Shown: positions 1-64,000 of the stretch, piece by piece | Layout of the letters: each line of letters begins with the position of its first letter | Numbering within the stretch: the first letter of the stretch is position 1 | From: an uncultured Hormoscilla sp. | GTDB lineage: Bacteria; Cyanobacteriota; Cyanobacteriia; Cyanobacteriales; Desertifilaceae | Length of the DNA: 64,000 nt | Direction of reading: 5' to 3' | Assembly (NCBI GenBank): GCA_963921275.4 | Contig: OZ001293.3 | Span: forward strand, 6,336,001 to 6,400,000 | Made by a program: the position numbers and the translations under genes | The notes under the pieces: model-generated | Seen by the model: the letters and a program-made list of their open reading frames with translations, nothing else | Told to the model about the DNA's origin: nothing | Databases searched by the model: none

Positions 1-380
1 TCCCCTCTGAGTCTCCTAAACTCCTGTATAAACTGTCTTCGGCATCGTCAAATGCCTTTCTCTCCGCTTCTGTGAACTTGCTTTTTGTCATCTTTCTTCC
101 ACCCGCATCTCTTTATCCTCCAGGGTTTCTTCTACCGAACTTGGTTGCATACCTTGGTTCTTTCGCCCCTTACTCCCTTCCGCCGGCACCTACCTTTCAT
201 CTCTATTCTCTACCCCGCTGTCGCCGGTCCCGATCTCCGGGGTCTCCTTACTTATCTTCTCAAACATTTCCCTGCTTGTCAACTCCCCTGCCTAAATTCG
301 GTAATTTTCTCCCTGTTTCCCACCTTCTGCTGGTCCTCTCATTTTGATTTGACTATTTCGTCAACATTGACTATCCCATT
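1..380 (-). pseudogene. Degenerate tandem duplicate of the SDR gene 3' end and its downstream flank
   Basis: 1-95 aligns to ~433-527 and 242-332 aligns to 764-854 (14 differences in 91 nt). The minus strand reads GIVNVDEIVK versus GIVHVDDLVK in the intact gene. Contains stops and an internal deletion; runs off the window edge. Confidence 0.85.
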
Positions 381-519
381 CCTAGCCTGTCCTTTGCTTG
401 GGTTCCGTTCTCGAAATAACCCCAGTGCAGACTCCCTTCTGAGTCCCAAAAACTTCTGTATAGACTGTCTTCGGCATCGTAAAATGCCTCTGTCTCCGCT
501 TCTGTGAACTTGCTTTTTG

Positions 520-1494
520 TCATCTTTGGACAATCTCCATCTCTTTTACTATATCCCGCAATGTTTCTTCTACGCTACGGGGTTGCCAACCCAATTCCTG
601 ACGCGCTTTACTCGCGGACACCCGCACGCACCTGTCATATATATAATGTACTCGCTCCCGACTCAGGGGTGGCTGCCACGATAACAGCTTTCCTATGGGT
701 TCTAGCAGGTTCCCTATTACTCGCACCAATGGTTTTGGTGCCTCTGCCGGTACTGCTATCCCCGTCTCCTTACTCAAGATATCAAACATTTCTCTGGTTG
801 TCAAGTCCCCTGCCGAAATTATGTAATGTTCTCCCTGTTTTCCCCCTTCTGCTGCCAATATCGCAGCCTTGACTAGGTCGTCAACATGAACTATCCCCGT
901 GATCCGATCGCCCCCTGCCCACAGCTTCAACCTCCCTTGCATAAATTGGGCAATTACCGGACCAAAATGGGGGTCACCTGCACCCATAATTCCCGATGGT
1001 AACACGCTTACTACTGGCAAGCCCTGCTGGGCAAATTCATCCACTAACTGTTGCGCCAGATATTTCGTGCGATCGTATGCTGAAGCAAAGTCTTTCTGTT
1101 TCCTGACAAAAGTTTCATTTACCGCCTCTCCTTTCGTGTCCCCAAACACCCCGATCGTGCTACAATAAACCAGCTTCTGCACCCCAGCAGCTTTTGCCAC
1201 TTCTAACACGGCGCGGGTTCCCTCGACATTCACCCGTGCCATTTCGGCAGCATTAACCAACCCTAATTCTACATAAGCTGCCGCGTGAAACACCCAGTCT
1301 ACCGAGGCGATCGCCCCCTTAATTGCTTCCGTGTCAGTAATATCCCCATAAACCAATTGTACCTGATAACCTTGCAAACGCTGTAAATTGCTGGTCTGGC
1401 GGACTAAACCAATTACCTCGTCACCGCGTTTCTCTAACTCTTTGACCAAGTGAGAGCCAGTAAATCCATTTGCTCCAGTTACCAGTACCTTCAT
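520..1494 (-). CDS. NAD-dependent epimerase/dehydratase (extended SDR); candidate ceramide reductase (CerR-like)
   Basis: TGANGFTG Rossmann motif, HAAA, YDRTK (YxxxK); start overlaps the stop of the upstream gene by 4 nt. Confidence 0.9.
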   Translation of the reverse strand: MKVLVTGANGFTGSHLVKELEKRGDEVIGLVRQTSNLQRLQGYQVQLVYGDITDTEAIKGAIASVDWVFHAAAYVELGLVNAAEMARVNVEGTRAVLEVAKAAGVQKLVYCSTIGVFGDTKGEAVNETFVRKQKDFASAYDRTKYLAQQLVDEFAQQGLPVVSVLPSGIMGAGDPHFGPVIAQFMQGRLKLWAGGDRITGIVHVDDLVKAAILAAEGGKQGEHYIISAGDLTTREMFDILSKETGIAVPAEAPKPLVRVIGNLLEPIGKLLSWQPPLSRERVHYIYDRCVRVSASKARQELGWQPRSVEETLRDIVKEMEIVQR

Positions 1495-2615
1495 AAACCC
1501 TTTTCGTAGATGCGATAGGTTTTATATATTTTACCACCTGATGCTTCTATGAGCTTGCGGGAGGCTATATTATCTTCTAAAATCCAGGATAATTCTGCCC
1601 TCTTGTAACGTTTACCCTTTTTGGTGCCCCCTTGCATGCCCAGATAAATTAGGGCCAGGGGCACCATTTTCCGGCGATATTCTGGTAGGGAAGACATGGC
1701 AGGCACTCTTGCTTGGTCGAGCTGGCGACGATACCAGAGAAATTTTAATATGCCCAGCCAGTTTAGCTTCCCATTTACATGTTTCAGGGCCATGTTGTAG
1801 TCTGGTAGCCCCATCCAAAAGCCGACCATTTTACCATTGTCTTCCGCCACCGGAAAAATATCTGGATCCACTAGCTGTTGCAACTCCTGCGCTTCTTCCA
1901 GAAATTCTTCCTCCCTGCGTGGGGTAGAACTCCAGTTCGGGGCAAAGGATGTGGTAAAGAGATGATAGAGACTGCGGCAGTCTTGCTGAAAACCTTCGCC
2001 TTTGGTGCGGATGGGGCGAAAGGTAATGCCAGACTTACAAGCAATGCGATAGCCCTTTTCAAATTTGGGGTCTAGGGGTTTGTCGGTCTGAAAGTCATAG
2101 GCATAGGCATCCTTGGCTTTCTGCCAGCCATCATCACCCATAAATTCTGGATAGTAAGGCGGGTTGTAAGGCATCATCATCATTGGTGGAGAGTCAAAGC
2201 CATCCACCAGGAATAAACAATTGTTGTGAGTTGACAGGTCGATCGGGCCCCGGGCCACCACCATCCCCCGATCGCGCAACCATTGACAAGCTGTTTCTAA
2301 CAGGGCCTTAGCGATCTTGAAATCTTCTACGCATTCAAAAAAACCAAACAGACCTATTTGCTTGCCTTCCCGTTCTATTAGTCGTTGATTAATAGCAGCG
2401 ACTATGCGCCCCAGGGGTTGCCCCCTCTCAAGGGCAATAAATTGTTGTAGTTGACCATATTCAAAGAAGGGGTTGTCAGAGTTAAACTGTTTGGCGACAC
2501 TGCTGCGCAGGGGCGGCACCCAGTTCGGGTCATTTTTATATACCCGAACTGGGACATCCAGAAATAATTCCCGGTCTGCTGGGGTAGTGACAGCTTGGAT
2601 CGTGAAGTCAGTCAT
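1491..2615 (-). CDS. GNAT-fold N-acyltransferase of the YghO / bacterial ceramide synthase (bCerS)-like family
   Basis: DPNWVPPL, GRI, FGFFE, GP..LS, GF..PP.MMPYNPPYY, ELSWILEDN and K.YRIYEK motifs typical of this ~370-aa family. Confidence 0.8.
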   Translation of the reverse strand: MTDFTIQAVTTPADRELFLDVPVRVYKNDPNWVPPLRSSVAKQFNSDNPFFEYGQLQQFIALERGQPLGRIVAAINQRLIEREGKQIGLFGFFECVEDFKIAKALLETACQWLRDRGMVVARGPIDLSTHNNCLFLVDGFDSPPMMMMPYNPPYYPEFMGDDGWQKAKDAYAYDFQTDKPLDPKFEKGYRIACKSGITFRPIRTKGEGFQQDCRSLYHLFTTSFAPNWSSTPRREEEFLEEAQELQQLVDPDIFPVAEDNGKMVGFWMGLPDYNMALKHVNGKLNWLGILKFLWYRRQLDQARVPAMSSLPEYRRKMVPLALIYLGMQGGTKKGKRYKRAELSWILEDNIASRKLIEASGGKIYKTYRIYEKGL

Positions 2616-2642
2616 TTGCTATTAGCTATTGGTTATTGACAA

Positions 2643-3932
2643 TTAGCCAGCAGTAATCATGGTTTCTGGTTTGTATATAGCATCTCGCACTGCCATCATT
2701 GCCTCAATGAGGCGATCCATCTCCTCGCGGGTATGAAGGGCGTTAGCAGTAATGCGCATGCGGGGTTTGGCAATAAACCAGATGGGAGAAATCCAAATTC
2801 CATATTTTTCCAGCATCTGTCTGCCAAATTCTTTCGGATCGAGTTCTGCTGGCATCAGTACTGGAATAACATTAGTTTCGCCAATGGGGTCAAAATCTGC
2901 ATCAATTAGGCACTTACGCAAATAGCGAGCATTTTCCTGGAGGGTCTTCACCCGACCCGGAAACCGGCGCACTTGACGGATACTCTCCAAAGCTGCCGCC
3001 GTGGTCGGCGGTGGCAGAGAAATAGTCCCAATAGAAGTAGGCGAGACATCCAACAAGTAGATCAGTTCGGGCAGGTCAGAACTGATTGCGGCCCCCGCTG
3101 AGGCGGCAAACTTCGAGAAAGTTGTCATGATAATCGGCACCACCCCTGCATCGATGGCATCGGTGGGTAATATGCCAAAATGTTCGTAAATGCCTCTACC
3201 CGTCGCCCCGATCGCCCCGCTAGCATGGGCCTCATCCATCACCAGCACGCTGCCCGGATAATTTTGCATGACATTCAGCATTTCTGGTAAGGGGGCGATA
3301 TCCCCGTCCATCGAGAACACCGCATCGGAAATCACCATTACCCGATCGCCCGGTTTGACATAGCGGCGGAGTTTGCGGGCCAGGTCATTAACATCGCAGT
3401 GACGGTAGGGTTTCACCCGCACCTCCGGAGAGTGACCGAACACCTTGCCAGAACGGGTGCCTGCATTCACCACCGCCGATACGATACAGCCGTGGTTGAG
3501 TACATCGGTAAGTATTAACGTCTCGCGGGTATGCTGAAAACCGGGAACCGGCATAGCCAAGTGACAGAAAGCATCCATCAAGGCTTGCATTGCCATCCAT
3601 GCGTTTAAGAATAGCTGCGTGTGGGGCAGATGTTTAAAGGCTGATATTTCCTCCTCTAACTGTCGGTGCAGGTCAATGCGACCGCTCAAGACCGAGGTGG
3701 AACTATTGGAAGTGCCATACTGGACTATGGCATCTATGGCCGCTTGTTTGACCGCCTCTTCCTGAACTAAACCCAATACATCGTTTGTGCAGAAGGTGAG
3801 AACGCTGCGCCGCTTGCCAGTCTTCGGATCTTCGATCTCAACTATATTCCCCTGCTTGCCATGACAAATATACTTATCGGGATAAAGCCCGACGTTCTGA
3901 AGCTGCTGAACATATTCTTTAACAACTTGCAC
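2643..3932 (-). CDS. PLP-dependent alpha-oxoamine synthase (serine palmitoyltransferase / BioF family)
   Basis: NHGCI, DAVFSMDGD, DEAH, TFSK (PLP lysine), RITANA.HT; GTG start. Confidence 0.9.
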   Translation of the reverse strand: MQVVKEYVQQLQNVGLYPDKYICHGKQGNIVEIEDPKTGKRRSVLTFCTNDVLGLVQEEAVKQAAIDAIVQYGTSNSSTSVLSGRIDLHRQLEEEISAFKHLPHTQLFLNAWMAMQALMDAFCHLAMPVPGFQHTRETLILTDVLNHGCIVSAVVNAGTRSGKVFGHSPEVRVKPYRHCDVNDLARKLRRYVKPGDRVMVISDAVFSMDGDIAPLPEMLNVMQNYPGSVLVMDEAHASGAIGATGRGIYEHFGILPTDAIDAGVVPIIMTTFSKFAASAGAAISSDLPELIYLLDVSPTSIGTISLPPPTTAAALESIRQVRRFPGRVKTLQENARYLRKCLIDADFDPIGETNVIPVLMPAELDPKEFGRQMLEKYGIWISPIWFIAKPRMRITANALHTREEMDRLIEAMMAVRDAIYKPETMITAG

Positions 3933-3974
3933 AAATTTACTCCTCTACAATCCTCACCATTCCCGTTTCACCAG

Positions 3975-5045
3975 TCACCATTCCCGACATGGTACAGTTG
4001 ATTGTTGCATATATTGTTCATACTGTCGGACAATCACCCGCTGCAGGGCAATAATGGCTGGGTTAATTTCTACATAGCGCCGCCTCTTGTTGGCCAGATA
4101 GGTACGCTGTTCGCTTTCGATCATCTGGATATCTTGCTGGAGAAATGGCATGAACAAGAAGCGCCAGACTAGCTTGGAGACTAGGGGTTTGATCGGTCCT
4201 AGCAGCCATTTGGGCAGGCGCAGCTTGAGAAACAGCAGGGAAAAAGACCTGGTTGACCTGGGTCCCACGGGCAGTCGCATCAGATACAGGGAGGATACCT
4301 TCTCAAGAGAAGTGTGATAGTGAGGGTAGTGGTACTCAATGCTGACGGTACGGGTAGTGACCCTAGATCCCGTGGAGGTGATGCCGATAAATTTAGTCAA
4401 CCAACCTTGGTAGGATACCTTATAGTCGGCGTATACTGAGGCTTCTGATTGTTTTAAGTCGATCAGCACCGGGTCGAACCAGCCATTTAAGTTTTTGTGT
4501 AAAAACCCGTGGAAGACATCCATGGTGTTTTCGTTGCAGATGGAAAAATGAGCTTGAAAATGGGCCGGTATTTCCACCATCAACCAGTTGGGGTCATCGT
4601 ACTCTGCTACCTGGGGCAGAACTACCGTCTCTGCGAGGGCGCGATCGCCCGGGAAAACCCAGATGATGTTATATTTTTCCCTCACCGGATAGCTGCGGGC
4701 TTGGGCGCAGGGCAGTTTTTGGTCTTTGGGTAGGTAGGGGATGTTAACACATTCACCATCGCCATTATATTCCCAGCCGTGGTAGGGACACAAGAGGTTT
4801 GCCCCCGACACTTGACCTTTATGTAGGGCGACGCCTTTGTGGGGACAAGCATCCTCTAGGGCGTGGAGTTCGCCGTTGCTGTCCCGGTAAAGGGCGATCG
4901 GCTGTTGCCAAACCACCACTGACATCACCTTACCCGGTTTTAACTGGTGTCCCCAAGCTACGGGATACCAGTAATTGGGGTTGATGCCGACTTCGCGCAC
5001 GTGATTGCTTATTGTCTGGCTTTTCAGGGTTGTAGCCAGTTCCAT
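3975..5045 (-). CDS. Rieske non-heme iron oxygenase alpha subunit
   Basis: CPH...CPYHGW Rieske motif; ENTMDVFH...H mononuclear iron site; QDIQMIESEQ. Confidence 0.92.
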   Translation of the reverse strand: MELATTLKSQTISNHVREVGINPNYWYPVAWGHQLKPGKVMSVVVWQQPIALYRDSNGELHALEDACPHKGVALHKGQVSGANLLCPYHGWEYNGDGECVNIPYLPKDQKLPCAQARSYPVREKYNIIWVFPGDRALAETVVLPQVAEYDDPNWLMVEIPAHFQAHFSICNENTMDVFHGFLHKNLNGWFDPVLIDLKQSEASVYADYKVSYQGWLTKFIGITSTGSRVTTRTVSIEYHYPHYHTSLEKVSSLYLMRLPVGPRSTRSFSLLFLKLRLPKWLLGPIKPLVSKLVWRFLFMPFLQQDIQMIESEQRTYLANKRRRYVEINPAIIALQRVIVRQYEQYMQQSTVPCREW

Positions 5046-5162
5046 CCCAATACTCCTGAATTCAAAATATGGGTTCAAGGTCGGATCGTACCTCAGATCT
5101 TGTCAGTTGCCCAATGAAGTGAGGATCTACATGAAACTTAATGCCATTGATGCCATCATCTA

Positions 5163-6035
5163 GGGTGTGTCATCAATCAAATTGCTTGACAGAAATAGAT
5201 GGATACGGTATGGAGTCCTTATCCAGCAATAACAATCAAGAGGGCATGATATGAGACGCTATGGCTTGCGAGACGACCAGTGGGAACGGATCGAACACCT
5301 TTTACCTGGTAAAGAGGGTGACCCAGGCGCTACAGCCAAGAACAATAGATTATTCGTGTTCTGCCGTGTTATATCGATATCGTGCTGGCATTCCCTGGCG
5401 GGATTTACCGGAGTGTTTTGGGGATTTTCGGGTTGTTCATACCCGCCATACCCGTTGGTCTGAAAAGGGAGTTTGGAAGCAGGTATTCGATGTCTTGGCC
5501 TCAGACGCCGATAACGAATACGCCGCGATTGATGCCACCATCCTGCGTGCCCATCAACGAGCGTGCGGGTGCAAAAAAAAACACCCTCAGATACGTGCGA
5601 AACCCAAGCCATAGGCCGTAGTAAAGGGGGACTATCGACAAAGATTCATGCCACTTGCGATTGCCCAAGGCAATCCCACAGGATTTCATCTTACCCCTGG
5701 CCAAGCCCACGACGGGAAAGGCGCTGACGTGCTATTGGATAAAATCGGTGAGATTGGCGCGCTGCTTGCAGATAAAGCCTATGATGCGGAACAACGTGTG
5801 CTCGAGCGCCTGAAAGAGGCGGATTGGATGGCTGTCATTCCTCCAAAAAGTAACCGCACAGAACACAGAGAATACGATGAAGAAATGTACAAGTGGCGGC
5901 ATCTAATTGAAAATCTATTCCAAAAACTCAAGCAATACAGGGCTCTGGCGACACGCTACGATAAAACGGCTCGCAATTTCTTGGGTGCCATCTACCTCGC
6001 GGCAGCTGTAATATGGCTTAATTGATGACACGCCC
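5163..6035 (+). mobile_element. IS5-family insertion sequence with frameshifted transposase
   Basis: 15-bp terminal IRs GGGTGTGTCATCAAT / ATTGATGACACGCCC (14/15 match) flanked by TA. Transposase pieces [47 protein letters not shown] lie in different frames; A-run at ~5573. Confidence 0.93.
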
Positions 6036-6081
6036 TAAATTTAAGCTTACAGATTAATTGTTCTGATAGTTATTAGGTATA

Positions 6082-7305
6082 ATGCTGACTTTGCACAAAA
6101 CTTTTTGGTCCGTTCGCGTAGGACACGTAGCCCGGTGTGCGCAGCGCAATCGCTTGCGACTGCCAGTGCTACTGGTGGCTGGTTCCCTGACGACGATGGC
6201 GGGGGGTGTGGTGGCCCCAGTGCTACCGGAGGTGATCGGGCAACTCCAGTTCGATCCTGCGGTTGCTGGTAATTTGGTCAGCATACATTGCTTGACGATC
6301 GCCCTGTTCAGCCCGCCCCTAGGCATTTTAGCAGACCGGATCGGTCCCGTGCGAGTGCTAGTGCCTTCCCTGGTGCTATATGCCCTGTTTGGCATGGCCG
6401 GGGCCTGGATCGATAGTTTTGAGCCACTGCTGGCGACGCGGGCCTTGTTAGGGGCTGCCAGTGGGGGGCTAGCGGCGGCGAGTCTGGGGTTGCTGGGGCG
6501 GATGTATGAAGGTCAGGCCCGATCGCGGGTCATGGGCTATGCTACCAGTACTCTGACTATTACGGGGATCCTGTTTCCGGCCCTGGGGGGCTGGGTGGGA
6601 GCTGGCAATTGGCGAATGGCTTTTTTACTCTATGGTTTAGCATTGCCCCTAGCTCTGTTAGCGAGCTGGGTTTTCCCTGCTCATAATAGTATCGTGTGGC
6701 AGCCTTCTGGCAAGTCAGGAACTGAGGGTAATCAGCTGCTGCAAGTCTTGAGACATCCCCAAACTTGGCGGCTATTGCTGAGTGTGGCTTTGACTTCTGT
6801 GGCCATGTATGCTGTGGTCATCTATGCTCCCATTTATCTCAAGCAAACTCTGGGGTTGGGGGCTTTGATGAATGGGATGGTGTTGGCATCCCGGGCTCTG
6901 GGGGCGGCTTTGATCTCTGCTTTTGGGGCCAGACAGTTGGCTTCGCGTTTGGGGCCCAAAAAGGCGATCGAGGTTGGTTTGGTGCTGATGGCTATGACTT
7001 TGGTCAGCATTCCTTTCTTGCATCAACTCCACTGGATCTTAGTTGCTGCTATTAGCTTTGGCGCGGGCTTTGGTATTGCTCTGCCTACTCTCTATAATAG
7101 TTTAGCTGACTGTTCTCCTAAAGAACTGCGATCGAGTGTTTTAGCAGCGGGCACGGGAGCGGGTTTTTTGGGTCAGTTCATCTCTCCGGTTTTGCTGGGC
7201 CCTGTACTGGAACTTGGCGGCATAGAATGTGTGTTTTATGCTGCTGCTTTTGTGGCCCTAACTGCTGGCTTTTTGCTGCGATCGCCTGTTAATATGAAAA
7301 GATAA
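6082..7305 (+). CDS. MFS transporter
   Basis: About 12 hydrophobic segments; G.LADRIG motif A; small GC-rich repeat inserted near the N-terminus (~6110-6153). Confidence 0.9.
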   Translation: MLTLHKTFWSVRVGHVARCAQRNRLRLPVLLVAGSLTTMAGGVVAPVLPEVIGQLQFDPAVAGNLVSIHCLTIALFSPPLGILADRIGPVRVLVPSLVLYALFGMAGAWIDSFEPLLATRALLGAASGGLAAASLGLLGRMYEGQARSRVMGYATSTLTITGILFPALGGWVGAGNWRMAFLLYGLALPLALLASWVFPAHNSIVWQPSGKSGTEGNQLLQVLRHPQTWRLLLSVALTSVAMYAVVIYAPIYLKQTLGLGALMNGMVLASRALGAALISAFGARQLASRLGPKKAIEVGLVLMAMTLVSIPFLHQLHWILVAAISFGAGFGIALPTLYNSLADCSPKELRSSVLAAGTGAGFLGQFISPVLLGPVLELGGIECVFYAAAFVALTAGFLLRSPVNMKR

Positions 7306-7318
7306 CTATGCCCCCCCA

Positions 7319-7404
7319 CCCGCCCTCACCCTAAAGGGTGGGGCTACAAGAACAAAGCAATGTCCGGAGCGAGCGCAGCGTGGCAACCTTCCGGCGCGGG
7401 CTTT
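7319..7404. repeat. REP-like palindromic repeat (CCCTCACCCTAAAGGGTGGGGCTA family)
   Basis: Related copies at ~15657-15712 (inverted) and ~38283-38330. Confidence 0.75.
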
Positions 7405-7440
7405 ATTATTTGGATCGTACCGACCTACTCCATAATCTGA

Positions 7441-8014
7441 TTATCCTAATATCTCATTAACGGCTATATATTCCCCTTCTTGCAATTGGTTAATTCTGAC
7501 AGTTTGTCCCAGATAGCGCCAAATTTCCGGCACTCCTAGCTGTCTGTAAATGTCAAATCGACAGGAAGAACTGGTTATATCGACTTCAATCACCAAGTCC
7601 GGTGGGGGGTCGTTCGCGCAGCGACTGCGCAGCAGTATTGCCAGGTCTACAGTGCGACCCCTAATGAGATATACGTTTTGGATATAATAGCAGGAGTCTG
7701 GTTCGGCACCTGCGTTTATATCTTCTAGATTCAAAGTTGTCGAAGCAAACCCCTTTACCCTGAGATTCAGTTCTTCTGTCAGAGTATTCACCATCCGTTC
7801 TAGTAGTTGCTCTTCTGTTTCGTGACGGTCCGATGGCATAATGATTTCCAGCACTCCTTGATTATAGGCTATCTGCAAGGTTCGCCGTTCGCGTAGCGTG
7901 CGCGCAGCGCATTCGCAATCGCCCATTTCTGCTAATAGCTGCTTGTAAGTCTCCCAACTGACATTCTCTAATATTAGTTTGTGGTGGTGGTTATTGTACC
8001 GCAGTCATCGTCAT
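7441..8014 (-). pseudogene. Uma2-family (DUF820) endonuclease, disrupted
   Basis: ENVSWETY, AEPDSCYYIQN, PPPDLVIEVDI, LGVPEIWR; N-terminal stop/frameshift and two small repeat insertions (CECAARTLRE, ILLRSRC). Confidence 0.8.
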
Positions 8015-8286
8015 GATTTCTTCTCCTGTGGTATCTGAGAAACAGGGTTTTTGACGACTTATTATAACTCAAACCGGGTTTCTCTCGTTCCCTGCCTTCG
8101 TCAAGTACGGTGACGGTACGCGGTAGTTGGGATCTTCTTCGTAGGTGACGGCGAGCGGGCTGCGGGGATGGTTTCACCGGTAGCCCAAAAACCCAATTCA
8201 AATCTGGGAAGAAGTTCGCGGTAGATGTTTAATGTCTGTTAAAATCGATGTAGGCGATCGCCGGATGGACAGCGACCATTAAATTT

Positions 8287-9885
8287 ATGATGATGAAAAC
8301 AGGATTACCAGATATAAATAGTCTTTCCCTCCCTCAACAGGTAGCCCAGATGGTGGTGGTCCGGGCCTCTGGCCACCTATTCGATCGCCAAAGAAGTTAT
8401 CCTGAATGGGAACTTAATGCTGCCAGTCTCCAGCATTTGGTGACCGATATGGGTGTAGGTGGGGTAATCTTGCTGGGAGGAAGTGCGGCAGAAATTGCGC
8501 TCCGCTGTCAACAGCTGCAAGACTGGGCAAATATCCCTTTACTAATAGCAGCGGATATCGAAGAAGGGGTAGGTCAGCGGTTTGCTGGGGCGACCTGGTT
8601 TCCCCCTCCAATGGCCCTGAGTGCTGTGGCGCGAAAACAACCGCGACTCTGCAGAGATTATGCTCGCCAAATGGGTGCTTTTACTGCCCGGGAGGCGATC
8701 GCCCTGGGCCTTAACTGGATTTTAGCACCCGTGGTGGATGTGAACAACAATCCTAGTAACCCGGTGATTAATGTCAGGGCCTTTGGGGAAAACCCAGAAG
8801 AAGTGATAAATCTCTCATCTGCTTTTATTCACGGTACAGAGGGTTATCCTGTTTTGACGACAGCGAAGCATTTTCCCGGACATGGAGATACAGATGTTGA
8901 TTCTCATCTGCATTTACCCATTTTACCCTATTCCGAGGCCAGATTGGCGGAGATTGAATTACCGCCTTTCCAAAGTGCGATCGCATCTGGTGTAGATGCG
9001 GTAATGACTGCCCATCTGTTAATCCCGGCTTGGGATGGGGAAAAACCTGCCACCCTATCTCATGCTATCCTAACAGGTAAGCTGCGCGAGCGGCTGGGAT
9101 TTACCGGATTAATTGTTACCGATGCCCTGGTTATGGGGGCGATCGCGAACCGCTACGGTGCCAAGGAAGCGGCTGTTTTAGCGGTGTCAGCGGGTGCAGA
9201 CATTATCCTGATGCCCCAAAACCCAGCCGAGGCCATAAATGCTGTCCGTGAAGCTGTGGAAGAGGGGCGCATTGACAAAGCACAAATTACCGAATCTGTA
9301 AAGAGAATCTGGCAAGCTAAGCAGAAGGTATTAACATCAACAGATAAGAGTAATTTTACCTCAGAATTAGCCCAAGCAGATGCGGTTTATACGGCTGAAG
9401 ATATTTTACGAAATGCCCAGCAGGGGAGAGGTTGTTTGTCAGTAGGCGCTGGCAATTGCCGCAATTTAATTGTCGTCGATGACGCCCTGGATTGCAAGTT
9501 TTTGGGCAACCATACTCCCGCGATCGCCTTTCCTGAGAAGTTAGGCTATCAGTTGCAGGTAGTTGACAGCTACACTCCGAAAAATATTCTGGAAACAGAG
9601 AAACCTACCCTACTGCAAATCTTCGTGCGCGGTAACCCTTGGCACGGAAATGCTGGGTTAAATCAGAGGGCGATCGCCTGGTTTCAAGCCTTAGTGAAAG
9701 CGGAAAAGCTGCAAGCATTAGTTATCTATGGCAGTCCTTATATCCTAGAGAAAATTATGCCAGAATTACCGCCAGAAGTGCCCTATGTATTCACCTACGG
9801 ACAGATGCCTGAGGCACAGGCGATCGCCCTATCAACCTTAAGGAATTCCAAATTCATGCAAAATCCCAAATTGGGAAACCTATAA
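8287..9885 (+). CDS. nagZ: Glycoside hydrolase family 3 (beta-N-acetylhexosaminidase-like)
   Basis: ADIEEG, APVVDVN, KHFPGHGDT.VDSH, VTDAL.MGA. Confidence 0.88.
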   Translation: MMMKTGLPDINSLSLPQQVAQMVVVRASGHLFDRQRSYPEWELNAASLQHLVTDMGVGGVILLGGSAAEIALRCQQLQDWANIPLLIAADIEEGVGQRFAGATWFPPPMALSAVARKQPRLCRDYARQMGAFTAREAIALGLNWILAPVVDVNNNPSNPVINVRAFGENPEEVINLSSAFIHGTEGYPVLTTAKHFPGHGDTDVDSHLHLPILPYSEARLAEIELPPFQSAIASGVDAVMTAHLLIPAWDGEKPATLSHAILTGKLRERLGFTGLIVTDALVMGAIANRYGAKEAAVLAVSAGADIILMPQNPAEAINAVREAVEEGRIDKAQITESVKRIWQAKQKVLTSTDKSNFTSELAQADAVYTAEDILRNAQQGRGCLSVGAGNCRNLIVVDDALDCKFLGNHTPAIAFPEKLGYQLQVVDSYTPKNILETEKPTLLQIFVRGNPWHGNAGLNQRAIAWFQALVKAEKLQALVIYGSPYILEKIMPELPPEVPYVFTYGQMPEAQAIALSTLRNSKFMQNPKLGNL

Positions 9886-9924
9886 ATGTAGGTTCTGTTG
9901 AGAAGCAAAACGCAACCAAGAACT

Positions 9925-10403
9925 ATGAAAACAATTACTTTGGACAACCAGGCTATTGGGCTAGTCGAAGCAGTTCCCGAACTGCGATCTTCGATGCACT
10001 GTGCTAATCGCACTACCCCATGCGCTGCGCGCACGCTACGCGGACGCGCATCGACCTATGAAGCAGAACTAGAGTGATGGGGTGACGAACAACCAGGAGT
10101 ACACATTATCCTTGGCGATCTGTTCAACCCATACTTAATCTCTCTGTTAGAATCAGATAATCAACCCGAAAGGCTCAAGCCAGTCTTTAATTTTCTAGAA
10201 GAATTAGCAAACCACGAAGATGTTCGAGTACAAGAAGTGGTAGCGGTGACCGTGTGCGAACGTTTAGGAGATCGAGCAGAATGATTAGCAAAGGCGCGTC
10301 AGTACATGGGTAAGACAACCCTGAACTTTTCTCAAGAAATGGAAGCATTTTGGGGTCGTGATGCAAAAACACTCACGAGAAACGCGGTTTCTGAGAATAC
10401 TTA
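9925..10403 (+). pseudogene. Small helical hypothetical protein with in-frame stops and a hairpin-repeat insertion
   Basis: MKTITLD...AVPELR[insert]YEAELE*WGDEQPG...FLEELA...VCERLGD..*; hairpin element at ~9991-10054. Confidence 0.6.
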
Positions 10404-10507
10404 ACCGATGTCCTAGAAATCACCCGGCTGTATAATCGTCATATAATCCCTCATCTGCGGGTGCTTTCCGAAATTGTGAATTTTGCATTTTGCATTTGGA
10501 ATTGCTT

Positions 10508-10942
10508 ATGAATTACCGTAAATTTACGATCGCCCTGTTTCTGTTAGCTGCCAGTCTGGCGCCCATTTCCTGCGGCCAAAACCCAGGAGGAAGCTCAGTA
10601 GATAAGTTAACAGACTACTATCGTAACGATACTCCCGTAAAAGGGACGACTTTTTCTCCCTTGATGCCCGGATCCCTGTGGCGTGTAGTTGCGTCCCAGT
10701 TAAACTGCTATACCGACCCTCAAGCTGACAGCAAGATTATCATCACCCAGTTTAGTCGCAATGATACCATTCAGGCAGAAGTCTGGCGCGGCGGTGCTGA
10801 TGAAGTGCTTGTCAACGAACTAGACAGTGAAGGTAAACCCTGGATGCATATTAGGGGAGGACGGAATATCGACAGTCCGGCGGACCTGACCAGATGTTAT
10901 GTCAGAGCTAATAGCCGTTATATTCAACCCGTAAAAAATTGA
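10508..10942 (+). CDS. Hypothetical lipoprotein
   Basis: Signal peptide ending LAPISC; conserved-looking C-terminal CYVRANSRYIQP. Confidence 0.7.
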   Translation: MNYRKFTIALFLLAASLAPISCGQNPGGSSVDKLTDYYRNDTPVKGTTFSPLMPGSLWRVVASQLNCYTDPQADSKIIITQFSRNDTIQAEVWRGGADEVLVNELDSEGKPWMHIRGGRNIDSPADLTRCYVRANSRYIQPVKN

Positions 10943-11269
10943 CTCGTCGATGCGCGTCCGCGTAGCGTGCGCGCAGCGCATGGGGTAGTGCGAGTAGCGC
11001 GACACCCCGACGGCATCGAAGGCCACCATCGATCGCCCCGCTTTGGGCGATCGGAAAATTAGTCGGTTACTCAAGACAGATCCAACTCCATCTCATTGCT
11101 GTTCGATGTCTTCGGGATGCTTCGCAAAAACCCCTCAGACATCGCGGAGAAATTCAGCCCTTTGTAGACTGGTTTTCCCAGTGGCGAGGCATATAAAACA
11201 ACTCGCGTACAGTCGATTGCTTTCTGTCATCATGATTAAATCACTGGACGATCACACTTCAACGATCGA

Positions 11270-11388
11270 TCGAAGTAAAGGTTTCCCAGATGGTTGCCCG
11301 GTCTCGATCGGCCACCACCCCCATCTTCCGCACATACATACTGACCATTAAACGCTTGCAGGGCAATCTGGCGATTAGTTTCACTCAT
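11270..11388 (-). pseudogene. Fascin-like (beta-trefoil) domain fragment
   Basis: MSETNRQIALQAFNGQYVCAEDGGG followed by an out-of-frame WETF. Confidence 0.5.
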
Positions 11389-11598
11389 CTTCACTCCCCA
11401 ACTGCTTGACTTGTTTAGATAGAGCCGTTTTCTCTATTTTTTTATGCTAACACAGTCTTTATGTTATTGTCAATATCTTGCCAATTGAGAATTGTCAATT
11501 GATAATGTGGTTAGTCCTTAGTGGTTAATGGTTAATGGACAACTGACAACTAACAACCTCCGGGCAGGCGATCCGCCCTACGCAACTGACAATTATTC

Positions 11599-14460
11599 TC
11601 ATTTTTTGGCTTGAATGGGAAGCTCAATGGTAAAAGTCGTTGCTCCAGGTTGAGAGGTACAGTAGAGGTGGCCATTGTGTTTTTCTGTAACAATTTGATA
11701 GCTAATGGATAATCCCAATCCCTTGCCTTTCCCGATCGCCTTAGTGGTGAAAAAAGGATCGAACAGTTTAGTAATGATTGCTGGGCTAATTCCCGGTCCA
11801 TTATCGGTGATGCTAATGGTGACGCTTTCCGATTTTTCCGGAACGGTGTGAGTTTACGTCTGAATGCGAATGCTACTGGGGTCTTGCTGCATGAGTACCG
11901 TTCCGGAAAAATCGGGAGTGCGATCATGATCGCGTTCTTCTAAGGCATCAATAGCATTAGCAATAATATTCAGAAACACCTGATTGAGTTGTCCCGCATA
12001 GCATTGGATCCGAGGTAAGGGGCTGTATTCTTTAATGACGGCAATCTCGGGTCGCCAATCAGTCGCCCGCAAGCGAGATTGCAGAATCATTAAAGCACTA
12101 TCGATGCCTTCGTGCAAGTTGACTTCTTTAACATCCGCTTCGTCAAGACGGGAGAAATTCCGCAGGGATTTAAAGATTTCGCGAATGCGTTCCGTGCCGA
12201 CGCGCATGGAGTTAAACAGCTTGTTCAAGTCTTGCTTGAGAAAATCCAGCTCGAGCGCTTCTATTCGATCGGCAATTTCGGCATGAGGTTCGGGATAGTG
12301 AAGCTGGTAAAGATCGAGCAATTCCATTAACTCTCTCATATATTCCTCCCCATGAAAGAGGTTGCCGTGAATGAAGCTGACCGGATTGTTAATTTCGTGG
12401 GCCACTCCCGCCACCATTTGCCCTAAACTAGACATTTTCTCGCTCTGGATCAGTTGAGTTTGGGTGCGCTGCAATTGGCGCAGGGTTTGTTCGAGTTCCT
12501 TCGCCCTGGCCTGACTTTGGGCCAGGATATTCCCTTGGTTGAGGGCGATCGCTAATTGAGCGATCGCCGCTTCTAAGAGTTCGACTTCATCATCTTTCCA
12601 AGGTCGGACCTCGTGAGCGTGAATGCAGGCAATAAGTCCATAACGTCTGCCCGCATTATCCCAAACCGGCAGCACCAGCATGGAGCGATTGCCTAAAGCG
12701 GTAACAAAATCCCGGACTTCTCGATCTTCAATCTGGGCGACCTCATCGAGGCGCAGGGTTTGTTGACTCAGTAAAACCTCAGACAGGGGGCCAAAGTCAC
12801 TCGTGCGGTGTCGTCCGATAAAGCTGGGCAAGTCAGTCGCCTGCACTTCCGCAACGACATCCCAATAGCAGTCAGAAGCTTCCTCAACATACCAAGCGAA
12901 GTGACAGCGGTCCACTTTCAGGAAATCCTGAATTTCCCGCACGGTCGTATTGATAATTTGGTTGAAATCGAGGGAATTACGAATTTGCTGAGTCAGTTGG
13001 TGAAGGAGTTGTAAGCGTCGGGCCTGCTGAGAAATCAGTTTTGAAGATTGGCACAGGGCCACCTCTTGGCCCTTGCGATCGCTAATGTCGAGAATTAACC
13101 CATCCCAGATAATGGTACCATCCTCTTGTAGTTCTGGTCGCCCAATCGCCTGTACCCATTTCCAGGCTCCCGAAGGGGTAATGATGCGATGTTCGTGTTC
13201 GAAGCGTCCGAGCGATCGGGCCGATGCTGCAATTGCGGCGTTCAGGGAAGCAATATCCGAGCCATGAACGAGGTCAAAGCATTGGATAAAATTGTTCGGT
13301 TCCAGTTCGTAGATATCACGACAGCCTTCCGAGACATAGGGGAAGCATCTGGTTCCATCGGGGTTGAGGCGAAACTCAAAGATTACCACCACCACAATAG
13401 CTGCTAATCGTTGCAAGCGAGATTCGCTGGCCCGGAGTTCTCGGGTTCTCTCCTCGACTCTTTGTTCCAGTTCCTCCTTCAGTTGCCAAAGGGCTACTTC
13501 TGCTTGTTTGCGTTGGGTAATATCCCGACAAATACATATTATAGTCCCGTCTTCCGTTATGGTTAAAGAAAGTTCTTCAAAGAATTTGCTGCCATCTTTG
13601 CGTTTGGCCGTTGCTTCCCCCCGCCAAGACCCCTGCTGCATTAAAATCGGCCTGATTTCGCTCTCAAAGCGAGCGATCTCCTCGGCATCGTAAAGAATTT
13701 GCCAGCTTTTCCCCAGTAGTTCTTCCGGAGAATCGTAGCCGAACATTTGGGCGTGAGCTTGATTCAGATAGATATACCCCTCCTGGGTCAAAATGGCAAT
13801 TCCATCCGTGGTAGCAGCCATCGCGATCGCCTGTTGCTTTAATTTTTCTGCCGTTTTCACCCGCTCCGTAATATCAGCAAAGATTCCCAACATGCCGAGC
13901 GCATTTCCCTCACCATCCTTAATAGTAATTTTATTCATTTCCCACCAATGCTTGCTGCCATCAGCCTCTTCTTGAGCTTCGATGATTTTCAGATCCTTGT
14001 CCTCCAAGCGATCGCCTTCCCGAAACCAGTCTTCGATGTCTCCGGAGTAGTGCGAGTTCGGTGTCCCCCGGGTAGTGCGAATAGCGCTCCCGGGTGACAC
14101 CGAAAGCTCTCCGGAGACATCGAACTCTTCTCCTTTCCCAGCTAAATCTTCGTCGCTTTTTCCCCTAATTTCTGCCGCTGATTTCAATCCTGCCATCTTC
14201 GCAAAATTATGATTGCAACCTAAATAAATATTATCGCTATTTTTCCAAGATAAGGCCGCTGGCATATTGTCGAGCGCGAGGCGCAAAAAATGTTCCGATT
14301 CACAACATTCAGAGAGCATTTTGGCTAGAGCTTCCCTAGCCTCTTCTTGTTTTCTATACTCTTGCTCAAAATCTTTGTGAGACTGCTCTAACTGCTTTTG
14401 CAAGTTTTGGTTAACAGCCTCAAGTTCGGCAATTCTTTTTTTCCTGTTTTTTTTTGACAT
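11599..14460 (-). pseudogene. PAS/PAS/PAS-GAF sensor histidine kinase with an in-frame TAA inside the HATPase domain
   Basis: H-box AGVAHEINNP, N-box LNQVFLNIIANAIDA; TAA at 11854-11856, after which the same frame continues DNGPGI...DPFFTTK..GKG.GLGL to a stop at 11599. Confidence 0.88.
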
Positions 14461-14699
14461 CTGTTTCTACCACGGACCCAATGAGATTAGCTTTGAGGAT
14501 TTTCTAGAGCCCCAGTCCCTTAAAAACACTTGACAAACTGAATCATCTGTGTTACTTAAAATTTATTCGACGCTCCCTCTCATCATTTTAGCTAAAATTT
14601 GTCATCCTGGACCGACTAGGTAAGGGGTAGAGCGATCGCAAAGGACGTCCCTTTTCCCAATTGGGAATTACAGATTATACTGCCACCATGTTTTTCTAC

Positions 14700-15480
14700 C
14701 ACAATCTGACGGGCGATCGCCATTCCCAACCTAGTACCTTTACCTACTCTTTTGGTAGTAAATCCTGGCGATGCGTTGTTTCACCTCTGGGGGCATCCCC
14801 GTGCCATTATCGGCAATTTTGACAACAACCCGATCGCCCTCAAGTCCGGTTTGAATCGTAATGCGATTGGGGGAAGCAGCAATATCGGAAAAACTGCGTC
14901 CCGCTTGCTTCCAAAGCATCGATCGCATTGGCCAGCAAATTCATAAACACCTGGTTGAGCTGTCCGGGAAAGCCGTTTACTTCCGGCAATTCTCCGCCGG
15001 AAGACTTGAGTTCCCTTTGAGGCGATGTTTGAGAATCAGTAAGGTACTCTCAATCCCCTCATGAAGATGGAAGGAAACTCGATTTTCATTGTCAGTTCTC
15101 GAAAAATTACTCAGACTGGTGCTGATATTTTTAATCCGATCGCATCCTACAGGCATCGAGGAAATCATTTTCGGTAAATCTGCCAAGAGATAGTCAAGTT
15201 CGATTGACTCTGCATGTGATGCAATTTCCTGGGAATCGGCTTGTTCTCGATCTAAGTTCAGATGTGCGATTAAATCTTGTAGACTCTGTTGAGCTTCATA
15301 TAAATTCCCTGAAATAAATCCCACAGGATGTTTCGTGAGCGACTCCAGCAACCCAATTACCTAAAGCTGACATTTTTCGCTTTGCGTGCAATTGGGCCTT
15401 TTTGAGATCATTAATAGAATCCTGCAATGCTTGATTAGAGACTTGCAATGCTTGAAAAAGGCGTTGATTTTATAGGGATA
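14700..15480 (-). pseudogene. Fragmented histidine kinase (HisKA/HATPase remnant)
   Basis: Pieces QSEKMSALG, LHEGIESTLLILKHRLK, QLNQVFMNLLANAIDA, DNGTGM and GTRLG in different frames. Confidence 0.85.
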
Positions 15481-15911
15481 TTTCCGTTTCTCTGCTTAAA
15501 ATTTATAGAGTTTCATCCCGACGAGAAGCATAGCTACTTCTCTTCCTCTTAATTATAGGTCCGCGTCCCTTATTCTTAATGCTACTAACTATCTTCTTAA
15601 TGAAATCAAGCATCTGCTTTACTCCTTTTTCCCGGGAGCATCTCAATTTTGTCATCAAGCCCGCGCAGGCGGGCTTTGTAAGTCTAGCCCCACCCTTTAG
15701 GGTGAGGGCGGGATAGCTCTAGAGATTCGCGCTGCCTAATCATCGGTGGATGGTGATGATTTGGGACTGCTTCCATATACTTGGCTACAATCTAGCAGCA
15801 GTAGCCCCATGATATCAACCTGCTTTCCTGAAATTTACATCGGTACAAGGGGAGCGATCGCCCCGGTCGCGGGGTAGGCGATCGCCCCGGTAAAGTAACC
15901 TCAAGAGACCT

Positions 15912-17608
<1,697 letters not shown>

Positions 17609-17774
17609 TTCTTCTCACTTGTAAATGGACTTGTTGATTTTGTCAATCCCAAGGGAAAGTATACCATACTTCCATCTGAACGGGCGAAGTATGGCTTCCC
17701 AGAATTCATGCTAATACGACATTGCCATTGAGTTTTGTCACATCCTCTACTAACCTTGGTCAAACCACAATAGA

Positions 17775-17805
17775 GTAGCAAGCACTTTAGTGCTTACTAC
17801 GAACG
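17775..17805. repeat. Palindromic CGTTCGTAGTAAGCAC repeat family
   Basis: Inverted copy here; two tandem copies at ~25038-25095. Confidence 0.65.
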
Positions 17806-17832
17806 GCGCGGTTTGTCGGCATCAACCTACGA

Positions 17833-18812
<980 letters not shown>

Positions 18813-18871
18813 AATTTTCTTCTCGCGATTTTCTACTTGCAGCGAGAATAGTTTATAGCCGATCGGCAACA

Positions 18872-18897
18872 AAGAAGCACCCGGAATAGGTGCTTCT
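18872..18897 (-). terminator. Hairpin terminator after rpmA
   Basis: AGAAGCACC / GGTGCTTCT stem with a short U-tract on the minus strand. Confidence 0.6.
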
Positions 18898-18943
18898 ACA
18901 AGTTTCGTTACATTTTCGGTCCACCAACCACAGTGCTACTCAG

Positions 18944-19213
18944 TTAAGATGCGTCTGCTGCCACAGGATAAATACTCACCTGCTTGCGGCTTTTTCTCTT
19001 GCGCTCAAAGGTCACAACCCCATCGATCAGGGCGAACAGAGTGTCATCCGAACCGATACCGACATTGTTACCTGGGTGAAACTTGGTGCCGCGCTGACGC
19101 ACCAATATATTACCAGCCTTGACCACTTGACCGCCATAGCGTTTAACGCCCAAGCGTTGAGCATTCGAGTCCCGTCCGTTACGAGTACTACCCGTTCCTT
19201 TCTTGTGAGCCAT
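18944..19213 (-). CDS. rpmA: 50S ribosomal protein L27
   Basis: [16 protein letters not shown]...[10 protein letters not shown]. Confidence 0.99.
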
Positions 19214-19371
19214 GATTTTCCTCCCATATTCTTACATTCACATCTTACAAGCCCTGTAACCTGGTGTCGTGGCTGAGCCACGGCACCAGGTTTGGGAGTT
19301 ACCCCGCCTCAAGTATCACTTGACATGGGTGATAATGTATTAGATCGCGTCATGTCAATTGATACTTGTCA

Positions 19372-19950
19372 TTATTGTTCCTGAGTTTCAGCCTCTGCTG
19401 TTTCCGCTAGTGCCTCAGTCCCTGGATCTGCTGGTGTCTCAGCCCCTGGATCTGCTAGTGTCTCAACTGCTGCTTCAGTGGGTGTTGAGGCTACTTCAGT
19501 TGATGCCACTTCTACTGTAGTTTCCGCTGGTGCTGACTCTGGTACTGACTCTGGTGCTGACTCTGGTGCTGGATGCAGTATTTTTTCAGCTATTACTACC
19601 TCAGCTGTCGTTTCCGCTGATGCTAGTACTGTACCATTGAGATTAATCGAGTCAATCATCAGCCGCGTAATTTCCTGGCGATGTCCCCGCTTCTTGCGAG
19701 TTTTCTTTTTCGGGCGCATCTTATAAACCAGAACTTTACGCCCTCGGAACTGTCGCAGCACCGTGCCTTCCACCGTTGCGCCTGCTACTAGGGGCTGACC
19801 GATATGCACGTCCCCATTATGCTGCACAAACAAGACTTTGTCGATCGAGACCTTCTCTTCTGCTTCCACTGGCAGCCGTTCGATATCGTAAAAGCGACCA
19901 GCTTCTACGCGCAGCTGTTTGCCGCCAGTTTCGATGATTGCGTAACTCAT
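19372..19950 (-). CDS. rplU: 50S ribosomal protein L21 with an acidic repetitive C-terminal extension
   Basis: MSYAIIETGGKQ...KKRGHRQ; tail with PESA, VAST and ADPG repeats. Confidence 0.98.
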   Translation of the reverse strand: MSYAIIETGGKQLRVEAGRFYDIERLPVEAEEKVSIDKVLFVQHNGDVHIGQPLVAGATVEGTVLRQFRGRKVLVYKMRPKKKTRKKRGHRQEITRLMIDSINLNGTVLASAETTAEVVIAEKILHPAPESAPESVPESAPAETTVEVASTEVASTPTEAAVETLADPGAETPADPGTEALAETAEAETQEQ

Positions 19951-20182
19951 GCAATTGTCTCCTAAAGGATGCCGTACAGGTAGCTGGGCTTTGAAGGCCC
20001 CAGCTTTTAGAACTTCTCAACCTGATCCGAGCAGGTAAGAGTAGACAATCTGTTATTATTACTCATGGTTGCCTACTCTGTCAAGCTTGTGACCAGCGAA
20101 CAGGTATCAGGCCCACCAGCCTAGGGCGGATCGCCTGCCAGTGGTTAGAAGATCGACCTGTCCGGATGAAAACAAATCGCTA

Positions 20183-21958
20183 CTAAAACTGATTGTCATC
20201 ATCATCCAATCCGGGTCCGGGCATGGGCTTGACAGGCTTTTTATGCAGTTGACGCAACCATAACCAACCTACCACAGCCACGCTCAGAGACACCCAACCC
20301 GTCCCTGACTGAAGTAATAAAAAGCCACCTGTCGCAAACATCGCACCAAATAATAGTAAGATCGCAGCTAAGACCTTTGTCATGTCATTAGCCAAGTCTT
20401 GGACTGGTAACAAACCAGTGCGTTGCTGCTGACGCCGCCAGCCCGGACCACCCGGACGCACCAACCGATAGAAATTATCCAAAGTTTCGTCGGACTCTGG
20501 AGGCGTCAATAGCATGACCGTCACCCAGAGAATGGCAGAAATGCCAGAAGTTACCATCAGACGTAAACCAAAGTCAGAAATTGTCAGCACGGGCACTACA
20601 CTGGTAGTTAACCCGACTACAAATCCTCCAGTCATAGTCGCCAGTTCCGCCCCAGCATTGATTCGCCACCAGAACCAGCGCAGAATTAACACTAACCCAG
20701 GTCCAGTGCCAATGGCAATCACCAAGCGAAACACGGTAGCGACATCTTGGGCGAAAAAGGCAGCCACAGCACCTAAGACTGTGACTAGAATAGAAGATAC
20801 TCGTCCCACAAATACCAGGGAGTTCTGACTGGCATCGGGGTTAACAAAGCGTAGATATAGATCGTTGGTCAGATAAGAAGCACCCCAGTTAATAGAAGTA
20901 GAGACAGTACTCATAAAAGCGGCCAACAGGGAAGCAACTACCAAACCCAGCATGACAGGTGGGAGAAAGTCAAGCATCAGTTTGGGATAACCCAACTCTT
21001 TATCTGCTAAGTCGGGATAGATGACAATGGCCACCAAGGCCACCAGGATCCAGGGCCAGGTACGGACAATATAATGGAGGATATTGAAAAACCAAGCCGC
21101 TTTTTCAGCTTCTGCTTCGTCCTTGGCAGCGATCAGGCGCTGAATGAACTCCCCACCGCCATCACTGCGGCGAAAGGCCCACCACTGGATAAAGATATAG
21201 GCCAAAAATGTACTGGCAGTAATGCCAGCAGTTTGACTATCCAGGGGAAAGAAGGAGAGGACATCTTGGGAGGTGGTCTCCTGGACAGCAGGAAGTAACT
21301 CTCGGATGCCACCGACATGGTTAACTGCAACTATGGCAACGGCGATCGCCCCTGTCAACCCCAAGAAGAACTGGAGAAAGTCCGTAGCAACGACACCCCA
21401 AAGTCCGGAGAAACCAGCATAAACTAGCACCAAGCAGCTAACGCCGACCACACTGGCCAGCTTGACATTATCTTCGGGATTAATTCCCAGACTTTGCCAG
21501 AGTTCCAGGGCATCGACAACCTTTACCATTGCTAGCATGGCGTAACCGATGCCAATGCAGTTAATGGGTACGGCAAACAGGAACGCCTTGATGCCCCGCA
21601 GTACCGCTGCCATGTGACCACCGTAGCGAATTTCCGTTAACTGGGCATCGGTGACAACCTGGGAACGCCGCCACATGCGGGCGAAGATATAGATCATCAC
21701 CACATGGGCAACCCCAAAACTCCACCATTCCCAATTACCCGCAATGCCCCTAGTGGCCACCACGCCAGCAATGTAAAGGGGCGTGTCGATGGAAAAAGTT
21801 GTAGCGGCCATACTCGTCCCCGCTAACCACCAGGGGAGACTTCGCCCACTGACAAAGAACTCTTCTAAATTCCGGGATGCCTTGCGGGATAGGTACAGCC
21901 CCAAAGAGAGGGTCAAGATCAGGTACAGCAGCACAATTAGCCAATCGATCTGAGTCAT
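20183..21958 (-). CDS. Sodium:solute symporter family protein
   Basis: FFVSGRSLPWW, S.DTPL, GLWGVVATD, AAFMST; many TM segments. Confidence 0.93.
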   Translation of the reverse strand: MTQIDWLIVLLYLILTLSLGLYLSRKASRNLEEFFVSGRSLPWWLAGTSMAATTFSIDTPLYIAGVVATRGIAGNWEWWSFGVAHVVMIYIFARMWRRSQVVTDAQLTEIRYGGHMAAVLRGIKAFLFAVPINCIGIGYAMLAMVKVVDALELWQSLGINPEDNVKLASVVGVSCLVLVYAGFSGLWGVVATDFLQFFLGLTGAIAVAIVAVNHVGGIRELLPAVQETTSQDVLSFFPLDSQTAGITASTFLAYIFIQWWAFRRSDGGGEFIQRLIAAKDEAEAEKAAWFFNILHYIVRTWPWILVALVAIVIYPDLADKELGYPKLMLDFLPPVMLGLVVASLLAAFMSTVSTSINWGASYLTNDLYLRFVNPDASQNSLVFVGRVSSILVTVLGAVAAFFAQDVATVFRLVIAIGTGPGLVLILRWFWWRINAGAELATMTGGFVVGLTTSVVPVLTISDFGLRLMVTSGISAILWVTVMLLTPPESDETLDNFYRLVRPGGPGWRRQQQRTGLLPVQDLANDMTKVLAAILLLFGAMFATGGFLLLQSGTGWVSLSVAVVGWLWLRQLHKKPVKPMPGPGLDDDDNQF

Positions 21959-22102
21959 ATCATTAAAGATGCAAGGATTTGAGATTTCCGATTGCCGAAC
22001 TCCATGGGACTAAGTTTCCTGGGATCGGAGTGCAAACATTTTGACTGTATGATATCAGTCGTGAGTGGCCCGGAAGAATGAAACCGCCCTGCCCTGGTAG
22101 GC

Positions 22103-22207
22103 CAACGGAGAGGTTTTAAACCCCAACGTTGAGGTCCAAAACCTCTCCGTTGAGGTTTTAAACCCCAACGGAGAGGTTTTAAACCCCAACGGAGAAGTCC
22201 AAAACCT
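22103..22207. repeat. Five tandem 21-nt repeats (CAACGGAGAGGTTTTAAACCC variants)
   Basis: Exact 21-nt period, no spacers. Confidence 0.9.
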
Positions 22208-22245
22208 CAACAGTGGGACGATGGATGGCGATCGCCTTTCACCAG

Positions 22246-22596
22246 TCAGGTTTCACCAGTCACCAGCACCTCGCAGTAGCCGATCAAGGTTTGCAGGCGT
22301 GAGACTATTTGCTTTTGCCGCTGTTCTATGGTAGATAGCTGGCGGGATGCCTGGAAAAACGTCAGATCGACAGTCAACAAGCGCATTTGTTTGTGCATTT
22401 CCGTTTGTACCGACTGCCATCGCGAGACTAGGGAGGGATCGATACCATCAGCAGTCAAACTGGCCACCCGCTCCTGAAAAAACCGTTGCACTCCCTCAGA
22501 CCGATCGGAGGATACGGTCACCTGTAACTCCTCCAGGGCCTGTTTAAACTCCTGATAGCATTGGCGATGGCTGTTAGGCAACATGAGCGTCGTCAT
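22246..22596 (-). CDS. patD: PatD-family protein
   Basis: QSVQTEMHKQMRLL..DL.F.QASRQ...RL.TLIGYC; divergent from relA, the arrangement I recall for cyanobacteria. Confidence 0.8.
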   Translation of the reverse strand: MTTLMLPNSHRQCYQEFKQALEELQVTVSSDRSEGVQRFFQERVASLTADGIDPSLVSRWQSVQTEMHKQMRLLTVDLTFFQASRQLSTIEQRQKQIVSRLQTLIGYCEVLVTGET

Positions 22597-22768
22597 TATT
22601 TTTCCCGCATGTAAAGAAATTTGTATATATTGATAAAAAGGCATAAACAAAGATTACTATCTGAAATCAATTAAGTTGCTAGGCATAATTTTGATAGAGG
22701 CAACCTAATAAAAGGAAAGAGGGCAGATATTGAAGTCACTAATATAGAAACCTAATAGGACTAATAAC

Positions 22769-25033
22769 ATGAACTTAATGGCTCCAACCGCACCCGCTAT
22801 TACACCAGCTGAATCTGTTATTCCTGACTGGCTACACTCATGTATGATCGTACCGGAGGTCGCCAGTCCGGACTCAGCAGAAATATCCCAGACAGATAGG
22901 AGATTAATATGTGAGGCGTTTGAATTTGCCTACCAACTGCACAAGGGTCAAAACCGGAAATCAGGAGAACCCTACATTTCCCATCCGGTTGCCGTGGCCG
23001 GACTGTTGCGGGAATTAGGCGGTAGTGCAGTAATGATTGCCGCCGGGTTCCTGCACGACGTAGTAGAAGACACCGAGGTGACGGCAGAAGAGATCGAAGC
23101 TCGGTTTGGCCCAGAAGTGCGGCAAATGGTGGAAGGGGTGACCAAACTCTCCAAGTTGAAGTTCTCCAGTAAAACAGAACGCCAAGCGGAGAACTTCCGC
23201 CGCATGTTCCTGGCAATGGCACAAGAAATCCGGGTGCTCGTAGTGAAGCTGGCAGATAGACTGCACAACATGCGGACCCTGCAATATATGTCCTCAGACA
23301 AGCAACGGATCATAGCCCTGGAAACCCGAGAAATATTTGCACCGCTGGCAAACAGACTAGGTATCGGACGGTTTAAGTGGGAACTGGAAGACCTGGCATT
23401 TAAGTATATAGAACCGGATTATTACCGGCTTATACAGGAGTTGGTCGCAGAAAAGCGGGCAGACCGGGAAAAGAGACTGGAAAACGTGATCGAAATTCTG
23501 CAACTGCGTCTAGAGCAAATTGGCATCACCAAAGCCGAGATTAGCGGGCGTCCCAAGCACCTGTACAGCATATACCAGAAGATGCAGCGGCAGCAGAAGC
23601 AATTTGAGGAAATCTTTGATATCGCTGCGGTGCGGATCCTGACCCAGACAAAGGATGAATGTTACAGGGCATTGGCGATCGTCCATGATGCGTACCGTCC
23701 CATTCCGGGTCGATTTAAAGATTACATCGGTTTACCGAAGCCAAACCGCTATCAATCATTGCATACGGGAGTGATAGGTCCAACAGGTCGTCCCCTGGAA
23801 GTGCAGATCCGCACCCAAGACATGCATTATATAGCAGAATATGGGATTGCGGCCCATTGGAAATATAAAGAAACGGGGTCGAGCAATACCCAGCTGACAG
23901 GAGTGGAGGAAAAGTTTACTTGGCTGCGGCAGCTGCTAGACTGGCAGAAAGACCTCAAGGATGCTCAGGAATATCTGGAGCATATCAGGGATGATTTATT
24001 TGAAGACGAGGTGTATGTGTTTACACCCCTCGGGGATGTGCTTTCCCTCAGGCGAGGATCAACACCGGTAGACTTTGCCTATCGGATTCACACGGAGGTA
24101 GGGAACCATTGTGCGGGTGCAAAAGTGAACTCCCGGATGGTGTCTCTGGATACGGAGCTGAAAAATGGCGACATTGTGGAGATTATCACCCAGAAAAATA
24201 GCCACCCGAGCTTGGACTGGCTGAATTTTGCCAAAACTGCGGGGGCGCGGAACCGCATTCGCCAATGGTACAAGCGATCGCACCAGGAAGAGAACATCGC
24301 TCGCGGCAGGGAAATGCTGGAGAAGGAGTTGGGGAAAAATGGTTTGGAAGCTTTGCTAAAATCCGAACAGATGCAGGCGGTAGCAGAGCGCTGCAATTAC
24401 CAGCGGGTGGAAGATTTACTGGCAGGTTTGGGATACGGTGAGGTAACGCTGAATACGGTAGTAAATCGGATCGGGGATGGGAATAAAGCCAAAGAACCAG
24501 TGGAAACTGTGTCCACAGAGTCCAAGATTTTCAATCTCCTAGCATCATCCCCTCCTCAGCAAGATGCCAAGTCCAGTCATGCTTGCCCGATCGCGGGTGT
24601 AGAAGGATTGTTGCATCATCTAGCTGGGTGCTGCAACCCAATTCCAGGGGAAGCAATTATGGGAGTGGTGACGCGGATGCGGGGAATTTCTATACATAAG
24701 CAAGGCTGTCCGAATTTAGATCGGGTAGAGGGCGAGAGGCTGATCCCGATGAGCTGGAAGGCTACTAGCGAGACAAGGCGTGCGCTAACTTACACGGTGC
24801 AGGTGCAAATTGAAGCGATCGATCGGGTGGGCGTACTGAAAGACATTTTATTGCACTTGAGCGAGCACGGCATAAATGTCCGTAATGCCCAGGTAAACAC
24901 GAACCGGGGTAAGCCAGCGACGATCGACTTGGGAATGGATATTTGCAACCTGCGGCAATTTGAGCGAATCTGTAACCAAATTAAAAAGATGAGCGATATC
25001 CTGAATATCCGCCGCCTGGGTCAGATGGAGTAA
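22769..25033 (+). CDS. relA: Bifunctional (p)ppGpp synthetase/hydrolase (RelA/SpoT homolog)
   Basis: HD domain LHDVVEDT, synthetase YQSLHT/EVQIRT, TGS, CC and ACT domains. Confidence 0.98.
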   Translation: MNLMAPTAPAITPAESVIPDWLHSCMIVPEVASPDSAEISQTDRRLICEAFEFAYQLHKGQNRKSGEPYISHPVAVAGLLRELGGSAVMIAAGFLHDVVEDTEVTAEEIEARFGPEVRQMVEGVTKLSKLKFSSKTERQAENFRRMFLAMAQEIRVLVVKLADRLHNMRTLQYMSSDKQRIIALETREIFAPLANRLGIGRFKWELEDLAFKYIEPDYYRLIQELVAEKRADREKRLENVIEILQLRLEQIGITKAEISGRPKHLYSIYQKMQRQQKQFEEIFDIAAVRILTQTKDECYRALAIVHDAYRPIPGRFKDYIGLPKPNRYQSLHTGVIGPTGRPLEVQIRTQDMHYIAEYGIAAHWKYKETGSSNTQLTGVEEKFTWLRQLLDWQKDLKDAQEYLEHIRDDLFEDEVYVFTPLGDVLSLRRGSTPVDFAYRIHTEVGNHCAGAKVNSRMVSLDTELKNGDIVEIITQKNSHPSLDWLNFAKTAGARNRIRQWYKRSHQEENIARGREMLEKELGKNGLEALLKSEQMQAVAERCNYQRVEDLLAGLGYGEVTLNTVVNRIGDGNKAKEPVETVSTESKIFNLLASSPPQQDAKSSHACPIAGVEGLLHHLAGCCNPIPGEAIMGVVTRMRGISIHKQGCPNLDRVEGERLIPMSWKATSETRRALTYTVQVQIEAIDRVGVLKDILLHLSEHGINVRNAQVNTNRGKPATIDLGMDICNLRQFERICNQIKKMSDILNIRRLGQME

Positions 25034-25246
25034 AGGCCGTTCGTAGTAAGCACGCTTCGTGCTTGCGTTCGTAGTAAGCACAAAGCGTGCTTGCCAGCGC
25101 ATATGCGCTAGAAAAGGGAGAGAGGAGATCAGATCGCTCTTCTCTTCATCCTCGTCACCAATCTTCATCTTTAGCATCTGTTAAAACTGGCATCAAATTT
25201 CTGTATGATAGTTGTGGTGGCTACTCACCTATAAATTGTAGTCCAA

Positions 25247-26740
25247 ATGACGCCAACTGAAACTAACAGCAAGCATAATTCACCCAATCCCTTACTAAGT
25301 CTCGACTACGAACCCGCTCTGGAATCCTTGGGAGACGACTACTACGATGAAGTCGCAGCGGCGGAATTTCCCCAATATATCCTGAGATGGCGGAATGACG
25401 ACCTGCTATCCCAGCTGGGGTTAGACCCCAAACACGTGACCGATGAAGATTTTATCGAAGCCTTTGGCAAATTGCAAGGAGTGCGTCCCTTTTTGGCACT
25501 GTGTTACCACGGCTATCAGTTTGGGACATATAATCCCCAGCTGGGAGATGGCCGAGGTTTTCTCTACGGACAAGTACGGGGTATGGATGGGGAATTATAC
25601 GACTTGGGCACGAAAGGTTCTGGCCGGACGCCCTATTCTCGCAGCGCTGATGGCAGACTTACCCTCAAAGGTGGAGTGCGGGAAATTTTAGCAGCTGAAG
25701 CATTACATCGCCTGGGAGTCTGTACTTCCCGCTGTTTGAGCATGGTGGAAACGGAGGAACAGCTATGGCGAGGAGACGAACCATCTCCGACTCGTTCCAG
25801 TGTAATGGTGCGTTTCAGTCGTTCCCACATCCGCTTTGGCACCTTTGAAAGGTTGCGTTATTTTGAGCGTAGCGATTTGATCGAGAAGCTGTTAGACCAT
25901 GTAATTGATATTTATTATCCTCCCCATCCTCCCTTGGTTATAAAGGAGAGTGCAGCTGACAGATACCTGCGATTTTATGAAGAATTAGTGCAACGGGTAG
26001 CTGCCTTAGTAGCGCAGTGGATGGCAGCTGGGTTTTGCCATGGGGTGTTAAATACGGATAATATGTCGATTACTGGGGAAAGTTTTGATTACGGTCCCTA
26101 CGCTTTCATCCCCCATTACAATCCCAATTTTACTGCTGCCTATTTCGATTATTACGGACGTTACAGTTACGGTAATCAGTCGCAAGTCTGCAAGTGGAAT
26201 TTAGAAATGTTGCAGGTGGCATTATCAAAGGTAATTCCTGCCGCAGAGATGGACAGTATTTTAGCAAGATTTGATGAGTATTATCAGAGTAGCTATCGAG
26301 AATTAATGATGAAGAGACTGGGGTTAGAGTCAGTGGCAGGAGGGGAAGCAGAGGAGTTACTGAAACTAACAATTGAGGTGTTAAAAGATACGCAGGTAGG
26401 TTATCAGCAGTTTTTCATGGCTTTGAGTGAGGAGTTCGAGCCCAGCTGGCGGGATGATGCCGATCGGATTCCCAATTTTGCCTCTCCGATGTGCTCTGCG
26501 CGCGCTATTCGCACTACGCATCGCACCTCGGCAGTTCCTTGGGAGAAATGGCGAAGATTATATCAGGGGGTTTTGCAGAGTTTACCTGCTGCGGAGATGG
26601 ATAATGTTGCGAGTCGCTTAGAAAAGTATAATCCGAAAACGGTGTTACTCAGACCGGCGATCGAATCTGTGTGGGAGCAAATTGTAGCGGAGGATAATTG
26701 GCAGCCGTTTTATCAGTTGGTGCAGGATATAAAGGAGTAG
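25247..26740 (+). CDS. selO: Protein adenylyltransferase SelO/YdiU
   Basis: [40 protein letters not shown]; in-frame hairpin insertion at 26486-26531. Confidence 0.95.
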
Positions 26741-27048
26741 GTTGGGGGGTGCATCTCACCAGGGCTATTTCATTTTTCCAAAACGTCCTGAGACGACACA
26801 TACGAAGCGTAAGATTCAAGAAAACTGCTGAAACCCTTACAGGGCAGGTGTTTCGTTCATTGAGGATCGAAGGGCTATATTCCTTGCTGGATGAGGGTTT
26901 CAGACGATCCTGTTAATTAGACTGAACCAGTGCCGGGCTATCGATCGGGGTCTATGACATTTCCAGAAGATTCCAGACCTAGGACAAATTCTTGATGGGC
27001 CTGAGTTTGCAAACCTGACTGCAAAACTGCCAGGATAAAGGGCGATCG

Positions 27049-27534
27049 CTACTCTCCTACTGCTTGCAAGACGAGATCGTATAGCCGATCGCTCACCCAA
27101 AATTCTGCTATGGTAATTAAATCATCCAGAATCGGTTTGACAGCCGAAATCAAACCTTTGTGTTTTGCTTCAATCAATACTCCTAAAATTCCCGTGAATT
27201 TCAGTCCATATTCAGCAGCGACTTTTCTGCCCAATTCTTCATCTATTAGCAACCAGTCCGCGTTTAATGCGATCGCCAGGACAATAGCTTCTGATTCTCC
27301 TTCATGCAGTTGATTTTGCCGGTAAGTTGCCAGTGTTAAGTTGGTAATATTTTGCGTCTGAATCCAATTTTCAGTCTGTACTTCTATTGCACCAGGAATT
27401 GTATCGCCTTGGCGAGTCAATTCCTGGTAAACTGCGGAGGGAATAATGATGTTGTTGTAGAGTTGTTGTACAAGGTGTAGCTGTCCTACCGCTGCTAAAT
27501 TAGTGATAGACGAGGTGTTACTGACGACAATCAT
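27049..27534 (-). CDS. DUF3368 PIN-like toxin
   Basis: MIVVSNTS, IP.AVYQE, LHEGESEAI, LLIDE, G.LGVL..AK. Confidence 0.88.
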   Translation of the reverse strand: MIVVSNTSSITNLAAVGQLHLVQQLYNNIIIPSAVYQELTRQGDTIPGAIEVQTENWIQTQNITNLTLATYRQNQLHEGESEAIVLAIALNADWLLIDEELGRKVAAEYGLKFTGILGVLIEAKHKGLISAVKPILDDLITIAEFWVSDRLYDLVLQAVGE

Positions 27535-27776
27535 AAGCGACCCATCTCCCGTAGGTTTTCCAGGTCGGTTTCAAAATCAGCAACGTCGTAATGGACGGGA
27601 ATTTTTCGACTTGCGAGTTCATGTTGAAACTGAAGTAAGTGCATGCGGGCAAAGTGGGCAGCTTTTCCAATACTGATTTTCTTTTTTTGGAACAGCATAA
27701 TGATAATTTATAGGGTGAACTCGGCTTCCGACATCCCGCTGGCTTGGAATATGTCATCGTCAATGGCTATGAGCAT
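27531..27776 (-). pseudogene. UPF0175-family antitoxin with a premature TAA at codon 23
   Basis: MLIAIDDDIFQASGMSEAEFTL*IIIMLFQKKKISIGKAA...HYDVADFETDL; overlaps the toxin start by 4 nt. Confidence 0.85.
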
Positions 27777-27915
27777 GGTATTTTATCCTGACTTGCTGAT
27801 ATCATTATAACAAGGTTCGATAACTATTGCTTTATGTAACGCGATTGTTACAGCGCAGAGGCGATCGCACCTCTTCTCCCAGGATAAAGGGCGATCTCCT
27901 CGATGGAAAGCATTT

Positions 27916-28140
27916 CTAGCTAAGTTGCTCTTGCTTTAGGATCTCCTTTCTGTTAGGATCGGGAAGAGGCATTGATGATGGAATCAGTGCCGGTTGGGGA
28001 CTGCGCCGGACTAGGCGATCGCGATATTGTTCCTGAAACTGGCACATATGTTCGTAGAGAAGATCCGGGTCATGTTGACATTCGGCTTCTATTTCCAGAC
28101 GGATACGACGGATTTCTTCAATAATTGGGTCTTTCACCAT
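27916..28140 (-). CDS. Small hypothetical protein (DPIIEEIRRIR type, PIN-associated)
   Basis: GGAG RBS; DPIIEEIR motif; lies directly downstream of the PIN gene. Confidence 0.7.
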   Translation of the reverse strand: MVKDPIIEEIRRIRLEIEAECQHDPDLLYEHMCQFQEQYRDRLVRRSPQPALIPSSMPLPDPNRKEILKQEQLS

Positions 28141-28152
28141 TTTAACTCTCCA

Positions 28153-28588
28153 TTAACTCTTCGTACATATTACCGGGGTGCGAATTGCATTTTCCGTATT
28201 GATATTTTCAATTATTTTGATAACTCTTCCATTGGCGATGTGGGTACAGTTCCATGATACCAGAAAATCAACTCCATGCCACGCTGCATATGCTAAGTGA
28301 TAAGCATCATATCTGGCTTTTTCTGGTATTTGAATTGCTGCAAAATATATTTCGGCAATGGTGCGCACTTCCTGTGTCAACTCTAATATTGTAAAGTATG
28401 AAACGCGATCGAGTCTTTGCATGTGCTGCTTGACTATCTCCCTTGGCAATTTCTTCTAAAACAGTCGGGGAAATGACTGCTTTATATTTCGGCAATGCTG
28501 TCTCCCACCAATCCCGGGTAATCTGTTGATGGGCTGCTACTATTAGATCGCGACTCGGTCTTGCTGTCAAATAACTGATTACACTTGC
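28153..28588 (-). pseudogene. PIN-domain toxin, frameshifted and 5'-truncated
   Basis: SVISYLTARPSRD...QQITRDWW, then DAYHLA...SWNCTHIAN in another frame; N-terminus replaced by the 190-bp repeat. Confidence 0.82.
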
Positions 28589-28595
28589 ACCCCCA

Positions 28596-28785
28596 TTAGC
28601 AAGCACCGGTGCCAACCAGTAGTTTCTGGGCGAAAAAAATTTTCCCAAAAGGGTTGACAATGGAATTCGCAGCCATTAAGATGGTAAAAAAGCGGTTGAC
28701 AGCAGGATTGCCGTACCTGGAAAACTTAATAACCACCGGTACTGCGAACTCGCAGTTTCATTATCGACGCGCGACTTCCACCCAA
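28596..28785 (+). promoter_or_regulatory. 190-bp direct repeat, copy 1: sigma70-like promoter plus boxA-like motif
   Basis: TTGACA(28654)-17 nt-TAAGAT(28677); GTACCTGGAAAAC at 28713; 4 mismatches to copy 2. Confidence 0.75.
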
Positions 28786-28832
28786 AGATGAAAAACCTAC
28801 CCTTGTGAGGGGGTTTGGGGGGGAGCCCGGGA

Positions 28833-29024
28833 GCAACGGTCTGCATGACCACACCCGCTTCCAGATGCAACGGTCTGCATGACCACACCTTGTATTTGGG
28901 AACGGAAGAGTCGTACCCGGGAACGGAAGAGTCGTACCCGAAAATGGAAGAGTCGTACCCAAGAACGGAAGAGTCGTACCCGAAAACGGAAAAGTCGTAC
29001 CCGGGAACGGAAGAGTCGTACCCG
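28833..29024. repeat. Two 23-nt repeats followed by six tandem 21-nt repeats (GGAACGGAAGAGTCGTACCCG)
   Basis: GCAACGGTCTGCATGACCACACC at 28833 and 28867; 21-nt period over 28899-29024. Confidence 0.92.
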
Positions 29025-29083
29025 ACATGTAGGTTCCCCCTCACGCAGGAAAGGTTATTAACTGAGAAGTATTGGGGCAACCC

Positions 29084-29273
29084 TTAGCAAGCACCGGTGC
29101 CAACCAGTGGTTTCTGGGCGAAAAAAATTTTCCCAAAAGGGTTGACAATGGAATTCGCAGCCATTAAGATGGTAAAAGATCGGTTGACAGCAGGATTGCC
29201 GTACCTGGAAAACTTAATAATCACCGGTACTGCGAACTCGCAGTTTCATTATCGACGCGCGACTTCCACCCAA
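29084..29273 (+). promoter_or_regulatory. 190-bp direct repeat, copy 2
   Basis: Near-identical to 28596-28785. Confidence 0.75.
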
Positions 29274-29597
29274 TGTAATCTGGTTTGCGGATGTCTGAGG
29301 TGATGCTCAGCTATGGCTATGAGTTGAGACTTGTGCGCCCTCAATACCTTACTATGTAAGCGTTTGAGAGTTGGGTAAGTTCTCAGCAGTAAGGGTTTCA
29401 TGCTTCGGGCGATCGCCCCCTGACAGCTTTTTAGCGCTAGTTCAGACCAAGGTACGCGATCAGACAGCACCCCATCCTGAGACTTAGGAGGGCTTCAATG
29501 CATAAGACTATAAGGGGCGTCTAAGATTTGCGCTCTACCGTTGGTAGCAGATGGCTATTTCTCTGGTTTGCAATCAGCACCGGAGTAACCAGCTTTT

Positions 29598-29721
29598 TAA
29601 GCTGTCGCGCATCTAAACTGCATATTTGGAGATCGGATAAAATGGTGGCAACCCTCGACCCATAAGTGTTTCAGCGAGAATGGCAATTTTTAACTATGCA
29701 ATTTAAATGCATCACAGCTTA
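29598..29721. mobile_element. MITE (TAAGCTGT...ACAGCTTA termini)
   Basis: Imperfect ~27-bp terminal IRs; second copy at 61074-61203 shares the core TGGCAACCCTCGACCCATAAG. Confidence 0.8.
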
Positions 29722-29748
29722 TTCATTGCCACCTACTTGGCATCATTA

Positions 29749-31393
29749 CTAAGACTCTCCCCCACCAAGAAACTCCAATTCTCCTCGTTCTTTCAGTTCC
29801 CACATCACTCCACTCTTAGTCACTTTAGCAGGGTAGACCAGCCTAAATTTAGTTGTCACTTTTTCTTGGTATCCGCGACATTCAAAGATGTACTTATATT
29901 GCGAGTACAGGCCAGCCTTGGGCAAAGTGTTATTTTTGGGAAATAGAAACTTATTACCTGTTTCAGAACCAATAAAAACTACCCTGAATTGTTTATCAGT
30001 AGTTTCCTCTCCAAAAAATAATGGTTGATTATTATCTTTCCGGTGTTGAGAAAAGCTTTGCTCCGTCAGAGAAACGTCCGCCGGTTTGTAGCTTATCAGT
30101 GCTTCTGGGTTATTGTTATAATGCTCTACCAAAGTTGCTAGTTCCTTGGGGACAACTGGAGGCAGTGGTGGAGGTTGGGATAACTTCTCGTTATCCTGCT
30201 TTAATTTTTTGTTCTCTTGGGTTAAGTTAGCTATCTCCCGCCTTAATCTCTCTGTCTCATCTTGTTCTTCTCTGGCTCTCTCTTTTATCTTGTTTAGCTG
30301 AGTTTCCAGTTCGCTGTTTTCTTCCCTTAGTTCTTTGTTATTGGCTATCTCATCTTCTTTTGCCTTTTCTAATTCCTGTAATTGCTCGCGTAGTCGTAAA
30401 TGCAACTCGGAGTTTTCATTTACCCTGTTCTGAATCATTTCAACAATATGATTTTGGACGCTTTGAAGTTGCTGAATTTGCTTTTGTATTTCTTGACTAA
30501 TGTGACTCTCTATGTTTGCAAGTTTTTCCTGATTGCCTCCAATATATTGTTAAGTATACTCTGAGTTTCCAGATCTGAGATTTCATTTTCCTTTTCAGCT
30601 GGCTTTTCTAATTGCTGTAATTGTTCGCGTATTTGTTGTGACTGCAACTCGGAGGTTTCATTTAGCCTGTTCTGAATCTCATCAGAAATCTGATGGCAGA
30701 GGCTTTGAAGAAGTTGCTGAAATTGCTTTGATATTTCTTGACTAATGTGACTCTCTAGGTTTACAAGTCTTTCCTTTACTTCGCTGTCGTCTGACGGGGA
30801 TGATGATGGAGGGGTGCTCTGATTTTTGGGATTCAATTTCTGAATTTCCTGAAATGTATTGTTGACTACACGCCGAAGATTTTGATTTATATTATCCTCC
30901 AAAGTCGTAATTCTTTGAGTTATTTGGTTTTCATATTGCGGCGAGTATGGCGTGGTAGTAAAATTAGATGGATTTTTTATATCTTCCAAATCTTTTATCA
31001 CTTCACTCATTTGATCCTTTATGACTTGAACCTTTTCTGACAGTTCGTTTTTTATGACTGGAATCTCTGACCGGTTCTCTGCATTGAAATCGTGTTTTTG
31101 TTTTATTTTCCTTATATTTACATCAATATTGTAACATATATAAAAAATGTACTACTTATTATAATAAGAAATATTACTTGCAATATTTCTATCGTGACAA
31201 TATCTTTCAATTTTTCTTCTGATGGAAGGGACTTAGATGTTGAAGGCGTAGGACTGGGAGTGCCAGTTTCAGGTGGATAGCCACTGCCATTATCTCCAGC
31301 CGCTGGCAGATGACAACCACCGAGGATACTTGCTGCTATCAAAACTGCGCTCAACGAAGCAGTTAATCGTTGTCCTTGTCTTTTGCTTTCCAT
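29749..31393 (-). pseudogene. Membrane-anchored coiled-coil protein broken into three ORFs
   Basis: ORFs 31118-31426, 30510-31010 and 29749-30438 are joined by frameshifts; internal duplication LESHISQEI...IQNR. Confidence 0.7.
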
Positions 31394-32905
31394 TCGTCTC
31401 TCCTCGCTAAAAAATGCAGTAACCACTTCAATCCCAAAATCAACGGCGGCTCGCCAAAGCTGATTTCTTCTCGCGGCTTCCCCTTCTGACTGTCTAAGTT
31501 ATCTTCTACTTTGCGTTTGATTGCTTTGAATAGTTTATTCCGTTCTTCTTGCTTGTCATCTTTATATTCTGGCAGCGGCTTGATACTCGTTATCTTCAAA
31601 TCTTTCAATGCCTTGTGGAAGTCTTCTATAAAAAGCTGGAGATATCTTAAATCCTGAATTTTAAAACTCTCTAAAATTTCTTCCGAGAATCGCACTCGGT
31701 CGTAGGCGTCGATAGGTTCTCCGTTGATCTTACAGTCTTCTCCAGCAAATACCTCATTTTCGTCTTCTTGGTCAATTCCTCGCAATTGGGTTGCTATCTG
31801 ATCGGCTACTAACCCGCAAGCTACCTCTGCCTTGGGCTTTCGGCTCAAGCTAGTCTCTTCTCGACTATCATCAAAACCAGAGCCTTCGCTTAACATCCGA
31901 CTGAGTAATCGATTCACTTCGGACTCGTTCGGATCGAATCTTGCACCGGCATCGAGCCAGTGCAAGATGCGAGAACCATTACCACCGATGAGAACGGGGG
32001 TAATTTCTTCGCGATCTAACTTATCTGCCAGGTGAAGACCTTTGAGCTAACCTAGCCTTTAGCTTAACGCTGGAGTCCTTCTTGCCAACAGATATCAATT
32101 CGTTGAATACTTTCAAGCCTCCCAGATTAATGGCTATTCCAAAACGCTGTCTGTTGCTTCTGACTCTGGGTTTCACTCGTGCCGGATCTGAATCCAGACT
32201 ATCTGCCAGTTCTCCTTGAAATTATCGCACGATCGCGCCAATTTTACCCGAATCTCCCGGATGATTCTGTAATTCTCGATCGAGATCCTTGAGCCAATGC
32301 CATAATTGTACCTTCTCGTCATCTGTCAGACAATCTTCCGGGTCAATGGGCGAGTTCAAACTACTTTTTGCCCCCCAAGGAATTCCCGTCCAGTCTGCGG
32401 CTTCCGCTGGACATATCAGGGTACTGGGGGATGTCATACCTACAGGTCTGCCCTTCAATAAAAATATATATATTTCTTCCCAGGGATTTTTTCCGTTAAG
32501 CCGGTAGAGGCTCTTTTCCGCTGCAGGAATCAATTGCAGCAGGGCACCGATAAACCGATCTCCCTTCTTTTCGTCTAGGTCTAACAGTTTTGCTTTTAAA
32601 GGAAATCCTTGAGCTTCCGCCAGGGCGAACGCCGCCAGCATTCCTTTCCATTCCCTCTTAATTTGGGGACGCAGGGGATGGTCCTCCTGCTGTAACACCA
32701 TCTCCACCAACAGAGGACGCGCCCACATATCGGGGATGGAACTAAGTCTCGTCCCGTCAGCCGACGCCAGTAAAGCGAGGCTATCTGCCACCTCTGTAAA
32801 GGCGTTCGCCGTTTGGCGTTGCCATTCTCCAGGTGTTCCGCTGAAAACTCGCGACTTGGGATTTTCCGGCGGCAATAATTTAGAAACGCTTTGATTGCTG
32901 GTCAT
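31363..32905 (-). pseudogene. Large hypothetical protein (SIPDxWAR N-terminus, GGNGSR actin/HSP70-like C-terminal part) with a large internal deletion
   Basis: N-terminal ORF 32222-32905; C-terminal ITPVLIGGNGSRILHWL... at 31363-~32040; short remnants in between. Confidence 0.55.
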
Positions 32906-32911
32906 TATCTC

Positions 32912-33690
32912 TTACTGCTGTTTGGAAATACTACGATATAGGGCTTTTACTAATCCTACTGTCCCGCGATTTGGCGGCTCTATTTCCCTGGCCATGCGGT
33001 TCAACTGCTCCAAGATGGAATTCGTTTCCACTGGCGTTCCCAAATCAACCAAATTTTTCAGTTCAAATCGCCTGTCTTTTGTCTTAGACTTTAATTCTAA
33101 TTTCCCATCTGCTTTTTTCTGTAGGAATACATGAGTGTTCAATAATTCTACCCCATTTGTCGAGCTATTGTTCGAGTCTATATCATGTATCCCTCCCAGC
33201 CATAGCAAATAATCTTGGCACCATTGTTCTACCGCCCGCAACCGGTCCTGTTCTTCGGGACTTTCCAGTTCTTGGCGATTAAAAAAGCGCAAACACCAAG
33301 GCACTCTATTTAGTCTTCCGCTCTCCCGAGCATACTGCAAATCTGGGACGATCGTCCAAATCCATATAAAGGCAAATCGAGCTGCATTCACCAGTTTACT
33401 CCTCACCTCATTGCGATCGGGGAGGTCTTCCCAAGTCACTTTCTGAGCGCTGTTGCGACTAGTCGTAATTATCGTCACCCCCTGTTGCTGGGTTGTCCCG
33501 TCCGCAAAAAGTCTCGTAAGGCCAGGGCTGCATATAGTTCTAGAAAATGGGGGATATTGCGTTGTTCTTTTCCGCCAGTGCTAAAATTCTCCTTCTCAAT
33601 TTGGCTGAACTGGGGAGTTCCCAGTCGGGCTTTCTTTGCTATATTGATCGTTATTGTTTGCTTTTTTTTACAACTTCTATCTACTATCAC
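32912..33690 (-). pseudogene. C-terminal remnant of a probable tubulin-like domain protein
   Basis: GGKEQRNIPHFLELYAALALRDF and VTWEDLP motifs; N-terminal GTPase part absent; frameshift near 33480. Confidence 0.5.
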
Positions 33691-33774
33691 ATATAGAACT
33701 GCCGTTTTTGGGTAGCGTAGAATACATTTTACAAAAATTTACAAAACTGACAATCTGACTTTCTCCAGTGAGTG

Positions 33775-35187
33775 ATGATGAAAAAAGCAATCCGTCAAGG
33801 TGCCATCTGTAGCCTACTCCTGGCCCTGACTGCCTGTGGACCGGTAGAAGTAAAACGAGAATGCACCCTACCGTCAACCAGTCCCCAGCCTACAACCGGC
33901 AGTTCCCCCCAGTTAGACCAGGTGGGAACCAGCACAGTCACCCCAATTGTGGCCATAGATGGCACGCCCTCGATGCAAGGGTTTGTCAACATCCCCGGTA
34001 GTCACTACGTCAGCACCCTATGCCTAATTGACTCTGCGATTACCGCCTTTGAGAAATCTAATCCGCCGAGCTACTATAGTTTCGGCACCGAAATAATGCC
34101 CTTAGCAGAACAAAAATCGACTGAGGCCCAAAGTCCTTCCTTTTACGGTCGCAGCGCAGAACTCCAAGACACTCAAATAGAAAAAGCGATCGCCGCCCTA
34201 GATAACGTCAGCGGCGATAAACTGGCGATCGTGGTCACCGATCTGTATCAAAAAAATGCAGAAATTATCGCCATTATCCGTAATTTGAGAACCCACTATT
34301 TGGACAAAGGATATGCTGTCGGCATTGTGGCAGTCAGAAGTGAATTTGATGGAGTTGTTTACGATGTAGGTTTAGAAAACGAGTATTTTCTCTATCAAAC
34401 CAATCCCGATGACCCCGAAACTTTCCATCCCTTCTACGTTATAGTCTTGGGCACCTACAACAATGTAGAATATTTCTTCGATCAACTCAAAGAGAGTAAT
34501 AAAAGTCAAGAGTTTAACTTGCCAGCAGAACAATTTGTGATTTTTAATTCACAGCTTGTCAAGGAAAAAACGGCGCGATTGAACATCGAATCAGATTTTT
34601 TAGAACCCAATATAGAAGGAATTGAACGTTCCGTAGTGATTAATGACGGACAAGTAATGGTCAACATTACCGATAATCAAACCACAGAACGGTTAACGAT
34701 CCGCGAGGGAGTCGATCGCAATCTAGTAGAGAGCGAGAGAGAACAGAAGGTAAAGATTCCCTACGAAGTCTCCTACTCTCCTCAGCGGTACACCTTGTCT
34801 GCTGCTCCACCTTTTCAACTAAATTGGACTAGCCAAATTTTTAATTTCCAAACAGGTCAATTTGAACAGAAAGAAATCTCCAAGCAGAAAATAGACTTGA
34901 AGGAATGGAAGATTGAGGGCGATCGCATAAAATTCAACCTTGTGTTAAATTTACGCAATCTAGAAGAAGGCGTTTATACTTTGCAAGTGGATGTAGCAAT
35001 AGAAAACCTAAAAAGTCGCGACTGGTGGAAGGAATAAAATTTAGGCGAAAGAGAAAGTTTTGATGGGTCTAAGACTTATAACTTGTTACCCTTTCTCGAC
35101 AATTTGCGGCGAATTAATCAGCAAATGACGAAATCGCAAACAGGGGCGATCGCCCGTCTCTGTTACGTGATTAACAAAGAATACTAA
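33775..35187 (+). pseudogene. Lipoprotein with vWA-like motifs and a premature TAA at 35035
   Basis: Lipobox LTAC; IDGTPSMQGF and IVVTDL; the frame continues FDGSKTYNL...EY* to 35187. Confidence 0.7.
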
Positions 35188-35243
35188 TAGCATTTCTGTT
35201 ATGCAATCAAGCATTTAGAGGATACCCCTCTCTTTTGCTCTCA

Positions 35244-35330
35244 GTAGGTTTGGTTGACTTTGTTACCCAGCTAGCGATGGTGCAAACAACATCTATTGGT
35301 TGGGTTGAGGCACGAAACCCAACCTACAAC
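35244..35330. repeat. GTAGGTTGGGTTGA...ACCCAACC REP-like repeats
   Basis: Related copies at ~60969-61000 and ~62511-62640. Confidence 0.7.
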
Positions 35331-35364
35331 TACTGACAACTTGGCGCGATCGCCCTTAAATTCC

Positions 35365-35550
35365 TTACTGTCCAAACTCCACGCGGGCCTGTTCGACAAT
35401 CTCGACCGTCACCACATCGGACCCCGTTTGCCGGGCCAACTGCTCAATCCGTTGACGGGCGGACGATCGCACGAAAAAGGGAATACTTTTCAGCTTGGCC
35501 TTAGCTTCAGCGGTCCATTTAAATTCATCTGCTAGATCTGAATCTTGCAT
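35365..35550 (-). CDS. PCP reductase family small protein
   Basis: [22 protein letters not shown]. Confidence 0.88.
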
Positions 35551-35632
35551 GGGAATGCCTTTACTTATTAGCTTAGATTTTATCTTATTGTAGCGCGACT
35601 TTTTCCCAACCAGCTAAGTCTCTACAGTCGTC

Positions 35633-35662
35633 AAAAAAGCTCCTGCGTGAGATGCAGGAGCT
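35633..35662 (-). terminator. Intrinsic terminator of psbC
   Basis: AGCTCCTGC / GCAGGAGCT stem followed by T6 on the minus strand. Confidence 0.8.
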
Positions 35663-35706
35663 CAGATAAGTTAAAGAGAAATTATTCTCTTTACATGGAT
35701 AGATTA

Positions 35707-37095
35707 TTAGTCGAGGTTAGGCATAGAGAGCACTGGCTCCGTATCCCGATCGATTCCCTTTTCAAAGCCAGCAGCAGCAGCGCGAGCGCGACCAGCGTGC
35801 CACAGATGTCCGACTAAGAAGAAGAAACCGAGAATGAAGTGAGAGCCAGCTAGCCAAGCACGGGGATTAACATAGTTAAAGCCTTGAGCCTCAGTGATAA
35901 TCCCACCCACAGAGTTGATGGAACCATTAGGAGCATGAGTCATGTACTCAGATGCACGACGAACTTGCCAAGGCTGAATATCGTTCCTCAGCTTGTTCAA
36001 GTCCAGACCGTTGGGGCCGCGCAGAGGCTCCAACCAGGGACCTTGGAAATCCCAGAAACGCATCGTTTCACCACCGAAGATAATTTCCCCAGTCGGAGAA
36101 CGCATCAGGTACTTACCCAGACCCGTAGGACCTTGGGAAGAAGCGATGTTAGCACCCAGTTTCTGGTCGCGGACCAAGAACACAAAAGACTGAGCCTGAG
36201 AAGCTTCAGCATTTGTAGGACCGTAAAATTCGCTAGGATAAGCCGTGTTGTTGAACCAAACGTAGGCAGAGGCAATGAAGCCCATCATGCACAGGGCCCC
36301 CAAGCTGTAGGAGAGATAAGCTTCACCAGACCAGATAAACGCGCGACGCGCCCAACCAAAAGGCTTAGTCAGAATGTGCCAGACACCACCACCAATGCAG
36401 ATCAGACCAATCCAGATGTGACCGCCGATGATATCTTCCATATTATTGACGCCGACAATCCAGCCTTTTCCACCGAACGGAGAGTCCAGCAAATAACCGA
36501 AGATAACTGCGGGGTTGAGGGTGGGATTGGCGATTACGCGCACGTCACCACCACCGGGTGCCCAGGTATCATAGACACCACCAAAGAACATCGCCTTAAA
36601 CACCAGCAACAGAGCACCACAACCCAACAGGATCAGGTGGTAGCCGATGATGTTGGTCATTTGGTTCTTGTCTTTCCAGTCATAACCAAAGAAGCTGGAA
36701 TATTCTTCTAAGGTTTCTGGACCGCGAAGGGTGTGATAGAGGCCCCCCAGACCGAGAACGGCCGATGAAATTAGGTGCAGCACCCCAATCACAAAGTAGG
36801 GGAAGACATCTATTACTTCACCGCCAGGACCAACACCCCAGCCGAGAGTGGCCATGTGAGGCATCAAGATCAAGCCTTGCTCATACATGGGCTTTTCCGG
36901 GACGAAGTGAGCGACCTCAAACAACGTCATTGCCCCAGCCCAGAATACGATCAGACCAGCGTGGGCCACGTGAGCACCCAGTAGCTTACCGGACAGGTCG
37001 ATCAGACGAGCGTTACCCGCCCACCAGGCAAACCCAGTGGATTCTAGGTCACGACCGCTCATCACCATTGAACTATTAAAGGATGTTTGTACCAT
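35707..37095 (-). CDS. psbC: Photosystem II CP43 protein
   Basis: [11 protein letters not shown], full loop E with [27 protein letters not shown]. Confidence 0.98.
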
Positions 37096-37150
37096 AACCA
37101 CTTTTGCGATCGACAAAACAGTCAAAATTTATGTGAGCCTTGGCCATTTA

Positions 37151-37436
37151 CGATATCTCTTGGGAGCTCGATGTTTCGGGGTCGAGGTATCTCCTGGGAG
37201 CTTGATGTCCCCCGGACGCACTTCGATGCCTACCGTTCCGGAAAAATCGGGATGCTACGCTGCGCGAAAAATCGCAAAAACCTACGATGCCTTCCGGACG
37301 CACGGCGAAAACCCGGAAGGCATCGCTCAGGCATCGTCGAAACCCGGGGGACATCATCTGAGCACTACCCAGGAGATACCTCGCGCTAGTCGCACTACCC
37401 CCGAAACATCGTAATCGCACTACCCAAGAGACATCG
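37151..37436. repeat. Six-layer nested hairpin element cluster
   Basis: Concentric inverted pairs, most starting CGATG-like; GCACTAC repeated on the right arms. Confidence 0.9.
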
Positions 37437-37704
37437 TCCTATGACCAACCACCTGAGCTTAGCCCCTACCCGCTGACGAGTCAGCCGGTGGCTAATTCAT
37501 TTTTCTTAACATAACACAGTTTTCTGGGAATGATAGGCAAATCCTTGACAGGATTGGCTTTCCCAGGATAAATACTATAATAATCTAAATTGAAAAATTT
37601 ACAATATTTCACATGAATTCTCATAAAATTGGGCGATCGCGCCGGTTATAGAGCAGGTTAAGAGCATCGCCAAATCCAGTCACCCTCGGAGTTTAAGAAG
37701 TTTT

Positions 37705-38271
37705 ATGACAGCACAGACAACCTCGACCGACAATGCCATCTTACGTCAGCAAGTTTTAGGCTCCCGCCGGTTCAGTAACTACTGGTGGACGACGGTAGTC
37801 TCCGCCGGAGCCGGTGGTTTCTTGCTAGCTGGACTCTCAAGCTACTTACAAGTCAACCTGCTACCGTTTAGCAATCCCGAGGAACTGATGTTTGTTCCTC
37901 AAGGCTTGGTGATGAGTCTGTATGGAATAGCGGGCTTGCTGTTGGCACTTTACCTCTGGCTAACGATCCTCTGGGATCTGGGAGGGGGTTACAATGAATT
38001 TAATCGCCAGACCGACCGGGCCATTGTGTTCCGCTGGGGATACCCGGGTAAGAATCGCCGGATAGAGATTAGCTGTCCTCTAGAAGATGTCCAAGCGATA
38101 ATAGTCAAGCTCAAAGAAGGGCTTAACCCTCGGCGGGCCATTTATATACGTGTCAAGGGCAAGGCAAATATTCCCCTGACGAGGGTGGGGCAACCGCTAG
38201 CCCTGAGTACACTAGAAAATCAGGCCGCCGAGTTGGCTCGTTTTCTGGAAGTGCCCATTGAAGGTCTTTGA
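37705..38271 (+). CDS. ycf4: Photosystem I assembly protein Ycf4
   Basis: GSRRFSNY, FVPQG, GGGYNEF, FRWGYPGKNR. Confidence 0.97.
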   Translation: MTAQTTSTDNAILRQQVLGSRRFSNYWWTTVVSAGAGGFLLAGLSSYLQVNLLPFSNPEELMFVPQGLVMSLYGIAGLLLALYLWLTILWDLGGGYNEFNRQTDRAIVFRWGYPGKNRRIEISCPLEDVQAIIVKLKEGLNPRRAIYIRVKGKANIPLTRVGQPLALSTLENQAAELARFLEVPIEGL

Positions 38272-38389
38272 GGCCAGCGTCTTACCCCTGAAGGGTGGGG
38301 CTACACAAACAAAGACCGCCTACGCGGTCTCAATCCCATGTTTAGATAAGATAATTATGTATACTTGGTAACAAATAGGTGACGTCAAA

Positions 38390-39115
38390 ATGCAGATAGA
38401 GGCAAAACGCTGGTTATCTATACTCTTAGTGATTGCTGCTTTGCTCATGGCCGGATGTATGTCGCAAGCGACAACTACATCGGCACCCGAGAGACAAGCA
38501 AGTAATCAGGAAAATAGCAATTTACCTAGGCTGTTGGGTAAGGCCACGGTAGAGATGATGGTTGAAGGTAAAGACTCGCCGATTATAATCAACCTGGATG
38601 GAACTCAGGCTCCGATCACTGCCGGTAATTTTGTCGATCTAGTCGATCGGGGGGTCTATGATGGTCTGGTGTTTCACCGGGTGGTGCGGGAACCCCAGCC
38701 GTTTGTGGTTCAGGGTGGGGATCCACAGAGCAAAGACCCCAAATTTTCACCAGAACGACTGGGAACTGGTAGTTATATAGATCCAGCGACATCTCAGCCT
38801 CGCTACATTCCTTTAGAAATTATGCCTCAAGGCTCGGAAGAACCGGTTTACTCTCAGACTTTCAAGAGCGCCAGTATTTCTGTAAAGCCAGTGCTCAAGC
38901 ATACTCGCGGTGCTGTGGCAATGGCTCGTTCTCCTTATCCTGACTCGGCTTCCTCCCAGTTTTATTTTTGTTTAGCTGACTTGCCGTTCTTGGATGGTGA
39001 CTATGCTGTGTTTGGATATGTTACCGAGGGGATGGATGTGGTAGACTCAATTGTCCAGGGCGATCGCATCAAGTCTGCCAGGGTAGTCCAAGGCTTAGAA
39101 TACTTGAGAAAATAG
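38390..39115 (+). CDS. Cyclophilin-type peptidyl-prolyl isomerase (lipoprotein)
   Basis: [35 protein letters not shown]. Confidence 0.95.
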
Positions 39116-39135
39116 ACCTCGCAGCCGGGAGCATG

Positions 39136-39168
39136 TCAGTGGTCAGTGGTCAGTGGTCAGTGGTCAGT
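39136..39168. repeat. Heptamer STRR (GTCAGTG)n
   Basis: Tandem 7-mers; other STRRs at ~41110-41136, ~56450-56474 and ~59391-59419. Confidence 0.8.
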
Positions 39169-39236
39169 AGGTGCTATAACGGGACTTAGACAAAATCTAA
39201 TTCCAAACCAACCTATATAAGATTCCTGGGCATTAA

Positions 39237-40595
39237 CTACGCTGAATCAGTGCCGGAGCAATAGCTAGTAGCATCGGCTGATACTTCAGATGAGCCGTAG
39301 AGGTTAATCAGAATTCCTTCAGGAATATACTTACAAAAGTTTTCCCACAGCTTAGTATCGAGTTCTTCACCACTAGTGATCCAATACCTGAGCCGAGATA
39401 GAGTTCGCGACAAATCTAGTTCTGTTTCTAATATGACATTGAGCAAGGAAGGGACTAGCAATAAACGTGTAACGGAATGCTCCGCTAAAGCCTTCACGAA
39501 ACGATCGGGTTCTTTGACCACAGCATCAGGAATAATAACTGTGGGAATCCCCTGAAGTAAAGCACCAAAAACTTCCCAAACTGAGTCAACAAAACTCAAA
39601 GAGGTTTTCTGGCAGCAAACTTCATCAGGAGCAAAGGGATAAGTTGTCCACATCCAGTGAAAACGATTGACAGCACCTTGGTGAATACCCATTACTCCCT
39701 TGGGTTTTCCTGTAGAGCCTGAAGTGTAAATCACGTAAGCTAGGTTGTCTGAAGTTATATCGCTGACCGGATTGTTGTGACTATGGGTATTAATTAATTG
39801 CCAATCTGTATCAATACAAACTATGGAGGCTGGATGTTTTTGCGGTAATGAATCTAGTAAATTCTGTTGAGTTAGTAACACCTGTACCGCACTATCACAG
39901 AGCATATAATTCAATCGTTCTTGAGGATAGTTGGGGTCAAGAGGAACATAAGCACCACCCGCTTTGAGAACCCCTAATATTGCCACCACCATTTCCAGAG
40001 AACGCTCAACGCATATACCAACTAGTGTTTCTGAGCCTACACCTAAGCTTTGCAGATAATGAGCTAACTGATTCGCTTTTTGATTCAATTTCTCGTAAGT
40101 CAACTGCTCATTTTCAAATACGACTGCTGTAGCATCTGGTGTTTTTGCTACCTGTTCTTCAAATAACTGGTGGATACATTTGTCTTGAGTATATTCATTA
40201 GCTGTTTGATTCCAATCTACTAGTAACTGCTGTCGTTCCTGTGCTGTTAAAATTGGCAGTTGAGCTAATGTTTGTTCTAAGTTTTCTGGGGTTTCGTACT
40301 GCGAGATAGCAGTTAATAAGGTCTTTAGATGACCTAACATACGTTGAATAGCATCTTCCTCAAAACGGTTACTATCGTAAATAATTCTCAGTCGCAATTC
40401 TCTAGCAGGGGTCACAATTACGGTCAGAGCGTAGTTAGTTGGTTCAAAGCTGGATAAATTGCTGATTTCTAGACCAAAATATTGCTGTTTTAAAGATATA
40501 TCTAGAGGATAATTTTCAAAGACGACGATGCTCTCAAACAAAGACAATCTTTTCCTTATTTGACTCCAAGACTGAATATCTACTATTGGTCCCAA
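39237..40595 (-). pseudogene. Orphan NRPS fragment (end of a condensation domain + truncated adenylation domain)
   Basis: VFENYP, LKAGGAYVPLDP, YTSGSTGKPKG, FVDS, NLYGSSE and then a stop; no later A motifs and no PCP. Confidence 0.88.
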
Positions 40596-40849
40596 TCAGT
40601 AATTTTATGATTATTACCAGGAGGTTTATTGGGTATGGCCTGATAGTCACCAGTTTGGGCTTGGCATTGTCGCCAAAGCTTGATGGTATTGCGGCTGACG
40701 CGAAACCTTTGGCTCGCGCAAAGTTTTTGGCATCCCATCCAATTCTATAGCTTCAATAACCTTCCTGCGGAAATCATAACTATAAGGTTTGGGCATATTG
40801 ACTCTCCTAATTCTCTAGCACGTCTAAATCATTTGTGCAAAAACTTGTC

Positions 40850-40978
40850 GGGGCAATCCTCGGTGGCTTTCGCTACCCAACATGAAAGGAACAGTATCAG
40901 GGCCAGGAGAATCGTCCCGTATGGGTAGTTGCTAAGCGCGAGGTTCCGTCTCTATTTCCATTACACAACTCCGGCCCC
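40850..40978 (-). ncRNA. Candidate structured small RNA (Yfr2-like 5' motif)
   Basis: TTGACA-18 nt-TATAGT upstream; nested pairings GGGGC/GCCCC, CTCG/CGAG, CTACCCA/TGGGTAG; U-tract downstream. Confidence 0.45.
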
Positions 40979-41147
40979 AGTATACTATACATCCTCTAGT
41001 TGATAGTTGTCAAGATATAGGGATTTGGCTTGAAACCCGAGCGGGCGCCTTAATCGCTACCTGCCACCCACTACCCTCTAGTTGACGTCCTAACGACCTT
41101 GTCCATTGCTATAACAACTAACAACTAACAACTAACACTAGATCGAC

Positions 41148-41179
41148 AAAACCCTGCAACCATTTCTGATTGCAGGGCT
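41148..41179 (-). terminator. Terminator after tRNA-fMet
   Basis: CCCTGCAA / TTGCAGGG stem with a U-tract on the minus strand. Confidence 0.7.
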
Positions 41180-41196
41180 TGGCTTTTATTGATATT

Positions 41197-41517
<321 letters not shown>

Positions 41518-41667
41518 TCGATAAATCTACTATAACTAAAAAAAACAGATCTGGCAACCCAATTTGAACAAATTTTGTGAAAAATTTCTCAAATATACGG
41601 TCCGATCCTCTGGAAAGCCTCTCCCTGACAGAGTTTGAGAGATTCTGAGATCTGAAAAAATTTTTTT

Positions 41668-42621
41668 TCAGATCATCGATAATTCCCCAATCACCTCCAA
41701 GCGCTTGAAATCAGTCAATGTCATGAACTTCTCAGCCAGATTTTCCGCTACTGCCGGCGTTATCCAACCTAGCTGCTTCAGTAAATGAATCGCCACAGCA
41801 TGTTTAGCCCGTTTGGATCCATCCATCACTTTAATGGCTAATCCCATGCCCTCGCCTACCCTACCAATGCACTGAACTCCTTCAGCACCAGCTTTGCTGA
41901 CGAGTTCTCCTAAACTCGCCGTCATGAGTTCGCTGTCAAACTCACCAACTCCAGCTATCAGAGTCGGGTGATTTATCATCGCCCGGACAATGCGCTCCAT
42001 ATCCAGATTGTCACCGGAGGTCAGCTGTCCATACAAACTAGCCATTTGTCTCAGTTCCATCACATAGGTAGGGGCACCACAATCATCCCGAGCACCAATA
42101 AACTCATCAGCTGGCATCCGCAGCAGCTCTGCGACTTTGGTCAAAATCAGCTGCTGCACGGGATGAAAGCGCCACAAGTAAGTTTCCACCGGCCAGTCCC
42201 GTTGCCGACAGACAGCCAGCATCCCCGCATGTTTGCCAGAGCAATTGTGTTGCAGGGGACTTTCTTTCCCTTCTGGGATGGGACATTGAAGCATGGTGGC
42301 ATCCACATCACAGCGCCACAGCACGTTAAAGGCCTGCCGCGCTTGCTCTGTTGTCCCTTTGTGAGAGCTACAAACGATCGCTAAATCTCGCTCTGTGAGG
42401 TCGTAGCGTTGCATCGTGCCTGTGGTGGTCACGGCTAGCGCTTGAAAAGGCTTCAGTGATGAACGGACGAAGGTGGCGGTTTCTTTGTCACCGGCTACGG
42501 AAAGCACGCGCCCCTTGTCGTCACAGACAACCGCTTGGACGCGATGAGTCGATTCTGTAATTCCTTCGCGCAGCAACCTGACTTCAAGTTCTGCTGCTTG
42601 AGTTCGTTTTACTCTGGTCAT
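41668..42621 (-). CDS. L-asparaginase II family protein
   Basis: RSSLKPFQA, SSH.G, HNCSGKH, DDCGAP, SKAGAEG. Confidence 0.92.
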   Translation of the reverse strand: MTRVKRTQAAELEVRLLREGITESTHRVQAVVCDDKGRVLSVAGDKETATFVRSSLKPFQALAVTTTGTMQRYDLTERDLAIVCSSHKGTTEQARQAFNVLWRCDVDATMLQCPIPEGKESPLQHNCSGKHAGMLAVCRQRDWPVETYLWRFHPVQQLILTKVAELLRMPADEFIGARDDCGAPTYVMELRQMASLYGQLTSGDNLDMERIVRAMINHPTLIAGVGEFDSELMTASLGELVSKAGAEGVQCIGRVGEGMGLAIKVMDGSKRAKHAVAIHLLKQLGWITPAVAENLAEKFMTLTDFKRLEVIGELSMI

Positions 42622-42673
42622 AACTTTGACTGTAGCATTTCCGGGACTACCGACGATCGGGCACTTTTATGTT

Positions 42674-43198
42674 TCAACTATATAAGCTTTGCCGTAGTGA
42701 CCAAGCAACCCAAGTTATCATCTCAACTAGGAGCCATAAAGCCAGTAATCCCAAGGTTCGCACCACCCGTCGGAGAATAGGTTGGACTTGGTAGATGAAT
42801 ATCAGCCGGTCCTGAGCCAACATTTCTGGAGTTTTCGCCCAGGTTTGACCGTCATACCAGCCCGATTCTTCATAGAATACTGTCTCACTATTGAGGCGAT
42901 CGCCGACATATTTCCATCCCAGATAAAGCCTCAGCAGTAGCAAACTCAAGCAGAAGCTAGCACCACCCGCACCACAGAGGAGGAACTGGACTGGCACCTT
43001 CGCCGGTGCAAAGCTTGCTGCTGCCACTGGTCCAGTTATCAACCAACTGATACCCCAAATTACCGCTATTTTAGTCAAATAGCCTGGCAGTTCGAGAGTT
43101 GCCCAGCCAAAAAAACAAGAGTCACTCAAGTTTTTATACTCATTAATTGGTAGCTGTTCCCATGGCACGGGGCAAGCTGAGACCGGAGGTTCTCTCAT
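42674..43198 (-). CDS. CGLD27/Ycf36 (DUF1230) family protein
   Basis: CPVP.EQ.PINEY, RLYLGW.YV, YEESGWYDGQ.W.K. Confidence 0.92.
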   Translation of the reverse strand: MREPPVSACPVPWEQLPINEYKNLSDSCFFGWATLELPGYLTKIAVIWGISWLITGPVAAASFAPAKVPVQFLLCGAGGASFCLSLLLLRLYLGWKYVGDRLNSETVFYEESGWYDGQTWAKTPEMLAQDRLIFIYQVQPILRRVVRTLGLLALWLLVEMITWVAWSLRQSLYS

Positions 43199-43213
43199 GC
43201 AGATCCTCCTCTA

Positions 43214-43585
43214 TCAATTAGCACTACTATCAAATTCTATGCGTTCCGCATGTCCCCAAAAGGCTTCTAGGTTATAATACTCCCGTTCTGTGGGCATAAA
43301 GATGTGAGCGATCGCATCCGAGTAGTCAAGGAGTACCCAACTCCCTTCTGCTTTCCCTTCCGTTCGCACCGGATAGCGATCGAGAGTCAAAACTACCCGC
43401 TCTTCGATCGAGCGGGCGATCGCCCGCACCTGGACTTTCGAGAACCCCGTGACGATCACGAAGTAATCCGCCAGATAGGACACTTCTGACACGCCAAGGA
43501 TGACAATGTCTGCTGCTTTGCGATCGTCAGCTGCCGCAGCTATTGTCTTCGCTAGTTTTAAGCTATCTTCTGAGCTTGATTCCAT
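43214..43585 (-). CDS. rsfS: Ribosome silencing factor
   Basis: DRKA.DI, LADYFVI, WVLLDY, REYYNLE.FW. Confidence 0.95.
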
Positions 43586-43597
43586 TTTCTTACTAGC

Positions 43598-43694
43598 GCT
43601 GTGTGTCCCCCCTTTTGTGCGATTAGCGCCCTGCGTCTCCTATGAAGTGCGATTAGCGCTCCGGTGGAGACGCAGCACAGGGGGACACAGCAGC
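43598..43694. repeat. Double nested hairpin element
   Basis: TGTGTCCCCC / GGGGGACACA outer stem, CTGCGTCTCC / GGAGACGCAG inner stem, GTGCGATTAGCGC twice. Confidence 0.75.
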
Positions 43695-43743
43695 AACCGG
43701 TCTATCTGGTGAGGAATTTATTTATTTTATCATAAAACCCAGA

Positions 43744-45023
43744 TCATCGACCTTCACTTATCCGATCTAGCAATGAATTCGGCTTTTTTTCCGTCAGCGC
43801 GGCAAACACCGCCTCATACTGATGCAACGCTTGCTCGAAGGAGTAGTGGGCCATAGCATAATTTCTGCCCTGCTCGCCCAGCCTTTTAACCAGATCGCGA
43901 TCGTGGTATAGTTTCTCTATTTGGTCCGCTAGGGCTTGGGGGTCTTCTGGCGCCACGACAACGCTGCCGCCACTGTTCTTGATTGCTTTTGCTGCCGTCC
44001 CCCGTACCAGCACCGATCCCACAATTGCCCGACCACTGGCCAGGAGTACCGGTATTTTGGACAGCAGATTAAAATCAGTCACCCGCTGCTTTTGCAATAC
44101 TAACCCCACATCTGCCGCCCCCAGCATTTCTGGCAACTTTTCTCGCGGTTGAAACGGTAGCAGCAGGACGTTGTCAGCTTTGTGGGTAGAGCAACTGGAC
44201 TGCAATCTCTCCAGGGCCGACTTTTCTCCCACGATTACAAAAGCAATTTCCCGGAGATGCTTGAGGACAGCTGCTGCCTTGATTATTGTTTCCAGGCCTT
44301 GGGTGAGGGCAATGTTGCCAGCGTAGAGCACTACAAATTTACCATCCAGTTGATTGTCCCGGCGGAATTCGTTCTCAAGATCCTGGGGCCAAGGTCGGAT
44401 AAAATTGACATCCACCCAATTGGCAATAGTGACAACTTTGCTCTCGGGTACTCCTTGACTGACTAATTTGGGTTTGAACCCATCATCAATCACACTTACC
44501 CTCTGGGCTGTCCAGTAGGCAAATTTTTCTAAAGCGTCCACCGCGCGACTCAGTAGGCCACCTTTTTTCAGCAAACCTACGCGAGACCCCGCTTCCGAGA
44601 CAATATCCTGAATGTTGAGTATCACCGGCACGCCACGCAACCAGCCAGATAAAGCTACCGGTACGCAAATGGGCAAGGGAGGACTGGTGGAGAAAATCAC
44701 GTCCGGTCGCCAACCCTTGAATGCTAGGGGGAAGCTAGTCACCATAAAGCTGCCATCCAGTAGCAATCGATCGAGTAGGCTGGGGTTTGGGCCTTTGATT
44801 CGGACATAACTGCGCTCAATTGTGACACCGTTTCTTTCTTCCGTCAGATAAAACTTGCCCTGATATTCATCGTAAATCTGGCGCTGGGGATAGTTGGGCA
44901 TACCAGTGACAACCCGTACCTGATGATCCCGTTTCACCAGACCCTCTGCCAACTCAGTCATGATAGGGGCGATGCCAATGGGCTCTGGGGATGGTAATTG
45001 TAGGAATAGATCAGAATACGCAT
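43744..45023 (-). pseudogene. GT4 glycosyltransferase (WcaI-like), frameshift in a C-run after codon ~11
   Basis: MRILIYSYNYHP is out of frame with EPIGIAPIMTELAEG; TGMPNYP, YAGNI...QGLE. Confidence 0.82.
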
Positions 45024-45639
45024 ATATTTTTGTGGGTTAGTATTTCTGGGTCTGGTCGTGACTGGCTGCCTGCTGCTGACCTAATCAAATTATCTACTAC
45101 TATATTGCCCAGAACCGTGGAAATTCCTTCACTTCAGACAATCTTCATCCTGCATATTGCGATTGTCAAGATTTGGTCAAATATGACAGCCGGATGCCGG
45201 CGATATGCATATTAGGCCGCCGGTAATGTCATTATTCGGGCCTAAAACCCATTTCAAAAAAAAAATCCTCAAATTATTGCAGATGGGATTTTTTTTGTTA
45301 GAATCTCAAATATAGATAAATATCGGTAACAAATCGGAGACGATCGCCTAGTCAATAGCGCGATCGGACCGAGAAAATCAGGGCTCGTCAAGTAGACGGG
45401 AAAATCTCACAATTGATTGGCATCAGGGCATCTACCAGAAAGAGCTCAGGGGTATCCATAGGGGTATCTACCAATGCCAATGCAATATCAGGTGCAGGCA
45501 CGGCAGAAGTGCCTAATTATCAGCATTACATGGCCTGTTGGGTTAAGACATCAGGCTGGAGGAGACTGTCAACTAATAACCAGCGGTGCTAATTGGGCAT
45601 TTGGCAGGGACACGTGAGGGTCTGGGTGGAAACTCTGCC

Positions 45640-45748
45640 TCCGGATCCTCCTGTGGATGTGCCGGAACCCTCGGCTGGATTGGGTCTTTTGGCTGTGGGT
45701 GCTTTGGGTGCTGTTTATGGTCTGAAAAACAAGAAAAACAAAAGCTAA
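45640..45748 (+). pseudogene. PEP-CTERM sorting domain remnant
   Basis: DVPEPSAGLGLLAVGALGAVYGLKNKKNKS*; no intact upstream ORF. Confidence 0.75.
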
Positions 45749-45937
45749 CAGGTTAAATAAACCATGAGGCGGCAACTATGGACTGTTGGCGCTGTCCCTT
45801 CCCCTCAAACTCTCTGGCAGTTTGAGGGGTTAATGTTGCTAGCTGGCGTGAGCCCCCATCCACCCCTTGACCACAAAGAGAAGGCAGGTCACAGCTAGCA
45901 ATCAGACAGGTACGTGGTAATATGTAAAATCACATAG

Positions 45938-46050
45938 GGCGTTGTACAATCACGGGATGATGGGTCTCTTTGCATAAGTCTTAAACGTATACTATAAGCC
46001 ACTTTTAGTTATGTGCAAACAATGGCATCATCCCCAAAATGTGCAACGCC
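45938..46050. mobile_element. 113-bp MITE, copy 1
   Basis: GGCGTTG...CAACGCC IRs; 8-bp target duplication TCACATAG. Confidence 0.9.
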
Positions 46051-46071
46051 TCACATAGATATCAAGAAGTC

Positions 46072-46184
46072 GGCGTTGCACAATTACGGGATGATGGGCA
46101 TAGTTGCATAAGTCTTAAACCTAGACTACAAGCCAGTTTCAGTTATGTGCAAAAAAGGGCATCATCCCCAAAATGTGCAACGCC
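46072..46184. mobile_element. 113-bp MITE, copy 2
   Basis: Same IRs; 8-bp target duplication AAGAAGTC. Confidence 0.9.
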
Positions 46185-46226
46185 AAGAAGTCAAGTATTT
46201 GTAACAATTGTTAAAATTAAGGGGAT

Positions 46227-46742
46227 ATGATTTCTGGTATTTACAGCCTCGAAGAACTACAACAGATTATAGCGACCTACCCGGAAAATTGGCGTCCCCT
46301 GGTGCTGACTAATGGCTGTTTCGACCTGCTGCATGTTGGACACCTGCATTATTTGTCGGTTGCTAAAGCCCTGGGCCGATCGCTCATTGTGGGCCTAAAT
46401 AGCGATCGCTCCGTCCGCCAGCTGAAGCAGCACCGGCCAGGAGAACCGCCGCGCCCGATCGTCCCGGAAATGCAGCGGGCGGAACTCCTCTGCGGACTAA
46501 AACCGGTGGATGCCGCGATCGTTTTTGACACCCTGACAGCGGTATCATTAATTGAAGCACTCAAACCTGACATCTATGCTAAAGGAGGGGACTATACCAT
46601 TGATACCTTACCGGAAGCACTAGCAGTTACAGCTTGCGGTTGCCGCCTGGAATTGGTCAAGGTGGAAAGTCCCACTTCTACCAGCGCTATTATTAACAAA
46701 ATCTTAAATTTCAGATCAATTGAGTCGGTCAAGAATTATTAA
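46227..46742 (+). CDS. RfaE domain II-like adenylyl/cytidylyltransferase
   Basis: TNGCFDLLHVGH, GLNSD.SV, KGGDY, STS.II. Confidence 0.92.
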   Translation: MISGIYSLEELQQIIATYPENWRPLVLTNGCFDLLHVGHLHYLSVAKALGRSLIVGLNSDRSVRQLKQHRPGEPPRPIVPEMQRAELLCGLKPVDAAIVFDTLTAVSLIEALKPDIYAKGGDYTIDTLPEALAVTACGCRLELVKVESPTSTSAIINKILNFRSIESVKNY

Positions 46743-46746
46743 TTTT

Positions 46747-47466
46747 ATGAGTGACCAAGCTACCAGTTTAGCATCAAATCCTGACCTAGATCGCCTGGAA
46801 ACCCAGTTAAGATCTGGTAAGGCAAAGACCCAGCTGCAATCGATTCCCCAACTAGCTGACGCCGGTGCAGATGGAACGCGCCTGTTGATGGAATTTTTGC
46901 GCGATCGCCTGCCCGACAGTCAGCCGACCCCCATTGATGGTAAAGTATACCAAACTCTGCTAGCAGCGTCCGACACCCAAGTCAAGGAGTTTCTGCAAGC
47001 TGATTTTCCTACTGGAATCGTGCCCCTGGCGTCCGATCGCGACCTAGACTATACTCAGTTGCAGCAACTGCTGGCTAAACTTGACTGGCAAGCAGCCGAT
47101 CGTCTGACCAACCAAAAGCTATGTGAATTAGCCGGGGCCGGGGCGGTGCAGAGAAAATGGCTGTATTTTACCGAAATAGAAAGGTTTCCCATCACTGACT
47201 TACAAACTATCAATAGTCTGTGGTTAGTCTACTCTGAAGGCAAGTTTGGTTTTTCCGTGCAGCGAGAACTTTGGCTGTCGGTGGGCAAAAACTGGGACAA
47301 ACTCTGGCCCAAGATTGGCTGGAAGTCCGATAATAATTGGACTAGATATCCCCAGGAATTTACCTGGGATATCACCGCACCCAGAGGACATTTACCTTTA
47401 TCTAATCAACTGCGAGGCGTGCGGGTGATAGCTTCCCTCCTGACTCACTCCGCTTGGGATACTTAG
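46747..47466 (+). CDS. gun4: GUN4 (Ycf53) Mg-chelatase regulator
   Basis: N-terminal ARM-like region; DY..LQ.LL, LW..YSEGKFGFSVQ, AP.GHLPL.NQLRG. Confidence 0.92.
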   Translation: MSDQATSLASNPDLDRLETQLRSGKAKTQLQSIPQLADAGADGTRLLMEFLRDRLPDSQPTPIDGKVYQTLLAASDTQVKEFLQADFPTGIVPLASDRDLDYTQLQQLLAKLDWQAADRLTNQKLCELAGAGAVQRKWLYFTEIERFPITDLQTINSLWLVYSEGKFGFSVQRELWLSVGKNWDKLWPKIGWKSDNNWTRYPQEFTWDITAPRGHLPLSNQLRGVRVIASLLTHSAWDT

Positions 47467-47602
47467 TTATTGTCGGTGCATTACCCGCGATCGCTGCGCG
47501 AAAAGTCTGTCAAGTCTTCTTTAGTAGCCGTTACATAATACTTACCCAAAGTTACCCACAACTGGACATCTTTGGAACTTACTTCCTGCGCCCTCTGGAA
47601 AG

Positions 47603-48682
47603 CTAAAGGTTTTTGACTAAGCGAAAGCCAATGTGAGTTGTGCCAGTATCGGGGGCTTGAGACTCCCGCGCTGCTGGTCGATAGCGACTACAATAATTCT
47701 TGGCGCAGAGGTAAGAGCCACCTTTAATTACGTGCATTGCACCTTCAGTGGGTTTTTTCGGATCGAAACTCTCAGCCCGATCGGGTCCTAGGGGGTTGAG
47801 ACTGTGACTTTTGCCTGAGTGCCCCACCCGATACCAATCTGAGGTTAATTCCCAAACATTTCCCGTCATGTCATAAAGTCCATAGCCATTGGGGGGAAAG
47901 GATTCCACCGGTGCAGGACCTAAATAGCCATCCTCTTTCCTGTTGAAGAAGGGAAAGAGACCTTGCCAGGTATTGGCTTTTTTAGCCGAATAACTTTCTC
48001 CCCAACTGAACTCTTTATCTTTCAGGCCACCCCGGGCGGCATATTCCCATTGGGCTTCCGCAGGCAGAGATTTGCCCGCCCACTTGGCATAAGCAACGGC
48101 ATCATCGTAGGCTATGTGAACCACGGGATGGTTATCTTTGCCGACGATGCTGCTGTCTGGACCATAGGGATGTTGCCAGTTGGCACCGACCACCCAATGC
48201 CACCAGCTTAAATAAGCAATCTGTTGTATCCCTTCGTCGGGGGGCTGAAAGACGATGGAACCGGGTTGCAGTTGCTCGTCGGTTAGATCGGGAAATTCGG
48301 CTTTCGGCAGGGGGCGTTCGGCAATGGTTTTGTAGCCCGTAGCTTCCACAAATTGCCGGAATTCTGCGTTGGTGACTTCGTGGCGATCGATACAAAAACT
48401 ATCCACCGTCACATCTCCCGCAGAACTTTCGGAGGGATAGTGAGTATCAGACCCGATGGTAAAAGTCCCTCCCGGAATGAAGACCATGCCTTCGGGACAA
48501 GAGGGATCTGAGGAGGCAGATTCGATCGGTGCCGCATTCCCAGGGGTAGAGAAACCCAGAAATAGCGATACCGCCAGATAAATCAGGGTAAATTTATGGA
48601 TTAAATGGGAAACCAAAGTCACGATCCTCAATAGTTTTTGTAGTTTCAGGGGAAGTCTAAATGGTCTTCTTGCTGCTGGCAT
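47603..48682 (-). CDS. Formylglycine-generating enzyme (SUMF1 family)
   Basis: EVTNAEF, HPVVH, EAQWEYAARGG, GLYDMTGNVWE, KGGSYLCA.NYC.RYRP, HIGFR. Confidence 0.93.
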   Translation of the reverse strand: MPAARRPFRLPLKLQKLLRIVTLVSHLIHKFTLIYLAVSLFLGFSTPGNAAPIESASSDPSCPEGMVFIPGGTFTIGSDTHYPSESSAGDVTVDSFCIDRHEVTNAEFRQFVEATGYKTIAERPLPKAEFPDLTDEQLQPGSIVFQPPDEGIQQIAYLSWWHWVVGANWQHPYGPDSSIVGKDNHPVVHIAYDDAVAYAKWAGKSLPAEAQWEYAARGGLKDKEFSWGESYSAKKANTWQGLFPFFNRKEDGYLGPAPVESFPPNGYGLYDMTGNVWELTSDWYRVGHSGKSHSLNPLGPDRAESFDPKKPTEGAMHVIKGGSYLCAKNYCSRYRPAARESQAPDTGTTHIGFRLVKNL

Positions 48683-48903
48683 ATAATAGCTACATATTCA
48701 AACCTTTGGCGATTGAAAAACTACGATAAAATTATCAACCTGAGTATCATGTAGTTTGAATATTATTCTGAATCTTATGGGTTGTTAACGTCTAATACAA
48801 AATTAATGCCAGTTCCTTGTACAAACCAGAATCGATTCTCGGCTAATTTTTGTGCGATCGGATGCCGTTGCTATACCAAGCTTCGACATCCGATTTCTAA
48901 TGG

Positions 48904-50559
48904 CTAGCTGTCTAACTCAAGCTTGACTTGTTGAATAACCTCCTGAATGATTCTGTCCCAAAATCCTTCCTGAGTTATTAATCCTTCCTGACTCATTTCT
49001 TCGTCAGATTCGTCCGACGCAGGAGACAGATCGATCGTCACCTTCTCAATGGTGCCGCCTGTAAACTCAAAGGGCGGGTCGTAATCCTTATCGTTGCTAG
49101 TGGGAGACATCAAATCCATACCCACATCCTGGGTCTCGATCCCGAAACGCGCCGGAACGGTTTTCTCAATGTGCGTTGACACTGGATCCCCCCCATTGAC
49201 AGACAGGGTCGCCTTGCCGCCACAGCCAATTCCAGCGGAGCAGTCATTGCCGTCGTAGTCAAAGGTAAACTTGACCTCCACCTTACCATCCCCCAGCGGC
49301 TCCGGGGAAGTAAGAACAGTTCGGTCAGTGTCGAAGTAGTTATATTCGTAGACTACCTTGTGGTCGGTATTGACATAGAGCGTATAGCCCCCGGTGATGG
49401 CCCCATTGGCCAGAATCACGCCCTGAACCTTATCTGGCTCGATCTTTGTCAGGTCTGCGGTAATCGTATGGGAAACGTTTTTGGTGTTGGGCGCAGAGCT
49501 TTCTGGCAGCCGCCCCGCTCTGAAACGCGATCGTCAAGAGGATAAACGTTATATTTGTTGGCTTCGATCTCAAAACGTTTCTGCATTTCCTCTAGCTTCT
49601 CTGGGAAGTATCCAGACAGATCGTCATTCTGGGTAAAGTCCTCCTCTATATTGAACAGTTCCCAGGGGTCATCGTAGAACGGTTCGGTGCCAGTTCCTAT
49701 CCAGGGGTCCCGATGGAAAGCGGAGGCCATCCAACCATCATTGTAAACGCCACGATTGCCGAACATTGCAAAATACTGGGTGTCCCGTTTGGCCAATGCC
49801 TCTGACCCATTGTGCTCGAAGGTATCGGCAAAGCTGGCCCCTTCGAGGGGATCCTGGGGGATGCCATTGAATACATCGGGGGCTTCAATGCCCGTGACCT
49901 CCAGCAGGGTTGGGGTAACATCAATTACATGGAGGAACTGCGATCGCATATCCTCCTTCCGGTCGCCCTTTGCCTTGATATGAGCAGGCCAGGAAATGAC
50001 CATGGGATTGCGGGTGCCGCCAAAGTAAGAGGCGATCTTTTTAGTCCAGCGGAAAAGACTATCCAGGGCCCATGCCCAGCCCACCGCATAGTGGGGAGAG
50101 GTTGTGCGACTGCCCCAGCTGTCTTTGCAATCTAGGTTTTGGTTCTTGAATATTGCCAGTGGCAGCGGAGTGGTGGTTGCGACCGGTAAGTAAAGCGGCC
50201 CGGGTGGGGGCACAGAGGGAGGTGGTGTGGAAGCGGTTGTAGCTCAAGCCCTCCTTCACCAGTTTGTTCAGGGTGGGGGTGTGTATCGGCCCCCCAAAGG
50301 CTGAGGATGCGCCAAAACCAACGTCATCCAGCATCACCAGCATGATATTGGGTGCGCCCTCAGGGGGTTGCGGCCCGACCATGATATTGAAATCTGCTTT
50401 CGAGCGCTTGTAGCTTTTTCTGATGGTGCCGGTAAATTCCGGATCCGGGAGGGGCAGCCTGTCTCCGTCGGCCATCGCGAACGGGGCGCCTGTCCCTAAG
50501 AACAGGGAGGCGGCGATCGCCACGACCACCACCAGCCGCCAAATACGATTCAAACTCAT
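48904..50559 (-). pseudogene. Arylsulfatase, internally deleted and frameshifted
   Basis: PNIMLVMLDDVG, CAPTRAALLTGRNHH (CxPxR), GGTRNP, HVIDVTPT, WELFN..EDF, split over three frames. Confidence 0.9.
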
Positions 50560-50922
50560 TATCTGAAACCTCATAATCTGTTTGCGGTCAAGATTTCGGG
50601 TTATTTGCAATCATCTGACTCTACCGTTTGAGCCAGGAATCATCCCATGCACGCTGCGCTACGGTTTTTTGCAGGTAACCGCTAGATCTGGCCATTTATT
50701 GACTACGTCAATAGTATGACTTGACCTCAGTCCATAGTAGGATATCAGGATTCATAAAGTAAAGTTTTTAAAAAAACTTTACTAATTCAATTTCAAGTGC
50801 GATATCCGCAGCCACCGGTGGTGTGGAAGCAGGCAGTCAAGCCAGATCGAATTCATTACCATTTTTGGTACAGTAGGATGCCGAAGCGATACAAAACTCC
50901 GACATCCTAATCTCTAATGGCT

Positions 50923-51535
50923 AGCTAAGTAACTTTTGAGTTACTTAGCGAGTAACCCCCTGAATGATTCTGTCCCAAAAATCAGAATTACTCAGATCTT
51001 CGGAAGCTTGAGGGGAATCCAGGGTATCATCCGAACTATCCAGAGTGATGGTAAGTTGCTTCAGGTTGCCCGTAAACTTAAACGGCATGTCGTCAGCATA
51101 GTCTTCGACAATTGGTGTTCCCGTGTCGAAGCCAACCACAAAGTTCTCGTCCTGAGTCATGCGGTAGGGAATGCTGTTCTCCACTCGTCCCGAACCAAGG
51201 GACTTGCCGTCAGCATAGAGGTCACGGTTGCACCCGCCCCGAACGTATTAGGATCGTCACTCTTGTAGACTGCCTTCAGAGTCACATGGGTAGGCAAAGT
51301 CACAATTGGCCCAGGGATAGTGAACGCAATCTCATACCGATCTAGCCCCACCCAATTGTAGTGGTAGACCAATTTGCCATCCTTAACAAACAGACCGAAG
51401 CCGCCAAAGCGCCCCCCTTCAGTCACCAGCATTCCTTCATCGTCGGCATCAATTGTCACTTCCGCAATAATCGCATGATCGACATTCTTGAGGTCGGGAG
51501 TTGCACCCTCTGGTGCTTGAAAGCCCGCAGTATAG
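50923..51535 (-). pseudogene. C-terminal fragment of a second arylsulfatase paralog
   Basis: GGRFGGFGLFVKDGKL.Y.YN, VGFDTGTP, PFKFTG; tail FWDRIIQ shared with the first copy. Confidence 0.8.
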
Positions 51536-51799
51536 CCAATATTTTTGTTCTGGAGTCGGACATGATGGGTACTATCATAGACTTTGAAGATTATATGGAT
51601 GCGAATGCGCTAGCAGGAGGTTCTCAGGGCCTCGATACCTGGATTAACTTTGAAGGGGAAACCCTGGCTACCCTGCAGGGGATTTCAAAGATTTACGTGA
51701 GCGATCAGAATAGCACTCCTCTCCTACCGACCTAGAGCTCAGCACCGCAGCATTGCAGGGGACGAATTGTGGCCGTCAAATCTTGCGGTTCCCGCAGCT

Positions 51800-52476
51800 C
51801 GGCCCCCCTAATTTACTACCTGGGCCGCCTCTTATCGTAAAATAATTGCTACATAGGTATCCGAGATAATCTCACCATCTCGGAAAGCCGTATCCCCCCG
51901 ATACACGGGGTTAGTCAGCCACCGCCGTCCTGTAGAAACCGATATCTTCTTGCCATATCTCTTCTCCAAATAGCGCACCGCACCTCGCAAAGAACCATAC
52001 AGCAGAAATTGTGCAAAAAAATCCTTCACTACTGGCGCCGCCGCCCGATCGATCGCATAGCTATTTTTACCCCGCTTGTATCCGTAGGGTACTTTACCCG
52101 GTGGCGGTTTACCTTGCAGGCGTTTGCGGGCATGTCCTTGACGAATGCGGCGACTGCGCTGGTAATATTGTATTTCCCGTAGCAGTTGCAGGACATCTTT
52201 GCGGTTAACTTCTGACTCTGTGGTAATAATATTAATGCCGAGAGATTCTAGTTCCTCTAGATGTGAATTTACTTCCTCCACCGAGTCCCCCAATTCTTCC
52301 CAGCGTCGAATTAACAGATAAGTCGCGGGTGTCGTCCGACAGTCACTCAACATTTGTTGCAACTGTTGACGCCCGCCCGCATCTCTATAGACCCGATCGA
52401 CCTCCCAACCCCAAACCCCAGGGTCCAGGGGCGGTTCTAACAGAGGGTCGCAGTAGGAATAGGCAATAATTTTCAT
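51800..52476 (-). pseudogene. Serine recombinase-family protein, truncated
   Basis: IIAYSY.DP, PPGKVPYGY, WLTNPVYRG; ILR*EAAQV and then the C-terminal half is lost. Confidence 0.8.
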
Positions 52477-52493
52477 ATGTGAAAGGTCAGAGG

Positions 52494-53671
52494 TTATTGG
52501 TAAGCTAGCAAGAGTTCGACGTCGGGAATCTCGGTTTTTACATAAGGGGGGTTTTCTAATTGCTTGGAAACCCGCAAATCTAAGACCTCTTGGGGGATGC
52601 TGCCAGTCAGTTGGTTATCGTTCAGCAAGAGAAGTCGCAAATTGGAAAGATTCCCTAACTCCGTCGGGATGCTGCCAGTCAGTTGGTTGGAGTCCAGCCA
52701 GAGAAACTCCAAATTAGAAAGATTCCCTAACTCCGTCGGGATGCTGCCAGTCAGTTGGTTGGAGTCCAGCCAGAGAAACTCCAAATTGGAAAGATTCCCT
52801 AACTCCGTCGGGATGCTGCCAGTCAGTTGGTTGCCGTCCAGCCGGAGAGACTCCAAATTGGAAAGATTCCCTAACTCCGTCGGGATGCTGCCAGTCAGTT
52901 GGTTGGAGTCCAGCCGGAGAAACTCCAAATTGGAAAGATTCCCTAACTCCGTCGGGATGCTGCCAGTCAGTTGGTTGAAGTTTAGGATGAGCCTTATCAC
53001 CCTGTCGTTAGCTACCGTCACCCCACGCCAACCATTAACAATAGAAGCTTCGGGGGGAGTTTGGCTGTTGAAATTCCAGCTAGCCCAGCCTGTATTGTTC
53101 CTCCAAGAAGCCCCATTGGTGCTTTGATAGAGAGCCCTTAAGACCTGATACTCCTGCTGGGGGGGATCAATATGCCCCCATAGGCCATCTGAGCTTCTGC
53201 GGACAATGCTAAGGGAGTTTTCATCCCCGGAGTTCGCCACTCCAACTTCCAATTTCCGCCCCGGGCTGCTGCCCCTGTCCGGGTAGTAGAGGCGGCGAGG
53301 GATGCCCCGGTTAGGGCCTGTAGCTTAGTCATCAACTCCTCTCCTGCATCTCCGGCGGCGACGTTACAGCCGTAGAGTAGGAGTTGTTTTACCTTCCACT
53401 TCTGCAGGGTAGAGGCGTAATCTCCTAGAGTATCTAAACTCAGTTGGGAGTTTCCCAGATACAGACAGCCAGGGCTGCCGTGGGAGAGTAGGTGCAGAAC
53501 CTCGGTTTCTCGATGCTGTCGGAGAAGTTCGCCGATCTGTTTGATGCCATCGGACCGAAGGTCTAAGAGGAAAGATTTGGCCCCAGGCCGGATGCCGTCT
53601 ATAAGCTGCTGGTAGTTTTCTAGGGAGGCATCCACTACTACCATGGTGTTGGCATTGGTATTATGCTTCAT
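52494..53671 (-). pseudogene. DUF4347 + leucine-rich-repeat protein, frameshifted and probably truncated
   Basis: HGSPG, LYGCNVA, GGNW.LE (DUF4347); 24-aa LRRs NQLTGSIPTELGNLSNL as 72-nt near-identical repeats over ~52595-52980. Confidence 0.85.
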
Positions 53672-53689
53672 TTTTGGTTCTGAATTCAT

Positions 53690-54116
53690 TTTTCTGTCGA
53701 GGTGCTAGTTCGCATTGCTGGGCTTCAAGACGTTTCAAAACCCGTTCGTCAGCATCAGAAGCTTTGTCTGCGAGTAACGCATCAGCCTTAATATTATCAA
53801 GTAACACATCAGCCCCTTCCAAATCGCTCGGGTAAGTCCCGCCAAGGTATCCCAGCTCTATATCGATACAAGACAGCATAGACAAATAAGCGGTTATCCT
53901 TAGCTGTCCCCCCCACATAACCCTCCCAACCTGGCAATAGGTCCCTGATTCTCTCCCACTGGTCATCTCTTAAAGCATAGCGACGCATTTCTCAAATTCT
54001 CCTGCTCTAACCTTTACCCTCTTATATCACACCAATATATCCTGGTTGTCAACTCAATCATCTTGTTATATATTTTTGGTGGGACCCATATCGTTAATCT
54101 AACTGATGACACACCC
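53690..54116 (-). mobile_element. IS5-family remnant related to 5163-6035
   Basis: EGADVLLD...LLADKA.DA..RVL; IR-like TGATGACACACCC at ~54104-54116. Confidence 0.7.
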
Positions 54117-54151
54117 GTTAGTGGTGCGTCAAATTATGTATCTCTTGGTGT

Positions 54152-54651
54152 CAAATGTGATAGAATAGGCTCCAAAAGCAAGTCTGGTCCGTCTGCATGC
54201 TTCTCAGAAAAAAAATGCCCTCAATATTGCGGTTTGGGTTAATCGGCATGGTGTTGGTTTTGCCGATGAAGAACTTGACCCCTATCAAAAGACTGAGTCC
54301 CCAGGGAGTATCGAGGACACAAAGCGTCGGGAGTTGAATGCACTGCCAGTTAGTTCTCAAACAGGTGAACAGGTGGATATATCTGCTGAAGCGGCGCCCG
54401 AGAAATATCTTGACCACAGCAGCTTGACATCTGATGGACAGAGTGCTGAATTAGATAATGGTATTAGGGCCCCAGAACCAGAGGATTTAGAAAAGTCTCA
54501 AGTTAGTGGTGCTAGTGAGAGTCTGAAGATATTGCTGTGCCGCACCTTGGCGCAGATCCATGGCCGGCAGTTCTCGATTCAAGGAAATGAGTCCTCGGGC
54601 TATCGATATGTGGTAAGCTTGCCCAAGATGACTAAAGAGGAGGGAAAATGA
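54152..54651 (+). pseudogene. C-terminal remnant of a sensor kinase-like protein upstream of ictB
   Basis: LCR.LAQIHG..FSIQG...SGYRYVVSLP, a degenerate HATPase end; 5' part lost at the IS remnant. Confidence 0.55.
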
Positions 54652-56024
54652 GACTGTGGCAGAACGTGACTCTGTCCGAACTGCAACTGGATCGGTGGCA
54701 CTATGGCAGCTATTTGTATCGGTTGGTGGGTGCGATCGAGGCTTGGCGTCAGGGTAGTTGCTTGATGCAGTGGGCGGATCTGATTGGGATTGAGTTAGTG
54801 AGTTTGATCTTGGCACTGGCACCTTTTGTGCCCAATTCCTCGATCGGCCTGCTGTTGATTGCTAGTGGCGGTTTTTGGGTGCTGCTGACTCTATCCGATC
54901 CTCCCCAGGGGCGGACATTCTCTCCTATTCATTTGCTGGTTTTGCTTTACTGGGCGATCGCCACTATTGCCATGGCTTTATCACCTGTAAAGGCCGCCGC
55001 TTTTACGGGTTGGGTGAAACTTACCCTCTATTTGCTGCTGTTTGCTCTAGGGGCGCGGTTGTTCCGATCGCCCCGTCTCCGTTCTTGGTTGATCGGGCTT
55101 TACTTACATGTTGCCCTAATTGTCAGTGTATACGGTTTGCGGCAATGGTTTTTCGGTGCCGATGCGCTGGCGACTTGGACCGATCCGACCTCAGCTTCTG
55201 CTAATACTACCAGGGTTTACAGTTACCTGGGCAATCCTAATTTGCTAGCTGGCTATCTGCTGCCTGCTGTCATCTTTAGTCTAGCAGCTATAGGACTCTG
55301 GCGCGGCCCTATGCGTAAGGCTTTGGCCCTGACCATATTTATTTGCACCTCCCTCTGTCTAGTATTTACCTTCAGTCGCGGCGGTTGGATTGGTTTTGTG
55401 GTCGCTATTACTGCTTTGGGACTATTCCTAGTTTACTGGTTCAGTATCAAGATGCCTCCTGTTTGGCGCAAGTTGTCCCTGCCGATCGCCCTAGGGACTT
55501 TGGCGGGGTTATTCATTTTTACCGTCTTGTTTGTGGCACCCGTGCGCGATCGGGTCTTGAGTATCTTTGCAGGTCGCAACGACAGCAGTAATAATTTTCG
55601 GCTGAATGTTTGGGCGGCGGCGATCGATATGATTAAAGCCCGTCCCTTCCTGGGTATTGGTCCTGGCAATGATGCTTTTAATAAGATCTATCCCCTGTTC
55701 CAACGTCCTCGCTATACCGCCTTGAGTGCCTATTCCGTCTTGCTAGAAATAGCAGTAGAAATCGGTTTAATTGGTTTAACTGCCTTCTTGTGGCTCCTAG
55801 TTGTTACCTTTAACCAGGGTTGGATACAATTGCAGCGTCTGAGACAGTTGGGAAGTCGCCAGGGATTTTGGTTGATGGGGGCGATCGCCACTATACTAGG
55901 TATGATGGCTCACGGCGCAGTCGATACTATCTGGTATCGCCCCCAAATCAATACTCTCTGGTGGCTGACCGTGGCCACGATCGCCAGTTATTATCTGCCA
56001 CCACCGCAGACAGATGACAACTAA
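54648..56024 (+). CDS. ictB: IctB family (O-antigen ligase-like) membrane protein
   Basis: ALATW.DP.S, RVYSYLGNPNLLAGY, SRGGW, DSSNNFR.NVW, GIGPGN. Confidence 0.95.
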   Translation: MRLWQNVTLSELQLDRWHYGSYLYRLVGAIEAWRQGSCLMQWADLIGIELVSLILALAPFVPNSSIGLLLIASGGFWVLLTLSDPPQGRTFSPIHLLVLLYWAIATIAMALSPVKAAAFTGWVKLTLYLLLFALGARLFRSPRLRSWLIGLYLHVALIVSVYGLRQWFFGADALATWTDPTSASANTTRVYSYLGNPNLLAGYLLPAVIFSLAAIGLWRGPMRKALALTIFICTSLCLVFTFSRGGWIGFVVAITALGLFLVYWFSIKMPPVWRKLSLPIALGTLAGLFIFTVLFVAPVRDRVLSIFAGRNDSSNNFRLNVWAAAIDMIKARPFLGIGPGNDAFNKIYPLFQRPRYTALSAYSVLLEIAVEIGLIGLTAFLWLLVVTFNQGWIQLQRLRQLGSRQGFWLMGAIATILGMMAHGAVDTIWYRPQINTLWWLTVATIASYYLPPPQTDDN

Positions 56025-56270
56025 ACCTTTAGTTTATCCCTTACAATTCAACATCCATGAGGGGATAGATAGCACCCTGATGATTTTGCAACATCGATTG
56101 AAAACCAATAATAAACGTCCTCAGATTAAAGTGGTTAAAGAATATGGTGATATCCCGCCAGGCTCCTGCTATCCTAGACAACTAAACCAAGTGTTTATAA
56201 ATATCCTTGCTAATGCTATTGATGCTCTTGATGAAGCAAATCGTTCTGTTGAAGAACTAGAGAGTCGGTG
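56014..56270 (+). pseudogene. Histidine kinase fragment
   Basis: IHEGIDSTLMILQHRLK, QLNQVFINILANAIDAL, then repeat-derived sequence. Confidence 0.75.
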
Positions 56271-56476
56271 CAGTAGAACCATACCCTCGTTACCGTCGGG
56301 GTCTCCCTGGGAATGCTCAGTCACGAGGCAGCTGCCTCCTGTGAATGAGAAAAGCTGCCTCAGTTCACAAGAGGCAGAGCCTCAGACTGCTCGTTCCCAG
56401 GGAGACCCTAGGAACGAGGAACGAGGAAAAATTGAGATGCACCCTTCCCAATTTTGAATTTTGAATTTTGAATTGC

Positions 56477-56944
56477 TTAATAATTTTTCATCGCCCGTTC
56501 CATCTGGCGTTTATCATCCCGCTGTTTGATATCTTCGCGCTTATCATGCAGTTTCTTTCCCTTGCCTAAACCGATACTAATTTTCACCCAGCTATCTTTC
56601 AGATACATTTTCAAAGGCACCAAGGTTAAGCCTTTTTGTTCCACTTTTCCAATCAGCTTGCGGATTTCTTCCCGATGCAAGAGCAATTTCCGAGTCCGGC
56701 GGGGGTCGTGATTAAAATACTGACTCGTGGTATGGTGGGGCGAGATATGCACGTTCAGCAACCAGGCTTCACCATCCCGAATCAAGGCATATCCATCCCG
56801 GAGGTTAACCTTTCCTTCCCGAATTGACTTCACCTCTGTTCCCTTCAATTCAATCCCAGCTTCGTAAGTATCCAGAATTTCGTACAAATAACGAGCTTGC
56901 CGATTATCACTTACAACCTTGTAACCTTTACTTTCTTTAGACAT
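56477..56944 (-). CDS. smpB: SsrA-binding protein
   Basis: NRQAR..Y, EAGIEL.GTEVKS, R.RKLLLH, GKKLHDKR. Confidence 0.98.
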   Translation of the reverse strand: MSKESKGYKVVSDNRQARYLYEILDTYEAGIELKGTEVKSIREGKVNLRDGYALIRDGEAWLLNVHISPHHTTSQYFNHDPRRTRKLLLHREEIRKLIGKVEQKGLTLVPLKMYLKDSWVKISIGLGKGKKLHDKREDIKQRDDKRQMERAMKNY

Positions 56945-56982
56945 CTTACTCTTTTCTCCTAAATATTTCTCAGAATCTACGA

Positions 56983-57249
56983 TTATTCGGCAATCAAGCA
57001 CCACTCGTAAAGTTCATATTTGACGCAGCCATTTTTGATTAGCGGGTCTTCAGAAACAATTGCTTCTGCTTTATCCCGTGAAGCGGCATCAAATAGTAAC
57101 ATCCCGCCTCCCCGCCGCTTCCAATAGCCGCTACGGGCCTTGTGTCCTTTAGCGATCGGGTCTTGGACATAGGCTTTGTGAGCAGGCACGTATTTATCAA
57201 AGGTGGCTTTGTCCACGATACCTGCTTCGATTTTGGCAAACCAGGGCAT
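56983..57249 (-). CDS. YciI family protein
   Basis: PAHKAYV, SGYW...GGGM, DPL. Confidence 0.85.
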   Translation of the reverse strand: MPWFAKIEAGIVDKATFDKYVPAHKAYVQDPIAKGHKARSGYWKRRGGGMLLFDAASRDKAEAIVSEDPLIKNGCVKYELYEWCLIAE

Positions 57250-57356
57250 TTGCTTGCTTCCCTCAATCTTCTAGTTTAATTTCGCTGCTACTCCTAAATA
57301 TCCTATACTACTTAATGTAGTATAAAGCCAAAACCTAGGAGATGGTGGATAGACCT

Positions 57357-57911
57357 ATGGACAAATCAGAACAGCGATTCTTTGTTGCTCTCCTACCACC
57401 CCAGTCCATCCAGGATGAGGTAAACCAGATTAAGCAGTATTTTGCCGATTGCTACGCCAGTTGCAAAGCCTTCAATTCGCCGCCACACGTTACCCTGCAA
57501 CCGCCCTTTAAGTGGTTAACTGACAATCTTGAGGTGCTGCAAGACTGCTTGAGGGCTTTTGCAGCCTGCCGCCCGCCAGTGCCAGTAACTCTGGAGGGGT
57601 TTGGCGCGTTTAAGTCCAAAGTCATCTATGTTAACGTGCTCAAAACGCTGGAACTGATGAGGTTGCAGAAACAGTTAATCGCTCACACCGAAGCATCTTT
57701 AGCAATTGTAGACCCAATGGCCAAGAGTCGCCCCTTCGCGCCTCACATGACTGTAGCCTTTCGAGATTTGACACGGCAAAATTTCAAAGCGGCCTGGCCC
57801 GAATTCGAGCACCGACAGCTACAGTTTCAGTTTACACCCCCTAACCTGACGCTGCTGATTCACGATAGCAACCGCTGGCATGTCTGTGCTGAGTTTCCCT
57901 TCCAGAGTTGA
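57357..57911 (+). CDS. 2'-5' RNA ligase / 2H phosphoesterase family
   Basis: Two HxT motifs: PHVTL and PHMTV. Confidence 0.92.
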   Translation: MDKSEQRFFVALLPPQSIQDEVNQIKQYFADCYASCKAFNSPPHVTLQPPFKWLTDNLEVLQDCLRAFAACRPPVPVTLEGFGAFKSKVIYVNVLKTLELMRLQKQLIAHTEASLAIVDPMAKSRPFAPHMTVAFRDLTRQNFKAAWPEFEHRQLQFQFTPPNLTLLIHDSNRWHVCAEFPFQS

Positions 57912-58499
57912 TGGGCGATCGCTCATCAACTCTGGTTAGGGCAAGAAACCCGGTTTCTGCGATATCCTCTGGTCTTTACCCAGGGTTGAAAGTCCAAACC
58001 CGGTTTCTAGACCCTGGGGTAGGCGATCGCCCGCCCGTGGGTCTATGGGCCCGGTGATGCTATTGCGAAAGTCTCATGCTTCTTGAAAATAGGAGAAGAG
58101 AGAACTCCGTTCTGCCCTTGCACTCCCAACTCCCAACAGGCTGGCACAGTCCTGCAATGTGTGCTCTAGTTTGAAGATAACCCAACAAGAGAGAGAGGAT
58201 AGTAGCCATGGCATCACTACTCGGGCCCAAAAGGAATGAGGATTTAATAAGGTGTCAAAATCGTCTGAAATGCTCTTGCTGACAATACTTTATGGCTTCT
58301 CAGATGAGCATCTTGTTTAATCGGAGTTCCTAAGATAGTAGTAGTGACTCAGTTACAGAGCGAACCAGAACAGAGCGAGCAACAGCTAAACTCAAACAGT
58401 CTCAGATCATCTGTTGAAGATGCCTAGCGCGTGACAGAACAGCAAAAGCTACTGAGACAGGATTTGACCAGCAAGCTTAACATTCTGTTTGTCGCCAAT

Positions 58500-58950
58500 A
58501 AGTAGTCAGACAAAATTAATTAGATAGTTCTCCCCAAATTATTTGAGGATTTTTTCAACGGAGGCAACTAAAGTTTTCCAGCAAGAATAAGCATCGATTT
58601 CAAGCCATTCGTATTTAATAAACCGCCACAAAATTTCAATCAAATTCAAATGAGGGGAATAAGTAGGCAGGAGAAAGAGTGTAATATTGCGTTCTTGCCA
58701 TTCTTCAATTTGATCTTGAATAGCATCACTGGTATGAATAGGCGATGTCACTTGACACGCATTTCTAAGATAGAATCTCATGGGTGTCAAGTGACATCGA
58801 TGCTTGGTCTGCAACAATTACTGTTGGTTTTTCCATTTTGGTGGGAAAAAACGCATCAATACAAGCAATAACTACATCGGCATTAATATTTTGAGTAGAT
58901 ACACAAGCTTCTAAGTAATTGTGCCGATTCACGATTCCCAATACATTCAA
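58500..58950 (-). mobile_element. IS630-family transposase remnant interrupted by a hairpin insertion
   Basis: DQAS|IH, LPTYSPHLNLIEILWRFIKY; hairpin CGATGTCACTTGACAC / GTGTCAAGTGACATCG at 58743-58799. Confidence 0.85.
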
Positions 58951-59317
58951 TGCTAAAGTCGGTTAAAACCGACTAAGAGGATAATGTTTATAAATTGTAT
59001 CATTCCCTGGAACAGGAGGCAGAGCCTCCAGCAGTCATTCCCAGGTAGAACCTGGGAATGAGGCAAATTAGGGAAAAAAGATGGTATTTACGAAGATCGG
59101 GCATCTCCTCAGGCGATCGCACCTGGAGAAGCCAAAAAGAGCGATCGGGGGTAGTGCAGAGCCAGTCATCAGGGGGATCTTGTGAGAGAATGAAGAGGTA
59201 AAAGGGAATTGGAGATCTGGTTGTAGCAATAACATTTTCTCAAAGGTAGCTACAAATTTGAAGCATTATCCTATTAGTCGGTTGAAACCGACTTGAGCTA
59301 TTAGCCGGGGGTTTGAA

Positions 59318-59455
59318 GATACTGTGGGCTAATTAACTGGGGGGTGTAACCCCCCAAAACACTCCCACCCCCACCAAGAGAGGAATTTCTCCCCACTCCC
59401 CACTCCCCACTCCCTACTCCAGATCGTCGAAATCTCGTAATTAGCCCACAGTATC
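59318..59455. mobile_element. 138-bp MITE nested in a palindromic repeat
   Basis: Perfect 18-bp IR GATACTGTGGGCTAATTA; target duplication TTTGAA. Confidence 0.88.
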
Positions 59456-59537
59456 TTTGAACCCCCGGCGGGCTAACAACGAAGAGAAGGAATTACTGAG
59501 CTATATGGAAATGCGATCGGGAGTTACCACATATACT

Positions 59538-60581
59538 TTATTCATCTACTTGCCAGGGGTCTTTAGTCAAGTCTTCATCCAGAATGCGCTTGGGACGGAC
59601 GACCAGCAGCACCCTTCCCAGCAGGGGAATATCCGGGGCAGTTTCTAACCACTGAATTTCCAGTCGATCGCCCATTTCCGCGAGGAAGTAGCTGTCGGCA
59701 TCCCACTGACGCTGCGATCGGTCTACAATAATCAGGACAGCTTCAGGTGGATCGGGAACTGGATTAGGCAGTTGGTCGCTAGTACCGAGAATAGCCACTG
59801 GATCTTCGGCACTGCGCACAACTTGCCATCCAGGTACTGGTACCCAAGCCCCCTGACTAGCAAACTTCACCATTCCGAAAGGTTCCGTCTCGTCAGTAAT
59901 GGGGACCGCTTGCAAGTCAGCGGTACTCAGAGGTAGTTCCCCCACAACCGGGATAACGCGGGGCAATTCTTCTGCTGATTCCAAGCGATAGACTGGTAAA
60001 ATCGGGGCAGGACGCTTGGGGACGACAGTAAAATCCGTTAGTAGCTGCTCGATCGCCTCTCGGGCCCCCGGAGTTTGGGCAAATTTCAACCCCTTAGCAA
60101 TTAAACGCGATCGATCTTGCAGATTGTTATGCTGGCGGGCAGTTTTCCAGCACTGGTAGGCAATAGCATCCCCCGGTTGACGAGAAAACCCTTCTGGTAG
60201 CATCCGCATCCGGGACAGCTCCTTCATGGCCTTAGCCAGATCGTGGGCCTCATCCGCATCCAGGTTTTGGGCCACCACGAATTCCGCAGCAGCGGCCCGT
60301 TCAGCGGTGGCCAGGATGCGAAACTCATACAGGCGATCGCTGCCTTTTTGCTGGAAATATTGTAGAACCGGTTCTGGAACGGCCTCATTCAGGATACTGG
60401 TGTAAACCTGGGAGGCCACGACGATCTGATTTTGTTGGACGGCCTCAATACCAGTTTCTTCGAAGATTTGCTCCAGTTTATAGCCAGCTTTTTGCAGGTG
60501 GGCGATCGCCTGTCCCCATTCCACCCAGGAACCTTCCTTACGCCGGAGCTTTTGCAGCATATCTCGTGCAGTGTCAGTCAT
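59538..60581 (-). CDS. raf1: RuBisCO accumulation factor 1
   Basis: LRRKEG.WVEWG, ETG.E..QQNQ, PGDAIAYQ, W...PGWQV, C-terminal WQVDE. Confidence 0.93.
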   Translation of the reverse strand: MTDTARDMLQKLRRKEGSWVEWGQAIAHLQKAGYKLEQIFEETGIEAVQQNQIVVASQVYTSILNEAVPEPVLQYFQQKGSDRLYEFRILATAERAAAAEFVVAQNLDADEAHDLAKAMKELSRMRMLPEGFSRQPGDAIAYQCWKTARQHNNLQDRSRLIAKGLKFAQTPGAREAIEQLLTDFTVVPKRPAPILPVYRLESAEELPRVIPVVGELPLSTADLQAVPITDETEPFGMVKFASQGAWVPVPGWQVVRSAEDPVAILGTSDQLPNPVPDPPEAVLIIVDRSQRQWDADSYFLAEMGDRLEIQWLETAPDIPLLGRVLLVVRPKRILDEDLTKDPWQVDE

Positions 60582-60750
60582 TTGATATCGTCCTCCGATC
60601 TGTTGTCAAAAAACAATAAAGGGCCGAAAGCCGCTCCCAGAGGGATTTTATTCTCACGCCCCTTACCTTGTGGGGGAAGTCGGAAAAAAAATTTTTCTCT
60701 AGGACTTGACAAACTGGAAGTAGATAAGTCATTATAGTAAAAGCGAGTGT

Positions 60751-60823
60751 GGGGCTATAGCTCAGTTGGTAGAGCACCTCAATGGCATTGAGGGGGCCAG
60801 CGGTTCGAGTCCGCTTAGCTCCA
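60751..60823 (+). tRNA. trnA: tRNA-Ala(GGC)
   Basis: Cloverleaf with G3:U70 and anticodon GGC; TTGACA upstream at ~60707. Confidence 0.97.
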
Positions 60824-61073
60824 TTGCCCATCCCCTGTTCCAGGCTCAGTCCTGGCTGATGGAAACCCAGTCCGCTTCGCGGGCTTACAGAGCGATCGCC
60901 AAGAGCTTCGGGCAAAAGTCTCTCATCCCCAAGGCGATCGTTTTTTTGTCTGAAAAACCTGTCCGATCGTAGGTTGGGTTGACCCACGAAACCCAACCGA
61001 TACATCTGGTGCATGGCAGTGAGTAAGAGGGAAAAGGATATTGACAAGAAGCAGAGCTTGGGATCGAATAGTG

Positions 61074-61203
61074 TAAGCTGTCGCGCATCGCTCACTGCAT
61101 ATTCGGGCTTAGAATAAAATCGTGGCAACCCTCGACCCATAAGCGTTTCAGCCACCCAGCCTGCCCCATTTTTGACTATGTAATTTAAATGCATCACAGC
61201 TTA
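61074..61203. mobile_element. MITE, same family as 29598-29721
   Basis: Shared termini and core. Confidence 0.8.
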
Positions 61204-61233
61204 TGACAAAACCAATCAAGGAGTCCAACAAAT

Positions 61234-62490
61234 ATGACACCATCACCATCACCGCCTTCTAACGGTGGGAATACCTCCCCAAAAAAGGTCGTCGGCGCTG
61301 TAGTAGGAGTAGTTGGATTTATAGCTGCTGTAGTGACCTGTTTACCAGTGATTCCCATCCTCAACAGAAGTTATTGTAAGGTTGCAGCCTACTCTCCGCT
61401 ACTAGGAAGGAAGTATTGCTGGGAAAAATACATTAACAAAAAATCCCTGGGCAAACATAATGACGAAGTATATAGTCTCGCTTTCAGTCGGGATGGCAAG
61501 ATTTTAGTTAGTGGTAGTTCAGATGGCACGATCAAACTTTGGGATTGGTCAAGAAAAAAAGAGAAATATAACTGGACAGATCATAACAGGGTCGTCTGGG
61601 AAATGGCTTTTAGCTCTGATGGTAAGATTTTAGTTAGTGCCAGCGGCGATGGCACAATTAAATTTTGGGATGCAAAAAAGCTGGAAACGGAGGAACGCTA
61701 TACGGAGGAACACTATCTTGGAGAACTGAATCATGAGGGTAGCGTCATGTCTGTCGCCTTTCTTCCCAAGGGCTGCTCGCAACGTCAGATTTTAGCTAGC
61801 GCTGGTGAGAGTGGCATTATCGAACTGTGGGATGCAGAAACAAGACAGCGGATTAAAACTTTGCCAGGACATAAGAAGGAGGCATCCCGCCTCCTTTCTC
61901 GGGTCTGGTCTGTTGCATTTAGCCCAGATTGCAAGACTTTAGCTAGTGGCGGGCATGATTCAAGTGTCAAGATCTGGAATTGGCAAGCAGGAACGCAAAA
62001 ATATGTATTAGATCCGAGAGACAACGGTCCCGTTTGTATGGTTGCATTTAGCCCAGATGGCAAGACCTTAGTTAGTAACGGTTGCCACGACAAGGCTATG
62101 TATGTCTTTGATGTAAACAATTATAATAAGAATATATCAAACCCAGAACCCAGTAGAATGGTTCACTATTGCCAGGCTAACTCGGATAATAATGACAGGT
62201 GCGAAGAATATTCTTGCTTGGATGAGACAAATGAAGAGAAGAAGATTTGTGGAGTATACGCGATCGCGATTTCCAAAGATGGCATTTTAGCTAGTGGTGG
62301 TTATGACTCTAATATCAGAATTTGGAATTTGAGGGACGAAAAGGAAATCGAGACTTATAAAGAAGCCCATCAAGGTACAGTTAGAAGCTTGATTTTTAGT
62401 CCCGATGGCAAGAGTTTAGTCAGTGGCGGTGGCAACCCTCACAATCCCGGATTTCAAGACACCTTTATTGAAATTTGGCAACCTTATTAG
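61234..62490 (+). CDS. WD40-repeat protein with an N-terminal TM segment
   Basis: Repeated AFS.DG..L.SG..D..IK.WD. Confidence 0.92.
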   Translation: MTPSPSPPSNGGNTSPKKVVGAVVGVVGFIAAVVTCLPVIPILNRSYCKVAAYSPLLGRKYCWEKYINKKSLGKHNDEVYSLAFSRDGKILVSGSSDGTIKLWDWSRKKEKYNWTDHNRVVWEMAFSSDGKILVSASGDGTIKFWDAKKLETEERYTEEHYLGELNHEGSVMSVAFLPKGCSQRQILASAGESGIIELWDAETRQRIKTLPGHKKEASRLLSRVWSVAFSPDCKTLASGGHDSSVKIWNWQAGTQKYVLDPRDNGPVCMVAFSPDGKTLVSNGCHDKAMYVFDVNNYNKNISNPEPSRMVHYCQANSDNNDRCEEYSCLDETNEEKKICGVYAIAISKDGILASGGYDSNIRIWNLRDEKEIETYKEAHQGTVRSLIFSPDGKSLVSGGGNPHNPGFQDTFIEIWQPY

Positions 62491-62639
62491 GGCAACAATA
62501 ATTCGATCTTCGTAGGTTGGGTTGACGTGAGTCAACCCAACCAGCGATGGTCCTCACAACATCTGGATGGTTGGGTTTCGTGCCTCTACCCAACCTACTA
62601 CTATCTCGGTTGGGTTTCGTGCCTCTACCCAACCTACTA

Positions 62640-63095
62640 CTAATACCATTTTTTTAAAGGTATGATAAACTTGAGTAGGCACAGAGGCCAAGGAGGCGGG
62701 AGCCTCCGAATACCGTTCCCAGGTTCTACCTGGGAACGAGAGAAATGGTATTAGTCGGTTTTAACTCATATCTTGCACCATTTTAAACTAGAGGCGGAGC
62801 CTCGATAACTCGTTCGGTGTCTGAGACTGAGAACGAGGGGAAAATACCTGTTAAATAAGGCTTTCAGTCGGTTTTCAACCGACTTGAGCTATTAGCCGTG
62901 GGTTAAACCCACGGCGGGCCGTGAGACCAATTGAGAATGGTGCAAGATGTCAGTTTTAACCGACTTTAGCTATTAGACGGCGCTATCCCCCGGGTAGTGC
63001 GGTTACGATGTCTCGGGGGTAGTGCACGCGTCCCCCTCTGGGGGGACATCGAGCTCCCGGGGGATAGCGTGGGTTTGCAACCCCCGGCGGGCTGA
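62640..63095. repeat. Cluster of nested MITEs and palindromes
   Basis: CTAATACCATTT / AAATGGTATTAG IR pair; element 62765-62953 with target duplication TTTTAA; nested hairpin element 62981-63069. Confidence 0.8.
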
Positions 63096-63139
63096 TAGCG
63101 AAGTGAAAGATTAACAATTAGCCATTAACCATTAACAAT

Positions 63140-63427
63140 TCACCCATCCTGAGACAAAAACTCAACTTTGGGAATGAGGGGGTCAACAACCAGGTCAACG
63201 CCAGTAAAATCCCAACGTTTCAGCAGATTTTTTAACTGAGTTTCCGGAACTGCCTCCACAGCAAAGCGCGAGGCCATATCTGCCCCATGAGTATTGATAA
63301 AGCTGCGGGCCTCGAAGTCCTCACGAAACATCAGCAAATAGCCCGATCCCGAACTTTCATCTGGATGAGCTGCCAGATATTTACCATCTTGTTGCGAACG
63401 GAGTATATAATGAACTTGAAAAGACAT
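63140..63427 (-). CDS. Conserved cyanobacterial hypothetical protein
   Basis: RS..DG.YL, YLL.F.E.FEA, LL.RW.F.G...V.DP. Confidence 0.75.
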   Translation of the reverse strand: MSFQVHYILRSQQDGKYLAAHPDESSGSGYLLMFREDFEARSFINTHGADMASRFAVEAVPETQLKNLLKRWDFTGVDLVVDPLIPKVEFLSQDG

Positions 63428-63432
63428 AATGA

Positions 63433-64000
63433 TTATTTGAGGTCTTCTAGCTTAATTCTCGGATCGACAACTTTCAGCAGTAAATCTGCCAAGAGATTGC
63501 CGACAATTAACATTACAGCCCCCATCATCAGGCTGGCCATCACCAGATAGAGGTCTTGAGCAGTTACCGCCTGCAAGATCAGACGCCCCAAACCCGGCCA
63601 GTTAAAGAAAGTTTCCGCAATGAAAGCACCACTCAACAAGCTAGCAAATTCAAAACCCAGCAGGGTAATCAGGGGATTAACAGCATTGCGGAGTGCATGC
63701 ACGTAGAGTACCCGGTTTTCTGGCAATCCCTTAGCACGGGCCGTGCGAATATAGTCTTGGCGCAAAACATCCAACAACTGTCCGCGAGTCAGGCGCTGCA
63801 AACCAGCAAAACTGGTGATACTCAAGGCCAAGGTAGGTAAGAACATATGCCAACCGATATCTAATACTTTCCCAAACCAGGATAAGTCAGCGTGGTCGAT
63901 GCTCGTCATCCCACCCACTGGGAACAGAGGCGAAAGATTCTGGGCTAAAAACAGCAGCAACAGCGCCGTGATGAAACTGGGAAAACCTTGACCCGTGTAG
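63433..64000 (-). CDS. Peptide/nickel ABC transporter permease (DppB/OppB-like), 5' end outside the window
   Basis: QDYIRTARAKGL, HALRNA, ETFFNWPGLG, DPRI. Confidence 0.93.
   Translation of the reverse strand, partial: YTGQGFPSFITALLLLFLAQNLSPLFPVGGMTSIDHADLSWFGKVLDIGWHMFLPTLALSITSFAGLQRLTRGQLLDVLRQDYIRTARAKGLPENRVLYVHALRNAVNPLITLLGFEFASLLSGAFIAETFFNWPGLGRLILQAVTAQDLYLVMASLMMGAVMLIVGNLLADLLLKVVDPRIKLEDLK

Follow-up and report, generated by a model that had tools for sequence, protein, structure and literature searches.

An operon near the start of the 64-kb stretch of DNA analysed here (the window) forms the core of a gene set that many cyanobacteria share and that probably directs the synthesis of a ceramide-type lipid, that is, an N-acyl amino alcohol of the membrane or cell surface. 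The initial annotation had proposed such a product for these genes, and the gene classes and their co-occurrence support it, with the product predicted from the genes. We infer both the reactions and the product from features that the genomes display directly, namely the identities and integrity of the genes, their co-occurrence and the active-site residues of the encoded enzymes.

The operon and its conserved gene neighborhood

The operon comprises four uninterrupted open reading frames, all running in one direction on the minus strand, whose Pfam domains fit the enzyme classes first assigned to them. A Rieske non-haem iron oxygenase (3975..5045; 356 aa; Rieske and VanA_C domains) is followed after 42 bp by an α-oxoamine synthase (AOS) of a separate subfamily (2643..3932; 429 aa, GTG start; Aminotran_1_2), the enzyme of the predicted first step, and after a further 27 bp by a GNAT N-acyltransferase of the YghO/bCerS family (1491..2615; 374 aa; a weak Acetyltransf_1 match). 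The gene for the latter overlaps by 4 bp with that for an extended SDR, the predicted keto-reductase (520..1494; 324 aa; Epimerase/3Beta_HSD). AGGAG-type sequences lie 5' of the Rieske and synthase starts, and the longest-ORF coverage of the window is 73%. The layout is not a product of chance because, among the best 80 of 233 related loci, on which all our counts of loci are based, the Rieske gene lies directly upstream of the synthase gene in 70 of the 75 loci with room for it, and all four genes occur in the same order in 32 of 61. A scan for promoters and terminators yielded no excess over shuffled sequences.

Divergent from the operon is an MFS transporter gene (6082..7305, plus strand; MFS_1; true start probably after 6082), which is a member of the conserved cluster and is found in 50 of the best 80 loci. 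It is separated from the Rieske gene by an insertion with two short plus-strand ORFs (5261..6025), which we take to resemble an IS5-type transposase and which lie outside the pathway: the contig of a relative skips positions 5159-6035, and the Rieske-MFS spacing is ~165 bp in the closest relatives. Just downstream of the SDR, a broken SAM methyltransferase gene (1..523, minus strand) carries degenerate copies of the 3' end of the SDR gene and of its own 5' end, with a 75-78% self-match at an offset of about 430 bp; its first copy extends for 42 codons and its second is interrupted by a stop. The intact 465-aa methyltransferase is found in 3 of the best 80 loci, all from the closest relatives. 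Contigs from four RNA libraries span the genes of relatives; given their length and flatness, these could be DNA and carry no weight as evidence of expression.

Of 301 genomes, one and the same set of 24 carries orthologues of the synthase and of the GNAT. These 24 belong to 14 families and are drawn from the 128 genomes sampled in the class. The two genes are non-adjacent in six of these carriers; the gene set thus persists when dispersed, with 71-80% identity across the 14 families. When the 24 carriers were compared with 56 synthase-negative genomes, all 24 carriers proved to have an orthologue of the SDR, 23 one of a small fatty-acid hydroxylase, 20 one of a GH3 ligase and 18 one of the Rieske oxygenase; the synthase-negative genomes yielded none of the four. 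Three of the four carriers lacking GH3 are fragmented assemblies of 130-350 contigs. This distribution upholds the earlier view of the synthase, GNAT and SDR as a unit; all four genes are real and intact, but the unit is larger than had been supposed, the hydroxylase and GH3 having been missed. Likewise, the Rieske enzyme is indeed the neighbor of the synthase but, being represented in only 18 of 24 carriers, is accessory. An obligate Rieske-GH3 pair was considered and rejected, as all six Rieske-less carriers have GH3 and all four GH3-less carriers have the Rieske gene. The hydroxylase and GH3 genes of the genome under study lie outside the window; the possibility that this hydroxylase is broken was also rejected, the gene being split by a group II intron. 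The recurrent neighbors in the best 80 loci, FA_hydroxylase (43/80), GH3 (29/80), B12 radical SAM (23/80), desaturase (17/80), Mpo1-like (15/80), cyclopropane synthase (13/80) and OlsC-like proteins (12/80), are lipid enzymes by sequence affinity.

The GNAT is homologous over its entire length to YghO of E. coli BL21 (31% identity over 374 aa, end to end; E 4e-61) and aligns colinearly with six non-cyanobacterial YghO proteins, in agreement with its original assignment to the YghO/bCerS family; a sequence search of solved structures gave no match. The yghO gene is listed with Caulobacter CC_1154 as encoding the N-acyltransferase for dihydroceramide (PMC9386255). In five of the six plasmid loci examined, those of Rubrobacter, Streptomyces, Aureispira, P. 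veronii and Roseomonas, YghO relatives occur in an AOS plus SDR or sphingolipid-type neighborhood; for Roseomonas this context, with acp-spt ~11 kb away, comes from a different R. mucosa strain. The sixth, a Shinella locus with the weakest YghO match, has no such neighborhood, and hence YghO homology is by itself no proof of ceramide synthesis. Taken with its context, the GNAT is nonetheless likely to N-acylate an amino-ketone in the pathway of the cluster. The SDR displays the NAD(P) and YxxxK signatures of extended SDRs (GANGFTG, Ser112 and YDRTK) and is 22-32% identical to five SDRs of Spt-type clusters, mostly scoring below their mutual comparisons. The Rieske protein has the motifs CPH, CPYH and DVFHGFLH.

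A distinct synthase subfamily with a remodeled pocket

In profile comparisons, the synthase falls under every NCBIfam cut-off. Its top score, against bioF (TIGR00858; 224 bits versus a cut-off of 426), exceeds those against the Spt models (score/cut-off 178/640 for the Bacteroidota model; 158/500 and 116/670 for the others). The best tree recovers it in a clade of its own (support 100/100) outside the Spt clade (99/97). In AU tests, grouping it with Spt (p 0.104), cyanobacterial BioF (0.165) or HemA (0.168) was in no case rejected. The members of the subfamily are 426-430 aa long with about 30% identity to cyanobacterial BioF, and a second AOS match is present in all 24 carrier genomes. Judged by these profiles and trees, the synthase is neither the BioF of its genome, a role for which there is a separate gene (429.9 versus a cut-off of 426.45), nor a canonical Spt. 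The initial annotation had suggested a phylogenetic comparison with Spt, BioF, Kbl and ALAS; in the best trees the synthase lies outside the Spt clade, with a position as its sister not rejected, and the BioF gene is located elsewhere in the genome. A metagenome scan for the contexts of distant subfamily members returned at least two further cyanobacterial-type clusters and at least 78 ordinary AOS loci.

The predicted model of the synthase (pLDDT 94.4) has as its nearest solved fold SmSPT (Z 48.1, rmsd 1.8, 380 aligned; VIA search), followed by Kbl (Z 46.1) and HemA (Z 45.8), and its matches include CqsA and Alb29, AOS with other products. Residues His147, Asp233, His236, Lys274 and Arg393 are kept in 224 of 224 orthologue sequences; in terms of sequence, the catalytic residues are retained and the pocket is remodeled. 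At the pocket, which was compared via alignment only, Tyr54, Gly80, Ser81 and Phe83 of SmSPT correspond to Val52, Ser78, Thr79 and Val81, and among the counts printed the SmSPT residue is found at these four positions in 0 of 224 orthologue sequences. Further, Tyr27, Phe83 and Phe272, which line the acyl wall of SmSPT (PMC10196870), are replaced by Asp, Val and Gly, and a long straight acyl chain is therefore not assured. Of the unusual motifs pointed out earlier, FCTNDVLGL and NHGCI are both present and the pocket is indeed non-canonical, but NHGCI retains the catalytic His and is not a telling change; Cys48 is found in 25 of 68 background AOS and hence is not diagnostic.

The position most pertinent to the amino-acid substrate is residue 79, which aligns over equal spans with Ser81 of SmSPT and position 83 of the R. 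capsulatus ALAS. It is Cys in 147, Thr in 71 and Ala in 6 of the 224 orthologue sequences, a set that is partly redundant and interrelated, and its equivalent is Ser in 48 of 68 background AOS. The occurrence of Cys, Thr or Ala at the position of Spt Ser81 and ALAS Thr83 hints weakly at glycine or alanine, given that the majority Cys matches Ser in size, that the distant members of the subfamily mostly have Ser (6 of 8) and that the set is redundant. The earlier suspicion that the substrate may not be serine accordingly gains slight backing: by these residues, glycine or alanine would be more likely than serine, with glycine the foremost single candidate at somewhat less than even chances, serine a credible second, alanine less favored and any other amino acid improbable.

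The predicted pathway and its alternatives

We propose a first condensation, by the synthase, of a small amino acid with a fatty acyl thioester, after which the GNAT would N-acylate the resulting amino-ketone and the SDR would reduce the ketone. This order of steps is that of the Caulobacter ceramide pathway. The conserved neighbors include no recurrent ACP or AasR/FadD family, and the acyl chains therefore probably come from housekeeping acyl-ACP. Hydroxylation of a chain by the small histidine-box hydroxylase would stand close to the core of the pathway, and lineage-specific tailoring may be provided by the Rieske, JmjC, OlsC-like hydroxylase, desaturase, radical SAM and cyclopropane synthase proteins. 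GH3 could form a further amide or activate a fatty acid, and the MFS and DevC-like ABC genes are predicted to export the product. With glycine or alanine as the substrate, this product would be a headless 1-deoxy(methyl) ceramide. A bolder reading, which we advance only tentatively, is that about a fifth of the sampled cyanobacteria make headless ceramides from glycine or alanine by a route that employs a new AOS subfamily and arose around a bCerS-type enzyme without descent from Spt, and then decorate them with oxygenases; in the case of alanine, the SdmA-like Rieske enzyme could hydroxylate the C1 methyl to yield a true ceramide without serine.

The strongest competitor of a ceramide-type membrane or surface lipid, though in our estimate an unlikely one, is a small secondary metabolite or signal, which these three reactions would make from an acyl donor that is short, branched or cyclic and which the oxygenases, GH3 and transporters would complete and export. 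The patchy spread of the gene set (24 carriers among the 128 genomes sampled in the class), the numerous tailoring genes alongside MFS and ABC transporters, the remodeled acyl-side residues of the synthase and the presence of CqsA and Alb29 among its structural matches are all compatible with such a product. However, the YghO partners with known context are mostly sphingolipid-type, the accessory genes encode membrane-lipid enzymes (desaturase, cyclopropane synthase, OlsC-like hydroxylase), and 71-80% identity over 14 families with persistence when dispersed resembles a housekeeping lipid route. It is considerably less probable that two parallel aminolipid routes are present, in which GH3 would make an N-acyl amino acid on which the GNAT or hydroxylases act, while the synthase feeds another branch: an AOS requires a free amine and therefore cannot act directly after GH3, and the GNAT and SDR follow the synthase in 24 of 24 carriers, whereas GH3 was not found in four, three of them fragmented assemblies. 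The appeal of this alternative lies in the restriction of GH3 to carriers (20/24 versus 0/56), in the OlsC-like hydroxylase of 12 of the best 80 loci and in the weak match of GH3 (95 bits versus 620) to OlsH, an enzyme that uses ATP and free fatty acid to form N-acyl ornithine (PMC12493201).

Only a very slight chance is left for the Rieske enzyme and the SDR being a triterpenoid demethylase pair like the sterol C-4 demethylase SdmA/SdmB, with no link to the two intervening genes. SdmA is the nearest curated family to the Rieske protein, SdmB is second to HpnA (216/368) for the SDR, and an active SdmAB pair exists in Calothrix (PMC10202945); but the Sdm scores are far under the cut-offs (238/600 and 159/600), no squalene/oxidosqualene cyclase domain (PF13243) was found in the 96.7% complete genome, and the SDR is not tied to the Rieske enzyme, tracking the synthase in 24 of 24 carriers, including six without a Rieske gene. 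Least probable of all is that the synthase serves biotin synthesis as an additional BioF, in spite of the top score to bioF and the AU test (p 0.165), since that score is half of the cut-off, which another gene passes, no bio genes are among the recurrent neighbors, and the Tyr54-, Arg82- and Phe272-equivalents typical of the family are replaced.

Relationship to known systems and implications

The favored ceramide-type pathway has its closest parallel in the Spt-bCerS-CerR system, of which bCerS and CerR were reportedly defined by Stankeviciute et al. in 2022. That system, represented by Caulobacter CC_1162/CC_1154/CC_1164 (accessions A0A0H3C8X0 for bCerS and A0A0H3C8X7 for CerR) and by spt, yghO and ECD_02852 of E. 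coli BL21, has the same three enzyme classes and an acyltransferase of which the GNAT is a full-length homologue; the synthase-GNAT-SDR order also occurs on the Rubrobacter and Streptomyces plasmids. In contrast, the cyanobacterial synthase has a remodeled pocket and in the best tree falls beyond the Spt clade, the SDR shares only 22% identity with the CerR counterpart of E. coli, and the cluster has no recurrent dedicated ACP or AasR and adds GH3, Rieske and small hydroxylase components. A precedent for a synthase with its own clade and remodeled pocket is the cysteate fatty acyltransferase (CFAT/CapB/SulA) of the sulfonolipid pathway, an Spt-related AOS that starts from another amino acid to make a lipid resembling sphingolipids (PMC13692747), although its similarity to the synthase is weak (E 1.7e-28, Z 41.6) and no cysteate synthase family recurs nearby. 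With the glycine-using enzymes, the synthase shares Thr at the ALAS-83 position (HemA) and Ser78 and Cys48 (E. coli Kbl), but it does not group with them in the best tree and scores far under their cut-offs.

Moorea and Scytonema julianum are reported ceramide producers, and we know of no sphingolipid pathway identified in cyanobacteria. According to Belton et al., no cyanobacterium had been the subject of work on sphingolipid biosynthesis (PMC8895605). In the literature searched, no cyanobacterial AOS was tested for Spt activity besides their Npun_R3567 of Nostoc punctiforme, which was negative; this 394-aa protein, described as the sole AOS of its strain, is of the BioF type and clade (PMC8895605), unlike the subfamily defined here, which is a second AOS. 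A full-text literature search, with most subscription journals outside its coverage, found no paper on this cluster among the matches listed. Belton et al. call for tests of further cyanobacterial AOS homologues (PMC8895605), and the cluster supplies candidates in culturable strains, which makes their question open to direct testing: a second AOS with an acyltransferase and a reductase. Culturable carriers include Spirulina subsalsa FACHB-351, Nostoc sp. FACHB-152 and Calothrix parasitica NIES-267, and N. punctiforme is a non-carrier. It further delimits a subfamily of uncharacterised AOS that may, through its substrate, extend the known chemistry of the family in the manner of CFAT. Provided that the lipid is real, it would be relevant to the biology of the cyanobacterial envelope and to the sources of environmental 1-deoxyceramides. 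Should the tentative headless-ceramide reading prove true, this would be the first defined sphingolipid-type pathway of cyanobacteria and a candidate source of 1-deoxy amino-alcohol lipids in hosts with cyanobacterial symbionts.

An operon with a matching phyletic distribution

The initial annotation's four intact, co-directional genes at 520..5045 are confirmed by their coordinates, all on the minus strand: a Rieske oxygenase (5045-3975, 356 aa), an alpha-oxoamine synthase (AOS; 3932-2643, 429 aa), a YghO/bCerS-like GNAT acyltransferase (2615-1491, 374 aa) and an SDR (1494-520, 324 aa), with gaps of 42 bp (Rieske-AOS) and 27 bp (AOS-GNAT) and a 4-bp GNAT-SDR overlap. Pfam and NCBIfam agree on their broad enzyme classes; none of the four reaches the curated NCBIfam cut-off of the enzyme family closest to it, and for the GNAT there is no NCBIfam match at all. 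Among named relatives, Hormoscilla records come closest to the AOS (91-98%).

The synteny search across cyanobacteria bore out a shared gene set. AOS orthologues (71% identity or more; next matches 38% or less) occur in 24 of 301 sampled genomes of the phylum, our own genome counted, all within the 128 sampled genomes of the class and spanning 14 families. GNAT orthologues (55% or more) occur in exactly the same 24, although in six the gene is not adjacent to the AOS. Partner genes were sought in these carriers and in 56 of the 104 class-level non-carriers: SDR orthologues were found in 24/24 and 0/56, respectively, the 168-aa fatty-acid hydroxylase (65% or more) in 23/24 and 0/56, GH3 in 20/24 and 0/56, and the Rieske oxygenase in 18/24 and 0/56. 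Three hydroxylase copies of lower identity (46-53%) occur among the 56 non-carriers. A separate SdmA-like Rieske paralogue (31-39% identity) is widespread, including in many cyanobacteria without the cluster; this second group has no match in our own genome at the threshold used. The core genes co-track in each of three families (f1, f4 and f6) holding both carriers and non-carriers; no p-value is attached to the co-occurrence, since related genomes are not independent.

Among the best 80 of 233 loci around AOS relatives, the most frequent neighbours are Rieske (72), GNAT (59), an MFS transporter (50) and SDR (49), followed by hydroxylase (43), GH3 (29), B12 radical SAM (23), desaturase (17), amidohydrolase (15), Mpo1-like (15), ABC ATPase (14), cyclopropane synthase (13), OlsC-like hydroxylase (12) and JmjC cupin (12) genes; these counts are not genome frequencies, because many loci end at contig ends and 33 of the 80 are from Nostocales. 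Our own genome has GH3, cupin and an ABC pair 9-15 kb to the left of the window and, further out at 22-26 kb, the genes for the hydroxylase, the Mpo1-like protein and the amidohydrolase; orthologues of the OlsC-like hydroxylase and cyclopropane synthase were not found in it. The fatty-acid hydroxylase (L113:5511-8393 of the flanking stretch, G000:C1:6311511-6314393, outside the window) is interrupted by a 2,382-nt group II intron (Rfam RF00029 match; 588-aa RT/maturase ORF; boundaries GTGCG...AAC), excision of which yields a 168-codon frame. Between the hydroxylase and GH3 genes of this sponge-associated lineage's genome lies a 1,469-aa protein (L113:9424-13833), presumably containing leucine-rich and cadherin-like repeats.

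Within the window, an element that we take to be IS5-like (5261-6025) is inserted in the divergent region between the Rieske gene and the MFS gene (6082..7305, plus strand) and is skipped in a relative's contig; it could affect operon expression. At 1-897 there is a ~430-bp tandem duplication (75-78% identical) of the SDR 3' end and the 5' end of the downstream methyltransferase gene, which is broken. On the operon strand, L001:8714-14091 continues with this methyltransferase, an aminotransferase, a second methyltransferase fragment, a 2-hydroxyacid dehydrogenase and a CmcI-like gene; all but the first were not found in the best 80 of 233 related loci and are therefore probably an unrelated insertion.

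The synthase and its pocket

The operon AOS is not BioF: a separate gene of our own genome passes the BioF cut-off, and a second AOS match is present in 24/24 carriers. Among 1.84 billion cluster representatives its relatives form a small subfamily (38-62% identity, above a background of ~35%). Distant members at 35-55% identity include P0124, P0126, P0127, P0129, P0131, P0132 and P0274; at least one of them comes from a Pseudomonadota MAG. The phylogeny proposed for the 429-aa protein placed the subfamily in a long-stemmed clade of its own (100/100), distinct from the Spt (serine palmitoyltransferase) group (99/97) and from cyanobacterial BioF. This tree kept 30 of the 63 proteins of a quick tree (CFAT, CqsA and SphA are absent), and its reference labels rest on annotation, NCBIfam scores and gene context, not on assays. 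AU tests reject none of the links to Spt (p 0.104), cyanobacterial BioF (0.165) or HemA (0.168). The predicted model (pLDDT 94.4) best matches the Spt structure SmSPT (Z 48.1, rmsd 1.8, 380 aligned), followed by Kbl (Z 46.1) and HemA (Z 45.8). By its NCBIfam scores and pocket residues, the synthase does not qualify as a canonical Spt.

His147, Asp233, His236, Thr271, Lys274 and Arg393 are invariant in 224/224 orthologue sequences (partly redundant), so the enzyme should be active. The suspicion that the synthase is non-canonical holds, since five SmSPT positions placed around the substrate (accessible text of PMC10196870) differ in these orthologues: Tyr54 is Val, Gly80 Ser, Ser81 Cys/Thr/Ala, Phe83 Val and Phe272 Gly. 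Among 68 background AOS, the Tyr54 equivalent is Tyr in 67 and the Phe272 position aromatic in 66. CFAT offers a precedent for such a remodelled Spt-like pocket (PMC13692747, in part). That serine may not be the substrate is a lean, towards glycine or alanine, because residue 79 aligns with position 83 of R. capsulatus ALAS, where Thr83 governs amino-acid specificity (PMC4525017, in part), and the Ser of all Spt and BioF references (Thr in HemA, Val in Kbl) is replaced. It is no stronger because the majority residue, Cys (147/224), is serine-sized, and 6/8 distant members keep Ser.

The acyltransferase and a probable ceramide connection

The relationship of the 374-aa protein to bCerS (the Caulobacter ceramide synthase) is borne out by its end-to-end alignment with E. 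coli BL21 YghO (31%, E 4e-61), encoded in an annotated spt-acp-epimerase cluster; yghO and Caulobacter CC_1154 are given as the N-acyltransferase required for dihydroceramide in the available part of PMC9386255. The GNAT is roughly equidistant (28-35%) from plasmid matches (30 listed of 45). Of the six plasmid loci inspected, those of Rubrobacter and Streptomyces share the order AOS-GNAT-SDR, and those of Aureispira and P. veronii hold the three genes close together; lipid genes adjoin the Roseomonas relative (with acp-spt ~11 kb off in a different strain), and around the Shinella relative there is no AOS within 8 kb. From the alignment and these contexts, membership in the bCerS/YghO family is firm, and a ceramide-type N-acyltransferase function likely but not guaranteed.

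The Rubrobacter (L115:6701-10068) and Streptomyces (L116:6760-11286) trios have Spt-clade synthases; the next gene is of the LTA-synthase family in the former and encodes a condensation domain in the latter. YghO-like genes (29-35%) also occur outside this class in the same phylum (G043, G046, G070, G079, G109, G112, G124 and others), some of them in open frames 580-1,250 aa long, which are possible fusions.

Relation to known systems and a predicted pathway

Two isolated cyanobacterial ceramides are on record in the accessible text of PMC8895605, which also saw no sphingolipids in N. punctiforme, found that strain's single BioF-type AOS inactive, and urges that further cyanobacterial AOS homologues be tested. 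PMC11334938, in its available part, takes the proximity of AOS, bCerS and CerR (ceramide reductase) as the marker for Spt-like enzymes; it also describes bacterial 1-deoxyceramides as abundant. The accessible parts of PMC11278827 and bioRxiv 2023.05.01.538943 hold nothing on the cluster, and no description was found in the literature searched, which covered neither the defining 2022 paper nor its supplement. Bacterial GH3 proteins can form N-acyl amino acids (PMC12493201, in part).

Overall, the gene observation stands and its ceramide-type interpretation is partly supported: the operon is predicted to work like the bacterial ceramide pathway and its GNAT shares the bCerS/YghO family, but the synthase that would take the role of Spt lies outside that group in the best tree. 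On the most economical reading, the AOS would catalyse condensation as the first reaction, the YghO-type GNAT would follow with N-acylation, the SDR would reduce the ketone to give an N-acyl amino alcohol, and oxygenases would then modify it. This order is that of the Caulobacter pathway. Although the SDR retains its catalytic motifs, it is no clear orthologue of CerR; among solved structures its closest relative is 3wj7 (E 2.8e-39), presumably an aliphatic-aldehyde reductase from Gluconobacter. The nearest curated family of the Rieske protein is SdmA, which oxidizes a lipid methyl group (PMC10202945, in part). As no triterpene cyclase was found in our own genome, the Rieske enzyme would more likely hydroxylate the chain or a methyl group of the aminolipid.

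Follow-up and report, generated by a model that had tools for sequence, protein, structure and literature searches.

A six-layer nest of short hairpin elements upstream of psbC in an uncultured Hormoscilla, and the mobile family to which it belongs

How does a single intergenic site come to hold six hairpins, one inside another, and what could have put them there? In this study, we address this question for a stretch of 64,000 nucleotides (hereafter the window; G000:C1:6336001-6400000, G000 being the source genome) from a sponge-associated cyanobacterium described as uncultured in PMC6520454. This cyanobacterium is rich in HIP1, the octamer being 56-fold more frequent than expected. The nest lies between psbC and the divergent ycf4, its insertion point being 53 nt upstream of the likely psbC ATG (Table 1). 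A 125-aa open reading frame running across it (37037-37414) has no NCBIfam match and was treated as spurious, and an Rfam scan returned nothing over the nest at the gathering score, with three matches elsewhere in the window. One of the Rfam matches is IsrR (169 bits, 36492-36678, plus strand), antisense within psbC, and probably reflects the similarity of psbC and isiA. As a separate observation on this neighbourhood, psbD is absent upstream of psbC (window 35707-37125) in G000 and in G002; in G000 it is found as one distant copy (G000:C1:125096-126151), while psbD and psbC are adjacent in sister-genus loci (L007, L009, L013).

The six concentric inverted pairs of the original prediction are all present where it had placed them. 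As DNA, the interval 37140-37450 folds at -89.2 kcal/mol (z = -11.7), a value equalled in none of 100 shuffles. The nest is a composite inserted at C^A on the minus strand, with no duplication, and its terminal GTA is missing in the empty allele. Position 37436 is the target C and pairs with the G of the GTA tail; the outermost pair (37151-37164/37423-37436) has one mismatch, which is G.T on the minus strand. The motif GCACTAC, proposed to recur beside the right arms, does so for the three outer layers, while layers 4-6 carry other loops, of B and C types. Two 15-nt micro-inserts within layer 5 are unrelated to the hairpin family: the one at 37232-37246 belongs to a family of 185 copies, 160 of them directly after CGA, and the one at 37257-37271 to a second family of 100 copies, 94 of them after CGA.

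Table 1. Parts of the nest, its neighbouring genes and other family members in the window (window coordinates)
Feature	Coordinates	Strand	Remarks
Composite insertion, 287 nt	37149..37435	-	Outer 13-bp hairpin and 3' GTA tail
3' G-N-A tail (GTA) of outer element	37149..37151	-	Missing in empty allele
Layer 1 3' arm, A type	37152..37164	-	
Layer 1 5' arm	37423..37435	-	
Layer 2, A type	37169..37411	-	Arms 37169-37181 / 37399-37411; at site 1 in the layer 1 loop
Layer 3, A type with variant loop TCAGA	37183..37383	-	Arms 37183-37198 / 37368-37383; loop site 2 of layer 2
Layer 4, B type	37203..37356	-	Arms 37203-37215 / 37344-37356; site 1 of layer 3
Layer 5, C type	37224..37336	-	Outer arm ends 37224-37231 / 37329-37336; within layer 4 loop
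Layer 6, simple B type, GTA tail	37285..37325	-	Arms 37285-37297 / 37313-37325; in layer 5 5' arm
15-nt micro-insert, family one	37232..37246	-	In layer 5 3' arm
15-nt micro-insert, second family	37257..37271	-	In layer 5 loop
Three GCACTAC cores	37362-37368, 37392-37398, 37417-37423	+	Loop halves of layers 3, 2 and 1
psbC (CP43)	35707..37095	-	TIGR01153, 887 bits, above cut-off; likely ATG 37095
ycf4	37705..38271	+	Divergent from psbC; NF002712 above cut-off
Degenerate member, micro-repeat in one arm	9991..10054	-	Fold; missed by covariance model
Member with micro-repeat in 5' arm	10948..11019	+	Model E 0.022
Simple C-type, tandem GA/GA mismatch, GAA tail	11103..11144	-	Fold, model
Two-layer A-type nest	14032..14124	+	In frame inside histidine kinase gene (11854-14460, -)
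Simple A-type	26486..26531	-	In frame inside SelO/YdiU gene
Two-layer nest, G-type outer loop	43598..43694	+	Fold, model
Two-layer A-type nest inside another repeat	62981..63069	+	Fold

Each layer is a member of a family of units of 42-45 nt (42-46 nt among the empty and filled pairs), with a stem of 12-13 bp and a bulged apical hairpin whose loop is GANTA with any N. Of 1163 chromosomal GCACTAC cores, 343 are matched, no further than 600 nt upstream and with one mismatch at most, by the reverse complement of the 12-mer that follows them, against 0-7 matched arms for each of eight permuted heptamers (395-1357 cores each), and the spacings from core to arm cluster at 11 nt (simple elements), 50-56, about 100 and about 140-150 nt. 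Our parser counted 388 elements across types A, B and C, and 265 of these are outermost; G-type loops come in addition. The stems differ between copies and stay complementary, as had been proposed: in a set of 63 distinct arm pairs, both sides had changed in 205 cells compared with 61 in shuffles, and none of 500 shuffles reached 205, pairing being partly built in by the pre-selection of rows at no more than three arm mismatches. There are 166 arm types among 242 simple elements. The supposed single conserved loop motif did not survive, as at least four loop types (A, G, B and C) sit on the same stems; the C-type loop includes GCGAAGC, and GTAG is confined to the inside of A-type loops, being absent from types G, B and C. 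All seven further window sites assigned to the family fold as family hairpins, six of them matching the covariance model (E values 9e-17 to 0.04) and 9991-10054 being missed by it. Copies in frame add 14-15 codons to genes.

Among the genomes searched, the hairpin family is restricted to Hormoscilla. The covariance-model scan of genome and relatives that the original prediction called for found it in all five Hormoscilla genomes and in none of nine sister-genus genomes. The arm pattern occurs in five of 251 genomes of the order, all of them Hormoscilla, and the loop pattern in none of 400 other genomes of the phylum. A loop-pattern scan of genome contigs gave at least 77 loci; among the matches listed, 75 were Hormoscilla and two others had no stem. 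Exact family patterns had no match in viral contigs or metagenome contigs. The literature searches listed no description of the family, and neither 'palindrom' nor 'hairpin' occurs in one Hormoscilla genome paper (PMC6520454).

That this is a real mobile family is, in our view, close to certain. Orthologous loci are polymorphic for presence and absence, in line with the proposed non-autonomous, structure-conserving mobile element of about 45 nt. The nest site itself is empty in four related species (G001-G004), including the more distant G001. Metagenome contigs of runs X6, X7, X8 and X10 skip exactly 287 nt, the junction in X6-X8 reading TA..TC with an unambiguous boundary, and a contig of run X9 crosses the site and is empty. 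Run X5 carries at least the three outer layers at this site, its contig match ending after 37201, which hints at a shallower nest. Taken together, the alleles at the nest locus point towards recent gain at a unique site as the favoured history.

Beyond the nest, the comparison of empty and filled sites drew on some 2.4 Mb from G002 and G004 together with about 150 short loci. It produced 928 paired rows. No large gap was seen in 722, and the others were complex or duplicate apart from 48 rows that were both distinct and clean. Target duplication is absent at these insertions, direct repeats at the 48 junctions measuring 0 nt in 26 rows, 1 nt in 18, 2 nt in three and 4 nt in one. In 22 of 39 register-checked rows (which include one site twice, L077/L093, two within-nest comparisons and one off-register G-type row) the net gain is the hairpin plus 3 nt; 19 of these 22 end in GNA, and the empty site has C at -1 in 15. 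The other 17 are mostly blunt palindromes of 44 or 46 nt from the TGTG, CGTG and GGTG subfamilies, which have no GNA tail. Where the target has no C at -1, the filled allele has one in six of seven rows. The base at -2, which is subfamily-linked, becomes T on filling in four of 22 rows, and T at -2 accompanies A at +2 in 82 of 97 cases. A few pairs retain GAA on the empty side.

Read on the strand of the TAGTGCG loop, the usual unit is a hairpin with a 3' G-N-A, placed after C and usually before A or G, so that the stem is flanked by a variable N-N-C on its 5' side and by G-N-A on its 3' side. The GNA tail is found in 160 of 253 outer elements. Of the 95 elements with a base other than A in the middle position, 46 still have A in the third, against a background of 18%, and by arm type base 3 is A in 23 of 44 compared with 36 of 151 on the opposite strand. 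The tail tracks subfamily (concordance 0.81 vs 0.63, 0 of 1000 shuffles) and the next base does not. GNA tails end 114 of 192 intergenic and 55 of 73 intragenic elements, and their presence between genes argues that they are not merely a product of reading-frame selection.

Several signals distinguish the two strands. On the tail strand, G.T stem mismatches outnumber A.C mismatches by 79 to 44 (p 0.002), tandem GA/GA occurs eight times and TC/TC never (five and zero in relatives), and both a G.T pair in the apical hairpin and the GCGAAGC of the C-type loop likewise point to the GNA-tail strand. A stricter count restricted to near-perfect stems gives no strand signal (G.T 62, A.C 53), the G.T and A.C counts in relatives (23 vs 14) do not differ significantly, and all p-values overstate the significance because the copies are kin. 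Orientation shows no bias with position along the chromosome or with the local GC skew (139/265). Within long open reading frames, by crude gene calls, the tail strand is antisense in 40 of 48 cases, above the 56% expected from stop codons, and where it lies between co-directional genes it tends to be sense, 61 vs 43. When their ends are joined, five simple units fold into dumbbells in which the tail makes a loop of 3 nt, and the whole 287-nt nest does likewise. A C:G pair closes the predicted loop in 132 of 169 GNA elements and in 55 of 96 others, an excess due largely to the GATG subfamily. Published work describes d(GNA) loops with a closing C:G pair as unusually stable in DNA (PMC3201870), and a related tetraloop mini-hairpin as losing much of its strength when made of RNA (PMC13037366). 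From the dumbbell fold and the stability of C(GNA)G in DNA we infer a single-stranded DNA circle, and movement through a single-stranded DNA intermediate seems slightly favoured. The assembled contigs, which were the material searched, showed no circular or excised molecule.

The explanation we prefer, held tentatively and a little short of an even chance, is that the nest is a composite of six 42-45-nt hairpins from a family that moves as a folded single-stranded DNA circle, with an HUH enzyme of the Y1/RAYT type acting in trans. The tail-bearing strand would fold when exposed, and a unit would be released by cutting at its stem foot and behind its tail. Joining of the ends would then give a dumbbell with a C(GNA)G triloop as its cap. 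Mismatches in the stem would be corrected within the dumbbell, so that the arms stay complementary, and the GA of the tail could pair with a C, or a TC, immediately 5' of the point of insertion. Loop contents would ride along, by which rare insertions into older copies would be amplified as composites, and conversion between copies could deepen these further. Taken on its own, an HUH enzyme as the mobiliser is doubtful, if possible: the varied net lengths in 17 of 39 pairs are loose for HUH chemistry, and the conserved GTAG at the stem foot is absent. Further, a plain 45-nt circle explains neither the GAA on the empty side nor the C gained at -1.

As the original prediction had it, no mobiliser lies within the 64-kb window; the transposase or reverse transcriptase gene flanked by these hairpins that it proposed to look for did not turn up, no RAYT or Y1 gene being so flanked and the reverse transcriptases being unlinked to the elements. 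Four RAYT-like genes are present in G000, one of them above the NF047646 cut-off, and the family flanks none of the four, each of which has its own, different repeat. The 25 Y1 loci of G001-G005 are not flanked by the family either, a few isolated short motif matches aside; with genomes 93-97% complete, a RAYT gene may have been lost or left unassembled. Just one RAYT gene of G000 is clearly intact, and of the four relatives G003 alone carries a close copy of it; an intact Y1 protein of G000 is encoded at C1:2007194-2007730. In G001, G002 and G004 an intact Y1 gene (L141, L142, L143; a 213-aa protein at L141/L142) has a REP-like repeat at its flanks. This gene was not found in G000, where its repeat has 43 copies, 25 empty and 18 filled by a hairpin.

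Other enzyme classes fared no better. Tyrosine recombinases (PF00589) have no match in G000, G001, G002 and G004, the model matching in G003 and in nine of nine sister-genus genomes, with controls positive in 14 of 14. An integron attC cassette system would need such a recombinase (IntI) in the genome. Telomere resolvases were found in none of 14 genomes, IS110 is represented by one broken copy, and a search for IS91/Y2 gave no match for either target or control. Six TnpB elements in G000, which spread recently (G000:C1:49983-51674 and five copies, >99% identical), have ends unrelated to the family; the sequence upstream of their tnpB resembles a recombinase frame of IS607 type that overlaps it. 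Elements lie on either side of eight genes, whose N-termini read as those of ordinary host genes. A transposase-bearing long parent was not found from 40 orphan 5' arms, the one distant pairing being two separate nests. A broader description strikes us as unlikely, if worth stating: a near-minimal element that is a covalently closed single-stranded DNA dumbbell of 42-45 nt, defined not by its sequence but by its shape (long stem, bulged apical hairpin, C(GNA)G cap), that carries at least 240 nt of loop cargo and that is served by an enzyme other than a flanked RAYT or a tyrosine recombinase.

Reverse transcriptases are abundant in G000, with 93 RVT_1 matches and 438 intron-like 5' ends (window 17162-17239 included), so that most group II intron copies seem to have no ORF. 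The hairpins could accordingly be micro-retroelements: the enzymes of group II introns would copy transcripts containing them, and the copies would be joined into nicks or breaks by 1-2-nt microhomology, snap-back synthesis evening the arms. An RNA route has reportedly been suggested for the Nostoc SDRs, and both junctions that vary by 1-2 nt and G.U-compatible wobbles on one strand suit such a route. Group II intron-like reverse transcriptases do perform microhomology joining and snap-back synthesis, as bioRxiv 2022.03.14.484287 and PMC11761039 describe. We nevertheless consider this unlikely, since the tail is an inherited G-N-A and not an untemplated run of A, the apical loop is GANTA and not GNRA-like, and the elements are not enriched at intron ends (two of 438 within 100 nt, about four expected). 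The retron-type reverse transcriptase (C1:1227185) is 5'-truncated and about 21 kb from the nearest element, where a repeat derived from retron msDNA would have it beside a matching hairpin, and a free-standing YMDD enzyme is broken by a stop and also about 21 kb from any element.

The order in which the nest was assembled bears on whether insertion targets the family itself. Read on the minus strand, the layers are an A element, a second A at its loop site 1, a third A at site 2, a B at site 1, a C in the B loop and a B in the C arm. The idea that copies land in the loops of older ones holds in part: orthologous pairs one layer apart document real loop insertions, and layer 6 sits in an arm. 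Six successive self-targeted landings, by contrast, did not hold up, as the inner core exists ready-made at other G000 loci and in G003 and G004. The C unit alone, C with B, and the core with micro-inserts each recur elsewhere in G000; layers 4-6 lie inside different outer arms at C1:5082515 and C1:5633183, layers 5-6 form a two-layer element at C1:3408346, and G003 and G004, in which the nest site is empty, hold a variant of the core (L121, L129). Most of the nest was therefore built before it arrived. Loop junctions are stereotyped, with 175 children at site 1 and 35 at site 2 compared with 153 simple loops, and no standard +45 insertion was seen at the site-1 position. The TCAGA loop variant is filled in all 13 of its cases, while TTTTA is empty in 14 and filled in four. 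The 18 hairpins in the Y1-associated repeat share one position, have nine different 5' arms, and where a partner arm was located it mostly complements the 5' arm, with GAA coming after it. Most of the nesting can be explained without strong self-targeting by a small number of founder insertions that were multiplied as cargo and reshuffled through conversion; a genuine preference for hairpins may nevertheless exist, since the family, at 23 kb or more, makes up only 0.34% of the chromosome.

Rearrangement in place could also mean that no dedicated mobiliser is needed, hairpins clipped from replication forks being captured at breaks by host repair while template switching and gene conversion build the arms and nests. 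Arms do change in place at orthologous sites, with a hybrid state identified (C1:1190030 against L109 and L084/L220), and A and G loops are swapped in two of 12 same-depth orthologous pairs. The C gained at -1 on filling, the change of -2 to T and the lack of any enzyme gene linked to the family fit as well. Host repair fails to explain, however, why 22 of 39 pairs fall into one net-length class, and leaves unaccounted for both a subfamily-borne 3' GNA tail on one strand and a conserved bulged apical hairpin. It would also have to be confined to one genus although repair machinery is general, and we regard it as rather improbable. Least probable, and by some way doubtful, is that the family has ceased to be self-mobile and consists of passengers of larger repeats (REP, MITE or IS), many empty alleles being hairpin-stimulated deletions: the 18 copies at one position of the Y1-associated repeat, several copies inside multi-copy IS-like sequence, the GAA kept by some empty alleles and the fact that most pairs are not polarisable by an outgroup would suit it, but the nest site, whose flanks are unique, lacks the insertion in four species and in close strains, about 250 outer elements have distinct flanks, and microhomology deletion would not repeatedly take exactly the hairpin and GNA.

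Among known systems the closest in character are SDR1-8 of Nostocaceae, which Elhai et al. reportedly described in 2008 as very small (21-27 nt), dispersed, recently mobile and nested, with compensatory stems and an unknown mobiliser. Compared by description, the Hormoscilla family is likewise small, dispersed, polymorphic, compensatory and nested. It differs in its length of 42-46 nt, its 12-13-bp stem, its 3' GNA tail, its composites of up to 287 nt that move whole and its occurrence outside Nostocaceae, where according to PMC5861425 no SDRs had been found. SDR5 inserts precisely into HIP1, according to PMC5861425 and PMC4390886, which is akin to the way the micro-inserts of the nest follow CGA. 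With REPs and REPINs the family shares a strand-asymmetric bulged hairpin, a one-sided tail and a junction after C, as PMC3116915, PMC8266576, PMC6006769 and PMC3733652 describe them. In the same sources, a REPIN is a doublet with a 5' tail, whereas the family is a single hairpin with a 3-nt 3' tail; it also has no GTAG/GTGG or CGTC at the palindrome foot and no flanked RAYT gene, and its in-frame intragenic copies are frequent. For RAYTs, cleavage of single-stranded hairpin substrates takes place at C^T or C^A (PMC8266576), and CGTC REPs have no dedicated transposase (PMC3733652). Insertion 3' of a short target, possible pairing of element and target and a predicted single-stranded circle are common to the family and IS200/IS605 as PMC6006769 and PMC8266576 present the latter. 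Unlike IS200/IS605, the family uses one hairpin for both ends and has only C^R as its target; no parent IS was found for it. Rickettsia palindromic elements, which are about 100-150 nt, are likewise hairpin repeats translated in frame in ordinary genes (here SelO and a histidine kinase); the present family is shorter, self-nesting and polymorphic between close relatives. MITEs resemble it in being non-autonomous, with inverted-repeat ends and empty and filled sites (PMC3184786), and differ in that the family is far shorter, makes no target duplication, varies its arms while keeping them complementary and has an asymmetric tail; no conserved terminal inverted repeats shared with a transposase-bearing parent were found. 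The family works like a REPIN or an IS200-type miniature element yet lacks the foot tetranucleotide and flanked RAYT gene of REPs and the target duplication of MITEs.

To the question of how bacterial repeats of under 50 nt, such as Nostoc SDRs, CGTC-type REPs and RPEs, spread, this family brings exact ends, dozens of empty and filled pairs and one falsifiable intermediate, the ...CATC-GNA-GATG... junction. If the dumbbell is real, it would imply a scarless single-strand insertion activity that needs only a target C and carries cargo in its loop.

Further repeats of these genomes deserve mention. Additional hairpin families, one with an E-type loop and a longer GAGCACCCACCC type (G000:C1, e.g. 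524889 and 729573; L078, L082), nest in or beside the family, and may share its way of moving. Comparison of G002:C2 2.6-3.0 Mb with G000 revealed other polymorphic micro-repeats of 15-31 nt, among them a 22-nt unit whose insertion is precise at each of several sites, and one of 24 nt that occupies a HIP1-like site. Within the window, an adenylation-domain ORF with a partial NRPS model match (39237-40595, minus strand) is possibly a truncated gene, and tandem arrays occupy 52594-52981 (72-nt x 5.4), 28900-29025 (21-nt x 6) and 22102-22195 (21-nt x 4.5).
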